Shown: piece by piece, positions 1 to 64,000 of the stretch
Position numbering within the stretch: position 1 is the stretch's first letter
How the letters are laid out: each line of letters opens with the position of its first letter
Assembly (NCBI RefSeq): GCF_006345805.1
Contig: NC_043002.1
Span: forward strand, 25,172,001 to 25,236,000
DNA: 64,000 bases
From: Octopus sinensis
Taxonomy: Eukaryota
Reading direction: 5' to 3'
Notes under the pieces: generated by a model
What the model was told of the DNA's origin: nothing
Database searches by the model: none
The model's input: the letters and a program-made list of their open reading frames with translations, nothing else
Position numbers and translations under genes: made by a program

Positions 1-129
1 ATAATTCAAAACAATAGGATTGCAATGATGTGACAGCAGCCAAAATGTGACAGTTTGTTCTTTTTATTCCTTGTGCGTTTTATTATGTCAGTTTTTCCAT
101 ACCAGCATGAGTTAGTTGAATACAATACT

Positions 130-590
130 CTTTTCTACTCTAGGCACAAGGCCTGAAATTTTGAAGGAGGGAGCCAGTTGATTAGATCGACCTCAGTATG
201 CAACTGGTACTTAATTTATCGACCCCGAAAGGATGAAAGGCAAAGTCGATCTCGTCAGAATTTGAACTCAGAACGTAAAGACAGATGAAAATACCGCTAA
301 GCATTTCACCCGGCATGCTAACGTTTCTTATTTCTTTATTGCCCACAAGGGGCTAAACATAGAGGGGACAAACAAGAACAGACAAAGTGAATAAGTCGAT
401 TACATCGACTCCAGTGCATAACTGGTACAGCCTTGTCACACTCTGTGTCATGCTGAATCTCCCTGAGAACTACATTAAGGGTACATCTGTCTGTGAAGTG
501 CTCAGCCCCTTGCATGTTAATTTCATAAGCAGGTTGTTCCATTGATTGGATCAACTGCAACACTCGTCGTCATAACTGATAGAGTGCACA
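130..590 (-). mobile_element. Cluster of tRNA-derived SINE copies/fragments
   Basis: Recurrent core actggtactta-tttatcgaccccgaaaggatgaaaggcaaagtcga...atttgaactcagaacgtaaag, seen many times in the window. Confidence 0.8.
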
Positions 591-630
591 TATATATGTA
601 TATGTATGTATATATATATATATATATATA

Positions 631-935
631 TAATATGTGACAAATATTTGGTTGCCATAATAAAACTCCGAGTTTTGGATGTCGGGGCGGAAACCTGCAC
701 CAGCACCTCTTCAGTTATCAAGACAATTAAAATATGCTATGAAAATGACTGTTAAACAAAGGGAAATTACTATGTAATTGACTAATAGCTCTTTTGTCTT
801 AGTTTTGTCTGAAACTCAGAGTTTTATTAAGGCAACCGAATAATTGTCACATATTATATTACAGATAAATTCCTCTATTTACATAATATCGAGGTCTCCT
901 TCATTCTTTTGTTGTCTTACCATTACTATTAATAT
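631..935. mobile_element. Penelope-like terminal-repeat remnant with inverted arms and a degenerate hammerhead
   Basis: About 46-bp inverted arms at 631-676 and 811-856, inserted in (TA)n; - strand CTGAAGA-stem-(A)AAA-ctc-g-gag-TTT. Confidence 0.55.
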
Positions 936-942
936 ATATATA

Positions 943-1231
943 TCACCATGACCGACCAGGCTATCAGATGTTGCTACACATCGCTGGTCACAATGCGCTT
1001 CGCATTGTTTTAGCCTTCAAATGACACCACCCCGCTGGCTAAGCGAGCAGGCCAACAGAAAAAAGAGTGAGAGAAAATTGCAGCGAAAGAGTACAGCAGC
1101 CCCCCCCCCTGCCTGAGCTTCGTGGAGCCTTAGGTGTTTTCGCTCAATAAACACACACAACGCCCGGGAATCGAAACCGCGATCCTCCAACCGTGAGTCC
1201 GCTGCCCTAACCACTGGGCCATTGCGCCTCC
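943..1231 (-). mobile_element. tRNA-derived SINE, near full length
   Basis: Head ggaggcgcaaTGGcccagTGGttagg...GGTTTCGATTCCC (Pol III A/B boxes), non-tRNA body, microsatellite flanks. Confidence 0.8.
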
Positions 1232-1257
1232 ACACACACACACACCACACACACACA

Positions 1258-1316
<59 letters not shown>

Positions 1317-1384
1317 CTCGACAGAGTGTTAGTACCTTGAGAGAAATGTTGTACCTAAGAAGCATCAGTTGTGGTGTGCAAGAG

Positions 1385-2065
1385 AGACGATTGCGCTGGT
1401 ATGGTCATGTGGCGAGAATGTGAGAGAACCCGTGGAAGAGGTAGACCCAGGAAAACCTGGGATGAGGTGGTGAAGCACGACCTTCGAACTTTAGGCCTCA
1501 CTGAGGAAATGACCAGCGACCGAGACCTTTGGAAATATGCTGTACGTGAGAAGACCATGCAGGACAAGTGAGCCCAGCCCACTTATGCATGCCTTTCCTC
1601 CCTTGGACACAAAGACCTGTTGAGGCAAGCGAAGTCGATATAGAACCTCATCCGACGACAGGCACCCATGCTAACCCCCTTTGCTTGCGAAGACATGTTG
1701 GGGCAAGCGAAATTGAAATCGAATTGAACCAGCCAGGATCCCTGGTCTGGTGGTACGTAAAAAGCACTATCCGACTCGTGGCCGATGCCAGCGCCGCCTC
1801 GACTGGCTTCCGTGCCGGTGGCATGTAAAATACACCAATCCGACCATGGCCATTGCCAGTCTCGCCTGGCACCTGTACAGGTGGCACGTAAAAAGCACCC
1901 ACTACATTCACGGAGTGGTTGGCGTTAGGAAGGGCATCCAGCTGTAGAAACATTGCCAGATAAGACTGGAGCCTGGTGCAGCCTTCTGGCTTCCCAGATC
2001 CCTGGTCGAACCGTCCAACCCATGCTAGCAGGAGAACGGACGTTAAACAATGATCATGATGATGA
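1385..2065 (+). mobile_element. RTE-clade LINE 3' fragment (end of RT ORF + 3'UTR + (GAT)n tail)
   Basis: GRGRPRKTWDEVVKHDLRTLGLTEEMTSDRDLWKYAV is a typical RTE C-terminus; the 3'UTR ...aacccatgctagcatggaaa-cggacgttaaacgatgatg recurs across the window. Confidence 0.85.
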
Positions 2066-2075
2066 TATATATATC

Positions 2076-2144
<69 letters not shown>

Positions 2145-2295
2145 TACACATATATGATCATTATCGTCATTGTCATTTAACATCTGTTTTCCATGCTGGC
2201 ATGGGTTGGACAGTTTTACAGGAGCTGACAAATTGAAGGGCTGTTCAGGCTCCCTGTCTGTTTTGACATACATACATACATGCCTACCTATATAT

Positions 2296-3142
2296 GTTAG
2301 TTAGTTAGTTAGTTAATTTGGCTCAAAAGCAAATAGCAAGGCCATGTAGGGGACATGGAGTTAAGTACATGGTGGTGTTCATGTAAAGAGTTCAGGCCAC
2401 TTGAGGTCAAGGGAGGCTTTGAACAAAGCGGTCGTCGGCATCTTCACCACCTCGTCTGGCAGCTTGTTCCATGGATCCGCAACCCGGATGGAGAAAGCTC
2501 CTCTCCTTTGATTGAGATGAAATCGTCGCAGGTAGAGCTTTTCGGAATGACCCCGCAGCCGACGCTCTGGAGCAGGAGTAAAGAACAGCTCTTTCGAGAG
2601 GTTACACTTTCCGCTTATGATGTTGTGGGCGAGAATGAGATCACCACGGCAGTGGCGTTTTTCTAGAGAATAAAGATCGAGCGTCCTCAGCCTTTCTTCA
2701 TAGGAAAAATTTTTGAGAACATGAACCATGCGGGTAGCCAGCTTCTGGACTCTTTCGAGATGCTGTATATCTTTGAGGAGATAAGGAGAAGAGGCTTGAA
2801 TCCCGTACTCCAATATGGGTCTCACCAGCGTGACATAGAGTGGTAGGAATATGGCTGCTGTGAGCATTCCGAATGACTGTCGAATCAAGAACAGAATTCC
2901 GCGTGCTTTGTTGGCAGCATGGACGCACTGGGCCGAAGGCGAAAAGGAGGAATCCACCAAGATACCCAGGTCCTTTACCTGATCGGTCCTCTCCAGCAGC
3001 AGACGACCCGGCTCGAAATCAAGTTGAGTTGCAGGAGGAGAGCCAACAGGCAGATGACAGCACTTTGACACGTTCAGACACAGGTCCCATTCGTTAGACC
3101 ACCTCCAAATTTGGTGGAGGCATCGACGAAGATCCTCTATAT
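2296..3142 (-). mobile_element. CR1-clade LINE, 5'-truncated, (TAAC)n tail
   Basis: KDLGILVDS...LYVTLVRPILEY...LERVQKLATRMV...YEERL..LDLYSLEKR..RGDLI; near-identical to 18615-19516. Confidence 0.92.
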
Positions 3143-3248
3143 ATGTATATCCTTTTACCTTTTTACTTCTTTCAGTCATTTCACTGCAACCATGCTGGAG
3201 CACAGCCTTAAATATATATATATATGTATGTGTATATATATATATATC

Positions 3249-3792
3249 TGCCAGACGAGGCTGGCAGACGGCCACGCTTGGATGGTGTTTTCTGACGCAT
3301 AAAAAAACACCATCCGAGCGTGGCCGTCTGCCAGCCTCGTCTGGCACCTGTGTCGGTGGCACATAAAAAACACCATCCGAGCATGGCCGTCTGCCAGCCT
3401 CGTCTGGCACCTGTGTCGGTGGCACATAAAAAACACCATCCGAGCGTGGCCGTCTGCCAGCCTCGTCTGGCACCTGTGTCGGTGGCACATAAAAAACACC
3501 ATCCGAGCATGGCCGTCTGCCAGCCTCGTCTGGCACCTGTGTCGGTGGCACATAAAAAACACCATCCGAGCATGGCCGTCTGCCAGCCTCGTCTGGCACC
3601 TGTGTCGGTGGCACATAAAATCACCCACTACACTCTCGGAGTGGTTGGCGTTAGGAAGGGCATCCAGCTGTAGAAACACTGCCAGATTTGACTGGCCTGG
3701 TGCAGCCTTCGGGCTTGCCAAACCCCAGTTGAACCGTCCAACCCATGCTAGCATGGAAAGCGGACGTTAAACGATGATGATGATGATGATGA
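3249..3792 (+). mobile_element. RTE 3'UTR insertion with expanded 63-bp minisatellite and 5' inverted segment
   Basis: Five 63-bp units 3302-3620; 3249-3291 is the reverse complement of 3304-3346; (GAT)n tail; TA-repeat flanks. Confidence 0.85.
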
Positions 3793-3817
3793 TATATATA
3801 CACAGACACATATGTAC

Positions 3818-3848
<31 letters not shown>

Positions 3849-6134
3849 CATGTGTGTATGTACGTATGTAGGTATATGTCTATCTCTATATGTGTGTGTC
3901 TTTATATTTTTGTTCCCCATCACTGCTTGATAACCAATGTTGGTTTGTTTACATTCCCATGACTTAGTGGTTTGGCAAAAAGATACCAACAGAATAAGTA
4001 ACAAACTTTAAAAAAAATAAGTACTTTCAAGATGAGGCCTCTACTTGGCTGCAGTTAAATGACTGAAACAAGATAAAAGATACATACATATATACATACA
4101 TACATACATACATACTTATATACATGAGTACATGCAGCACATACATATACACATATATACATAGGAGAATCTGGATGAACTGGGATTTTCAGAAAGAGAA
4201 ACTGACTGGCTGATTCATACATTACAAGTACAATCTGTGAGTGGAACAGTAAAAATATGCAAGACTTTCTCAAGTTCCAAATGTGAATTTGTGTTAACTA
4301 CATCCCAAACATGGAGCCTTGTATCTTTGTTGGAAGCCGGCTCCCTTCTCAGTGGAAGATTTATAATAATTAAAAAATAGAAGAGACATACATACGTTCA
4401 TACATACATGCATACATTCACACACACACATGCACACATATACATACACACACACATATGTACATACATGCATACAGAACATTGGATCTCAGAAGCCAGC
4501 TCTTTCTCTATTGGCAAGAAATATTGAAATAAAACACTGAATCATGACATAAATATGTGCATGCATACATTCATACATGGTGGCTGCCCCCTTGTTATCG
4601 AGTATGGCCATTGCACGAAGCTTAATTAATGTTGTTATCGTGCAATGCCTATGCAAAAGGATTTTTTTTACCTGAAGAAAGGCTGTGCACTGAGTCAATC
4701 CCACTCACTAAGCAACAGCAGCCATAATCCGAAAAGAAGAACAAGTCAACATCATCGGTAACCACTGAGCCGCAGGTTTTATGTCGGAGTTATCCCAGTT
4801 ACCTGAGTTATTTCTCCTAGAAGGATGCCCTAACAAAGGCTAGTAGACCTTCACTCCCAATGGTTTAACCATGCGATCGGGTATTCAGTCCGATTATTTC
4901 TATGTCCCCGCACATGATACAGCCTTAAGACATTTATTGGATGGCCGTTGACTCTGAAGAGTTCCTCCGCCTTTGACAGGTTTTGTTTTTCATTCCGCAG
5001 GGTGTCCAATAAACACCCTCCTCACTAAGCAAGCTTGGTGGGATTGCTGGTTTAGTCGCCGACGACCCGACCATGCAACAGGTTGTATTGGGTTACATCT
5101 AACCAGTAGCACTCAAAAGTGACCTGACCATACATTAATACATACATACTTACATACATGCATAGATACAAGATGATCATAACTAAAACATTGATCAATG
5201 ACTGAATTTTTCCATTCATTTATCTTTGGTCCATTGCAAAGTAATGGTGGATTCCTGACCCTTCCAAGTCATTATTTTAATTTAGGTTAAATCTCAGAAA
5301 TAGTAAAAAAGAATATTTTCTTATGCTAGAATATTTAATTCGTGCAAGTGAGAGGTATCAACTGGTCATCATACAAAACACAACCTTAATGATTGTGTTT
5401 TGTATAATACAGCAGACCAGTGCAGGTATGGCCGTGGTTAAGAAGTTCAGTATGTCACCATGTGGTTTTGGGTTCGATCCCACTGAGTAACGTCTTAGCT
5501 AAGTGTCTTTTACCTTAGTTCAAGTAGCTACTTTTGCATGAGCAGAACATGACTGATAGTAATGCAATGCTACTATCATTCCAGATAAGCCCATTTGAAC
5601 TCGTGCAAATACTAGACGTAGTAGTCAAATATCCTTCAAATCACACTCTACTGAGTTTTAAAATAAGCTCAGAATAATGTATTTGTAGATACAGTATGTC
5701 TGAAAAAGGAAAACAAAAAAAATGGACAATGCTAATGGCTTCGTCACCTAAGCTGATCAGGGTTGACATGAGGCTAGAAAACAATGATATATCTATATTT
5801 TTAATGATATCCTATTGTTTTAGACAGAAGGAACGTTCAGGGATATCATGAATGCGGAAAAAAGGACAAGAAAATAGACATAATCGTATTGTTTTCAGGA
5901 AAAAAAAGAAAGGAAATGCTAAAAATTTAAATGCAAAAGTTCCATTGTAAATTAGCTATAGAAATACAAGTTAACTAGTAAATGGAATTGTTAACCGAGA
6001 TTTATAGAACTAAAAATCACACCACGTTTAATTGTTAAGTGGATGTAAAATGAACGAGTCAAGTTTCAGCTTTGTTCAATTATAGTTATGATAACAAATA
6101 GCAAAATAGAGTCTCGCAACAAGTCATATGTCTA

Positions 6135-6179
6135 AGTCACGTGACTCAACCCGGAAGTTGTTGGTTAATAAAATGGCGG
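6135..6179 (+). promoter_or_regulatory. UBE2Z core promoter motifs: palindromic E-box/CLEAR-like AGTCACGTGACT, ETS CCGGAAGT, YY1/TISU-like AAAATGGCGG over the ATG
   Basis: Motifs at 6135-6146, 6151-6158 and 6170-6179, clustered within 45 bp of the start codon. Confidence 0.65.
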
Positions 6180-6321
6180 TTGCTAGCTCTGATGACTCTT
6201 CCAACTTTTTTGTGGCCGAAGACATGCTCGCACACTCCAACAGTTCGAACTGGGACCCCTGTCACAGCAAAGATTGGGATAAAGAGAAACCAACGCCCCA
6301 GTGTATTCTTCGGATAAAAAG
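6173..6321 (+). CDS. UBE2Z: Ubiquitin-conjugating enzyme E2 Z (USE1), exon 1 of 7
   Basis: ATG in aaaATGGCG context; MAVASSDD...WDPCHSKDWDKEKPTPQCILRIK resembles the UBE2Z N-terminal WDP...CLLRIKRD; donor AG|gtacga, phase 2. Confidence 0.9.
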
Positions 6322-6755
6322 GTACGACATACTTTTCGTCTTATTCCAGTCCCTCCTTGTCTTCCTCTCTCTCCCTAGACTCTCTTCCTTACTTTCGTTT
6401 TTACTGTTTATTTATATTTACCGAAAAAAGACGAAAGAATTGCGTCTAGCTTTTTTAAAGTATCGGATGATATGCCGTCTTAGTTGGATAATTGTTAAGT
6501 TTCCATCATCTCAAATTTATATAAATGTTACTAACCATTTGAGAACAGATTAACTAAATGGGGAAATATTGTTAAAATGAAATAATTTTTACAGTGATTG
6601 TTGATTTAGTTATAGAGAGGAATACTTTTTTTTTTATTACTTGCGTAGGTCAAACATATCTCACACACACATATATATTATTTTATATATTACATTTATT
6701 GTATATTTATATATTACAGTTATAATTTGTATAAATATAATTTGCATGTGTAATA

Positions 6756-6824
<69 letters not shown>

Positions 6825-7474
6825 CACACACACACACACACCACACACACACACACAGTGTATGTATATATATATATATATATAAATTTACTTGAAGTTG
6901 GCGATTTGTATATAGCCATTCAAATTTAAGAAATTAGCTTAAAATGTGCAATCTTCTATTCAGCTAAAATGTCATTTTTTTCTTTTTTCCTTACGTCACG
7001 CATACACACACACACTGTGTCGCAGTGTATTTATATGGTCTATTATTTACTCAGCATTTCTACTTAGTTGTTCTCACCTGTCAACAAAGAGTACTTGTTA
7101 TTGTTGCTAACCTAGTTTTTGTTTGTCTTCGCTACTCGAAACTAATTATCACGTACGCAAACGCACGCATGTGCGTGCGTGGGTGTATTTCTGTGTGTAT
7201 GTACGCATACAATAAGTATAAATATATAATTTACAAGTGCTATCACGAACCACATTAAGAGTATTCAATGTATATCGTAAAGTGAAAATTTTATTGTAGC
7301 ATAATATTATTTTATGGCGAACTTCTAGAATAGCCGTTCTTTGTAGTCCCATACTTCGTGGGAATGAAAAGTGCTAACGAAAGTGGTGGGGAGGAAGATA
7401 ATATTGGAATTTGGGGGAAAAAATTGTTCTGGATGGTAAATTTCAGTTGTATAAAACAAATAATTGAAATAATT

Positions 7475-8010
7475 CTTTCTACCACAGGCACTAGGCCTGA
7501 AATTTGGGGGAGGGATTAGTCGATTATATCGATCCCAGTGCTCGAGTGATATTTATTTTATCGACCCCAGAACGATGAACGGCAAAATCAACCTCAGCGG
7601 AACTTGGTTTGGGATCGTAAAAACGGACGAAATGCTGCAAAGCACTTTGGCGTGTCATCGATTCAGCCAGCTCGCTGCCTTAACAATGATAATCCTTTCA
7701 ACTATACATACACACAAGGCCTGAAATTTTGGAGGAGGAGGCTAGTCGATTACATCGACCCTAATGCGTAACTGGGACTTATTTCATCGACCCGAAAGTA
7801 TGAAAAACAAGGTCGAGCTCGGACCGTATAGACGGACGAAATGTCGCTAAGCATTTTGCCTGGCATGCTAACGATTCTACCAGCTCACCGCCTTAACAAT
7901 AATAATTTTTTTTTCTAATTTTGACACAAGGCCAACGATTGACCCTGTACTTTATTTACCGACCTCGGAAGGATGAAGTGCAGAGTTGACCTTAACGATA
8001 TTTGAACTCA
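7475..8010 (-). mobile_element. Head-to-tail array of tRNA-derived SINEs
   Basis: About three co-oriented copies of the atcgaccc...gatgaa-ggcaaa core ending ccagctc-ccgcct. Confidence 0.8.
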
Positions 8011-9069
8011 AAAAGGGGAAACTTTTTCCGTTTCCATGAGACCCGTGGGGACGGCTAGTCCAAACCTGCGCCAATTTTACTTATAATATACGCTTCAAAA
8101 TAGATCATTCTGGAATGCAAGCATGGTCCTTTTCGGGGCTTCGTAGAATGTGAGGAAATTATTTACTGACAGGTAACATGGTTGTTCAAAAGATTACAAC
8201 GAATGGCCTCCACTGATGACACCCAGGGGTCAAGTAATGGTATTAAACTAGAAGACGATTGTCTGTGTATTTGTGTATGAGTGTGTGTATGTATTTGTCT
8301 TGATTCACTCTTTTCTTGATAATAAATGTCTTATCACTTTGGAAACACGCAGACAAGACATTGTAAAATGTTGTTTGGGCTTGATGTTTTTTGTTTTTTT
8401 TGTCTTGCTTAAATAAAAATAAATAAATAAATTGTGTCAACCATGAATGTCCGTTTTCGTAGTGGTCGAGATCTTTTCGAAACAGCTGCCAAATCTCAAA
8501 TCACATCGTCCTCTCTTTAGAGTAGACAACTTGTTTAAATTTAAACAGGATTTCATAACAAATTACTTGCCAAACAAGTACCACTCAAAAATGTGTGTGT
8601 GTGTGTGTTCGGCAATAAGCACAAAAAAACAAAACAGAAGAGGGAATGCTTATGTACATAATGCGGATGTGTTATAGATAATAGAAAATTATCTGAATGG
8701 CATTCTTTATTCAAAATCACTACAGTTGTTTCCACACATTGTTACACCTGTAGTGCAGTGTAATCATTATCATCCATCAAAGGTGTAAGATGGGTTTCTT
8801 CTGTTGATTATTTTAAACAAGTCTTGTTAGCTCATACTGTCATTTTGCTCTGTAAGAGAATGAATACCCAAAGTAGTGTGCTATTTCCTGGAATTTGCAG
8901 ACAAAACTAAACCCATAGATATTAGTAACAGGACAAACACAAGTATCATCAAATTAAAGAAACAAGAAACAGATACAGGTATAATGATGTGTAGAAACAA
9001 TTGTGATTTTGAATAAAGATTGTCGTTGAATCTAGTCAAAATCGATCAACATGAATGGAAATTGTAGCT

Positions 9070-9457
9070 GTGATACCAGTGCCGGTGGCACATAAGAGAA
9101 CCATCCGAACATGGCCGTTGCCAGCGCCGCCCCGACTGGCTTCCGTGCCAGTGGCACGTAAAAAGCACCATCCGATCGTGGGCGTTGCCAGCCTCGCCTG
9201 GCCTCCGTGCCAGTGGCACGTAAAAAGCACCATCCGATCGTGGCTGTTTGCCAGCCTCGACTGGCACCTGTGCCGGTGGCACGTAAAAAGCACCCACTAC
9301 ACTCATGGAGTGGTTGGCATTAGGAAGGGCATCCAGCCGTAGAAACATTGCCAGATCAGACTGGGCCTGGTGCAGCCTTCTGGCTTCCCAGACCCCAGTT
9401 GCACCGTCCAACCCATGCCAGCATGGAAAGTGGACGCTAAACGATGATGATGATGAT
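9070..9457 (+). mobile_element. RTE 3'UTR fragment with diverged ~62-bp internal repeats
   Basis: Same sequence family as 1750-2065 and 3302-3792; (GAT)n tail. Confidence 0.85.
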
Positions 9458-10410
9458 ACTATGGAATTCCTGGTATATATATCCAGTAGCAGAAGCATTT
9501 GCACTGTATGATGAGATCTGGTAGCCAATAACTGGACAAGCTTTGCATAGCATTCTACAAGGTTTTACCCAAATCTTATTTAACTCATGAGTGACCATGG
9601 GATTGCACCTAGAAAGTTACCCTCCGAGGCACATGTTCAGGCAAGGTTGTTTATGGAAGACCAGCAGTTGCCATGCATACCAGCCTCCCCTATCCATGCC
9701 ACTGATGTTATCCTAGGGAAAGACAAAGGTCAATACAGCTTGACACTAATGTTGTCGCAACTCATTTCTACAGATGAGCGAACTGGAGCAATGTGAAATA
9801 AAGTTCCTTGCTCAAGAACATAACACACTGCCCAGAAGTATAAAAACTATGATCATAGTGGAAGAAAAGATGTACTAGAAGTGAAACTTATATAATTAAG
9901 GTTTTATATATCATTGTTTTAAAGTTCTTTTCCATGTTTGCATGGGTTAGCTGAAGTTTGAGGTAGATTTTCTACAGCTGGATGACCTTTCTGTGACCAA
10001 CCCTTACCTGTTTCAAAGCAAGGTAATATTTCCTCAAGGCCAGACATGTTTATGCTGAATAGTGTAAATGAATGATACTGCCTGAATGGCAGTGACGCTC
10101 ATTTACAACTATCACATGACGTCAAGACAAGAGAACACAAGCATACACTCTCTCTCTCTCCCTCTCACATATACATACACACACCACATATATGTCAGGC
10201 TTTTCTCAGTTTCTGTCAACCAAATCCACTCACAAGGTTTTGGTCACTTGGTTTTATTGTAGAAGACACTTGCCTAAGGTGCCAGTTAGTCAGATTGAAC
10301 CTAAAACCACATGGTAGGGAAACAAACTTCTTAATCACACAAATGAATGTATTATTTTACTACTTCCGTCTTTCTCTCAAATCATAACAATGCATGAGAG
10401 GGGAGAGATA

Positions 10411-10506
10411 GATCTCTGGTATCCTTTATTTGCATTCTTCCATTACATGCTCCCAGAGATTGATCTCTGGTATCCTTTATTTGCATTCTTCCATTACATG
10501 CTCCCA
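10411..10506. repeat. 51-bp-period tandem duplication
   Basis: gatctctggtatcctttatttgcattcttccattacatgctccca at 10411 and 10462. Confidence 0.9.
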
Positions 10507-11749
10507 AGGATACATTCTGTCCCCACATCATTTTATTTCTCCTCCACACCCCTGTACCCACCCATATAACATGGTTTAGCACTGCCTCTCTGCATCACCA
10601 CCCTTACCACTGACACTTTTTATTTCCTTCCTATAACTTAATTGCCCTTATCTTACTCAACTCTCCCCATTGTCCCATCATTCTCTAACCCTCTCTCTAC
10701 TCCTCACCCCAACTCTACTTTTCATTTTCCCTCTTATTAGTCCTTCCCTAACACTGTCTCTACCCTTACTCAACAATGAACCTTTAAACTATCACATGAC
10801 TTCAAGACAAGAGAACACAAGCATACACTCTCTCTCTTCTCTCTCTCCCTCTCACATATACACACACACACCACATATATGTCAGGCTTTTCTCAGTTTC
10901 TGTCAACCAAATCCAGGTAAAGGTTGGTCACAGAAAGGTCATCCAGCTGTAGAAAATCTACCTCAATAAACTTCAGCTAACCCATGCAAACATGGAAATG
11001 TTTCAGATCTTGACAAACTGTCCAACCCTGCTGTCATGGTAGATAGACTGGGTCCACCTCTTCAAATTACCCTATTATCATTACTACTCCTAACATTACT
11101 CTTCCTCTTCTCCCTATCCTCTACTCCCACTCCAACACTGACTCCTCTGTTACTCTCTCCATACCACCTTCTCAGAATGAATTTATCCCTTCCATCAAGG
11201 GGTAGTATTGTATTCTTTTGCTTTACAAGCTGCAAGGTGACCTCAACTGTGCAAGTGACACAAAAAGCATCCAGCAGACTTTCTAAGAGATTAGTAATCA
11301 ATTTGAGCAATGACAGTTGCATGGCTTAAGAGAGCTTGTTAGTGTTGTTGATGGCAAGGCAACCCCTATAGTGCTGGTGTTATGATTGATGCAGCCAGTA
11401 CACTCAATAAAGTGGTTGATGTTGGAAAGGGCATTCAGTCATGGAAACCATGCCAAGATTAAGGTGTGGCCCTCTGACTCATTTGAATCCTGTTGAACCA
11501 TCCTACCAGCATGGAAAACAGACATAAAAAGGATGATGATGTGTAGCCCTAAATATTTAATGTAGCAATTAAAGTAATTCACATTACCACATAAACCATA
11601 TATAACTGAAATTGAATTCTTTTGTGCATTTCACTTCTACTTATTGATTTTATTTGATTATTTATGTCTTTTTATGTTCTGAATTTAAAGCTTGCCAAAT
11701 CAGCTTTGCTTTTTGTCCTCTAACTTGCTTTAGAAATGAGATGTTTACA

Positions 11750-12120
11750 GACATTGCTGTTTGGTTAAGAAGCTTGCTTTCGCAGCCATGCGGTCTCAGG
11801 ATCATTCCACAATATGGCATCTTGTACAAGTGTCTTCTACAATAGGTCCAGCTGGCTAATGCATTGTGGATTTGGAAAATGGAAACTGTGTGGAAGCCCA
11901 TCATATGTATGTGTGTGCCTCTGTCTCCACCTGTAGTCGACTGATAGAGACTGGTGTTGGTTTGTTGACACTCCTGTAACTTTGCAGTTCAGTAAAAATG
12001 ACCATAAGAATAAGTGCGAGACTTAAAAAGAAGAAAAAGTACCAGGGTCGATTTGCTCAACTAAAACCCTTCTAGGTGGTGCCCTAGTATGGCCACAGTC
12101 TAATGTAAATAAAGAGAAAA
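11750..12120 (+). mobile_element. tRNA-derived SINE (diverged)
   Basis: Head gctgtttggttaagaagcttgctttc...; body similar to 5421-5560 and (inverted) 10200-10340. Confidence 0.6.
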
Positions 12121-14855
12121 TACTGTTTGTATGTTTGCGTGTGTGTTATACTGAACTGTTGGTTGTTCATCAAGCCCATATCAATTCTGATTGCACTGAC
12201 CAAAGATATTCCAGCTGGTCTTTTTTAAAGCCATATCTGGGACTACAATATCTACTATGTCATGTAACTCTCCTCTTTTCCTTTTCAAGACAGTAAAATT
12301 TGGTTTTAAAGAGGTGGACCCTGCTATTTCTAACAAGTTGAGTGACTGCGTGCATGTTACATATGTTTGAACAAACATATTGATGTGGAAAGCGAAAAAT
12401 GGGTTTTTATTATTAATATATTTAATGGTGAACTACTATGACCACCATCGACACCACCACTACTACCATCACTGCTTTTAAATCCTCACTTTGTTTACAT
12501 GTTTTGCTACAAAGACTTCCATCTTCTCACCACCTTTCTTTTCTGTTTTTTTGTTTTTCCTATCTCCCCTCTCCTTTCTCTCTTTCTCTTCCCATCCCAT
12601 ACTTCTCATTATTGAATATGTCATCATTTAATTTATTATGATCAATAATTGTGTGTGTATACGTGTGACAAGCAGTTGCCATGTCGGCTGTGTGGCCAAG
12701 CTGTCTGTTAACCAATTTCCTTGACCCGGTTTCATGAGAATCACTTCGGCTTATGATGTTAAATAATCTTTGAGACAGACACGAAAACCATATCTTATTT
12801 CCTTAATGTTTTTAAATCTGATCTGACATTTCTTGTCCTCACTCTCTGTCTGTGTATTAAAGATGCACAGTGCTATTTACAAAGGGATTAATGTCAACAT
12901 TCTAATAGGTAGAGAAATAATGGGTAACAGATTGTAGAGAGCTAAAATGGAGAAGGGTCAGGGACAAGGCGAGGTTTCTTTTAAATAATACCAGAATTGT
13001 TTTTGCTTTATGCTTTAAATGAACAGAGTAGTAGTATCATTCTTAAGCACATTGGTTCCATTGATGTGATAGTATAAGATAAGTGGTGTACGGAGAGATA
13101 TTAGTTACATCCACATACCTGCTGAAGCCATGCCACTATTAAAAAATCTTAGTCGTTTGACACACTGTTTCTCTGTCTCTTTATCTCTCGCAATAACATA
13201 TAACGCTTTTATTCTAGATCTTTATTAATAGCTGAAAAATTTTAAATTGCTGTCTATTTAAGGAAGTCATTTTTATTACTTCTCCTCCTTCTACAAAAGG
13301 ACAATCATTATAAATGCAGAATTTTCATCATACCTACAGTTACCGAATTACCAACATTTATGTTTGTCTTTTTTTCTTTTTTTTATTTTATACTGATTTT
13401 CTTTCATGCCAGAAAGGCTTAGGTTGGTTTTACAAATTTATCAGTTTGCATGAATTATTCAAACAACTGCTTCTTTCTGTGGCTAATTCACTGCTACTGT
13501 GAATTGGGGTGGAGGCAATGGTATGTATTCTTTCACTGAGTTGTTTGAAGCAAGAAATGTAAAAAAAAGTTTCTAATACAGCCTTTGCTCATATCATCTA
13601 CATCTGATGCCCTGCTTCTCTCTCTCGCTCTCTATAATGGCCTCTGCTCCTCAGACTGTCTGAGCTCATTCTGTCTCCACTCAAGGCATTCCTGAACCCG
13701 TCATTCCCCTCTACTCATCACTCTGTATACCCCACCACCACCACTACAAAGCCACACTCTAATCTTTTCTCCCTTCCCAGAACATTGGTCTTTTGGAATT
13801 CTTACCAAGCTCATGTTCATCTCACTGGTATTAAGTTACAAAGGTTAAAAAAGAAAATATCAATATCATCTCCTTAGTCTAGGAGGGACTGTGAAGGCAA
13901 TGTATATTGCTCCTTCCTCCAGACCCAGCAAAAAGACCAAAAAATATCATTAATCTTGGTTTCTGTTTTTCCCAAGAGAGATTAACCCACTTGAGACTTG
14001 CCATATTAAAATGTTTGCATTTCAACTGAAATTTCATCATTACATGAATACATTCGTCTTTTAGTTGTGTTTGAAGCACCAGCTTAACATAGCCATAAGT
14101 AAATAATGGTATAGCTGCTTTACGAAAGCAGGCAATTTTTTAAATTAGTTTGACAGTTAATTGAAACTAATTACTTTGATAGTTAATTGAAATACATGTA
14201 GTTTGTGTGTTGTTAAAAATATGGTCTTAGAAGGGTATTCACTTTCATTATCATTTCTTCTATCAATAAATCATCTCTTGGCTTTGTGCCTTTGCAGTCA
14301 TGTGGAATAAGTGATCCCTTTGTTGGAAAATAGGTTGGGATTGATGACAGGAAGGGCATCTAGCAGTAAACCAGTACCTCAGTAATAGACTTGTTTTACC
14401 ATTTGTTTAGACAATATTTTAAGAGGAGAGAAATATTTTGACAATGTATTAAAATTCAAAAAATCAGTTGTGACCAATGAAAACTCCTTTTATTATACAA
14501 GTTAGAAAAATTTTGTAAAGTCAGTAGTAATGTGAGTGGTCGTGACAGTCATGAGAGACATCATTAAGTCAAGGGTTATGGATAAAATTTTGTTGTGGAA
14601 GAAAAATGATTAGCTAATAATGTACATATGTGGGTGTTGGAATGTACAGTGATTGTTTGCATTGAATAAAGTGAGTGCATAATGAGAGAGAAAGAATTGC
14701 AGCAACAGGTTGTGAATTATGGCACTCAAATTGAATGATTAGTGTTTATAGAATCTAGGGTGCTGGTGTATAAAGAAGGTTTAACCCAATAAGTGCAGAG
14801 CTTTTCAATAGTTAACCAAAAGTTGGGATAATTGCAGCAGATGACATAAAGAATT

Positions 14856-15004
14856 TGATGGCATTCCCTACACTTTCCCAGTATTGAAAGCTGTAGTTTT
14901 ATTCCATTATACAGTAACAATTTAATTTCTTCACCTTTGTTCCCAATGGTGACAGTGGAGTCACAGTATCTTCAACAGTTAAAATTTTGCAGGTTAATAT
15001 ATAT
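14856..15004 (+). ncRNA. Box H/ACA snoRNA, diverged paralog of 16458-16611
   Basis: Aligns end to end with the 16458 copy; H box ACAGTA 14911-14916; terminal box is ATA; small deletion in hairpin 2 and pocket substitutions. Confidence 0.65.
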
Positions 15005-15492
15005 TTCTGAATTGTATCATTTCATTTTATTGACTTCACTTTTTAAAGGTATTATCTAACTCACCCTCTCTAGTCTTGTACAGCTTGCATTTAAAACTCT
15101 TAAAACTTCCACTATGTCTGATCTTTCCTGGTGACCACAACAGCTAAAACTATCTCTCACTTCATGGCCATGAATACTTTAACCCTGATTAATTGCTGGC
15201 TACACTCATAGAATACTGTATCTTTGTCTTTCAAGCCTGTACTGCATATCTGAGACACTGCTGCTGCTACTTCTACTACACACACATCCTAGACAGCTGG
15301 ACCATTACCTTATTGACAAAAGAAAATGCATTTCCCAATACCTTCAGACCTCTGACCCACAAACATACTCTCTTTCCCCTCTTTGTGTCTTCAGTTGCTA
15401 TGTCAGTAGCATCTACTTTCTTAAACTTATCAGCAGCTTACCTTTTCACCAAGGCCTACCAAACAAACATCTCTCTTCCTTTTTATCACCCA

Positions 15493-15719
15493 TTAACCCT
15501 TTAGTATTTAAACCGGCCATATCCGGCCAAAATAGTTAATCTGTTTTATGTTCAAACTGACCAGATCCAGGCTCTTGCACCTACCCTACAATGTTATTCT
15601 ACATTAAGCAATTACACCATCGAGATCTTGGAGATATGAGATAATGCATGATTAATTCAAATCAATGGGAATCAATAAGCATTACGTTTGATAGAATAAT
15701 CTGAACACTAAAGGGTTAA
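15493..15719. mobile_element. piggyBac-type MITE (TTAA target site, CCC...GGG termini)
   Basis: TTAA|ccctttagt ... actaaaggg|TTAA; related copies at 24453-24680 and (inverted) 35452-35681. Confidence 0.8.
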
Positions 15720-16457
15720 TGTTTCAACCCCCAGGCTCCACATTCACCACTTCGCTTGTGTCCCCCACCCTTCCTCAGACTTTCAGTACTCTGGAATGCC
15801 CCCTCTCCAATCAATTCTTTTTTTCTTCAGATGTTCAATCTGTGCATTAAGCATATTGATCTAACCAGTCTTGGATTGCCTTCAAAGGTCAGGAGTAAAC
15901 CATTTAAATTAACAGTCATATCAATGAAACAAATACTTTTTCTTCTAGTTTCTGTTTTTTACCTTAAATTATCAGTTCACTTCTATTGTACCATCACTTC
16001 TGAGTGACTCTTTATCCATATCTCCCTCCTTTTCAAGTCACCATTGAGTAACCCATGACCCAAGAGTTCATCTCTGCCAATGCCAAAATTCATCAATCCA
16101 TCTTTGACTTTAATCTCTTTGAAAAGGTTTGTTCCATCAAAGTTGACCTGGGGTTAAACAACAATAACCTCTTTGAATTCATTGAAGTCCACCATTATCA
16201 TCCCAACCCTGGTTTTGTTGTGTTTCATTCTTTTTCAGCTCTACTTTGAAGTCTTAGAACCATTAATACTTATAGCCACAGACATGGAATACTGCCACTG
16301 CTTCTTCCAAATCCACATTCTTCTTTGCCAAAATCCTCTCTTCACCTTTTACTCCTTATCTATTGTACCATCACTTTAGCTATCACCTCTTTCTATTAAT
16401 ATTCCATCCCACTATACCAACATTGTACAACTAATCATTATTTCTGCACTGTTAATT

Positions 16458-16611
16458 CGATGGCGTTCCCTACACTTTCCCAGTATTGAAAGCTGTAGTT
16501 TTAGTCCATCGTACAGTAACAAATTTAACTTCTTCACCTTTAACTGTCCTCAATGGTGACAGTGGGGTCACATTGCCTTCCACAGTTAAAGTTTTGCAGG
16601 TTAATACATAT
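16458..16611 (+). ncRNA. Box H/ACA snoRNA (intact copy) in UBE2Z intron 1
   Basis: Hairpin 1 cgatgg/ccatcg, ctaca/tgtag, ctttc/gaaag; H box ACAGTA 16513-16518; hairpin 2 ttaact/ggttaa, ctttaactgt/acagttaaag, caat-gtgac/gtcacattg; ACA 16606-16608; pocket CGTTCCC + TTAGT complementary to 28S ACUAA-UA-GGGAACG. Confidence 0.85.
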
Positions 16612-17013
16612 GTCTGTTTCAGTATGTTTTGACTGAAGAACCTGATTAGCTGGGGGTAACTATTTCTCAGCTAGGCTGACTGGGGTTAGAAATGTGAACT
16701 GTCACATGTAATCAATAATTAATTTAATATTTGTACTTATTCTTTATTGTTTCTTCTGCTAAACATGAGGGGAAATCCTAAAGAAAATACTTTCCCTATG
16801 GGTCCTTATGGTTCAGAAATAGATTAACGAGCTGTCAAAAGTTTCATTCCCAGCTATGGGTTAACTTAACCTGTAAAATACTGGGCTCAGTTGTCAATTT
16901 TAGAACTCTTCTGCATCAAGAAAATAAAGCCCTTGATCATCATCAATAAAAATTAATATTTGTGCAGTTTCATATAATAATAATAATGGATTTAATGTGT
17001 TTTATCTTTGCAG

Positions 17014-17086
17014 AGATATTATGACAATATATAATGAACCACCTCCAGGAATGTGTATAGTTCCAGACAAAGAAGATATTACAGAA
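17014..17086 (+). CDS. UBE2Z: UBE2Z exon 2
   Basis: ttgcag|A GAT ATT ATG...; (R)DIMTIYNEPPPGMCIVPDKEDITE; donor gtaagt. Confidence 0.95.
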
Positions 17087-17340
17087 GTAAGTGTCACTTC
17101 ATATTACATAGCTTTTGTTGTGGGTTTCCATTTGTCAAGAGCTGTGCAGCAATTGTTCCACCTCTCTGCACTCTTGAGCTCATATCCAGTTGAGGTCAAT
17201 TTTGCCTTTCTGAGTCGTTTAAAAAAAAAGTTTCTGTCCAGAGTAGTGAATTGAGTATAATTGTTAGAGAGTCAGACATTTGCTTTGTAATATCTGTTTT
17301 GGCTCAAGTTCAAATTCCATCCGATCACTGAAAAATATGC

Positions 17341-17562
17341 TTAACCCCTTCGTTACTGTATTTATTATGAGATGCTCTGTGTTTCTTTTAGTTACTTTAA
17401 ATGTAACAAAGAATTTAGTAAAATAACTTAGTTATCATTCAGCTAGTGTTAGGAACATAAATTGTGACTAAGGTTTGGTGGAAGATTTTAATTCAAAACT
17501 TTTGTAAACAAGACATTTGTACTCAGAGCCAGTTTCAGCCAGGTTGGTAACGAAAGTGTTAA
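17341..17562. mobile_element. Second TTAA-flanked piggyBac-type MITE family
   Basis: TTAA|ccccttcgttac ... gtaacgaaagtg|TTAA. Confidence 0.7.
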
Positions 17563-17719
17563 GTCAAGAATTATGACCAACGTATAGTAATATGAAAAAT
17601 CAATGGAAATACGGTTCTCTTGGTTCAATCAAAAGAGCAACAGTCACTACACTACCATTTCTTTGTAAAATTAGTTCTACATTGTTCTTACCATTCTCTG
17701 TTTCTGCTTGCTTCCACAG

Positions 17720-17907
17720 ATTCATGCATTAATTACTGGACCTTTTGATACGCCTTATGAAGGAGGTTTCTTCTACTTTCTAATTCGGTGTCCCCCAGAT
17801 TACCCCATCAGACCTCCACGAGTAAAACTAATGACTACTGGTGATGGTCGAGTCCGTTTTAACCCTAACCTTTACAGAAGTGGCAAGGTGTGTTTAAGTA
17901 TCATAGG
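17720..17907 (+). CDS. UBE2Z: UBE2Z exon 3 (UBC core, catalytic Cys at 17891-17893)
   Basis: [63 protein letters not shown]; NPN motif typical of UBE2Z; acceptor ccacag, donor gtaagt. Confidence 0.97.
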
Positions 17908-18614
17908 GTAAGTAAAGCTTTTTATTTTTTGAATACTTACAACACCAAACAGATTTCACTAACTTCCTTTACCTCATATCTCATGTCAATAAAATAATTA
18001 TGATAAATACACTCTCAGCAGACTTGTAGGAAGAGATGCCAGCAGACTTGTGCATAGTATTCTGTCACAAAACATTTTTTGATCAAACTGGAATGTCACA
18101 ACTAATGTCCGTACTTTGTATCCTATCACCTATTATTTGCTTTGTCCTTTGCCAATGCACTCATCTTTTTACTGAATCTAACTGTGAACAGATACCATGA
18201 GGAAGTACAGTTTAATAGATTTTATTAACCTGCTAAACGATGATGATGATGATGATGCATTATTGAACTCATCTTGCTTTGAGCAAAATTGGAAGATTAT
18301 CATTCTAAACTTACTTCACTTGAGCCCTTTACTCTCTTTGGAGCATTGGCCATCAATGACTTTCCTCCACTGTTCTCAATTCTGGGCTGTTTTTTTCTTC
18401 TCTCCAATTAGATCCCTGCTTTTTCAACTCTACCCCAGTATCCAGCTACTTTTAGGGGTCTTCTTAAGGCTATAATATTTTTTATTATTATGGATGAATT
18501 AAAGCAGTTTTATTATACTAAAATGGAAAGGCATTAAACTATATTGTTTTAATTTTGTAGAAAACTCCTGTTTTAATGAAATTGTGTTTAACTACTAAAC
18601 CACATGGGTTTTAC

Positions 18615-19516
18615 CTCATGTCTCACTATTTGCCGACGATGTCAAACTGGTCGCTCCTCGCGGTGATATAGAGGATCTTCGTCGATGCCTCCACCAAATT
18701 TGGAGGTGGTCTAACAAATGGGACCTGTGTCTGAACGTGTCAAAGTGCTGTCATCTGCCTGTTGGTTCTCCTCCTGCGACTCAACTTGATTTCGAGCCGG
18801 GTCGTCTGCTGCTGGAGAGGACCGATCAGGTAAAGGACCTGGATATCTTGGTGGATTCCTCCTTTTCGCCTTCGGCCCAGTGCGTCCATACTGCCAACAA
18901 AGCACACGGAATTCTGTTCTTGATTCGACGGTCATTCGGAATGCTCACAGCAGCCATATTCCTACCACTCTATGTCACGCTGGTGAGACCCATATTGGAA
19001 TACGGGATTCAAGCTTCTTCTCCTTATCTCCTCAAAGACATACAGCATCTCGAAAGAGTCCAGAAGCTGGCTACCCACATGGTTCATGGTCTCAAAAATT
19101 TGTCCTACGAAGAAAAGCTGAGGACGCTTGACCTTTATTCTCTAGAAAAACGCCGCGCCGTGGTGATTTCATTCTCGCCCACAACATCATAAGCGGAAAG
19201 TGTAACCTCTTGAAAGAGCTGTTCTTCATTCCTGCTCCAGAGCATCGGCTGCGGGGTCATTCCGAAAAGCTCTACCTGCGACGATTTCATCTCAATCGAA
19301 GAGAGGAGCTTTCTCCGTCCGGGTTGCGGATCCGTGGAACAAGCTGCCAGACGAGATGGTGAAGTTGCCAACGACCGCTTTGTTCAAAGCCTCCCTTGAC
19401 CTCAAGTGGCCTGAACTCTTTACATGAACACCACCCTGTACTTAACTCCATGTCCCCCTACATGGCCTTGCTATTTGCTTTTGAGCCAAATTAACTAACT
19501 AACTAACTAATTAACT
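18615..19516 (+). mobile_element. CR1-clade LINE, 5'-truncated, in UBE2Z intron 3
   Basis: Starts near the RT motif SLFADDVKL; frameshift near 19155; (TAAC)n tail; same young family as 2296-3142. Confidence 0.92.
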
Positions 19517-19678
19517 ATTTCAGGTTGATATTTTTATAGATGAAAACTCTTATTTTGTAAGTTGTGTAATTCCAAAGAAAAGTTTCCCTCCTCTACCCCA
19601 CTCCCACCCAACCATTATCCTTTACTCTTTTTATATAAAAAATTAAAATTATACCCTGCCATTTCTGCTTATTTATAG

Positions 19679-19790
19679 GACCTGGAGTGGCCCATCCTGG
19701 AGTCCTGCTCAGTCTCTTTCCAGCATTCTGATATCCATCCAGTCTTTAATGAACGACAAACCATATCACAATGAGCCGGGTTTTGAGCAG
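19679..19790 (+). CDS. UBE2Z: UBE2Z exon 4
   Basis: (G)[37 protein letters not shown]; acceptor ttatag, donor gtacgt; translated by hand, not in ORF track. Confidence 0.96.
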
Positions 19791-20049
19791 GTACGTATGA
19801 ATGTGTGTAAATGATACCTTGTTATAATTCTTCTCTCAAAACACCTGGAACATCTCAGCTTTAAAATATTCCTTAATGCACGTTATGTTACTTCTTAGCT
19901 ATCTCTCTGTTGCTTTCATTGCCATCATCATCATTTAACGTCTGTTTTCCATGCTGACATGGATTAGACAGTTTGACCAGAACTGGTGAGCCAGAGAGTT
20001 GCAGCCGGCTCCAGTCATCTATTTTGGCTTGGTTTCTACAACTGGATGC

Positions 20050-20170
20050 TCTTCCTGATGGCAACCACTTTACAGAGAGTACTGAGTGTCTTTTACATGT
20101 CATTAGCACATCTTCCTGATGGCAACCACTTTACAGAGAGTACTGAGTGTCTTTTACATGTCATTAGCAC
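20050..20170. repeat. 61-bp tandem duplication inside an RTE 3'UTR fragment
   Basis: tcttcctgatggcaaccactttacagagagtactgagtgtcttttacatgtcattagcaca x2. Confidence 0.9.
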
Positions 20171-21019
20171 AGGTGCCTTTTACATATCACCCAAGGAAAT
20201 TAAAAACAAAATATTTTCCATTTTATTTACTTTTTACTTGAATTTTTATATCCATTTTTCCATGCTAGCATGGGTTAGATGAGTACATTATTGAGTCAGT
20301 GTTTTTATAGCTTGATGCCTTTTCTGTCACTAACTCTTATCTTTTTTTAACAATAAATGAACATTTATTCCACTCATTTTTGAAGGTACTTACATATAAT
20401 TCATTTTGTAATTAAAATTCCAATATTTCATAATATATGTATTTTAACACATACTGTATAAAAACGAATAGTGCTAAAGGTAGTGTCAGATAAAAAACCT
20501 CTTTCCTGTCAATAAAATATGTCATAAATATTACTGCTTAAATGTTATTTCAGTTATTATCAAACTATATTATACTTATTTACTAAAGCATTGTATTTCT
20601 TGTAAGTGAGCAGCAGAAATTCATCATGTCACAAAATATTATTACTGACAGGGAAAATGTTTATGGCTGATAATGTACCACAAAAATAGGCCATGGAATT
20701 TCGGTTTAAAAACGCTAATTCTAATTCTGATCAAATGTACCGTGAGTCTTTCTAACCTTCATAGTTCAATAATGTTATACCACTATAATTTCCTCTCCCC
20801 AATGTGTTTCCTTTACCTTTGTAGCAGTTTACAATGCTGTTACTATGCCAGTCATTGGGCATGACACCTTCCTCTAATTTTGGTGAGTAGCCTGTATCCT
20901 ACCTCACCAGACATTTAATATCTTTCTTTAGAACCATATTTTTGGGGTCATAATGTTTGTTTTAATAAAATTTTGTTAATCTCTTAAGAGTTGCCTAATC
21001 TTTCTGTTACAGTGCGTCT

Positions 21020-21162
21020 TTCATTAGGCTGTGCTTAGCTTTTCACATTAAGGCTTCTCGTTGCAGCTGTACCTAGTTCTTTTCATTAAGGCTGTGCCTA
21101 ACCCCTCTTGTTAAAGCTGTACCTAGCTCCTCTCATTAAGGCTATGTCCAGCCCTTCTCATT
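21020..21162. repeat. Degenerate minisatellite
   Basis: Repeated tcattaaggctgt-cctagc units. Confidence 0.6.
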
Positions 21163-21330
21163 TGACCCTGATATGAACAACAAACTGAATCCTGTTTTGT
21201 TGTTTAATATTTGTGTTGCTCTGTTTGTCTGGTGTAGCACTGTGACCTCTAATCATGTTATTTCTCCATATCTTTAGGTTTTAGAGACGATACACTTCCA
21301 GTGAATTGTTTCTATTTTTCTGTAAAACAG

Positions 21331-21443
21331 GAGCGTAATGTTGGTGATGCTAAACGGTATAATGATGTGATACAGCACGAGTCTCTACGGGTTGCAGTTT
21401 GTGATATGTTGGAAGAACGATGTACCTGTCCTCAAGCACTTCG
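21331..21443 (+). CDS. UBE2Z: UBE2Z exon 5
   Basis: [37 protein letters not shown](R); acceptor aaacag, donor gtattg. Confidence 0.93.
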
Positions 21444-23902
21444 GTATTGTTGCTGTTGTTATTATTATTGCTATTTTCCCAAACACTTCTTTTACAGTGT
21501 GTGTATGCTGTATTATTATTATCATTAACAGTAGTAGCTGAAAGGAAGAGCTATATTGATAAAGTATCAGTCAAAATGCTTTCTGCCCTTTACATCCTGA
21601 GTTCGAATCCTACTGAAGATGGCTGCTTTTGTCCTTCCAGGATCAATAAAATATAATACCAGTCAAGTACTGGGGTTGATATAACTGACTATTCCATCTC
21701 TCCTCTCAATTTCTGGGCTTGTGCCCATCTAGAAAATCATCATCACTATGATTATTATTTTGGGGAGTGGAGTGGATTGGTAGAATCATCAGAGCATCAG
21801 AAAAAATGCTTTGTAGTATTTGTTCTGAGTTCAAATCCTGTTCTAGTCAACTTTACCTTTCATCTTCTTAGAATTGATGATATATAGTACCAATTAGGTA
21901 CTAGGATCAATGATATTGACTAATCTCCTCCACCAAAATTTCAGGCTTTTTGCCTATGTTACGGAGTCAAAGTCCATTTATAACAAGTTTTGATTTTTGG
22001 TTGTAGTGATTTCACTTACAACTCTAAATATCATCAATGTTTTTCATGCTGTAGTGGCTTACATGACTCTGCTATACAGCATAACATGACCTGTTTCATT
22101 CTTTTGTCGTCTCATTTGTGAAACACAACATCCTGAGATCTGACTTCACATGTTCCTTTATATTTCCTATTAAACAGCTTTTTGTAATGTAGCCCTCATT
22201 GTCCATTCACAACATATGTCCATAGTAGAGTAGTCATTTCTCTTGCACTTATCTTTAATTGCAGCTGCTGTCAATATGGAAAGCAGAACATTGCCAGAGT
22301 CATGAATGTTGGTTATAATGCCTCATATTTGTTCTGACTCTCTGCACTAAGGTTAGGATCTCTTATGAGCCCTGGAATTTAACCAGGTTTCCATGTGGTA
22401 TAAGTAATTCAAACTACAATACTCCTTCCTGAATAGGATGTCAGTCCATCGCAGGTTTAACTTCCAGCTGTTGCTGGGACTTTTTTTACAGCTAAGTGGA
22501 CTGGGGCAAGCAACATGAAGTATAGTGTTTTGGTCAAGAACACAATGCACTGCCTAGTGCAGGAATCGAAACTACAATCTTACAATAGTGACTGCAACAC
22601 TTTAACCACTGGGTCACTAGCCCTCACCCATCAAGGTTAGCTTTACCTTTGATATTTTAGGGATCAATAAAAAGAAAATACCAATCTTGGTCAATGAATT
22701 AATGGAACTGTTAAAAAGTTTGGTAATGATGGTGTTTTGTGGTATTGATCCCAGTTCTTTGCATTCTGACCTGGTGCCAAATTATATTGGCTTAAAGTCA
22801 GCAACCTTTTCTTTGGATAAATATGGGTGGTAGGTAGAGATGAGATTTGTATGCATAGGCTACTGTTAGTCTTTCTCAAAAACTCTTACCCTAACCTGCA
22901 CATATATGTACAGATGCATGATCAGCATTGACCGACAGAAACCTTAGACAGTCAGTATGGTAGTAATATATTAGCACTGACTAAATTTGATTTTAAGGTA
23001 AATATTAGACTTATATAATGTTAACCTACATGAAAGATAGAACTTTTTGCTTGTTAATGACATTGGTCAATAAAGCAGAGATAAGTGGTGGTGATGGTGG
23101 TGGTGTAAATAGTGGTTGAAAAAGAGCCTTCCTTGTATGCCAAGACGGAAAGATCATGTTGGATAGAAAAATACACGGAGAGAAATGAAGTGAGGTCTCA
23201 GGATGCTGGTCATTACAGTCGTGCAGCCACATAATTTAGAAGGATTAAAGATGTCAGCATTAAAAAATCTCACATAAAGAAGTATAAGATACCAAAACAG
23301 TATGTTGGCAGAATCATGAGAGCATCAGATATAATTCACACACTGTTTTTGTTTCAAATCTTGGCAGAACAATTATAGTGTTGGATGAGAGGCTTGCTGT
23401 ATCTGTTCCATCACTTGGTATTGTTACAACACTGGTGCCAAGCTGTATCAGATCCAAAGTAGCAGCCTTTTTCTTGGACAGCATTGGTAATGTAGAGAGG
23501 GAAGACTTTCATGCATAGGTTGGCTGCCAGTCACCATTGCCATTATCCAATGTCTTTTCTTCCATGCTGGCATGGATCAAACAGCTTGGCATGAGTAGAC
23601 AAGCCAGAGGATTGTGCCAGGCTCCAATGTCTGCTTGGCATGGTTTCTACAATCGGATGCCCTTTATAACACCAACCACATCACAGAATGTACCAGTTCC
23701 TTTTTTTCATGGTACCAATCCAGTTTTCAACAAAAATCTTGTGCAGATACATGGCCACTTTGACCAGCAGGGGCTTGATATGAGATATCAATGACTTAGT
23801 TTGGTTTGTATTGAGGACAGATGGGTTCTAATGTGGGTGATATTCATTAAGTGACTATTTTTTTTACCTCAACTAATTCATGATTTACTTTCTTGTCTTT
23901 AG

Positions 23903-23993
23903 AGAAGTGATGGAAAAGTCCTTCCCCACGTATTATGATTATTATGAATCTGTATGTAAAGCCAACCTCATGAAGCAGGGGCAGACAATGTTG
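23903..23993 (+). CDS. UBE2Z: UBE2Z exon 6
   Basis: EVMEKSFPTYYDYYESVCKANLMKQGQTML; acceptor ctttag, donor gtaagt. Confidence 0.95.
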
Positions 23994-24452
23994 GTAAGTA
24001 CTGCTGTTTTTACTGACATCAACCTGCAGATCATGCAGTCTCCTGTCTTTACTGCAACACCAGCCAGTCTAGGTTCATGATGACAATTAAAACAATGGAC
24101 GTTGAAATAAAGCAGAGCATGAAGGAAGCAATGCTATTTAAGTACAGATACATTGGTCAATTAAACCAACAGTAACCTTGATGGTGTTGGGTTAAGTTCT
24201 ATTGAAACATTACAATAGTGTGAAGTAAGCTAATCAAGCATTACAGAATATGGGTTCCCTTATACTTCACTGCAGGATATGATTTAAGAGTGATTTAGTT
24301 GCCATTTCTAACACATCCTACGGTCACAATAGACACTTTCTCATTACCTCACATGTGCTTTGTTGTTTTTGTTATATTTAACCTCAAGTGAATCCTGGCT
24401 TAAGCAGATCTTTGACCAAAGATGTTCAAGCTGTGACAATCCCAGAATCTCT

Positions 24453-24680
24453 TTAACGCTATCGCATTTAAGCTGGTCGTATCCAACCAAAATATTTTAC
24501 TTGTTTTATTTTGAAATTGGCCAGATCTAGCTTCTCACACCTACCCTACAATATCTTTGTAAAAATGAACAACTACATTATTGAAATCTCAAAGTTATGA
24601 TACAATGCGTGATTAATTCAAAACAATGTGAATAAATAAACATTACATTTGAGATAGTAATCTAGATGTTAAAGGGTTAA
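24453..24680. mobile_element. piggyBac-type MITE copy
   Basis: TTAA-flanked; internal similarity to 15493-15719. Confidence 0.7.
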
Positions 24681-25019
24681 CCAACATGTCCTTTTCTAAA
24701 CTTATAGGATGTAATTTGAGAAAGCTTTGGCTGCTGTTTTTAGCAAGTCAGGTGACCATGTAGAGCGGTTATCATAGATAAACTACAGTCTGCAGGACTT
24801 ACTGAATGGCATGCTAACAAAACATCGCCATGAATTATTTTTAGTAGTTGCTCACTTGATGAGCCATGTCTCATGTGACCTGCTTCTTGAAAAGAAGGCT
24901 GGCTATGCCTGGTACAGAGGTTTCCTTGATTTGTGGTGGTGGTGGTAATGATAGATGTTGGAGATAAGGTCTGTAACTAATGTCTTAAGATTTGGTTTCT
25001 CTTCTGTTTACTTTCCCAG

Positions 25020-25178
25020 GATCCTTTCGGTGACAAACGAGGCTCATTTGACTATCAGTCTATCTTAAAGAGGCTCCATGCCATCAAGAAGAAACTAGAA
25101 GAGAAACAAATAGCATCGGATGAAGAAGGGTCATCAGACTCAGAAAGTGACATTGTGAATGACTCCAGTCAAAGCTGA
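25020..25178 (+). CDS. UBE2Z: UBE2Z exon 7 (last coding exon, TGA 25176-25178)
   Basis: [52 protein letters not shown]; acceptor tcccag; exon lengths sum to 885 nt = 294 aa + stop. Confidence 0.94.
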
Positions 25179-25309
25179 TGTTTGTCGCCCACTACAAGTG
25201 ACTGGACAACCATCAATTGGAGGCAGTGGGGTGGGACACAGATGGACTACAATGATAAGTTGTGTTGCTGTTGGCTGCCAAAAGTACATCATTACTATGG
25301 CTACAGAAC

Positions 25310-25312
<3 letters not shown>

Positions 25313-25373
<61 letters not shown>

Positions 25374-25380
25374 CTCTCTC
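25313..25380. repeat. (CT)n microsatellite in the UBE2Z 3'UTR
   Basis: Direct reading, about 135 bp after the stop codon. Confidence 0.95.
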
Positions 25381-26408
25381 CTCCCTTACCTTGATTCATT
25401 GTGATATGAGCTTCAGACAGTCTCAATGTATAAATCCGGTAAACCTCTTTTTTTTTTTCTTAACCCTCCCACTTGTCCAGCCATACATACACACATGCAT
25501 GTGCTTCTTGTTTCCTCTTTCCCTTTCTTCATTGTCCTTTGCAGTGTGGAAATGGTAATGAGCAGGGAGCATTTGTTAAATCTGAAGACCTGAAGATCTC
25601 CTACTTTCCGCTCTTTTCCAACTTAAAGCAACCACCCTGCTGGTTTGTCCAGCTGTTGTTGCTTTATGTCTGTATATAAGGTTGGTGGAACAAACAGGAA
25701 AAAAATAGAACTCAATACATGAATATATTTTCAATTAATAGAAAAGTTACAAAAGTGACTCAAGGGCCAACAGTTTTGTTCATACCACTTATAAAAATTT
25801 GGTAAGTCCTGCGTGCAAAACTCTTAGACCTTGCATCATATTTGTACTTCTCTGTTGATGTATGTTTGTGTGTGTGTGTGTGTATGTGGGGGTGGTTTTT
25901 GTGTATGTATATGTGAGTTCTGGTTTTGTTTTAGAAACTTCTCACCAATACAAATTGTCTCCAGTCTAGAAACAAGGCTCTCTCAATGGAATCTTGACTA
26001 CATCAATTAGGTAGCCACGCATGATTGTGCATGCGAACATATCGTTATGTGTGAAGTTGTGCATATATCTGTGTGTGTATCTTATTTTTTAAGCTGAAAG
26101 TCCTTCAGTAATTTTTCATATGCTAGTTTCGTGTGTAACACATAAAAGTGAAAACTGTCCATTTTTAGAATGCTATTTCTAGCTAATAAAGAATATTCTG
26201 ATAGATTCTGGAAAACATTGATTAGGCCCACACTGTAAACAGTGCATAAATTTGAATTCTAATATAAATGATCAATCAAAATAATATTAAGGCTTTAATA
26301 GTTAATTTAATTTCAAAAAAGGAAAATGTGTTTAATTAAATAGGATGGGTCAGACTTTCTGTATATACATACATAAATAAAATGTGTTTATGTATAGATT
26401 ACCTCAGT

Positions 26409-26460
<52 letters not shown>

Positions 26461-28424
26461 TAACTCATGCTAGCATGGAAAGACAGGTGTAAAAACAAAC
26501 AAATGAATATATATATGTACAGTTGTATGTCATTGAACTGTGGCCATGCTACAACACTGTCCATGCTTGTGTAAGAGTGCATGTGTGTCTACACATGAAG
26601 ATCTATTAAGATGTAAGAAACTATATACATATATAAGTATCAAGTACTTGTGTGTACTTAAATGTATGTGTATTCTTATACATGTATGTGCACACAGGAA
26701 AATTTAAGTGCAAATTTTCCAGTTATATAATGTAACTTAAAGTGTGTATATACACAATATATGCTGTATGTCAATGTAGAAATTGTGAGACAATGCAAAA
26801 GTTGTTGGTGACATAGGAAGTATCGGTGAGTATGATTATATTTGTGTGTTTGTGGTGCATGTGTATACACACACTTTGTATGTATATAGATATACACATA
26901 AATATATGCTCTGTTCACATATTTGTCTGCCAACACACTTCAGGTTGTCAACAGATTTCCTTCATATCTAGTAATATCTAGAATGAATAATAATACTAAT
27001 GATTTTTTTTGTTTATAATTATATAGTTCATTGTGTTATTTTATTTATTTTTTTTAATCGTTATTTTAAAAAACAAATTCTGTTATTTTTTACTGGATAT
27101 TCTGTATCTAAAAATATTTTCTTTATTAATAAACATTAAAGATATTGCTGTAGTTGTCTCCCTTACTACTTGAAACTTTGATGAAGTTTTCGCTTTTTTT
27201 TTCACTACATAATAATATCTAGTTATCTTTTTATCTTTTCTAGCAGGGATTAGACGAACAGAAATGGCCCAAACCACTTCAGATGACCCACCACCTCTGC
27301 TACAATCGCCACTACCCCGTCCATCTCAGTAGGGGTTAGCCCCTTCCACTCTGAGCACTTCTCCCAATATAGTCTTGAGGTTTCTTTCCAAAATCTTTAG
27401 TGCAGAGTTCATTCCAAATCCCAGCCTGGTCAAGCTGTTTGTCTTACTCTTGTACTTTATAATCTGGTATTTCCACAACTTCGTGAAGCTGTAGATAGGC
27501 TGACTTCAAATCTGCTCTCATGGAAACCCTGTCATGTCCCCACTCTCTCCACATACATCCACAGCCTCTCTGCCAGTATAACATACTACACAGTTGTTCA
27601 TCTTCCAAAAGTCCACCATTGGTTAAGCTTTATTCTTTGTTTATTGAACAACTGCCATCAGTGGCAGCACCCAATTCTTCACCTTTTCTTCCCAAGCCAT
27701 TAAAATACCTTCCTCAATCCACTTTCCACCTCCCTCTTATGTTCAGCTGTCCACCACCTATCTTAAATAGCCCACATAGCAACACATTTTATTTTTCAAC
27801 ACTGGAGGCTCACCCTTCTAGAACCACTTGTCTCCATTGCTTGCCATCAAACATAACGTGGAAATTCATGTCTTCCATCTTATGAGGAACACCCACCCTT
27901 CCTTCGCTCACTTTGATAATTCTAGTTTTATCTCTTCTGCGGCACTCACAGCACATCATGCCCTTCCAAACCTTACCATTTCCTCACTGACCAAAATGCC
28001 TCCCAGCTTGTTGATTACATCCATCCTCATCACTTAACATCAAATCCTTTAACAGAGGTGGTTTATTACAATCCAGTGCCAGTACTTTACATTTTCTTCG
28101 CTCCCATTAATTGCTCTTATACCGCTCTTTCCACCCTAGCTATCCACAGGCTTTGCAATTACTAGAGCGGTTGTGCAGCTTGTCTCAACCAGCAGCTACT
28201 GGCCCATAAGTTTCTTTCCTGTTTCCCAGGCTGCAGTGAATCACTTTGTGACCAGCCTGGTCGCCAGTAACAGATCAATCCTGGTTTGGGCTGATTGGAG
28301 TTTGTTAATTAATGATTGTCTCTGGAGTCAAAGAAAGACAGTTCTACAATTTCTTGCTGAGCTGCCTGCACAGATGATTTGCTTATAGTGATCAAATGTT
28401 TATGCTACACACTAGCTCATTCAT

Positions 28425-28710
28425 TATCGTCGTCGTCGTTTAACATCCACTTTCCATGCTGGCATGGGTTGAACGGTTTGACTGAGGGCTAGAAGGCTGT
28501 ACCAGGCTCCAATCTGATCTGGCATGGTTTCCACAGCTCGATGCCCTTCCTAATGCCAACCACTCTGAGAGTGTAGTGGGTGCTTTTTACGTGCCACTGG
28601 CAAGAGGGCCAGTCAGGCGGCATTGATCACACATGAATGGTGCTTTTAACATGCCACCAGCACAGAAGCCAGTCAGACAGCACTGGCAACAACCCACGCT
28701 CGAATGGTAC
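28425..28710 (-). mobile_element. RTE 3'UTR fragment
   Basis: Reverse complement of the 9200-9457 family; further copies at about 19920-20170, 39220-39410, 40650-40820, 41430-41627, 42800-42960. Confidence 0.8.
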
Positions 28711-29894
28711 TGTCAATTCGGATAGCTATTCCCTTTGTTGGGTCGACATTCGGCAAACTCTTTCTCCCATTCATTTAGCAACCTTTCATAATGGCATCTC
28801 CAGGCACTATCCCCATTTTTGTCGTTTATATTCACATCAACAAATCAAGCAGACCTATGATCAAAAGGGTTTCAACCATGACCATCAATCAATTTTTTTC
28901 TAACAATTTATATCTAAGACTCCATTTCCCATTTTTTTTTTTTTTTAAAGACTGTAGATATTTCTATTTCAAGCAATCACTTCAAAGTTACTTATCACAA
29001 CAGGTCAGTTTCATTGTCCATCTAGTAACTTGACATATGATCAATAGCATTCTAGCCATAACCATCCAAAATTTTTTTTTTTTGTAGAACACGATTTTCT
29101 TTGAGGAGTATGATTTAAAGGGGATTTGGCTGCTATTTTTAACAGGTGATAGCTACATCTTGAATGTCTGCCTCAGTCTAGCTACAATACTTTCATTTAA
29201 ACAACCTAACCAACTAAAACTAGCTCAGAAATAGAAATTCTCTATTTTGAAGGAAGGCATGATTTCTGTTTTATAACTGCTGGTCCATTGGTGAACTGTG
29301 GTTCATAATTGGTCCAGAGATTGCACCCATTATTATTATTACTATTATTATATATCATTCATCTACAGTAGTAGTTGAATAATATTCTTAAGGCTGCAGT
29401 TAACTCACACAGCATCTGTCAGAGCTTGTCGCTAATTCAGTTCTGAGCTAAATTGTTAACACTTTTGAAGAGGACTGGTCTCTAGCTACATTTTGTCATA
29501 AAAAAAAAGCTGAGATTTGATTCAGTAGAAAAAAAAGTTTACATTAAAATTTGTAGCAATGTTATAGGAGATTAACGCCACAAGGTCAAAAAATTGAACC
29601 TAAGTATAATTAACTTTTTTTTTATTTTAAAAACAACCTATATTTTAATTAAGCTTAAATGATAGAGTTCAAATTTGAGGAATTTCATATCAATCTCATG
29701 CAATGAAGTTTTAATAGAAAAGAAGTTATGAGTGTTTTGTTTCTCAAATTTGAGGGTGATAATATAGTTCTATAAGGGGACTTTTGTATATGTCACCGGT
29801 GTCATTGAAATAAGGAAAAACTTATCAAGGACACTGCTAATTGACACATTTGACATTATTAATTAGCATAATAGCCTGGAAAAATGCAAGCAAG

Positions 29895-30615
29895 AGAAAT
29901 ATTCTTAAGATAATAAAACTGGAAAATTACAGGACAAGTTATTACATCTGGTAAAGTACAGAACAAGAACATTTTTACTTAAAATATTGCAGCTAAAGAT
30001 AAAATTTGAATATTAATTTACAAAGTAACATTATAATGAAGAAATGTACTATCATTTTGTTAAATATTGACACACTAGAATACTTAAAAAATGAGAGCCA
30101 GAAGTACCAATATAGCTAAAGTTTTATGCAAAGTAGAATAGTATGGTAGGCAAATTCATTATGTAAAAATGGCATTGGGGGTCAAGTCTGAAAATGTGAA
30201 GACTTGGCAATAAATAATTCAAGCAAATTTTACTGTGAATTTGTTGTTACAGGTAGATTTCACTGTAACAACAAACTAATTTTTGTATTCTATTTATTGT
30301 ACTAATTATGTACTATTATTTTCTATAACTTAATTAGAAACTTGAAAGTAATTTTAAAAAATGAATTTTTTTTCAAGTGCAAAAAATATTTTGAGTTATT
30401 TTTATTTTTAATAGAAGTAACAACTTGTAATAACATTTTTGGTTTTAATAGAAGCTAATATTTTCTAAATCTAAATATTTTATTTGAAATTTTATCCTTT
30501 GCTGCAATATTTTAGGTAAAAATTTTCTTGTTCTGTAATTTAGCAGATGTAATAAGTTGTCCTGAACTTTACTTGTCCTGTAATTTTCCAGGTTTATAAT
30601 CTTAAGATTATTTCT
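29895..30615. mobile_element. Fold-back/MITE-like element with about 115-bp terminal inverted repeats and a central hairpin
   Basis: 29897-30012 pairs with 30481-30613; tttgttgttacag/ctgtaacaacaaa (30240-30275) sits at the midpoint. Confidence 0.75.
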
Positions 30616-30616
30616 A

Positions 30617-31490
30617 TAATAATAATAATGAAATTATTGTATACAGTGCTCAGGTGCACCACAACTTGTCAGAAAGTGCATATAAAGTACATGCAGTAAT
30701 GTAGAAATGTCTGGAAAGTGAACATGCTTGTGTGTGTATGGAGGGGAGAAAATCAAGTGTAGTGTTGGCGAATCTCAGGAAGCATGGAAGTCTTGAAGGA
30801 TGCAGTGCTCCGACAACTAACAACCGATGCCGGCAGTTTGTTCCACGCTTCAGCAACTCTCAGCATGAAAAAATGTTTCCTGAAGTCATGGGAGCTGTGC
30901 TGTTTTCTTACTTTGTAAATATGTCCATGGGTGGAGTTTGAAGAGGTGCTCAGTGTTATTGTTTGTGCGATGGTTGATAATTTTATGTGTGTCTGCCAGG
31001 TCAGCTGCCAGACGTCGGAGTTTCAATGTGTCCATGCCCAGGGAAGTAAGGCGTTCAGGATATGGCAGATGCCTGATGGAGGGTATTCTTTTGGTTGCAC
31101 GTCGCTGAACAGCTTCCAGATGATTGATGTCCTGGGCAAGATAGGGGTTCCAGACCGGTGATGCAAACTCCAGGTGAGGTCTTACCATAGCTATATAAAG
31201 CCGCAGATAGATAGCCGGAGAGCGTCTCACAAAGGATTTGGTGAGTGATGCCAAGACACCCTCAGCCTTCTTGACAATTTTGGCGATGTGTTTCGTCCAA
31301 CGCAAATCACTGTCGACAATAACACCCAGGTCACGTTCACTTGAAGACTTTTTGAGACTAGTGTTGTGGAGGGAGTAGGTGGACACTGGGTTTCTCCTCC
31401 CAAAATGCATGGTGGTACATTTGTCCACAGCCAGCTTGAGTTGCCAGTCCATGATCCACTGCTGCATTGTGTCCAGGTCTGCTTGCTTCT
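30617..31490 (-). mobile_element. CR1/L2-group LINE 3' fragment, (ATT)n tail
   Basis: ERDLGVIVDSDLRW..HI...LYIAMVRPHLEFASPVWNPY...LEAVQRRATKRI...YPERL. Confidence 0.9.
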
Positions 31491-31666
31491 CTTGCTCACA
31501 TTTTTCCATCTAATTACTGATGTGTACATATTCATATAAAACCAAACCCCCAAATGCGTAAACTGATCACCATGAACCCAGTGTAGTTTGGAAAGACAAA
31601 AAAAAAGAGGCAAAAACAAGGTGTTGACAATGAGAGAAAGAGACAAGACAAATGTAAGCAAATAAA

Positions 31667-31672
31667 TTTATT
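31667..31672 (-). terminator. Candidate polyadenylation signal (AATAAA) of the dynein IC mRNA
   Basis: AATAAA on - strand followed by a U/GU-rich tract (tttgtcttgtctctttc...); would give a 3'UTR of about 1.5 kb; other AATAAA near 32512 and 32565. Confidence 0.4.
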
Positions 31673-33184
31673 TTGGTATTACAGAGAAACAAAATGCTTG
31701 GCATGGAGTGGTTGTTACAGAATAATACATGTTCCAGCGGTAAGTAGTAACAGTAGTTGACACAAGAAATGTCTCAACCTACTGTAACACATCAAGGAAT
31801 TATTACCCAAGAGGAATTGAACAACAGAAGCAAAATTATCCCCAAATAATAATTATATTAGCAGTTGAATAACTACCAAATGATATATTTACTGTCCAGT
31901 TAATTAATGAAATGAACCCCAAAGCTAAATTTCAAATAAACACCTATGGTAACTAAAAGTGTGACCACAGTCAACATTATTGAATCAATCCATACAACTT
32001 TATTGACTAGTTAAGACATGTATTGTAATTTCTTTTTAAACTTATTTCTGCAGATATATCTTAATTTCATTAGGTAGCTTAATGCAAATGAAGCATATAG
32101 CATTGCTTTATGTAACTAGCTTGTGTGTGTGTTTGTTAAGGATGGTTATTGTAAATGTTAAAAACACCTTTATATTCACTCTTTGTCCCCTGCAGGCACA
32201 GGTTATATTATATCACAAAATAACACAAGTGAATGACTGTATTATAATGATTACAGTTAGTATGGCAATGATGCAAAATTGTTTTATCCCCAAGTCAGAA
32301 CAATCTTATTAAGTTTCAGGCTATTATTGTAAAGTGTTTGGTTTTGAAAGAGGAGAAATAACTGCAATAACAACTAATAATACATTGTAATACTAATGCT
32401 GCTAATAGTAATACAGTATTTATCAAGCAGAAAGTGTAAGATACAAAGTTGGAGATTATAAAGTAGAAAAAATATACATGTCTCATCTTTCACTTTGACT
32501 TTAGTTTCAACTTTATTAAACATTTTTTGATTCAAAGCAAACATTATTTGTATTGTGGAAATATTTATTGACTAAGAGAAGGGAAAAGAAAACAATCAAA
32601 TTAACTGTAAATAGCATCCATTTCAGACATTCCTATTTACTGCAACTTGCAACAGAAATAACAGCCTAAGTTTATAACAGAAGAACTTTTATTATATTCT
32701 GTTAAATGAAAATACCTTTCTAGTTCTAATTTGAAAATGAGAAAAAAAAATAAAGGGAAAAGAAATGGCCATATGACAAGCATGTTGGGAACAAAGATAA
32801 TATGTATTTATATAATGATAATATCACATGCATTTCTTAAGTCCTTCTCCCCAACAATCTAAATACATAAATTAGACCATTATTTAAAAAAAAAAAATAA
32901 CAGAGTCTCTCTTTCTTTTGTGAAAAGTAAAATGAAATAAAAATGCCAGCAGAATAAATGTAATTTATCTGATAAGAAAATACGAGGCTAACTTAAATCA
33001 GGGCAGTTATTCACCCAACCAAGGTCACCATCTGAAGTCCGAAATGCGAAGACACCATTCAACAACACAACCATCTCTATCTTTGTCTCTTCTTCCACTG
33101 ATGTGTGCCCTTGGGAGCTGTGGACTGCTGTTTATGTTCAGTAGCTGTGAGGGAAACGATGGAGGGGAGGGGGGTGTTACAAAA

Positions 33185-33313
33185 TTACCGCAGTGGCACT
33201 GTCATTGATCCCATAAACGAAGAATCTTCTTCTCGTTCAGCAGCATGACTCTTCAGTTCTTGCAACGTCTGTCGGAAACATGACCATTCATCGTTCTTTG
33301 GATTGGCAATATG
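33185..33313 (-). CDS. DYNC1I: Cytoplasmic dynein 1 intermediate chain, last coding exon
   Basis: HIANPKNDEWSCFRQTLQELKSHAAEREEDSSFMGSMTVPLR*; acceptor ctctag; resembles the DIC C-terminal helix (P..DEW..F..TL.E). Confidence 0.93.
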   Translation of the reverse strand, partial: HIANPKNDEWSCFRQTLQELKSHAAEREEDSSFMGSMTVPLR

Positions 33314-33625
33314 CTAGAGGAGAAAGAGAAAAATTCATATGAAGAAAGCATTTAGCAAACACAAGTACTGCACACACACACACACACACAGCCTTATTAC
33401 ACACCCTCACAATTTTATTTTCATTTGTCAACTACACAACTCCTTGTCTTACATGACTAACAATCTCTCCAGGTGACACCATACAGGTGTGTTCAGAGTT
33501 TCTTTGAATGATTGTTAGTTAGGTGTGGAATAATACAATGCCTACATAAATAGTTATATTGATGTGCAGGGGTAGAAAAAGAAAACGTTTAAGAATAAAA
33601 AAAGAAGGTAAAGTAAATCACCAAC

Positions 33626-33751
33626 CTCGCCCACATCATAAACATTAATACGTCCATTGTCATCACCAGCTGCAATATGATGTCCACTTTGGTGCCATCT
33701 ACACCGATTTAGAGCAACATTATTATCAGAAACAGCTGTAGCAGTTGGGAC
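33626..33751 (-). CDS. DYNC1I: Dynein intermediate chain exon (WD40)
   Basis: VPTATAVSDNNVALNRCRWHQSGHHIAAGDDNGRINVYDVGE; acceptor cag, donor gttggt; phase 0-0. Confidence 0.95.
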
Positions 33752-34211
33752 CTGTAATACACAGAATATAATAACTTTTAGATAAAGGTAGAAGCTTTGA
33801 ATATTTTCATGAATCTTAGGTCTTGTTATAGTAATGTTGGGTGTGTAAACCCTTGCATGTACAAAGGGATGCTGAAAAGTTCCTAGTTTGGGGTTAAAAA
33901 AAAAATACAGGAGGATCAGTTAATTATGATTTTATTCAACATATTCCCCTCTCAGATTCACACTCTTATTGCAGCAGTCCTTCAGTTTTTCTAAGTCCTG
34001 TAAAAGAACTAGGAATATTGGGCCTCCAACCAGGCCTTTTGTGATACCCTTAAAGGCAGGAACGTTTTCAGCGTCTCTTCATATATGTACATAACCACGA
34101 ATATAGGTGTGTATGTATACACAGAAACACATACATACACTAAATCTATTTCTTTGTTTCATCATGCAAAATGTAACAGACTTAAAAGACCAGCTTTATA
34201 GCTTTAATTAC

Positions 34212-34352
34212 CTCAGTTTCGTTATTAAGGTGCCACAAATCCAGTCGGCCCATTCCATCAACACTAGCAAACATGGCTGGGTGTATGGGAGACCACTGTA
34301 CATCATAGACGTAGTCACTGTTGTCTTCAAATGAATGGATGTATTTCGAATC
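34212..34352 (-). CDS. DYNC1I: Dynein intermediate chain exon (WD40)
   Basis: [47 protein letters not shown]; acceptor gcag, donor gtaatt. Confidence 0.97.
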
Positions 34353-35451
34353 CTGCAAGAAATGAAAAGAACCAATTGATAACATAAATAACCCAGCTTA
34401 GATACAATCAGTGTTAGGACTTCATTTAATAATGGAAGACTGAAATGAAAAGGATACTAAAGAATAAAAAGATATTAAACAAACAAAGGTACTTATGTGG
34501 GATGTCAGTACAGAGACTGAAGTATTGGTGACACAGGTACAATTAGTAAGTAAAGTCCACTAATCTAAGAAGCAGTAGGGCATACAGTATATCAAACAAC
34601 TGTTGAAGCTTTTGAGTACAGCTTGGATGAAATGGATTCTACTGTTGAGTTATACACTACATAAAAACATAATTTTAAGAGGTACAGCAACAATGCAGTG
34701 GTTTAGAAAATGTTATCATTTTAGTCCCACTTTCCATACTAGCATGACTTGGATTGGTTATCACAGTCTCAGTGAATTTTTATTTGGAGTTACTGCACTC
34801 CTACACGAACTTGGAACCAGATTTCACATAAAGTTTTCTTGACACAGTTTCTACAGCTAGCTGTTCTTCCTAAAAATCAACCAAATTACATGGTGTACTA
34901 AATGCATTTTATTGTAATACCAGCACTAGACAGGCTGTCATCTCAACAAGACAAGACTAAGTGTCTTCTTAACACCTACATTCTTTTTTTTTATCATTCC
35001 ACAATCCCATTACAGAGTGTATTGTGTGGGTGTATTTTATCACAGTACTAGCACTAATGAGGTTGCCTTGAACTCTGCAAGACAAAAGGATTCTCACTGC
35101 TCAATATTTGTATAGAATAATATGATCAAGACAAGCAATTGTAGTTAAGTTTCTTGCTCAGGGATTGATAGAACTTAAACACTGAACAACCAGAAGCAAA
35201 AGTGTGTTGCCCACAATTCAGGGAGCCAAATAATAATTTGTTTTTGATTTAAGCACCAGGCCAGCGATTTTAGAAAGAAGGATGGTTGGCAGAACTGATG
35301 CCAGTATCTGACTGGCACTTTATTTTGTCAACCCTTAGAGAGATGAAAGGCATGGGATTTGAAGTTAGACTTAGATTTGAACTCAATAAACCAGAAAAAA
35401 ACTGCAAGGCATTTTGTTGTGCACTCAAATAATTCTGCCCATCCAGTCCAC

Positions 35452-35681
35452 TTGACCCTTTAACATTCAGATTACTCTATCAGCAGTAATGCTTATTTAT
35501 GTACATTGTTTTGAAGTAATCATATACTGTTATGTAACTATGAAATTTTCCTGAGGTAATTGTTAATTTTTTAGAACGATATTGTAGGATTGGTGAGAAA
35601 CCAAATCTGGCCAGTTTGAACAACATAAAGCAGGTAGAATATTTTGGCCAGATATGGTCAGTTTAAATGCTAAAGCATTAA
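35452..35681. mobile_element. piggyBac-type MITE copy (inverted, degraded)
   Basis: Reverse-complement similarity to 15493-15719. Confidence 0.6.
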
Positions 35682-36593
35682 ATAATAATGATGATTCCTC
35701 CTTTCTTTGCTTATTTAAAAGAAGTTAATATTCAATAAATACATCATCCAAAACAAGCCAGCACGAAGAAATAATATGAGATGATGACAATACTGAACCA
35801 CAGAGAAAAAAAAGAAGACTTAAAGCATTACACATCCTAGTTTACTCAGAATAGGGAAATGAAATGTAGCATGCAATCCCCTTCCCTACCCATACTTCTA
35901 CTGTAACTTCCAGAGGCTCTTTCTCTCAAATGTTCTCATCCTGCCTCATTTTCTCTCATTGCCACCCATCAATAGCTTCTCCACCTTCTTCATACTTCCC
36001 CACCTCAGGACTATTTCCATGAACCCCACACGTCTCCTTTCTTCAAGGAATCTAAAGATTCTTCACTCTGATCTACTGCTCCTCCCCAGCCCTCTTTCCT
36101 TTGCACCTTCTGCCCATAAACACACACCCTTATAAGGTAGGATTGCCCTAGACCCTCCCCTACACAACCCACCTTATCATCTTTCCATCACACTTCTCAA
36201 TAATCCCTGTCACTAATCCCTTTCTTTTCCTCTATTCTCTTTTATATCCCCACCCACTTTCGATTATCACCCTTTGCAACTATAAATCTATTACCCACCT
36301 ACAATCATCAAATACTATTTTTCTATTCTCACTCAGTTATAGGGGCCAATTTGAGCCCTTGGCCTTGCAAATTACAAGGCACTCTTCACTACTACAAGTT
36401 CCATGAGCAAAGCACCCAGTGCACTCCGTACATTAGTTGGCATTAGGAAGGACATCCAGCCATAGGAACTATGCCAAAATAGATACTGAAGCATGCTGCA
36501 GTCTTCTAACTCATCAAATGCTATCAAACCATCCAACCCATGGCAGCATGGAGGACAAGCATTAAATGATGATGATGAAAACGATGGACTTAC

Positions 36594-36738
36594 TCGATTA
36601 CTCCACAGCTTAATGGTCCAGTCAAAAGACGATGTCAGGAAGTATGGAGAGAAATCTATCTGACCAGGTACATTGTGGCAATCAATTCCAGTCACAGGGC
36701 CTTGGTGACCCTCAAAGGACTCAGTTATACCAGCTTTA
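36594..36738 (-). CDS. DYNC1I: Dynein intermediate chain exon (WD40)
   Basis: (S)KAGITESFEGHQGPVTGIDCHNVPGQIDFSPYFLTSSFDWTIKLWSNR; acceptor ttcag, donor gtaagt. Confidence 0.97.
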
Positions 36739-37810
36739 CTGAAATAAATAATACACAGATTATATAACACACATGTTTCGTACAAACTTCAATCTATCAG
36801 TTTAGGTTAAAGTTATATTAACTAAAAGCAAGCTAAGATTTGCCAATACTTATATATATCAGTTTTAAATTGTAGACATAATGACACCAAGGTATTGGAA
36901 TATCTTTATAGTTGATCATTAGTAGTTACCTAGATCATAAAGAGCTGGAAAAATACTACAAAGTATTTTGTCCAATGGTCTAATGATTCTACTAATCCAT
37001 CACCTTTAATAATAACAACGATGATGATGAGAATCAGATGCCTTCACAGTGGCAGAGAATGACAGAAACTTTCCTTAACATACAAAACACTTCTAGCTCC
37101 TTCACTGAAACTGAGACAAGAGACAGAAGAAATCTCAACTGATCCGCCACATTACATTTGATACTGTGTGAGAAGCCTGCCGTTCAGAATAGAAACTGAC
37201 ATGACCTCAGGATCCACAACCTACACATCAATGCATGCAGTACACCACTTGTAGCAAGATGAGCATCTAGTATAAAATCCTGCCTCCAATAATTCTCTGC
37301 TCAGTCTATGACAGCAAGGAAAAACAGACATTAAATAAATGAGTGTTCTTTACTTTTCTTTAGTGATTTTTTCATCCTGTATAGTATATAGAGTACAGGC
37401 ATTCTATACAGGGATTTAAAATTTTTAACTGGATTAATAAAGATCAAATAAATCTACTTTAGTAGTGTATTAATTTGTTTCTATTAAATATAGTTTCACT
37501 CTTTACTTCTCGTTGTTTATTTTATAAAAGTATATATGTAGCCTGTATCTAGAAATCCAGACATCCTCTGGTACCTGAGCCTACTGGATAAGTGGCTTTG
37601 TGTGTGTACTATTTTCCAACAAAACTAAATCGATTTTCATAAACTGAACTGTATGTAAATTATTCTGTTTAATTTAAGCACTGTTAAAGTTTCTTCACTG
37701 CTAGTATTAATAGAAATGGGTTATGAGAACAAATCAGACAAACTGTTCCATTGAGTAGATAGATTATAGTTAATTTTGAAACAGCTCAGAAAAAAATAAC
37801 ATTTACAAAC

Positions 37811-37944
37811 CTGCCATGCCGAGATGCTGTGTAAACTGTGCAGTCTTCACTACCAACAACAAAGTTGTTAACGTCTCCAGCTAAGAAGGAGAAACAAGTC
37901 ACAGCAACTGCTTTGCTTTGACGATGTTGAAGTTCCATGCTGTC
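37811..37944 (-). CDS. DYNC1I: Dynein intermediate chain exon (WD40)
   Basis: [44 protein letters not shown](S); acceptor tgtag, donor gtttgt. Confidence 0.96.
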
Positions 37945-39019
37945 CTACAATATAAGACAAAAGAGAAATAGTTCTTAGAATACAGACATCTATTCACTGA
38001 CAAATCGCTTTAAATATTTTATGTTAATGTTGTTTACCCCTTCATTATCTAGATCTATGGTCAAAAACAGTCCTATCAATCATCCTGCCTTTTTAAGGCT
38101 ATCTTGGACTATATTATCCCACATGTCCTTCCTTGTTGAAGTCAGTAGGTTGTGATTTGAGGGAGATATAGTTGCTATTTCAAATAGGTCAAACAATTGT
38201 CTTAGATGGCCCTTAATCAACCTATAAGCTTAACTATCTTCATAAGATCTCAGTTCCTCCAAAGAGTCATCATCATTGCTGCCATTATTGGCATAATCAG
38301 GTCGAGCTTTCTCAGATATGCATGATTCTGTTCATATATTCATCTCTACCTTCCATGCTGTCTGATATTTCTTCTCAATGGCATCCAAAATTATCTGTTA
38401 ATTGATAGGCATATGTCTTCACAGCGCAGCTAACCTGATTACAACTATAAGTTTATATGTAATATTCACAGTTATGATCTACATATATAACTAATATTTC
38501 GCCAATTCCAGAACACAAAGAAGGAACTTGAACTTGGTTCAGTTTGTGAAATATCTCCAACTATTTATTATTCAGCCACCGTCATATTATGTAATTACAC
38601 CAGGAAATTACTAGTACTTCAGAGCATGTTAACAATCAACTGGAGTAAACCTAGTCAACTACCACAATCCCCTCCTCTAGTCCCTTCTACACTAAATATG
38701 AGTTTCCAATTGGCTAATTAATCCTAAACTAGAAGCAGAGGTATCCACAGAATGTTTATAATGGAGCAACATTAACTAATACTTCCTTCCTTTCAATGTC
38801 CATTGCATTCTTCCAACAAGAAAAATTTACCAAATGGAATGTTAGGGAAATTGAAGAATGTAATGGAGTAATTAATATAATTTATAGCCGAGAATGTGAA
38901 TTAACAAAGCTAGAGAAAATTAACATAATTTAGAGTCAGGCAAGTGACACATGACAATCCAAAGATCCAAACTCTGTGTCTCAATGGCAATACAATAAGA
39001 AAAATAATAAACTTCTTAC

Positions 39020-39133
39020 TTGAGGTTGTGATAACATGTCCAAACTCCAGCAACAGATCTTGCCATCGGTCGACACACTGATTAAATTGTGAGCATTCTG
39101 GGTTCCAACTACTTTGATGCAATAAACAGGATG
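39020..39133 (-). CDS. DYNC1I: Dynein intermediate chain exon (WD40)
   Basis: [38 protein letters not shown]; acceptor acag, donor gtaaga. Confidence 0.97.
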
Positions 39134-40915
39134 CTGTCAAACAAATAAATAAATTAATTAATTAAAGTGAACAAATGGCAGAAATGTAAAACATATTTAA
39201 GCTCTCTCTATAACATTTATCATCATCGTCGTCGTCATCGTTTAATGTCCGCTTTCCATGCTGGCATGAGTTGGACGGTTTGACAGAGGGCTGGCAAGCC
39301 AAATGGCTGCACCAGGATCCAATCTGATCTGGCAAAGTTTCTACAGTTGGATGCCCTTCCTAACGCCAACCTCTCCAAAAGTGTAGTGGGTGCTTTTTAC
39401 ATGCCACCAGTGCAAACTAATAACAGGCGCGTGTGTGTGTGTGTGCATAATGTGCACACATCTACATCTGCATTCTCTGGTATAGATTAGGCAGGTTATG
39501 TCAGTTCAAATCAGTTCTCATTCAGGGCTACTGCTCTCCTAAAGCAGATCAGAGAGCCCCATCTCGATTGTATATTTCACTTTGTGGCTTGGTTTCTACA
39601 GCTTGAAATACTTTTTATCATCATCTACTTTACTATGTGTACTGGGTACATTTTCTCATGGCACTGGCGCTAATGAGGTTGCTTTATACCCCTGTACTGG
39701 TGTATTTAGTCTCAGTGAGGCTGCCTTGTACTCCGTTCTGGCATACATGGTGCCAGTACTAGAGGGGTTGCCCTGTACTACATGCTAGTAGTCCATAGTG
39801 CCAGTATTAGTAGGGTTGCCATATAACTCTTAAGATTGAAGTGTCCTCATTGCCCTATGATGTGTCTGGTTGCTCAAGCCATATGTAAAATGACAAAGTA
39901 GGAAAAAAAAACACACAAACAATATAAAATCCCATAAAAATGTTCTGGTTGAAAATATAGCACTGTTCACATCCAGAATATCTAAATTTACATTCAGTAC
40001 TAACAGTGAATCTGCACATATGTGCATACATTTGCCTGTATTGTGTCAGCATCTTTGCACCACATATGATTGCACATGTACGAGTGTAAGCCTACTTTTG
40101 GGTGGTATAAATACACCTTGAGTGAGTGAGATCTAGCATAGGCTTGGGCAGACCTAAGTTTTGTGAGTGAAATGGAGTAGATGGAAAATATGCAAAAACT
40201 CTTTTAATGGATTGTAGCTGTAACTGACAAAAGCAAACCTTTTCATGCTATCATACTGATTCTGCTCACATCAAGGTAAAAATGTTTGTGGAATACTCAA
40301 CCACTTACACTCTAATGAGTAGGTAGTATTGTTGATTAAACAGCTGGGATACTTACTGACACAGTCACAAGATTAATTTATTTTTTACATATCAAAGTAA
40401 AGTAATTAAAAGTAGTGGTATCACCTTCCTCTAACTTGAGTATATGCTCTGACACATCTTCATCATTAACTTCTCTCTCTTCCAACAAGAATAACCATGT
40501 GTCTCCCCTACAGCAAGACATCTATTCTTGACTCTTTATCATGCTTTAACCCCTGATTACCAAGTATAAAGGCACTGCCCTCAGTGCTACACCCCACTTA
40601 GTGAAGGAATCTTGTCATGTAAGTTATTTGGTGACCTCACTTGATGCTAGTGCCATGTAAAAAGCACCAAGTACACTCTGCAAAGTAGTTGACATTAGCA
40701 AGGGCACCCAGCCATAGAAACCATGCCAAAACAAATACTAGAATTCAAGACAGTCACCAGCTCCTATTGAGCTGTCCAACCCATGCCAGATTGGGAATCA
40801 GACATTAAATGGTGATAATGAGTAATGACAGGTAAACAATGAAGACTAAACAAGACAATATGGTGGAGTAAGAGATAATATTTGAAGGAAATTAGTGCAG
40901 TGTTACTGTACTTAC

Positions 40916-41062
40916 CGTGTGAGCAGCTGCAGTGAGTGGAGTACGTTGGACAGGAGTTCGTTTATTGACTCTGTTGTCCCACAGAACAATTTGGCCAGAA
41001 TAGGTGCCTCCAACTACCAAATTTGGGTGGAAATTGGCAAAACAGCTTGACATCACAGCAGA
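40916..41062 (-). CDS. DYNC1I: Dynein intermediate chain exon (WD40)
   Basis: [49 protein letters not shown]; acceptor ctag, donor gtaagt. Confidence 0.97.
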
Positions 41063-41785
41063 CTAGAGTGAAGTGGGTATAAAAAAGAAAGAACAAAGAA
41101 TGATTAACAAATATTACATATACAAACGTACAAATGTAAGATGACAGTTCTAAAAGATATGTAAATGATATTCAACCAAGTTTCAACATACACTTTTTGT
41201 GTAGACTAACTTTGCAGTCATCATCATCATCATCGTTTAGCGTCCGCTTTCCATGCTAGCATGGATTGGACACAATACCAAATATTTAAACTTCAGTGCA
41301 TGTTCCATCTGGCATGGGAACTACAAAAGAGGCCACAATTAAGATTTGAGTATAGCAGGAATGTTACAATTGGACAAAATAAGGTTAAAATAAGCTGAAG
41401 GACTGAGGAAATTTAAAATGTCACCCCAACTGCCTCCTGTGTCGATGGCACATAAAAAGCACCCACTACACTCTCGGAGTGGTTGTTGTTAGGAAGGGCA
41501 TCAAGCTGTAGAAACATTGCCAAATCAGATTGGAGCCTGGTGGGGCCTCCTGGCTTGCCAGACCCCAGTCAAACTGTCCAACCCATGCCAGCATGGAAAA
41601 CGGATGTTAAACAATGATGATGATGATTCTCGACAGCTTTTGTCAGTGACTTAATGACACATGTGACAAACGACTGAAAGAAACTTACTGACTGATCTCA
41701 TGCAAAACAATTTCACATCTCATTACATATCAACTGTAAGTTTTGATGACTTAAAAAATAAGACAGAAAAATGTTTCTGACCTAC

Positions 41786-41911
41786 CTGACAGTGAAATGT
41801 AAATTCAGGTGTGTCTTTCTTGAACTTGGAGTTCCAGACTAATACCACACCATCTGGATCATGTGGAGATTCTTCGTTGGCATTATAAGAAGCAACTAAC
41901 AATTCAGGATG
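41786..41911 (-). CDS. DYNC1I: Dynein intermediate chain exon (WD40)
   Basis: [42 protein letters not shown]; acceptor ttcag, donor gtaggt. Confidence 0.97.
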
Positions 41912-43205
41912 CTGAAAAACAAACATGAAATCCATTAGAATAATAATTTGTGGTGTTTCTAATAGTAGAGAGAGGGTTTAAAGAGTTATGCCATAGTTCT
42001 TGCCAAAACTAACACTATATGTTAAATATAAAGTAAATATGAATCAAATACAAATTGTTTTAATTATAATACAGCTTAATCTGTAAAATGGTTCACTCCC
42101 TGACGTTTCTAGGAGATATTACAAGGACACATATTCCAGGTATATGAAGAAATACTATTTTTAAAATTATATATAGTTTAATTTATTATACATTTTTAAG
42201 ATTACTGAAGGGGTTTATCTGGTAATGAAACTGGTCCAGTTAAATATGTTCACAAAATAGGTGTTAAGAAAAGTTATGTAATTATAACTGGGTTTAAATT
42301 TTTGAAGAATATTCAAAATTTGACCAACTAAACCAAATGGAGACATACTGTGTACAAGGCATCTCACCTCCAGTGCTGGAACCAACTATGTTCATTTAAA
42401 AGTGAATAGTGAGCAAGGCTACAATGAGCGAAGTTACCTATCTAGTACTAGTGCCATGTAAAATGTACCAAGTACACAAAGTGATTGCCAAACGAGCAGG
42501 AAAAGTTTAGGTTATGAGATCCTTTCAATTCTGCCTTGCTGAGGTGCTATGAGAAAATTCACCTCGTAAAGGTGCATACTCTCTCTGTACAGGGATTATG
42601 CCAAAGGAAGGGAATCCAACCTCAGAAACCAAGATATATGGCATGTACAAGCTCTAGTCTTTAGAAGCAGTAGCTCCCAATAAGAAAAATTACTTGGACT
42701 GTGATAATTCATCCAACCTATGCTAGCATAGAAAGTAGGAGTCGGCAGCAATGATATTTTGTATGATGAAAAATTAGACAAAAGGGAAAGAAATAGAAGC
42801 CATCATCATCGTCAACATTTAATGTCTCTTTTCCATACTGGCATGGGTTGGACGGTTTGACAGGAACTAGTAAGGTTAGGGGCTGCACCAGGTTTGATTT
42901 CTATGGCTGGATTCCCATCCTAATACCAACAACTTTAGAGAGTGTATTGGGTACTTTTTACAGGACACCACCAGCATAAATACCAATATTTTTTTATGTA
43001 GCACCTTGGTTTTAGGGCCCCAGGCACCTTGGTAAGTATTACTTTAAAAAATTTTTTAAATTGAAAATATTATCATTTGAGAAAATTGTTATGAAAAGAG
43101 ACAGCATGGAGATAATTGAAGAGAAAACAATAATAAAAAAACAAGGTAAAATAATATTAAGTATATAATAAGTCTCACTGAAATTTCAAATTAGAAAGAA
43201 CAAAC

Positions 43206-43305
43206 CTGAGTTGACCAATCCAAACTAGTAATGGTTCGATGCTTTGACCATCTTTCATCAAAGAAATACCTGTTTAATTTCAGACGATCTCCAGCAAACT
43301 GGTCA
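43206..43305 (-). CDS. DYNC1I: Dynein intermediate chain exon
   Basis: (D)[33 protein letters not shown]; acceptor ttcag, donor gtttgt. Confidence 0.96.
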
Positions 43306-43712
43306 CTGAAAGAAGAAGATTAGATAAAGAGTCAACCCCCAAAAAATAATGGAACGTGATGAGGATGGTAGTAAAGCATCTCTAAATCTTTCATATGAAA
43401 AATATATAAATTGTAATTGACTCAGGGAAATACTCAGCAACAATTTATAGAAATGAAAATTTCTTGGATATAAAACTAATGTATATTTTCAGAAATGACA
43501 CAATCCTTAGATTTCTGCATTATATCTAGTTTTCTTTCTTGTTACTTCCTTCAATAATTTATATAAAAATAAAACTGAAATTATACTGCATCATGCTATA
43601 ATGAAAAAAAAAACTTTGGAAAATAGGTTTAAATTTATAAGATTGTTTTGAGCAACTTCACATGTACTGAAGGGTTTGTCAAGTAGAAATTTATACACAA
43701 AATATTACTTAC

Positions 43713-43872
43713 TCATCTTTGCCTTCTTTATCACTACCAACATAATCAATGTACATATCTGTCTCATTTTCAGCAAGTACACGCTCAACAAGACGAGATG
43801 AACGATTGAAGAAATTCTGGAAATCTTCAGAAGACAAGATCTGTTTCCTCTCATCGTCACTCAGTTCTTTGA
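43713..43872 (-). CDS. DYNC1I: Dynein intermediate chain exon (dimerisation/Roadblock-binding helix region)
   Basis: (I)KELSDDERKQILSSEDFQNFFNRSSRLVERVLAENETDMYIDYVGSDKEGKD(D); acceptor ctcag, donor gtaagt. Confidence 0.95.
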
Positions 43873-45339
43873 CTGAGAGTAATGGTAATAAAACAATGGT
43901 AATAGAGTCATAGTTAAAAACTTGAGTAGATTGTTCAGTTTATGAGAGAAAAATATAACAATGATTTCTACCTTCTATGACTAGTTTTGTCATGCTAAGT
44001 CACATGGTATTGCAATAAGTTAACATTTAAAGATTGCTACATGACCAGGAGATGAAACAGTGGTGTGTTGCACCTTATAAAATTACAATACATGCTGAAC
44101 TTGAGACTAAAGACTTAACAGAATCCACAAGTTAATCTAAATGTATGTGTCTAGCAACAAGTGAAATCATGACAGTTTTACTTTTCTATTTGACCTCACA
44201 ATTCCTTACTACAATAGCCACTAATAGACAAAATCTCTAATTACAACACAAATATAGAATAAAACACTGATCTTGGGTTACTGTTGATCTTAAAACCTCC
44301 TGCTACAAAATTTACTGCAGGATCTCCAATGACATCAGCTCCACAGCTAATCCTACAACCTATATAATTCAAAACCCGTTGGTCCACACTATTCTCTTTC
44401 TCTTATTACTGTTATTTCATACATTACAGACCAGATACAAAATAGCTGTTCAATTTGTTTCTTAACTACTCTCAACTGCATCTTCTGGAAGCACCTCATA
44501 TCCTTGATAGTTCAAATTATATTCTGATCTCTTAGTCTATGAAAGTCTAGGATGCTTGACTGGTACTTCATTGACTCTGGAAGGATGAAAGGTAAAGATA
44601 TCCCAACAGGATTTGAGCCCAAAAGATGAAGAGCTAGAATAAATACTGAAGGTATTCTGTCTGAAGTTCTAACAATTCAGTCAATTCACCAGCATTAATA
44701 ATAATACCATCCACCTTTATTTTATTTGTTTACTTTTCAATTTTTAAAAATGTTTTTCCTTTTTCTCTATCACATGACTTTCTCTATCACTGGTGTGCTT
44801 CTTTTAGTGGCCTACCAATGTATACAATACATTTCTCTGCCCTATGTGTCAGGAAGACACTTGGAAAGAAATAGAAACAGAATTGAAAGAGGATGCTAAT
44901 GAAAATAATGATAATAATAACACAGCAAATATTCTGCTCAATACCACAGATTTGCTTGTCAGTTGTTTGACCTGAACTAATTGAGCATGTCCCTTAGTGG
45001 CTGACAATATGTGCATCGCCATGTGTTGAAAAGAATTCTTTGGGATTTGGATAATTCACCTTTAGAAACCTATGTTTCATTCAACATCCTTAAACAACCT
45101 TATTCAGGGACCTTTTTTAGCTGGGTCCCACCTGCAAGGTCAAGTGCTGTTTATCTTGATATGAGATCACCATGTCATGCACAAATGATTGTGATGCATG
45201 TGCCTGGTGTACCATTATCAGACATTTAGTCATGATGGGTATACTGGGCTTCGTATATTTTACCCCAGTGTCATTTTGATGGCATGCACTGCTCTCTCAC
45301 TCAATAATAGTAATAGTTTCAAATTTTGCTACAGGGCCA

Positions 45340-46230
45340 GAATAATTCTTTCTAAAATAGGCACAAGGCCTAACATTTTAGAGGAAGGAGCTATTCAATA
45401 ACATACATATTTATTTCATTAACTCTGAATGGATGAAAGGCAAAGCTGGCCAGGATGAAATTTGAACTCAGAATGTAAAGATGGAAAAAATACTGCTAAA
45501 CATTTCATCTAGAGTGCCAACAATTCCGTCAGCTTGCCACCTTTATAAAATAATGGTTTCAAATTTTGGCACAAAGCCAGCAATTTCAGGTTAGTCGATT
45601 ATATTGACCCTAATGTTCAACGGGCACTCATTTTATCGACCCTAGTGTTCAACTAGCACTTATTTTATCGACCCCGAAAGGATAAATGGCAAAGTTGACC
45701 CTGACAGCATTTGAACTCAGAACGTAAAGTTGGAAGAAATGTCGCTAAGCATTTTGTCCAGGATGGTAAAGATTTTGCCTTAATAATGATAATTTTGAAA
45801 TCCATTTCTAGCATAGGCACAAAGCTAGAAACTTGGAGTGAGGAGGTTAGTCAATTAAAGAGACCACAATAATTTGCTGGTACTTCATTTTACTGACCCT
45901 GAAAGAATGAAAGACAAAGTTAACCCCAGTGAGATCTGAGATTAGAAAGTAAAGAATTGGAACAAATATCACAAGCCATTTTGTCCAATACTCCAGTGAT
46001 TCTGCCAACCCAATATACCTGATGATAATAATTCTTCCTACTATAGGCAGAAGGCCTTAAATTTAGTTGGTGGGGGGTAGTCGATTACATCAGTCCCAGT
46101 GCTTGACTGGTGCTTATTTTATTAATCCCGAAAGGGTGAAAAGCAAAAATCAACCTTGGTGGAATCTGAACTCAGAATGTAAAGCCAGAAGTAACGCCAG
46201 CATGCTAATGATTCTTCTAGCCCACCTTAA
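45340..46230 (-). mobile_element. Head-to-tail SINE array (about 4 copies)
   Basis: Repeated ggcacaaggcc...cga-cc...gatgaaaggcaaa...tttgaactcagaa units separated by (AAT)n. Confidence 0.8.
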
Positions 46231-46335
46231 TGACGATTATAGTGGAGATGATGATGATGGTCCTGATGATAAAAATGATTGCAGAGAAGAAGAAAATGAA
46301 GGTAATTCATAATAGTGATGAAATAGTTTACTTAC

Positions 46336-46500
46336 TCCATTTTTCAACTTTTGACTCTTGCTCAATTTCTTGCTGTGTCTTGGCAGGCTGCACCATCTCA
46401 ACATGTGGCATCTTGTGTTGATGAGCAGGTGTTGTTTCACTGGAAGCTTCCACAGAGTCCGTGTCGTCATCTGTGTGCCCATTATCGTCATAAACAAGAA
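46336..46500 (-). CDS. DYNC1I: Dynein intermediate chain exon (variable linker); possible in-frame alternative acceptor at 46470
   Basis: (V)LVYDDNGHTDDDTDSVEASSETTPAHQHKMPHVEMVQPAKTQQEIEQESKVEKW; acceptor catttag, donor gtaagt; phase 1-1 fits the next exon; resembles the Drosophila DIC VLAFD..DDEES..LP.V..V.PA segment (from memory). Confidence 0.85.
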
Positions 46501-48459
46501 CTAAATGGTTAATAATTTCAAAGGCTGTCCCCATACTCTTGAACAAGGGTCAAATTTTAAACAAGTTATTTACTACATTGCATGTATGTGTGTACACACA
46601 CACACAAGCAGACACACACGCAGACACACAAATACATGTGCACTCATATACATAAATATTAATACATTCTCCAGATAAACATCAAAATGAAAAAAGATTT
46701 AAAATGCAATAAAACTGATAAAATGAATTAAACATTTTTTTAAAAATAAATTTACTTTACATTTCTTTGTGGCAGTGAAAAGTATGGGGAAAGAATAAAT
46801 TTTCAAATTACAAGTATGGGGAAAGAATAAATTTTCAAATTACGTTTCTACCTTAATTCTTTGAGCTTAACCTTACAACCTGCCCTCCTAACCAGACCAA
46901 TCTACTTGGCTATCATAAGTTACACCTATGTTTATTGAGTTGAGCTCCTACAAGTCTGATAACATTATCAGATGTATATATATATATATATATAACATTT
47001 ACAAGTTGCCAGTTTTAGCTTTGATGTATATTGTTTTGAAATACATATTTTCTCCAGAATTATAAGATTTTGAATAAACTTTCCAAAAATGCTTAGGAAA
47101 AACTCGAGATTAAAAAATTATATATATTATTTGAAAATATATTATTTAAAATCAGATAGCAATTAATATTATTATAATTATTTTAAATATTAATGTGTAA
47201 ATTTAATTAATACAAGTAAGCGCTGACAGAATTAAGAAAATAAATAGCATTTTTACATATGTAATACTTAGTAACATTTTTTAATAGCAGACATCATATC
47301 ACATAGCTGCATCTACAGGCTATTATTGACTCAAACTGAATAAAATGTGAAGTTTACATTAGAATTAAGCTTAGGCAGAGTAGAGCTAGCATGCCACAAG
47401 GTTATAAAATGCTGGAGAAATGCAAGATAGCACAGAAGCAGTGGATTTATTTTTTGTATTTTTTTTTAGCAGATCTTGATTTTTAGTAGGAAAGCAATGA
47501 TATATAAAAAAAATTGAAATAAAATACTGGCCTTCTGTGAATAAACAGAAGTAGTATATAGCAATTATTCGTTAGCTTTGGCTAAAGCAGCCCAAGGCCA
47601 GAACTAGTTACAGGCCTTTCTTGATTTTCTTTTTCAGTTTTGTCAAAAGACACACACACACACACTCTCTCTCTCTCTTTCTCTCTCTATATATAAATGA
47701 AAGATAAATCCCTGGAAAATATGCACACACACACACACAAACACACATATATGTGCAGAAATTTAATCATTTGTCTTCTGAAGATGTGAGAGTTTATCTG
47801 CTGATTTCCTCATCCAATCATTGTATGAATATGCATCCAAGAAGATATGATTATTACACATAAACTGCTACTTCTATTCTCTCATAAAACTAAAATTAGT
47901 CGGCCATTTTAGATATTTACTTCACATTTTAATACACCATGTCTCTCAGTTTAACTATAAAAACAATGCTCACAACTTAATAAACTGAACCAACACAAGA
48001 CTGACACTAATTGGTTTTACCAAACAAACACCACTGAACCATTTCAATAATAACCACATTTACACACAGAAACTCTATAATTAGTATTATATCCTATAGC
48101 TCCATTCAAAGTATATTTTGATATTGCCATAAAACCACCTTCATGGTTTTCTTGATCTTGTCCACAGATGTTACTCAAAGTTTTCAATATGCAGATGTAG
48201 GTAGTATTTGTTTTCATCATCTATCTTTTAAAAGCCCTTGTTTTGTAATTTGTTATTTTTCTTTTCCCTCTGATTTAGTAAAGACATTTTTAAATATTTA
48301 AGGTGGTTTAAATTAAAGCAACATGGAAATAGAGATAAAAATGTTCATTCATTTCATTTCATTTCTACAAGATAAACATCAAAGAAATCCTTGTTATTAA
48401 TACAATTACTTATATGTAATACACACTCTTGCACAGTTACATACACATCTAAAGTGTTA

Positions 48460-48474
48460 TATGTGTGTGTGTAT

Positions 48475-48509
<35 letters not shown>

Positions 48510-48900
48510 CACATATATAGACACACATATATACATACATATACACATATATACACACATATATACATACATATACACACACACACACACATATATATAC
48601 ATATACACACACATATATATATACATATACACACACATATATATATACATATACACACACATATATATATATACATATACACACATATATATATATATAC
48701 ATATACACACATATATATATATATACATATACACATATATATATACATATACACACATATATATATATATACATATACACACGCATATATACATATATAT
48801 ATACACACACATATATATACATATGTATATACACACATACATACATACACACCCCTTTGTTTATGTGTTATATATGTGTGTGTGTGTGTGTGTGTGTGCA
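48460..48900. repeat. Compound (TA)n/(CA)n microsatellite with a higher-order unit of about 20 bp
   Basis: acacatatatatatacatatac-type units; source of the spurious Y/I/T/H-rich ORFs. Confidence 0.95.
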
Positions 48901-50419
48901 TACCTACACAAACGTGTGAGTATACATATAAATATATATAAACACACATATATAAACGTGTGTATGTGTTTTTGTGTGTATGTGTAACACTTCCGTAAGA
49001 AAAGGGGTGACAATGATTTCAAAGTTTCAGTCTGTTAGCCTACTTCAGACTGTCTGAAGAAGTCTAGCAGTCTGAAACTTCAAAGTCACTAACATTCATC
49101 ACTTTAATATTAAGTTGCCTTTATTATAACATGACATAAAAACAACAATATATATATCATCATCATCATCGTCATTTAACATCCGCTTTCCATGCTAGCA
49201 TGGGTTGGATGATGATGATGATAATATATATATATATATATATATAATACACACACACACCACATGTACACACAGAACACTACAAGTAATTTAAAAATTA
49301 ATCCTTAGAATGTGGGGAAGTGTGTAAATGTAACAATAACAGTGGGAGAGAAAGCAGTACACAATTTTGATGAAATTTTACTGCAAAATCTGTAGAATGG
49401 ACCTTATTTCAGTAATAACTACAATAAAATAAGGTCCTTGTTGCTGTGGCAACACAGTGCAGGATATAAAACTAAATGTATTTTAACAAATTTAAGATTA
49501 GGGGGATTGGGGAGATGGTAGGGAGAAAAAGTTGGTAGAAGAGAGAGAGAGAGAGAGAGTGAGTGTGTGTGTGTGTGTGGTGTGTGTGTGTGTGTGTGTG
49601 TAATGTGGGAGAAAATGTAAAGGGATAACAAAAAAAAAAAAGGAAGAATAAGAGAGTAAGAAGAGGGATAACAAAGGAACTATGAAATATTGGAAAAGAG
49701 CAAGAGGCGCAAGTGAAATATAGAGGAAGACGAAAAGAGAGCAAGGATGAGTGAAAAAGGAAAAAGAACAAGGAGATAAAGAACTGGGGACATGATGGAA
49801 TGAAATGTGTAAACTGAGTAAGTGTGTGTGTGTGTGTGTGTGTGTATGATGTAAAAAAGGAAAAAAAAAGAAAGAGGGATTAACTAATGGAAGGCCCTAC
49901 CCCCACTAAATTCTTGAAATGGAATCATGAAGATTGACTCTTCCAAATTAAATAAACTTAAAATATGGAGAATATAGTCGAGTCAAATTGATGAAGATTG
50001 AAGCAGCTAAATATGGTTTGAAAAAAATAATGGACTGGGAAGATAAACTATATGCCAACATAGAAGACGGCAGTAGGAAATAATAAACAATTATTATAAA
50101 CTTACTAATAATTAGAAGGACCTTAACCTTCATGAGAGGGGAGTATTTGAACAAACCCAGTCAATGTTTGGTACCAATATTACTAATCTTGGTGAAAGAA
50201 AAAGTAGTTTGCTCCAAATGTAGACTAAATACCACAGTATTCAAGTGTACTTGTAAGTATAAGATTTGGGGGTTTTGTTTAATGTTACTGGCTCTCAAAA
50301 AAAGCTGAAAGAATTGATGCCAGTGGGATTTCAATGTTAAGGGATGTTAAAAACCACTTGAGAATTTTTCTGGCACTATCATATCAGCCACCCAGTTGCT
50401 TTAATTATAATTGTTTATG

Positions 50420-51010
50420 ATTAAGCCAGCAATTTTGAAGAAAGTGGGTTAGTTGATTACACTGACCCCGATATTTAACTGGTACTTTATTGATCATGGG
50501 AAGCTAAAAGGTAAAGCTGACTTTGGCAGAATTTGAACTTAGGATGTAAATCACTGGAACAAATACTGCAATGCATTTTTCCAAAGCCCTCATTATTCTG
50601 CCAGTTAACCACTTCAATAATAATAATTCTTTCTAATTTTGGCACAAGGCCAGTAATTTGAGGGGAGGTTGATGTAATAACTCCAGAGCTCAACTGGTAC
50701 TAATTTATCAACCCCAAATAGATGAAAGGCAAAGTTGACTTCAGCAGGATTTGAACTCTGAATGTAAAGAGCTGGAAAAAATGCTGCAAGGCATAATAAT
50801 AAAAATCCTTTCTTCTGGAGGCACAAGACCTCAAATTTGGGAGCAGGGGACTAGTCAATTATATCACCCCCAGTGCATAACAGGTACTTAATTTATCAAC
50901 CCTGAAAGGATGAAAGGCGAAGTCAACTTCAACGGAATTTGAACACAGAATGTAGCGACAGATGAAATACCACTTAGCATTTTGAACAATTCTGCCAGCT
51001 CACTGCCTTA
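50420..51010 (-). mobile_element. Head-to-tail SINE array (about 3 copies)
   Basis: Same SINE core, co-oriented. Confidence 0.8.
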
Positions 51011-53370
51011 AGGCATAATTGCTTATGCACAAAGCCAATTGTTGAAAATAGAAGAAAATCTTCAGATGTTTTTAACTTCAATGTATCAGTATTAGTTATT
51101 TTATTGATGAGCACAGTAGGAGTCAACACTGAACACTGTGGGAGTCAACACTGACTACTGAGTAATGGTGACCACATTGAGAAGATCAGATTTTTTAATA
51201 CAAAATCTGAAATTTACAAAGAAGGTAAATGGAAAATCATGTCAATCATGACCTTTGTAACAATGATAGCAGCTTTTAAAACACTAGCAAGAATCTAAAC
51301 TGGATCACATATAATGGTTATTTGCTGAACTTGCAGTTCCAGCCAGCAACATGATAGAAATTTTGTTCTGACTAGATGTAAGGAACAAATTTCCTTTTAT
51401 TGCAAAAGGAAACTACAGACAAGTAAAAAGTTAGCATTTTACTTTGCAATGTATATTTTGTCTCCAGAAGGATAAAAAAAGTACAGGGATTTGAAAAATG
51501 AGGCACCAAGACAGAGCACTAAGGATTACTGTGATGTATATGGTTCTCTGTTGGTCAAGGCTTACCATGCATATGCAAGCCATGAAAAAAGTCTTTTTTA
51601 GGAAGAACAGTAATTGCACATTTCCCTTCTCTATGACACTAACATCCAAAGGAAAGGTAACTGACTTAGGCCAATACAGTTTGGAACTAGTGTTGTTGCA
51701 GGCCTTGCTATCAGAATGTAAAAAGTTGGAATATTCTGCAAGGGATCTTGTCCAACTTTCTAACAGCTCCACTACTGTACTACCTAGACTTTTTTTTTAA
51801 CTCTGCATGAAAGGCTAGGTTAACCTCAGCAGGATTTAAACAGAGACTGCAGAATTAGAACAAATACCATGAGGCAATCTATCCAATGCTCTACCAACTC
51901 TGCTAATCCACTGCTTTTACTACTACGATAATCTCTCTGAAATATACTAGTCACCCTATGTTGATAGTGAATAACTTAGTCAGCATGTTAAAAAGTTCAA
52001 AAGATCTGTTTTATTTCTTTGAAAGCTATATTCTAAGGATCTGTTAACAAATTCAAATCTTATAGATATATATGATTGATCCACTAGAAACATTATACGT
52101 TAGCATTTATAGAAAAACACCTGTAACATAACTAGTTTTTATTTCCCTACATAACAAGTGACTGAAGCTTCCAGAAATAAAATTGTAGTTTTAATAACTA
52201 ATCAACTAATAATTTTCATGTGTGTATGTGTGTGTGTGTGTGTGTGTGTATGTGTGTGTGTGTGTATAACTGATATAAAGTGGTAATGTATAAGTAGAGA
52301 TAAATTCCCAGAGGAATAATTAAATATGGGGGATAACTATACAAAAACTAAAATTCTAAACTGACAGTTGTTGACAAAACATTTATTTGCCTGCCATATC
52401 AGATTCTAATTAATGTAGAATTTAAATTAAAGGTAATGAGAAATCAACGGTATCAAAATGTTTGAGTTATAAATGGGGATGTGTACTTCAAATTCAAATT
52501 TTATAGAATTTTGGTCACTTTTCAAATATCATGCAGACAACTGATAGCAATGGACAAATCTTTCAATACAAACGGTACATAAAAACAATTCTACTAGCTA
52601 CAGGAAAACCTAAAACATTTTTAGGAGGTTTTAAAAGGTGAAAAAATACTCAATTCCCAAAAGTGAAAAAGAACATGATAAAATGAAGGAAAAGTTAATT
52701 TGTAAGAAAATTTCCTGAAGAAGACTTGTAAAATCAAATACTGGCAGTGCTGCCAATAACCTTAATTCTTTATATTGTTACTAAGGGTTTTTATGTCAAA
52801 CTGTTTATACGGGTTGATGAAATAAAAACCAGGAATATGGAAACGCTGTCAGTTAAACCAGTTGGATAGACTATACAGTTAGTCTTCATTTCAACTAGTT
52901 ATGTAATAAATTTCATTTCATATATACATAAAATTAATAATATTAATAATCTTTTCATGAAAATTCATTTAATGTTTGATCAGATTTCTCCAATGGTTCC
53001 AACTGATAGTCTGGGATTGAAAGGAGGGCAAAAACAAACCTAGTTAGATTAAATTGCACTGCAGAACAAAGTTTTCTCCATTTAATAAATTTTTTTAAAA
53101 ATTAAAAAGAAAATACATTAAACATAGAAAAAAAATATTCCTAAGGTAAAAAAAGATAAAAAGAAACAAACACACACATTTAACCAAACAAAACTGACAA
53201 GCATGCAATCTAGTTTTCCTTATATTCTTGAAATGCATATCCTTCCAGTTGGTATATGGTTATTATACAGTTTAGTCAATATTATTTGGCCATATCCAGA
53301 AAAATATATTTCATTATAGTAGAATTTAATACCAAAAATACCTCAGTAAAAACATCTGGCATTTGATATG

Positions 53371-53420
<50 letters not shown>

Positions 53421-55135
53421 TTATAGAAGAAACAAAATATTCTTTCATAAATGTTTTATCTGGACATTAGTAATGATTTATTATCGGCAATGAAATGGTA
53501 ATTAAATTTACATGTTATATACTTTAAATTGAACAGTATTGTTGTTGTTGTGAATGAGCAATCACAATATCAAATAATATTTATTGTGCTATAAATATGA
53601 AAATATCAGTTCAACAAATATTGAAGAGTAGTTACTAAAGGTCATTTAAAAAAAATATAACTGCTTTATGAGTTTTTGTTTGTTATGGAATGATATAGAA
53701 ATTAAGGTGAGACAATACATCGTTATTAGTCTACCTTAATGAATCTAAATTACCTGGATTTCTAACACCTAAATGTATAAGTGTACATAAGTATGTATAA
53801 CTTTTGTGTGTGTATGTGCGTATTTTAAATAGTTCAATTAGTAAGATCTCTTGATTATCTTCAGTATAAGAGCTAGGACCAGCTAAGACATAGAATATAT
53901 GTTTTTATTGTATTAGCACGTACATAACAAAATTTTCAGTAATCTGTGTTAATACAATAAGCATTTAAACCAAAAGATAAAAAAAAATATATATTTTAAT
54001 TCTCAAAAGGGCATTATTTCAAAATATAAAATAAAAATAGGCGTCAAATGGTTACAATAGCAGCCTCTCTGGATTTATTAACTTAAAAAAAAAAATCCAT
54101 TATGTCAGTTTTTAGATGTAGGGAAAAAATTTTTTTGATGAAATAATGTAACTAATTGATTTTTGCTTTTAATAGAAGCTTTAGCTATGAAGGCATAATG
54201 CAGGATGATTGCAGTTATAATATTTAATTTGCAAGAACTAATGCAAGACAGCTTTTCATGTTTAACAGTAAATATTTTTGTAAGTCCCCACAGTAGTTAG
54301 ATTTTATAATAAAAGGATTAAAAACCAATTAAAATGAAAAACAAAATTAAAACAAAATAAAATTATGTCAAGCAAAACACAAAGGTAATGCACAGGTGCA
54401 AAATGAAATTAGATTGCAAACAATAATGAAAATAATAATAATAATAAATAAATGAAACAAAAGATAAATAAAAATAAACAATTTTAAAACATTTACAACA
54501 TATATATACATACATGTATATACATACACATACGTATGCATACATACATATATAGATATATATACACACATTAGATATATGTATATACAGACACATATGT
54601 ATATATACAGAGATATATATTCATAAATATGTATACAAACAAGCAAAAACAAAAAAAGTCTATCAACTCCAAATCCAGAAAGCATGCATTGTCATGCAAA
54701 TCATGTCCAGGCAGACTGTCCAGTGCCAAGAGTGGTCGCAGATGGTTTAAGCCTGCATTGCGTAAGTGAAAGAAGCTTTTGTTGTTGTTGTAGCTGCTTG
54801 GTAATTTGCTTTAGTTTGTATTTAGAAAATTAACACTAATATCACAGCAACAACCTTCATAAATTCTTGAAGATTTAGGAAAGAGAGCAAGAGAAAAAAA
54901 AAAAGTGTCTCGTTTTATTTATTATTATTATTACTTTTATCAGACGCAAAGCTAGTGACTTGAAGAGCAGGCAGGTCAGTTTGGGGAGCAGGCAAAGAAT
55001 TCTGGGAAGAGTCACATATTTGTTCATTAAACATTTATAATTGGATTGGTTTATCTCATATTTCAACTCTAAACATCAACACATCCAGATATACATATAC
55101 ACCAACATGTATGTATGCATGTATATATATATACA

Positions 55136-55139
<4 letters not shown>

Positions 55140-55174
<35 letters not shown>

Positions 55175-55801
55175 CCACCATGTGTTTTATATGGGAGAGT
55201 GTTTAGGAATGTGTTTTTCATATTTGTATGTGTGTGTGTTGGTGGGTAGATGAAATAGCAAAGAATAAAACATGGGTGGGTAAGGGATGGAGAAGAACAG
55301 TGTTATAGTTAACCAAAATCGGTTATGCAACAAATGAATTTAACATGTTTGTGAAATGTGTACTGACATTGTTGCCACAAAGAAACGCACCTTCCTGAAG
55401 AAAATACATGCAAAGTCAACACAGTTGTAATGTATATATAGATAGATAGAGATTTACTTCATGTTATAAATATATATATATATATATATATAATATATAT
55501 ATATATAAAAGCCACCATGTGTTTTATATGGGAGAGTGTTTAGGAATGTGTTTTTCATATTTGTATGTGTGTGTGTTGGTGGGTAGATGAAATAGCAAAG
55601 AATAAAACATGGGTGGGTAAGGGATGGAGAAGAACAGTGTTATAGTTAACCAAAATCGGTTACGCAACAAATGAATTTAACATGTTTGTGAAATGTGTAC
55701 TGACATTGTTGCCACAAAGAAACGCACCTTCCTGAAGAAAATACATGCAAAGTCAACACAGTTGTAATGTATATATAGATAGATAGAGATTTACTTCATG
55801 T

Positions 55802-55840
<39 letters not shown>
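55140..55840. repeat. 337-bp near-perfect tandem duplication bounded by (TA)n
   Basis: gccacc at 55174 and 55511; one substitution seen (ttatgc vs ttacgc). Confidence 0.95.
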
Positions 55841-55843
<3 letters not shown>

Positions 55844-55990
55844 CATATACATACATATATATATATATATATATCATGATACGAATGTGTTACTAGCAGA
55901 TGAATCATGCTAGACTGTAAAGCATGGCAAAAAAATACGACACTGTAGGCAGAATAAAGAACTAGGGAGGCAGGTAATACTGGTTCCTAC

Positions 55991-56077
55991 CTTCGGCAAA
56001 TTCATCGTCCCATTCCAAATTGGGGTATACAAACTTTGGGGAACCGATGCGTGAGGAATCAAAGCGTGGAGACGACC
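55991..56077 (-). CDS. DYNC1I: Dynein intermediate chain alternative cassette exon (87 nt, phase 1-1)
   Basis: Long pyrimidine tract ...gagcag|GG TCG TCT...GCC GAA G|gtagga; encodes SSPRFDSSRIGSPKFVYPNLEWDDEFAE, like the insect DIC variable exon NPGLEWEDEFT; this frame is not in the ORF track. Confidence 0.8.
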
Positions 56078-59000
56078 CTGCTCGACAACAGCCATATAAG
56101 GAAGGAAAGGACAAGGAGTCAGAAAAAAGGGCTTCCAAAAAAAAGCACCCAAATATCTTATTTTATCGAAAAATATCAAATCTCTAATGAAATTTTGAAG
56201 GAAAAAAAAGTCATGTGAACTTTTCATCAAAAATATTTGTATATTATGATTACAGGATGAACACATTAATGGATTTAAAATACTCATTGTTTAACTTATG
56301 AATCAAATTTGCTGTAGTGGTTAACAAGAAAATTAATAGAGCCCCATGTATTCACAAAGAGAGAAACATGTCTTTCTTATGAACACTTACATATACATAA
56401 TTACATATAACAGTAAACAAATATTTTACAGATTTTTGACTTGAAATATCATCGTTATTACTTTTATCATTTTTTTAATTATTATTATTTAAAAATTATT
56501 ATCATTGGTATGAGCATTATTAGTATTTACTGAAGAAATTACATATTCTTTAAACACTAGATTTTTGCAGTAATATTAGTTTTTCTTTTTAATTATTTTA
56601 TGCTAGATATATTATTTATGTACCATTTATAATCTTTCTTGGAGAAATCATTATCATTTAATGTTTTCCATGTTGGCATGGATTGGACAGTTTAACAGGG
56701 TATGGTAAGCCATGGAGCTCCAATGTCAGCTCTTGGCATAATTTCTATGGCTGAATGCACTTCCTAATGCCAACAACTTTCCAATGTGTACAGGGCCTGT
56801 CAGCACTGTATCAGACCAACAATGCAGCTGTGCATATTTTCCACTACTTGCACTCTTTTATAAACCAACCTATCAATTCAATTTCACAGAATACAAACAC
56901 ATCCACCAGACATCAAAAAGGAGACACAAAATTGCTTAAAGCAATACAGTGGCAATGATGTCTAATAAGTAGTGTCAGATCCACACCTCATTTAAATCTT
57001 ACAACTTTGAGAGAATATAAATGATAGAGGATCTATGAATATTATATGAAAGCTGATTTATATTTAATACTGAGGAATAACACATTTTATTACTAATTAA
57101 TGCAAGTATATCATTTTAGATAAAAGATTTTTTAATTATTTCTCTTCATAAACTGCAAAATATGGAAGTTTTTAACATATTTTTGAAAGATTAATTAAAT
57201 TTTCAAACTTTATTCCCTTGCATATTACCAAAATAGAGGGATTAATGAACATTAAACAATTTATAGCAGGGCCGTATAAAAATAACTTATGATTAATAAT
57301 TTTAAGAAAATAGAGGAATTCATTACTTAATTATTTTAAGTATCTATGGTTTTATAAAATGGTAAACAACTCAATTGGAATGAAAGACAGGCTTAATATT
57401 CCAACCTTAAGCTCCTGAAGATAACATGTGATAAACATTATATATACTTGTATTTGATACTGTAAAATATATTTACTAAGGTGAAAATATATAAATGAAA
57501 AATATAAAAATCATTTCTTATGCATAAAATTATATGAACAATACTTTGCATTAACCATTTATAAAATTGGCTGTTGTGTTGTTTTGATTTTGATTTTTTT
57601 TCTCTTCCCTAACAGGTTTTACAAACAAATATATAACAGAATATGTTATGTTGTACTCTTCCTAACACTGAGGACCTTTCTTAAACAACAGTAAGTCAAA
57701 AGTATTTCACTAATAAACAATAGAAATATTTTATCTAAGGTTGTGTATATAAATCAACTTCTCAATATGCTAAACCATCCTAAAATATAATTACAATTTA
57801 TTAAAATACCTAGAGTAATATGGTTAATTAATAATGTTATCTGGTTACTTACTCCACCTCACAGTTTTCTTTTGAGTGATAGTTTCTTTGTTTACATAAT
57901 TTACTAATTTCATTTATTTCTATTTAACTTCTATTCACAGTTTTAATCTAAGCTAGTTTTACTCCATACATACACACATATACTTTGCTCCTTAATTTAT
58001 ACTTGTTTTTCTATACTAGTACTTACTAGATGGATGCTTTATGGCTGAATACCTTTACTGTCTCTAACCCTTACCTGTTTTACAAGTAAGGGCTCTTTTT
58101 ATTCCACTACTTTGAGAGTACATAGCTACAGGCTGTAACATCCACTGGGAATATAAACATCCAATCTCATACAATGAAGGAAAAATGACAACACACATAT
58201 TCTATATTTATATGAGAGACTTCTGTACAGCTTCCAATTCTACTGATTCTATTCATAAAGCATTAGTCAGCCCCAGATAATAGCAGAAAACACTTGCCTA
58301 AGGTACCACATGGTTGAGAAGCAAATTTCTTAAGCATACAGCCATGATATCATATATTTCCTACACATGAGAAAACCAAATAATCAACTCTTTAAATACC
58401 AAGCATAACTAGTAACAATTTCATTAAGTGAATGTGTGTGTGTTTCTTATAGCTATGAACCCCTTAAACCAATTATCTTTAAGGGACTTGACAATGCTTC
58501 TTTGAAAGAGTCCATCCTCTGCAGTAACACTCAAGACTGAAAGCTAATGAAACACTCATTGGTTTTGTAGTGCTCCCCCTGTCTACAGCAATAAGTTGTT
58601 CTTACTTTCTGAAATTTATTTACAGTTGAGTAGACTATGCCATTCGAAAGATAAGTATTTGACTATAGACACAGAATAACAATATCAAATTGCTAAATAG
58701 TTCTTTCTTTCTTCACACACACTAAGGTCTAGATTATCTGACTATTAGAATAGCCAATTTGATGAACTTAGAATAAAATTGAAATATTAAATTAGAAATA
58801 ATAATACTAATAATAATGTTAAAAATCAATAATAACAGAAATTTTATAAGAGATAAAGAAGCTGAAAATGTTGCAATAATTATTTAGTCTAATAGAAACA
58901 AAGGATTAAAAAATATGTGTCCAATATTCTAAGTCGAAATTATTATTATAATTATTATTATTGTTGTTTGGGTTTGTTTATATTTTGAAACAATAAATCT

Positions 59001-59674
59001 ACTCAATCCATATTCCAAAATTGATCTAAGTCAGAATTCATAAACAATGGAAATAATATATACAGGAAAAGAAAAAGAATAAAAAAAAAACTAAAAGTTA
59101 ATAGCAGTTTTTTTTTTAAAACTACGTATTAAATGAGAATTTTTGGAAGAAGCTCAGATAACCAGAGATTTAGATAAAAAGTAAAATACATGATTGTGTG
59201 TATGTGTGTATTTTTGAAGGTACCAAATGATCTTCAACAGATAGCCAATATGTATGCACACACACATATAAACGCACATACATATATATGAACACATCTC
59301 TCTCACTCTCTCTCTCATGTGTTTGCATGTGTGAAATCTTAGCCATCACTCATAAGTGAGTGTGACATGGTAGCATGTACCATGCTTACACTAACTGTTC
59401 AAGGTACTTATGTAGTCACAGGCAAAAACTGTTATTCTCTCAACCATCCCAGTCTTGACCCTGTAGAACATCAAAGATGTGAAAGCTAGGGGAAGAGACA
59501 GCTGTACTAGCTGTCAGCTGGTACTCATTTTCAGTCGGGCAGACTGGAGCAATATGAAATGTAGTGCCCTGCTCAAGGACACAAAGCTGTCCTGTCTAGG
59601 AAATGAACCCACAACTTTACAACCATGATCTCAACACCCTAACCAGTAGGCCCCACAACCATATACATACAACA

Positions 59675-59730
<56 letters not shown>

Positions 59731-61713
59731 TGTGTGTGTGTGTATATAAATGCACTCACACACATGTACATACAAGCATGTAATGTGTCACAGTTAAAAT
59801 CCAATTAGCATGAATGCAATTTTATCTTAAAATGTAAATTTTAAAAAATTCATTACAAACTGAATAAAGGATCTTCAATAATATAGGATCTAAATGACAA
59901 TTAAGAGGTGGTGTGAGCATGAGACAGGAATGGAAAATGGTGTGATATAAACAAAAGCAGCGCTGCAATGAAGCTAGTAATAACATCAAAAGGTTATGGT
60001 AGTGATGGTGATGAGAGTATGATGGTGATTGTAACACTGACAATGTTTGTTGTGACTAGTTAGTTATGAAACTGTTTTCTGGCAAAGAAAAATAGTCGGC
60101 TGTATCGACACAGTATATTACTGGTACTTGTTTAACTGACTCTTAGGGAATGAAAAGATAAAGCTGACCTTCAGGGAGAGGGTTCATATGGGGTGTGTCA
60201 CAGACTAATAAATAATGGAACTATATACACTAAAGAATATAAATCATGAGCTCTATAGTCCCAGATGCCACCACCATTGTTATTATTATTATTATCACTA
60301 ATAATTAACTTAGTAATAATAATAGTAATAATCTAAAAATAAAAATGAGCATGAAAGATGATATGCGAAAATAAAACAAATGAGAACATCACATGCATTT
60401 GCAAAAGAAAAAACAATAATAATGAAATAGTAATAAAATAAGTATAATATCATGCAATTTGGATTGTAAGGAAATTAAAGTATTAAAAATAAATGATTTA
60501 CTATTAAACTATTATTTTTATATCATGTAATTATAATTGCATATATTATCAACATTATATTATATTAGGAAAGAGAAGTGAAGTGAGCAGATACAACTTG
60601 TAGACTTCCAGACTGGATATTATATTGTACAGTAGTTAAATCTATACACTGTTATTTCCAATCCAAAACCCTGTCTGGTTAACTATTATAAATCCTCTTC
60701 CTTCATCTCCAGTCAATAATATAATTAGTGTGTGTATGTGAGAGAGAGAAAACTCAATTATAAGAGTAACTGCCTCGTTTCAAATGACTGAGGGTTCATC
60801 ACTGCTATCTTGCATATTATTTAAGTGCTAACAGCAACAAGATACTTGATAAAGAGAACAGGGTTTCTATTAGTCATCCAAAACAATTTCACATAATACT
60901 ATCTCATTTAGCAGAGTATAGGTAAATCTGCACCAGCCATGGTAGAATCTAACCTCACACAACTGTAAACAAACAGACCAGTTGCTAATTAAAAAAATTG
61001 GTATTATATCATTGACAAATTCTTACAAATTTGAACATAGCATTAACTTATCTATTCAATCGTTGTTGTGACTTGTGAGTTCAATAATAAGCCTTCTGGA
61101 TCACAGAATTTAGAAACACTGACGGTGCATCTACATTCAAGTCTTACATATGCTATCCTGAATGGCTTCAATAATATTGCTTCTAACCTGCAGTTGCCTC
61201 ACTGAATCAGACAAGTGAAAAGCTAAAGGTCAATTTATTGAAGGCAGCTCTACAAAGGCAACAGCCCTTTCCTTCAGAAAGAATGAGTTAATGTTTGGTA
61301 TAAGGTTTAAAAGGTTAAAAATAAAGAATGGAAAGAAGCAAAATTTGATGTAGTTCAAATTATAGTGACAATTAGAATGTTATGAAAGATTAAGTCCATT
61401 GCAATAATGGATGAGTGGCAAAGAAGGGATATAGTACAATAATGGATCAACGATTGAACATTTTCAATGGGGAGAAACATATTGCTTAGATTTCTCATTA
61501 CAGAAAGCAAAAGTCTCTGCTAAATCTATTTAGGGAATATAGTCTGTTGCTACTCAAGACTGAACAATTTCTTGGTAAGCTTACAAGGATGGCAGGGGTT
61601 CACAGAAGTGTTTCTAACATCTTTTTGTGATAGCAGATCCTTTAAGTTGCAAGCTGATCACAAGAACAATTATCAAGTTGTAGTCCTTGCCCCCAGGCAA
61701 AACAATCACTTGC

Positions 61714-61774
61714 CTTTTGATGTCACTAAAACCTACTCTACTGACAGATTCACTTTGGTCCTCTTTCTGAATGT
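61714..61774 (-). CDS. Candidate dynein intermediate chain alternative exon (61 nt, GC donor)
   Basis: ttctttccatttcttactag|AC ATT CAG...ATC AAA AG|gcaagt; (D)IQKEDQSESVSRVGFSDIK; an internal GT donor (AGA|gtaggt) is also possible. Confidence 0.35.
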
Positions 61775-62361
61775 CTAGTAAGAAATGGAAAGAATATTGA
61801 ATTTGAAAGGAGAGGCCATACAATTTCATATGAAAGACAGAATATAAAGTAAGAAAGAACTGAAAGGATACATGTACTGTTCAATGAGTGACCTTAGATT
61901 CCTCAAGTGGAGTATGTAAGAAAAACTATATTGAAGTTTAGTCAAGTCATTCATGAACTCACAGGTCAACAGAACTGGGAGTTTCACTATATAGTATTTG
62001 TAGTTTAAGTAGAAAAACTGATCTGACTGGGGCTAGTTTGCCAAGCAATAAGTAACTTTTCTTGGCTCTCTGATGACAAACAGCACCAACAGTGTTGTGA
62101 GGCTTGTAGGTAAAGAAAAACAAAATGATTTTAAAAGAAACATAGCAAAATATCGGATCTAGATATCCAATAAGTTATTAATGTCTTCAGAGACAACCAT
62201 AAGCATTATTAACAATAATTTAATTTCCTTACATGATTGTAATCTATTTAAAATAAAATATATGAATACAAAAAATATGCTTCACCACATAGAGAAAATA
62301 ACTCATTTGAAAAGTTCAACATGCTAAACTGTGCCAAGTGAGCAGCAAGTACACACATAAG

Positions 62362-62439
<78 letters not shown>

Positions 62440-64000
62440 GGATTTACAAATGGTAAGGAATAAAGGAAATACAAATTCAGTGAAGATACCATTATCAACT
62501 AAAGCAAGTTTAAGGAAATTCAAACTTGGAATTTAATTACAAAAATGTGCCTGTTTGTATGTGCATATATATATGTATGTGAGTGTGTAGAAAGTTGAAA
62601 AGGAATACATGAGTTGATATATACGGAAAAAAAGTCAAGGTAGAAAATGCTAAAATAATTTTATAAAAAATATTTCAGTACCATTTAACATCCTACTACT
62701 ATCATGGCACTCACACATTCTTCTACCTTGACTTTTTTGCCATATATATATATATATGCACACACAAACTTACATTTGCACACACAATGATGATGATTGC
62801 TGGTGTCTATGCAGGTGTTTTTTTTTTTGTAGTTATAAGAGGACATGTACATACTTCCTTATTGGTACTCATTTTGTCAACTGAAGGATGAAAAGGTCAG
62901 ATCAACTCTAGTAGTAAAGCCCTAAGCTAGATATTTAACACTACTTGAGTGATCAATAATTTTAACCAACTTTTAATGTACTGATGATGTTAGTTATTGA
63001 AATGAAGTGGCCTTTCTGTAGTTAAACCAGCTGTCACATTGTGACAAACCTTACCAACTTCCCACAGCCTAGGACTCTTCACTTCTCTTAAGCAATTTTT
63101 TTATGGCTCCTAAGAGCTAGAGGTATAGACAATCTCTAGACTCATTAGGTAATATTTATTAAAAAAAAAAGGTAATAGAAATTAAGTAAAATATGGCCAT
63201 GAACCTTATTCATGTGTCAAAGAGACAAGTAAGAAAGAGTAAGGAGACTCAAAACAAAGGCTGATACTGTTAGAAATGGAGATGATAAAGAAGACTTATA
63301 AAGGTTATATATTTATAGAACAGAGAAAATGTGACTGTGACAAATTCATGCTATACTTAATGGAATTAGCAGCACCAATTAATAGATTTACTTCAAATAA
63401 GGACTGAAACTACATTGCTGGTGCAGGTGGTTTCTATGAGGCTGTCTTTTGTTCTCTGCAGTGGGATTGCTTCTTAAGTTAATAACATGCACCAAAGTAA
63501 ATTCAGTGGGATTTGAACTTGGAATCAAGTTAAACACTGTATTGAGTCCATTACTCTACTGTCCAAATTATCTTCACTAACAATATATTTATGAGAAATA
63601 ACTTATTCGAAATAACATGCCATTTCCTCTCTTCTGTATAACGTTACATCCTCATGGCTGAGTAAATAAAGTAAGATTTTAAAAGAATGATATGAGGTAC
63701 AAGACCAGCAAATTTGTGGGGAACATGCACCATTGATCCCAGTACTTGAATGGTACTCCATTTCATTGGCTCTCAGAAGGATAAAAGGCCAGACTTGAAT
63801 TCAGAACATTAAGGGTCAAAAGTAATTCTGCAAAGCATTGTTTTCTGACACTAATGATTATGCCAATAAACACACTGATTCATTTTGAAGAGAGAAGATA
63901 CATTTGCTAGTATTTTATCTATCCAAGGATGATGAAAAGGATGTATAAATAACTGAATGTAGAACTCTGGGGTATTAAACTAGATATTGTGAGCTAAAAT

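What the first reader, a model, noticed from the sequence alone, without database searches (positions are those of the whole stretch)
14856..16611. Tandem pair of intronic H/ACA snoRNAs in UBE2Z, one predicted to target the 28S peptidyl-transferase region
Seen: two copies of about 150 nt lie 1.6 kb apart. Their similarity stops at the ends of a hairpin-H box-hairpin-ACA fold. The 5' pocket of the 16458 copy (CGTTCCC / TTAGT) gives 7+5 Watson-Crick pairs around UA in conserved 28S CCCACUAA-U-AGGGAACGUG. By my count that U equals yeast 25S U2935, between the known Psi2923 and Psi2944, and I do not recall it as modified in yeast or human. Drosophila Psi28S-3316 is a candidate homolog to test. The 14856 copy has altered pocket bases (CATTCCC / TTATT), an ATA box and a stem deletion, suggesting decay or retargeting. 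The 3' pocket (TCTTCAC / TTTTGCA) is kept in both copies, target unassigned. I do not know UBE2Z as a snoRNA host, and several snoRNAs in one intron is unlike the vertebrate one-per-intron pattern.
Basis: partly seen in the sequence, partly recalled or inferred. Interest (0 to 1): 0.75.

Follow-up and report, generated by a model that had tools for sequence, protein, structure and literature searches.

The report
Duplicated U6-modifying guide RNA SNORA79
Both copies match the known guide RNA SNORA79 (ACA65) and are predicted to mark two uridines of the spliceosomal U6 RNA; the proposed ribosomal target is a cytidine in this genome, so this is likely an ordinary duplicated guide, with one copy likely decaying and one retroposed copy elsewhere.

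Summary
The two ~150-nt H/ACA-type copies are real and lie in one 10.7-kb intron (intron 1) of UBE2Z, but the proposed target is wrong. Both copies match Rfam SNORA79/ACA65: 16458-16611 at 60.5 bits (cut-off 55) and 14856-15004 at 44.7 bits. This is the vertebrate guide for U6 Psi31 and Psi86. In this genome's own 28S the proposed uridine is C. Among 2095 uridines of the genome's own rRNAs and major snRNAs, each pocket has one strict-geometry hit, both in U6: U31 (6+7 Watson-Crick pairs, 14 nt from box H) and U85/U86 (6+5 pairs). The guide base facing U85 is U in 4 of 4 copies, so the 3' pocket is predicted to shift to Psi85 or to work weakly. The 14856 copy looks decayed: two pocket mismatches, ATA box, 5-nt stem deletion, 0 of 3 CpGs kept. 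Two more copies exist elsewhere. One, in a cohesin STAG intron, is a retrocopy with mature ends, an A-rich tail and a 16-nt target-site duplication, which indirectly shows that the RNA is made. Verdict: a new member of a known family, of modest interest.

The parts
16458..16611 (+). Copy B: intact SNORA79/ACA65-family H/ACA RNA (5' end may lie about 2 nt upstream)
   Evidence: Rfam RF00600 60.5 bits, cut-off 55; fold; the retrocopy insert begins 2 nt upstream of this start
16464..16505 (+). 5' pocket of B: CGUUCC (16464-16469) and UUUUAGU (16499-16505), predicted guide for U6 U31
   Evidence: 6+7 Watson-Crick pairs, 14 nt to box H, only strict hit among 2095 U; 0 of 300 shuffles reach 13 pairs
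16480..16487 (+). 5' apical loop CCAGUAUU, whose AG aligns to the AG of the Rfam consensus loop (possible degenerate CAB box)
   Evidence: Alignment, loop; CAB consensus recalled; inconclusive
16513..16518 (+). Box H (ACAGUA) of B
   Evidence: Sequence; identical in 4 of 4 copies
16532..16597 (+). 3' pocket of B: CUUCAC (16532-16537) and UUUUGC (16592-16597), predicted guide for U6 U85/U86
   Evidence: 6+5 Watson-Crick pairs with a U-U mismatch at U85; only strict hit; 3 of 300 shuffles reach 11 pairs
16606..16608 (+). ACA box of B, 3 nt from the predicted 3' end
   Evidence: Sequence; the C19 retrocopy switches to its A-rich tail 3 nt after ACA
14856..15004 (+). Copy A: likely decaying paralog (two 5'-pocket mismatches to U6, ATA at 14999-15001, 5-nt stem deletion, all three CpGs lost)
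   Evidence: Rfam 44.7 bits, below cut-off
6322..17013 (+). UBE2Z intron 1 (10,692 nt) holding both copies in sense orientation
   Evidence: GT..AG joint in contigs of 3 of 4 runs guessed to be RNA; open frame across exons 1-3
6173..6321 (+). UBE2Z exon 1, coding part
17014..17086 (+). UBE2Z exon 2
17720..17908 (+). UBE2Z exon 3
   Evidence: Pfam UQ_con; best PDB match human UBE2Z
15493..15716 (.). High-copy 224-nt MITE-like insertion between the two copies; not part of the RNA genes
   Evidence: Inverted ends; contigs of X16 and X18 skip it

Best explanation
Copy B (16458-16611) is a SNORA79/ACA65-family H/ACA RNA that is likely released from UBE2Z intron 1 and is predicted to guide pseudouridylation of U6 snRNA at U31 and, less surely, at U85 or U86, while copy A (14856-15004) is likely a decaying duplicate. 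Shown: family match, fold, boxes, intronic sense position, and pairing of both pockets to this genome's own U6. [quoted passage not shown] Predicted: because the guide base opposite U85 is U, three U6 bases (U85 U86 C87) stay unpaired and the 5'-most uridine, U85, would be modified. The family also spreads: a retroposed copy of B sits in a STAG intron, and a fourth copy sits at the 5' end of an LBR-like gene.
For: Rfam SNORA79 is the only family over its cut-off in the 64 kb and the only convincing one among 4 matches at E<=5 in 9000-24000. [quoted passage not shown] Strict-geometry scan of own 18S, 5.8S, 28S, U1, U2, U4, U5, U6 (2095 U): one hit per pocket, both in U6; shuffles reach these scores 0 of 300 and 3 of 300 times. 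The U31 region is intact in 7 of 8 and the U85/86 region in 8 of 8 U6 loci fetched. B, C19 and C11 keep both pockets, both boxes and 3 of 3 CpGs (local CpG observed/expected 0.20, 0.49, 0.13), A keeps 0 of 3 (Fisher p 0.005, copies not independent). The C19 copy is the mature body plus a 20-nt tail (15 A) between 16-nt duplications; 2 other copies of the flanking repeat are empty at that site. The 5'-most unpaired uridine rule comes from PMC6049503 (sections 7 and 9).
Against: No small-RNA reads or Psi map were available; the runs laid were contigs only. A looser scan allowing G-U pairs and stem invasion ties U6-U31 with a 28S site (U339 of the match, 13 nt spacing) and ranks U5-U58 and 5.8S-U81 above U6 for the 3' pocket. 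The U-U mismatch next to the target could cripple the 3' pocket (PMC6800473 abstract: changes near the target impair activity). Minor snRNAs (U11, U12, U4atac, U6atac) and mRNAs were not scanned. Covariation among the 4 copies is not above shuffles (226 of 500). The assembly's rDNA copies are few (only 4 candidates scored) and might not be the main functional type.
Confidence: 0.85

Rival explanations
1. One reading: the 5' pocket guides a new pseudouridine in the 28S peptidyl-transferase region.
For: The left arm GGGAACG and the upstream ACUAA are present in the genome's 28S, so flanking complementarity exists.
Against: The would-be target is C in three C18 LSU copies and in the divergent LSU on C6303; the U version has 0 exact matches genome-wide; spacing would be 12 nt; U6-U31 gives 13 pairs at 14 nt.
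Confidence: 0.02
2. Only the 5' pocket works; the 3' pocket is inactive, or still modifies U86 as in vertebrates despite the mismatch.
For: U-U mismatch next to the target. PMC6049503 says the adjacent pair is dispensable with extensive pairing but needed near 8 pairs; here there are 11. An alternative 15-nt register gives G-U85 plus 3 pairs in C11 and A-U85 plus 3 pairs in A.
Against: The 3' pocket bases are unchanged in 4 of 4 copies while the apical part of that hairpin diverges, so it seems to be under selection; the 5'-most unpaired U rule predicts U85.
Confidence: 0.45
3. Copy A is still assembled, so trimming of intron 1 yields a 1,756-nt H/ACA-capped long RNA (14856-16611) like human SLERT, not only free guides.
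For: Two H/ACA RNAs in one intron can give such RNAs (PMC11028025 passages). A keeps its 5' hairpin (z -2.42), box H and 3' pocket. AUA can replace ACA in some guides (recalled). Copy A sequence is also covered by contigs of organisms C, D and E.
Against: A's 3' hairpin does not fold better than shuffles (z +0.60); all its CpGs decayed, and organism D shows a different decay (CA instead of TG) at 14856-14857 in one contig; a MITE that some runs lack sits in the spacer.
Confidence: 0.1
4. All copies are dead pseudogenes or a SINE-like repeat with no function.
For: One copy is a retroposon; no direct expression data.
Against: Only 4 places found; pockets, boxes and CpGs are kept in 3 copies; the retrocopy body differs from B at 4 of 154 sites against 3 of 16 between its target-site duplications (p 0.019).
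Confidence: 0.03

Closest known systems
SNORA79 / ACA65 (Rfam RF00600), vertebrate H/ACA scaRNA for U6 Psi31 and Psi86
   Same: Fold, boxes, both antisense elements and both U6 target regions; intronic, sense orientation.
   Different: Host is UBE2Z, not GTF2A1; longer 3' hairpin; U instead of the consensus A facing U6 U85, giving 6+5 pairs instead of the 5+7 listed for human; four copies in three host loci.
Type-1 snoRNA retroposons (snoRT/scaRT) of mammals, PMC1687206
   Same: The C19 copy has the mature 5' end, a short A-rich tail, a 16-nt target-site duplication (7-19 in mammals), sense orientation in an intron, and sits inside another mobile element.
   Different: Found in an invertebrate genome; the passages read describe mammalian cases.
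H/ACA sno-lncRNA SLERT (SNORA5A/SNORA5C)
   Same: Two related H/ACA RNAs within one spliced-out segment.
   Different: Here a constitutive intron, the upstream copy looks decayed, and no such RNA has been seen.
Drosophila pugU6-40 scaRNA (PMC3884663)
   Same: Invertebrate intronic H/ACA RNA that modifies U6.
   Different: Different family and position (Psi40).

Membership tests
Box H/ACA guide RNA | Hairpin-hinge-hairpin-tail fold with internal pockets | tested here: met
   B. A: 5' hairpin met, 3' hairpin not above shuffles.
Box H/ACA guide RNA | Box H (ANANNA) and ACA box 3 nt from the 3' end | tested here: met
   B, C19, C11: ACAGUA and ACA+3 nt; A has AUA. The retrocopy tail starts 3 nt after ACA.
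Box H/ACA guide RNA | Pocket about 14 nt from its box with at least 8 guide-substrate pairs | tested here: met
   14 nt for both pockets; 13 and 11 pairs with own U6; 8-pair minimum from PMC6049503.
Box H/ACA guide RNA | Stable mature RNA bound by dyskerin | not testable with these tools
   Only contigs available; the retrocopy is indirect evidence of a mature RNA.
SNORA79/ACA65 (RF00600) | Covariance-model score over the gathering cut-off (55 bits) | tested here: met
   B 60.5, C19 58.3. A 44.7 is below; C11 did not reach the cut-off.
SNORA79/ACA65 (RF00600) | 5' pocket complementary to U6 around U31 | tested here: met
   6+7 Watson-Crick pairs in B, C19, C11; 4+5 contiguous with two mismatches in A.
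SNORA79/ACA65 (RF00600) | 3' pocket positioning U6 U86 | tested here: inconclusive
   Right region, 6+5 pairs, but U-U at U85 makes U85 the predicted target.
scaRNA | CAB box in an apical loop and Cajal-body location | tested here: inconclusive
   5' loop CCAG keeps the AG of the Rfam consensus loop; 3' loop AGUGGG has no clear motif; consensus recalled; location untestable here.
Type-1 snoRNA retroposon (C19 copy) | Mature snoRNA, A-rich tail, target-site duplication, empty site | tested here: met
   176-nt insert, 20-nt tail with 15 A, 16-nt duplication, 2 empty sites in other copies of the flanking repeat.
28S peptidyl-transferase-region guide | Uridine at the target position of the organism's own 28S | tested here: not met
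   C at that position; pattern absent.
H/ACA sno-lncRNA (SLERT-like) | Stable long RNA ended by two functional H/ACA RNAs | not testable with these tools
   Contigs cannot show RNA ends.

The most novel reading that the evidence does not exclude
This lineage's ACA65 has moved its second U6 modification by one nucleotide, to Psi85 instead of the vertebrate Psi86, through a single A-to-U change fixed in all four copies, and the guide is spreading by retroposition into new host genes in an invertebrate, where the retrocopy is kept by selection.
Probability: 0.35. Interest if true: 0.45.

Novelty: new member of a known kind. Interest (0 to 1): 0.3.

Why it matters
It corrects the target: no new ribosomal modification is implied. 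It places a U6 Psi31 guide, described from vertebrates in the papers read, in an invertebrate with a different host gene, which suggests that the guide is old while its host is not fixed. The 3' pocket offers a natural test of the rule that the 5'-most unpaired uridine is modified. The STAG-intron copy is a clean snoRNA retroposon with a known empty site outside mammals, and it marks the mature RNA ends without any small-RNA data.

Tried and rejected
28S target: rejected. High-copy repeat: rejected, 4 places. A hidden exon between the copies: no joint shown among the best-supported ones, and exon 1 joins exon 2 directly (321 weaker joints were not shown). Genome-wide Rfam RF00600 search returned nothing, including the window's own copy, so it was uninformative. 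Covariation among 4 copies: no signal. Cofolding the hairpin with U6 did not model pocket pairing. No RNA holder was listed for the stretch, and contig cover over the copies is not evidence on expression. LBR Tudor search found nothing, so the first exons of the C11 host were not identified. Papers PMC8522698, PMC6298559 and PMC8763049 had no SNORA79/ACA65 mention in the terms searched. Earlier-finding look-ups by place, sequence and words were empty. Supplements were read only for PMC6984369; others, such as the giant squid annotation (PMC6962438, 34 snoRNA families), may already list SNORA79 in cephalopods.

Full report
Observation. The two copies are at the stated places, 1602 nt apart, with 134 matches, 15 mismatches and 5 gap columns, and unrelated 80-nt flanks. 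Copy B (16458-16611) folds as hairpin, box H (ACAGUA), hairpin, ACA plus 3 nt, with z -4.98 and -2.29 for the two halves. Copy A (14856-15004) has z -2.42 and +0.60. The host is UBE2Z: exon 3 matches human UBE2Z best, E 5.7e-34 against 2.6e-19 for the next family, BIRC6. Contigs from 3 of 4 runs guessed to be RNA join exon 1 to exon 2 across a GT..AG intron of 10,692 nt, so both copies share intron 1.

Family. The only Rfam match over its cut-off in the window is SNORA79 (RF00600) at copy B, 60.5 bits against 55. Copy A matches the same family at 44.7 bits, E 6.9e-05; the other 2 of 4 matches at E<=5 in 9000-24000 are weak and elsewhere. SNORA79 is ACA65, listed as the guide for U6 Psi31 and Psi86 with human host GTF2A1 (PMC1636440, table passage; PMC7960923, table passage). 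Human ACA65 co-precipitates with WDR79 (PMC3884663, passages). A supplement row of PMC6984369 calls it a scaRNA with CAB boxes and reports Psi86 guide activity verified in yeast. Human U6 Psi31, Psi40 and Psi86 were detected by nanopore (PMC12775064, passage).

Target. I fetched the genome's own U6, U1, U2, U4, U5, 18S, 5.8S and 28S. The LSU copies read C at the proposed uridine in L020, L021 and the L023 piece, and also in a divergent LSU on another contig. With pockets fixed by the predicted fold, both 14 nt from their box, a Watson-Crick scan of 2095 uridines gave one hit per pocket. The 5' pocket pairs 6+7 around U6 U31; 0 of 300 shuffled substrate sets reach 13 pairs. The 3' pocket pairs 6+5 around U6 U85-U86-C87; 3 of 300 reach 11. 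Against this, a looser scan with G-U pairs and shifted registers ties U31 with one 28S site and puts U5-U58 and 5.8S-U81 above U6 for the 3' pocket. That both pockets point to the same 107-nt RNA at the family's known positions settles the choice in my view. Only one copy of each substrate was scanned, and minor snRNAs and mRNAs were not.

The 3' pocket. The Rfam consensus has a weakly conserved A facing U85. All four copies here have U, so U85 is unpaired. In yeast, pockets accept several unpaired bases and modify the 5'-most unpaired uridine (PMC6049503, abstract and sections 7 and 9). That predicts Psi85. Changes next to the target can also impair activity (PMC6800473, abstract), and 13-nt spacers are frequent but one engineered case abolished activity (PMC8763049, one passage). 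So shift, unchanged target and weak pocket all remain open; I put the shift at about 0.35-0.4.

Copy A. It has two mismatches to U6 in the 5' pocket, AUA for ACA, and a 5-nt deletion in the 3' upper stem. It has lost 3 of 3 CpGs, while B, C19 and C11 keep 3 of 3 where CpG observed/expected is 0.20, 0.49 and 0.13. One contig of organism D shows a different change at the first CpG and one of X16 shows a further pocket change. This fits neutral decay. Two H/ACA RNAs in one intron can make a sno-lncRNA such as SLERT (PMC11028025, passages), which here would be 1,756 nt; nothing seen supports it, and a MITE in the spacer is absent from contigs of 2 of 4 runs laid.

Other copies. Two DNA searches each gave the same four places. 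The C19 copy (150 of 154 identical to B, Rfam 58.3 bits) lies in sense orientation between exons of a cohesin STAG gene. It is a 176-nt insert made of 2 nt, the 154-nt body and a 20-nt tail with 15 A, between 16-nt duplications; two other copies of the flanking repeat carry that 16-mer once and no insert. This matches type-1 snoRNA retroposons (PMC1687206, passages). Its tail starts 3 nt after ACA, the mature H/ACA end, which indirectly shows that a mature RNA of B's sequence existed. The body has 4 of 154 differences from B while the two duplications differ at 3 of 16 (p 0.019), a weak hint of selection. The C11 copy (138 matches, 15 mismatches to B) keeps pockets and boxes and lies in sense orientation upstream of exons of an ERG4/ERG24-family, LBR-like gene. 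That it is intronic is inferred from a CCAAT-box region, a donor-like site and CpG loss upstream, not from RNA. A and C11 share about 60 nt of 3' flank (p 0.002), so A derives from the C11 lineage or the reverse, not simply from B next door.

Comparison with print. Searches: SNORA79 alone, 33 papers, 32 listed; ACA65 with U6, 4; snoRNA with octopus, 58, 25 listed; U6 with psi31/85/86, 3 listed, none with psi85; UBE2Z with snoRNA, 4. From titles and abstract starts none describes an invertebrate SNORA79 or UBE2Z as a host. The library lacks most subscription papers, and since B passes the Rfam cut-off, automatic annotation has probably already labelled it (inference). Movement of snoRNAs between introns and genes is well documented (PMC6984369, passages).

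Verdict. Real feature, known family, wrong first target. New member of a known kind; interest 0.3. The testable extras are the predicted Psi85 shift and the invertebrate retrocopy.

Noticed in passing
L010:1481-1656 (G000:C19, about 16377715-16377890): Type-1 snoRNA retrocopy with A-rich tail and 16-nt target-site duplication, inserted in a dispersed repeat inside a STAG intron; the repeat's fragments resemble a retrotransposon gag region (recalled, not tested).
   Followed up: yes
L011:1503-1715 (G000:C11) and window 14856-15062: Copy A and the C11 copy share about 60 nt of 3' flank, whereas A and B do not, so the two UBE2Z copies are not a simple tandem duplication.
   Followed up: partly
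window 15493-15716: 224-nt MITE-like element with inverted ends at TTAA-like sites, very high copy, absent from contigs of runs X16 and X18: a recent or polymorphic insertion.
   Followed up: partly
L019 (G000:C6303:415486-418798): A compact, 40% GC eukaryotic LSU rRNA only 70-87% identical in pieces to the C18 copies; likely a co-sequenced other organism.
   Followed up: no
   Followed up: partly
G000:C1:141926002-141953129: Tandem array of about 20 U6 genes spaced 1.1-2.5 kb apart.
   Followed up: no
window 20050-20171, 10404-10505, 10107-10915: Exact or near-exact short tandem duplications (61 nt x2, 51 nt x2) and a 680-nt-spaced duplicate in UBE2Z introns.
   Followed up: no
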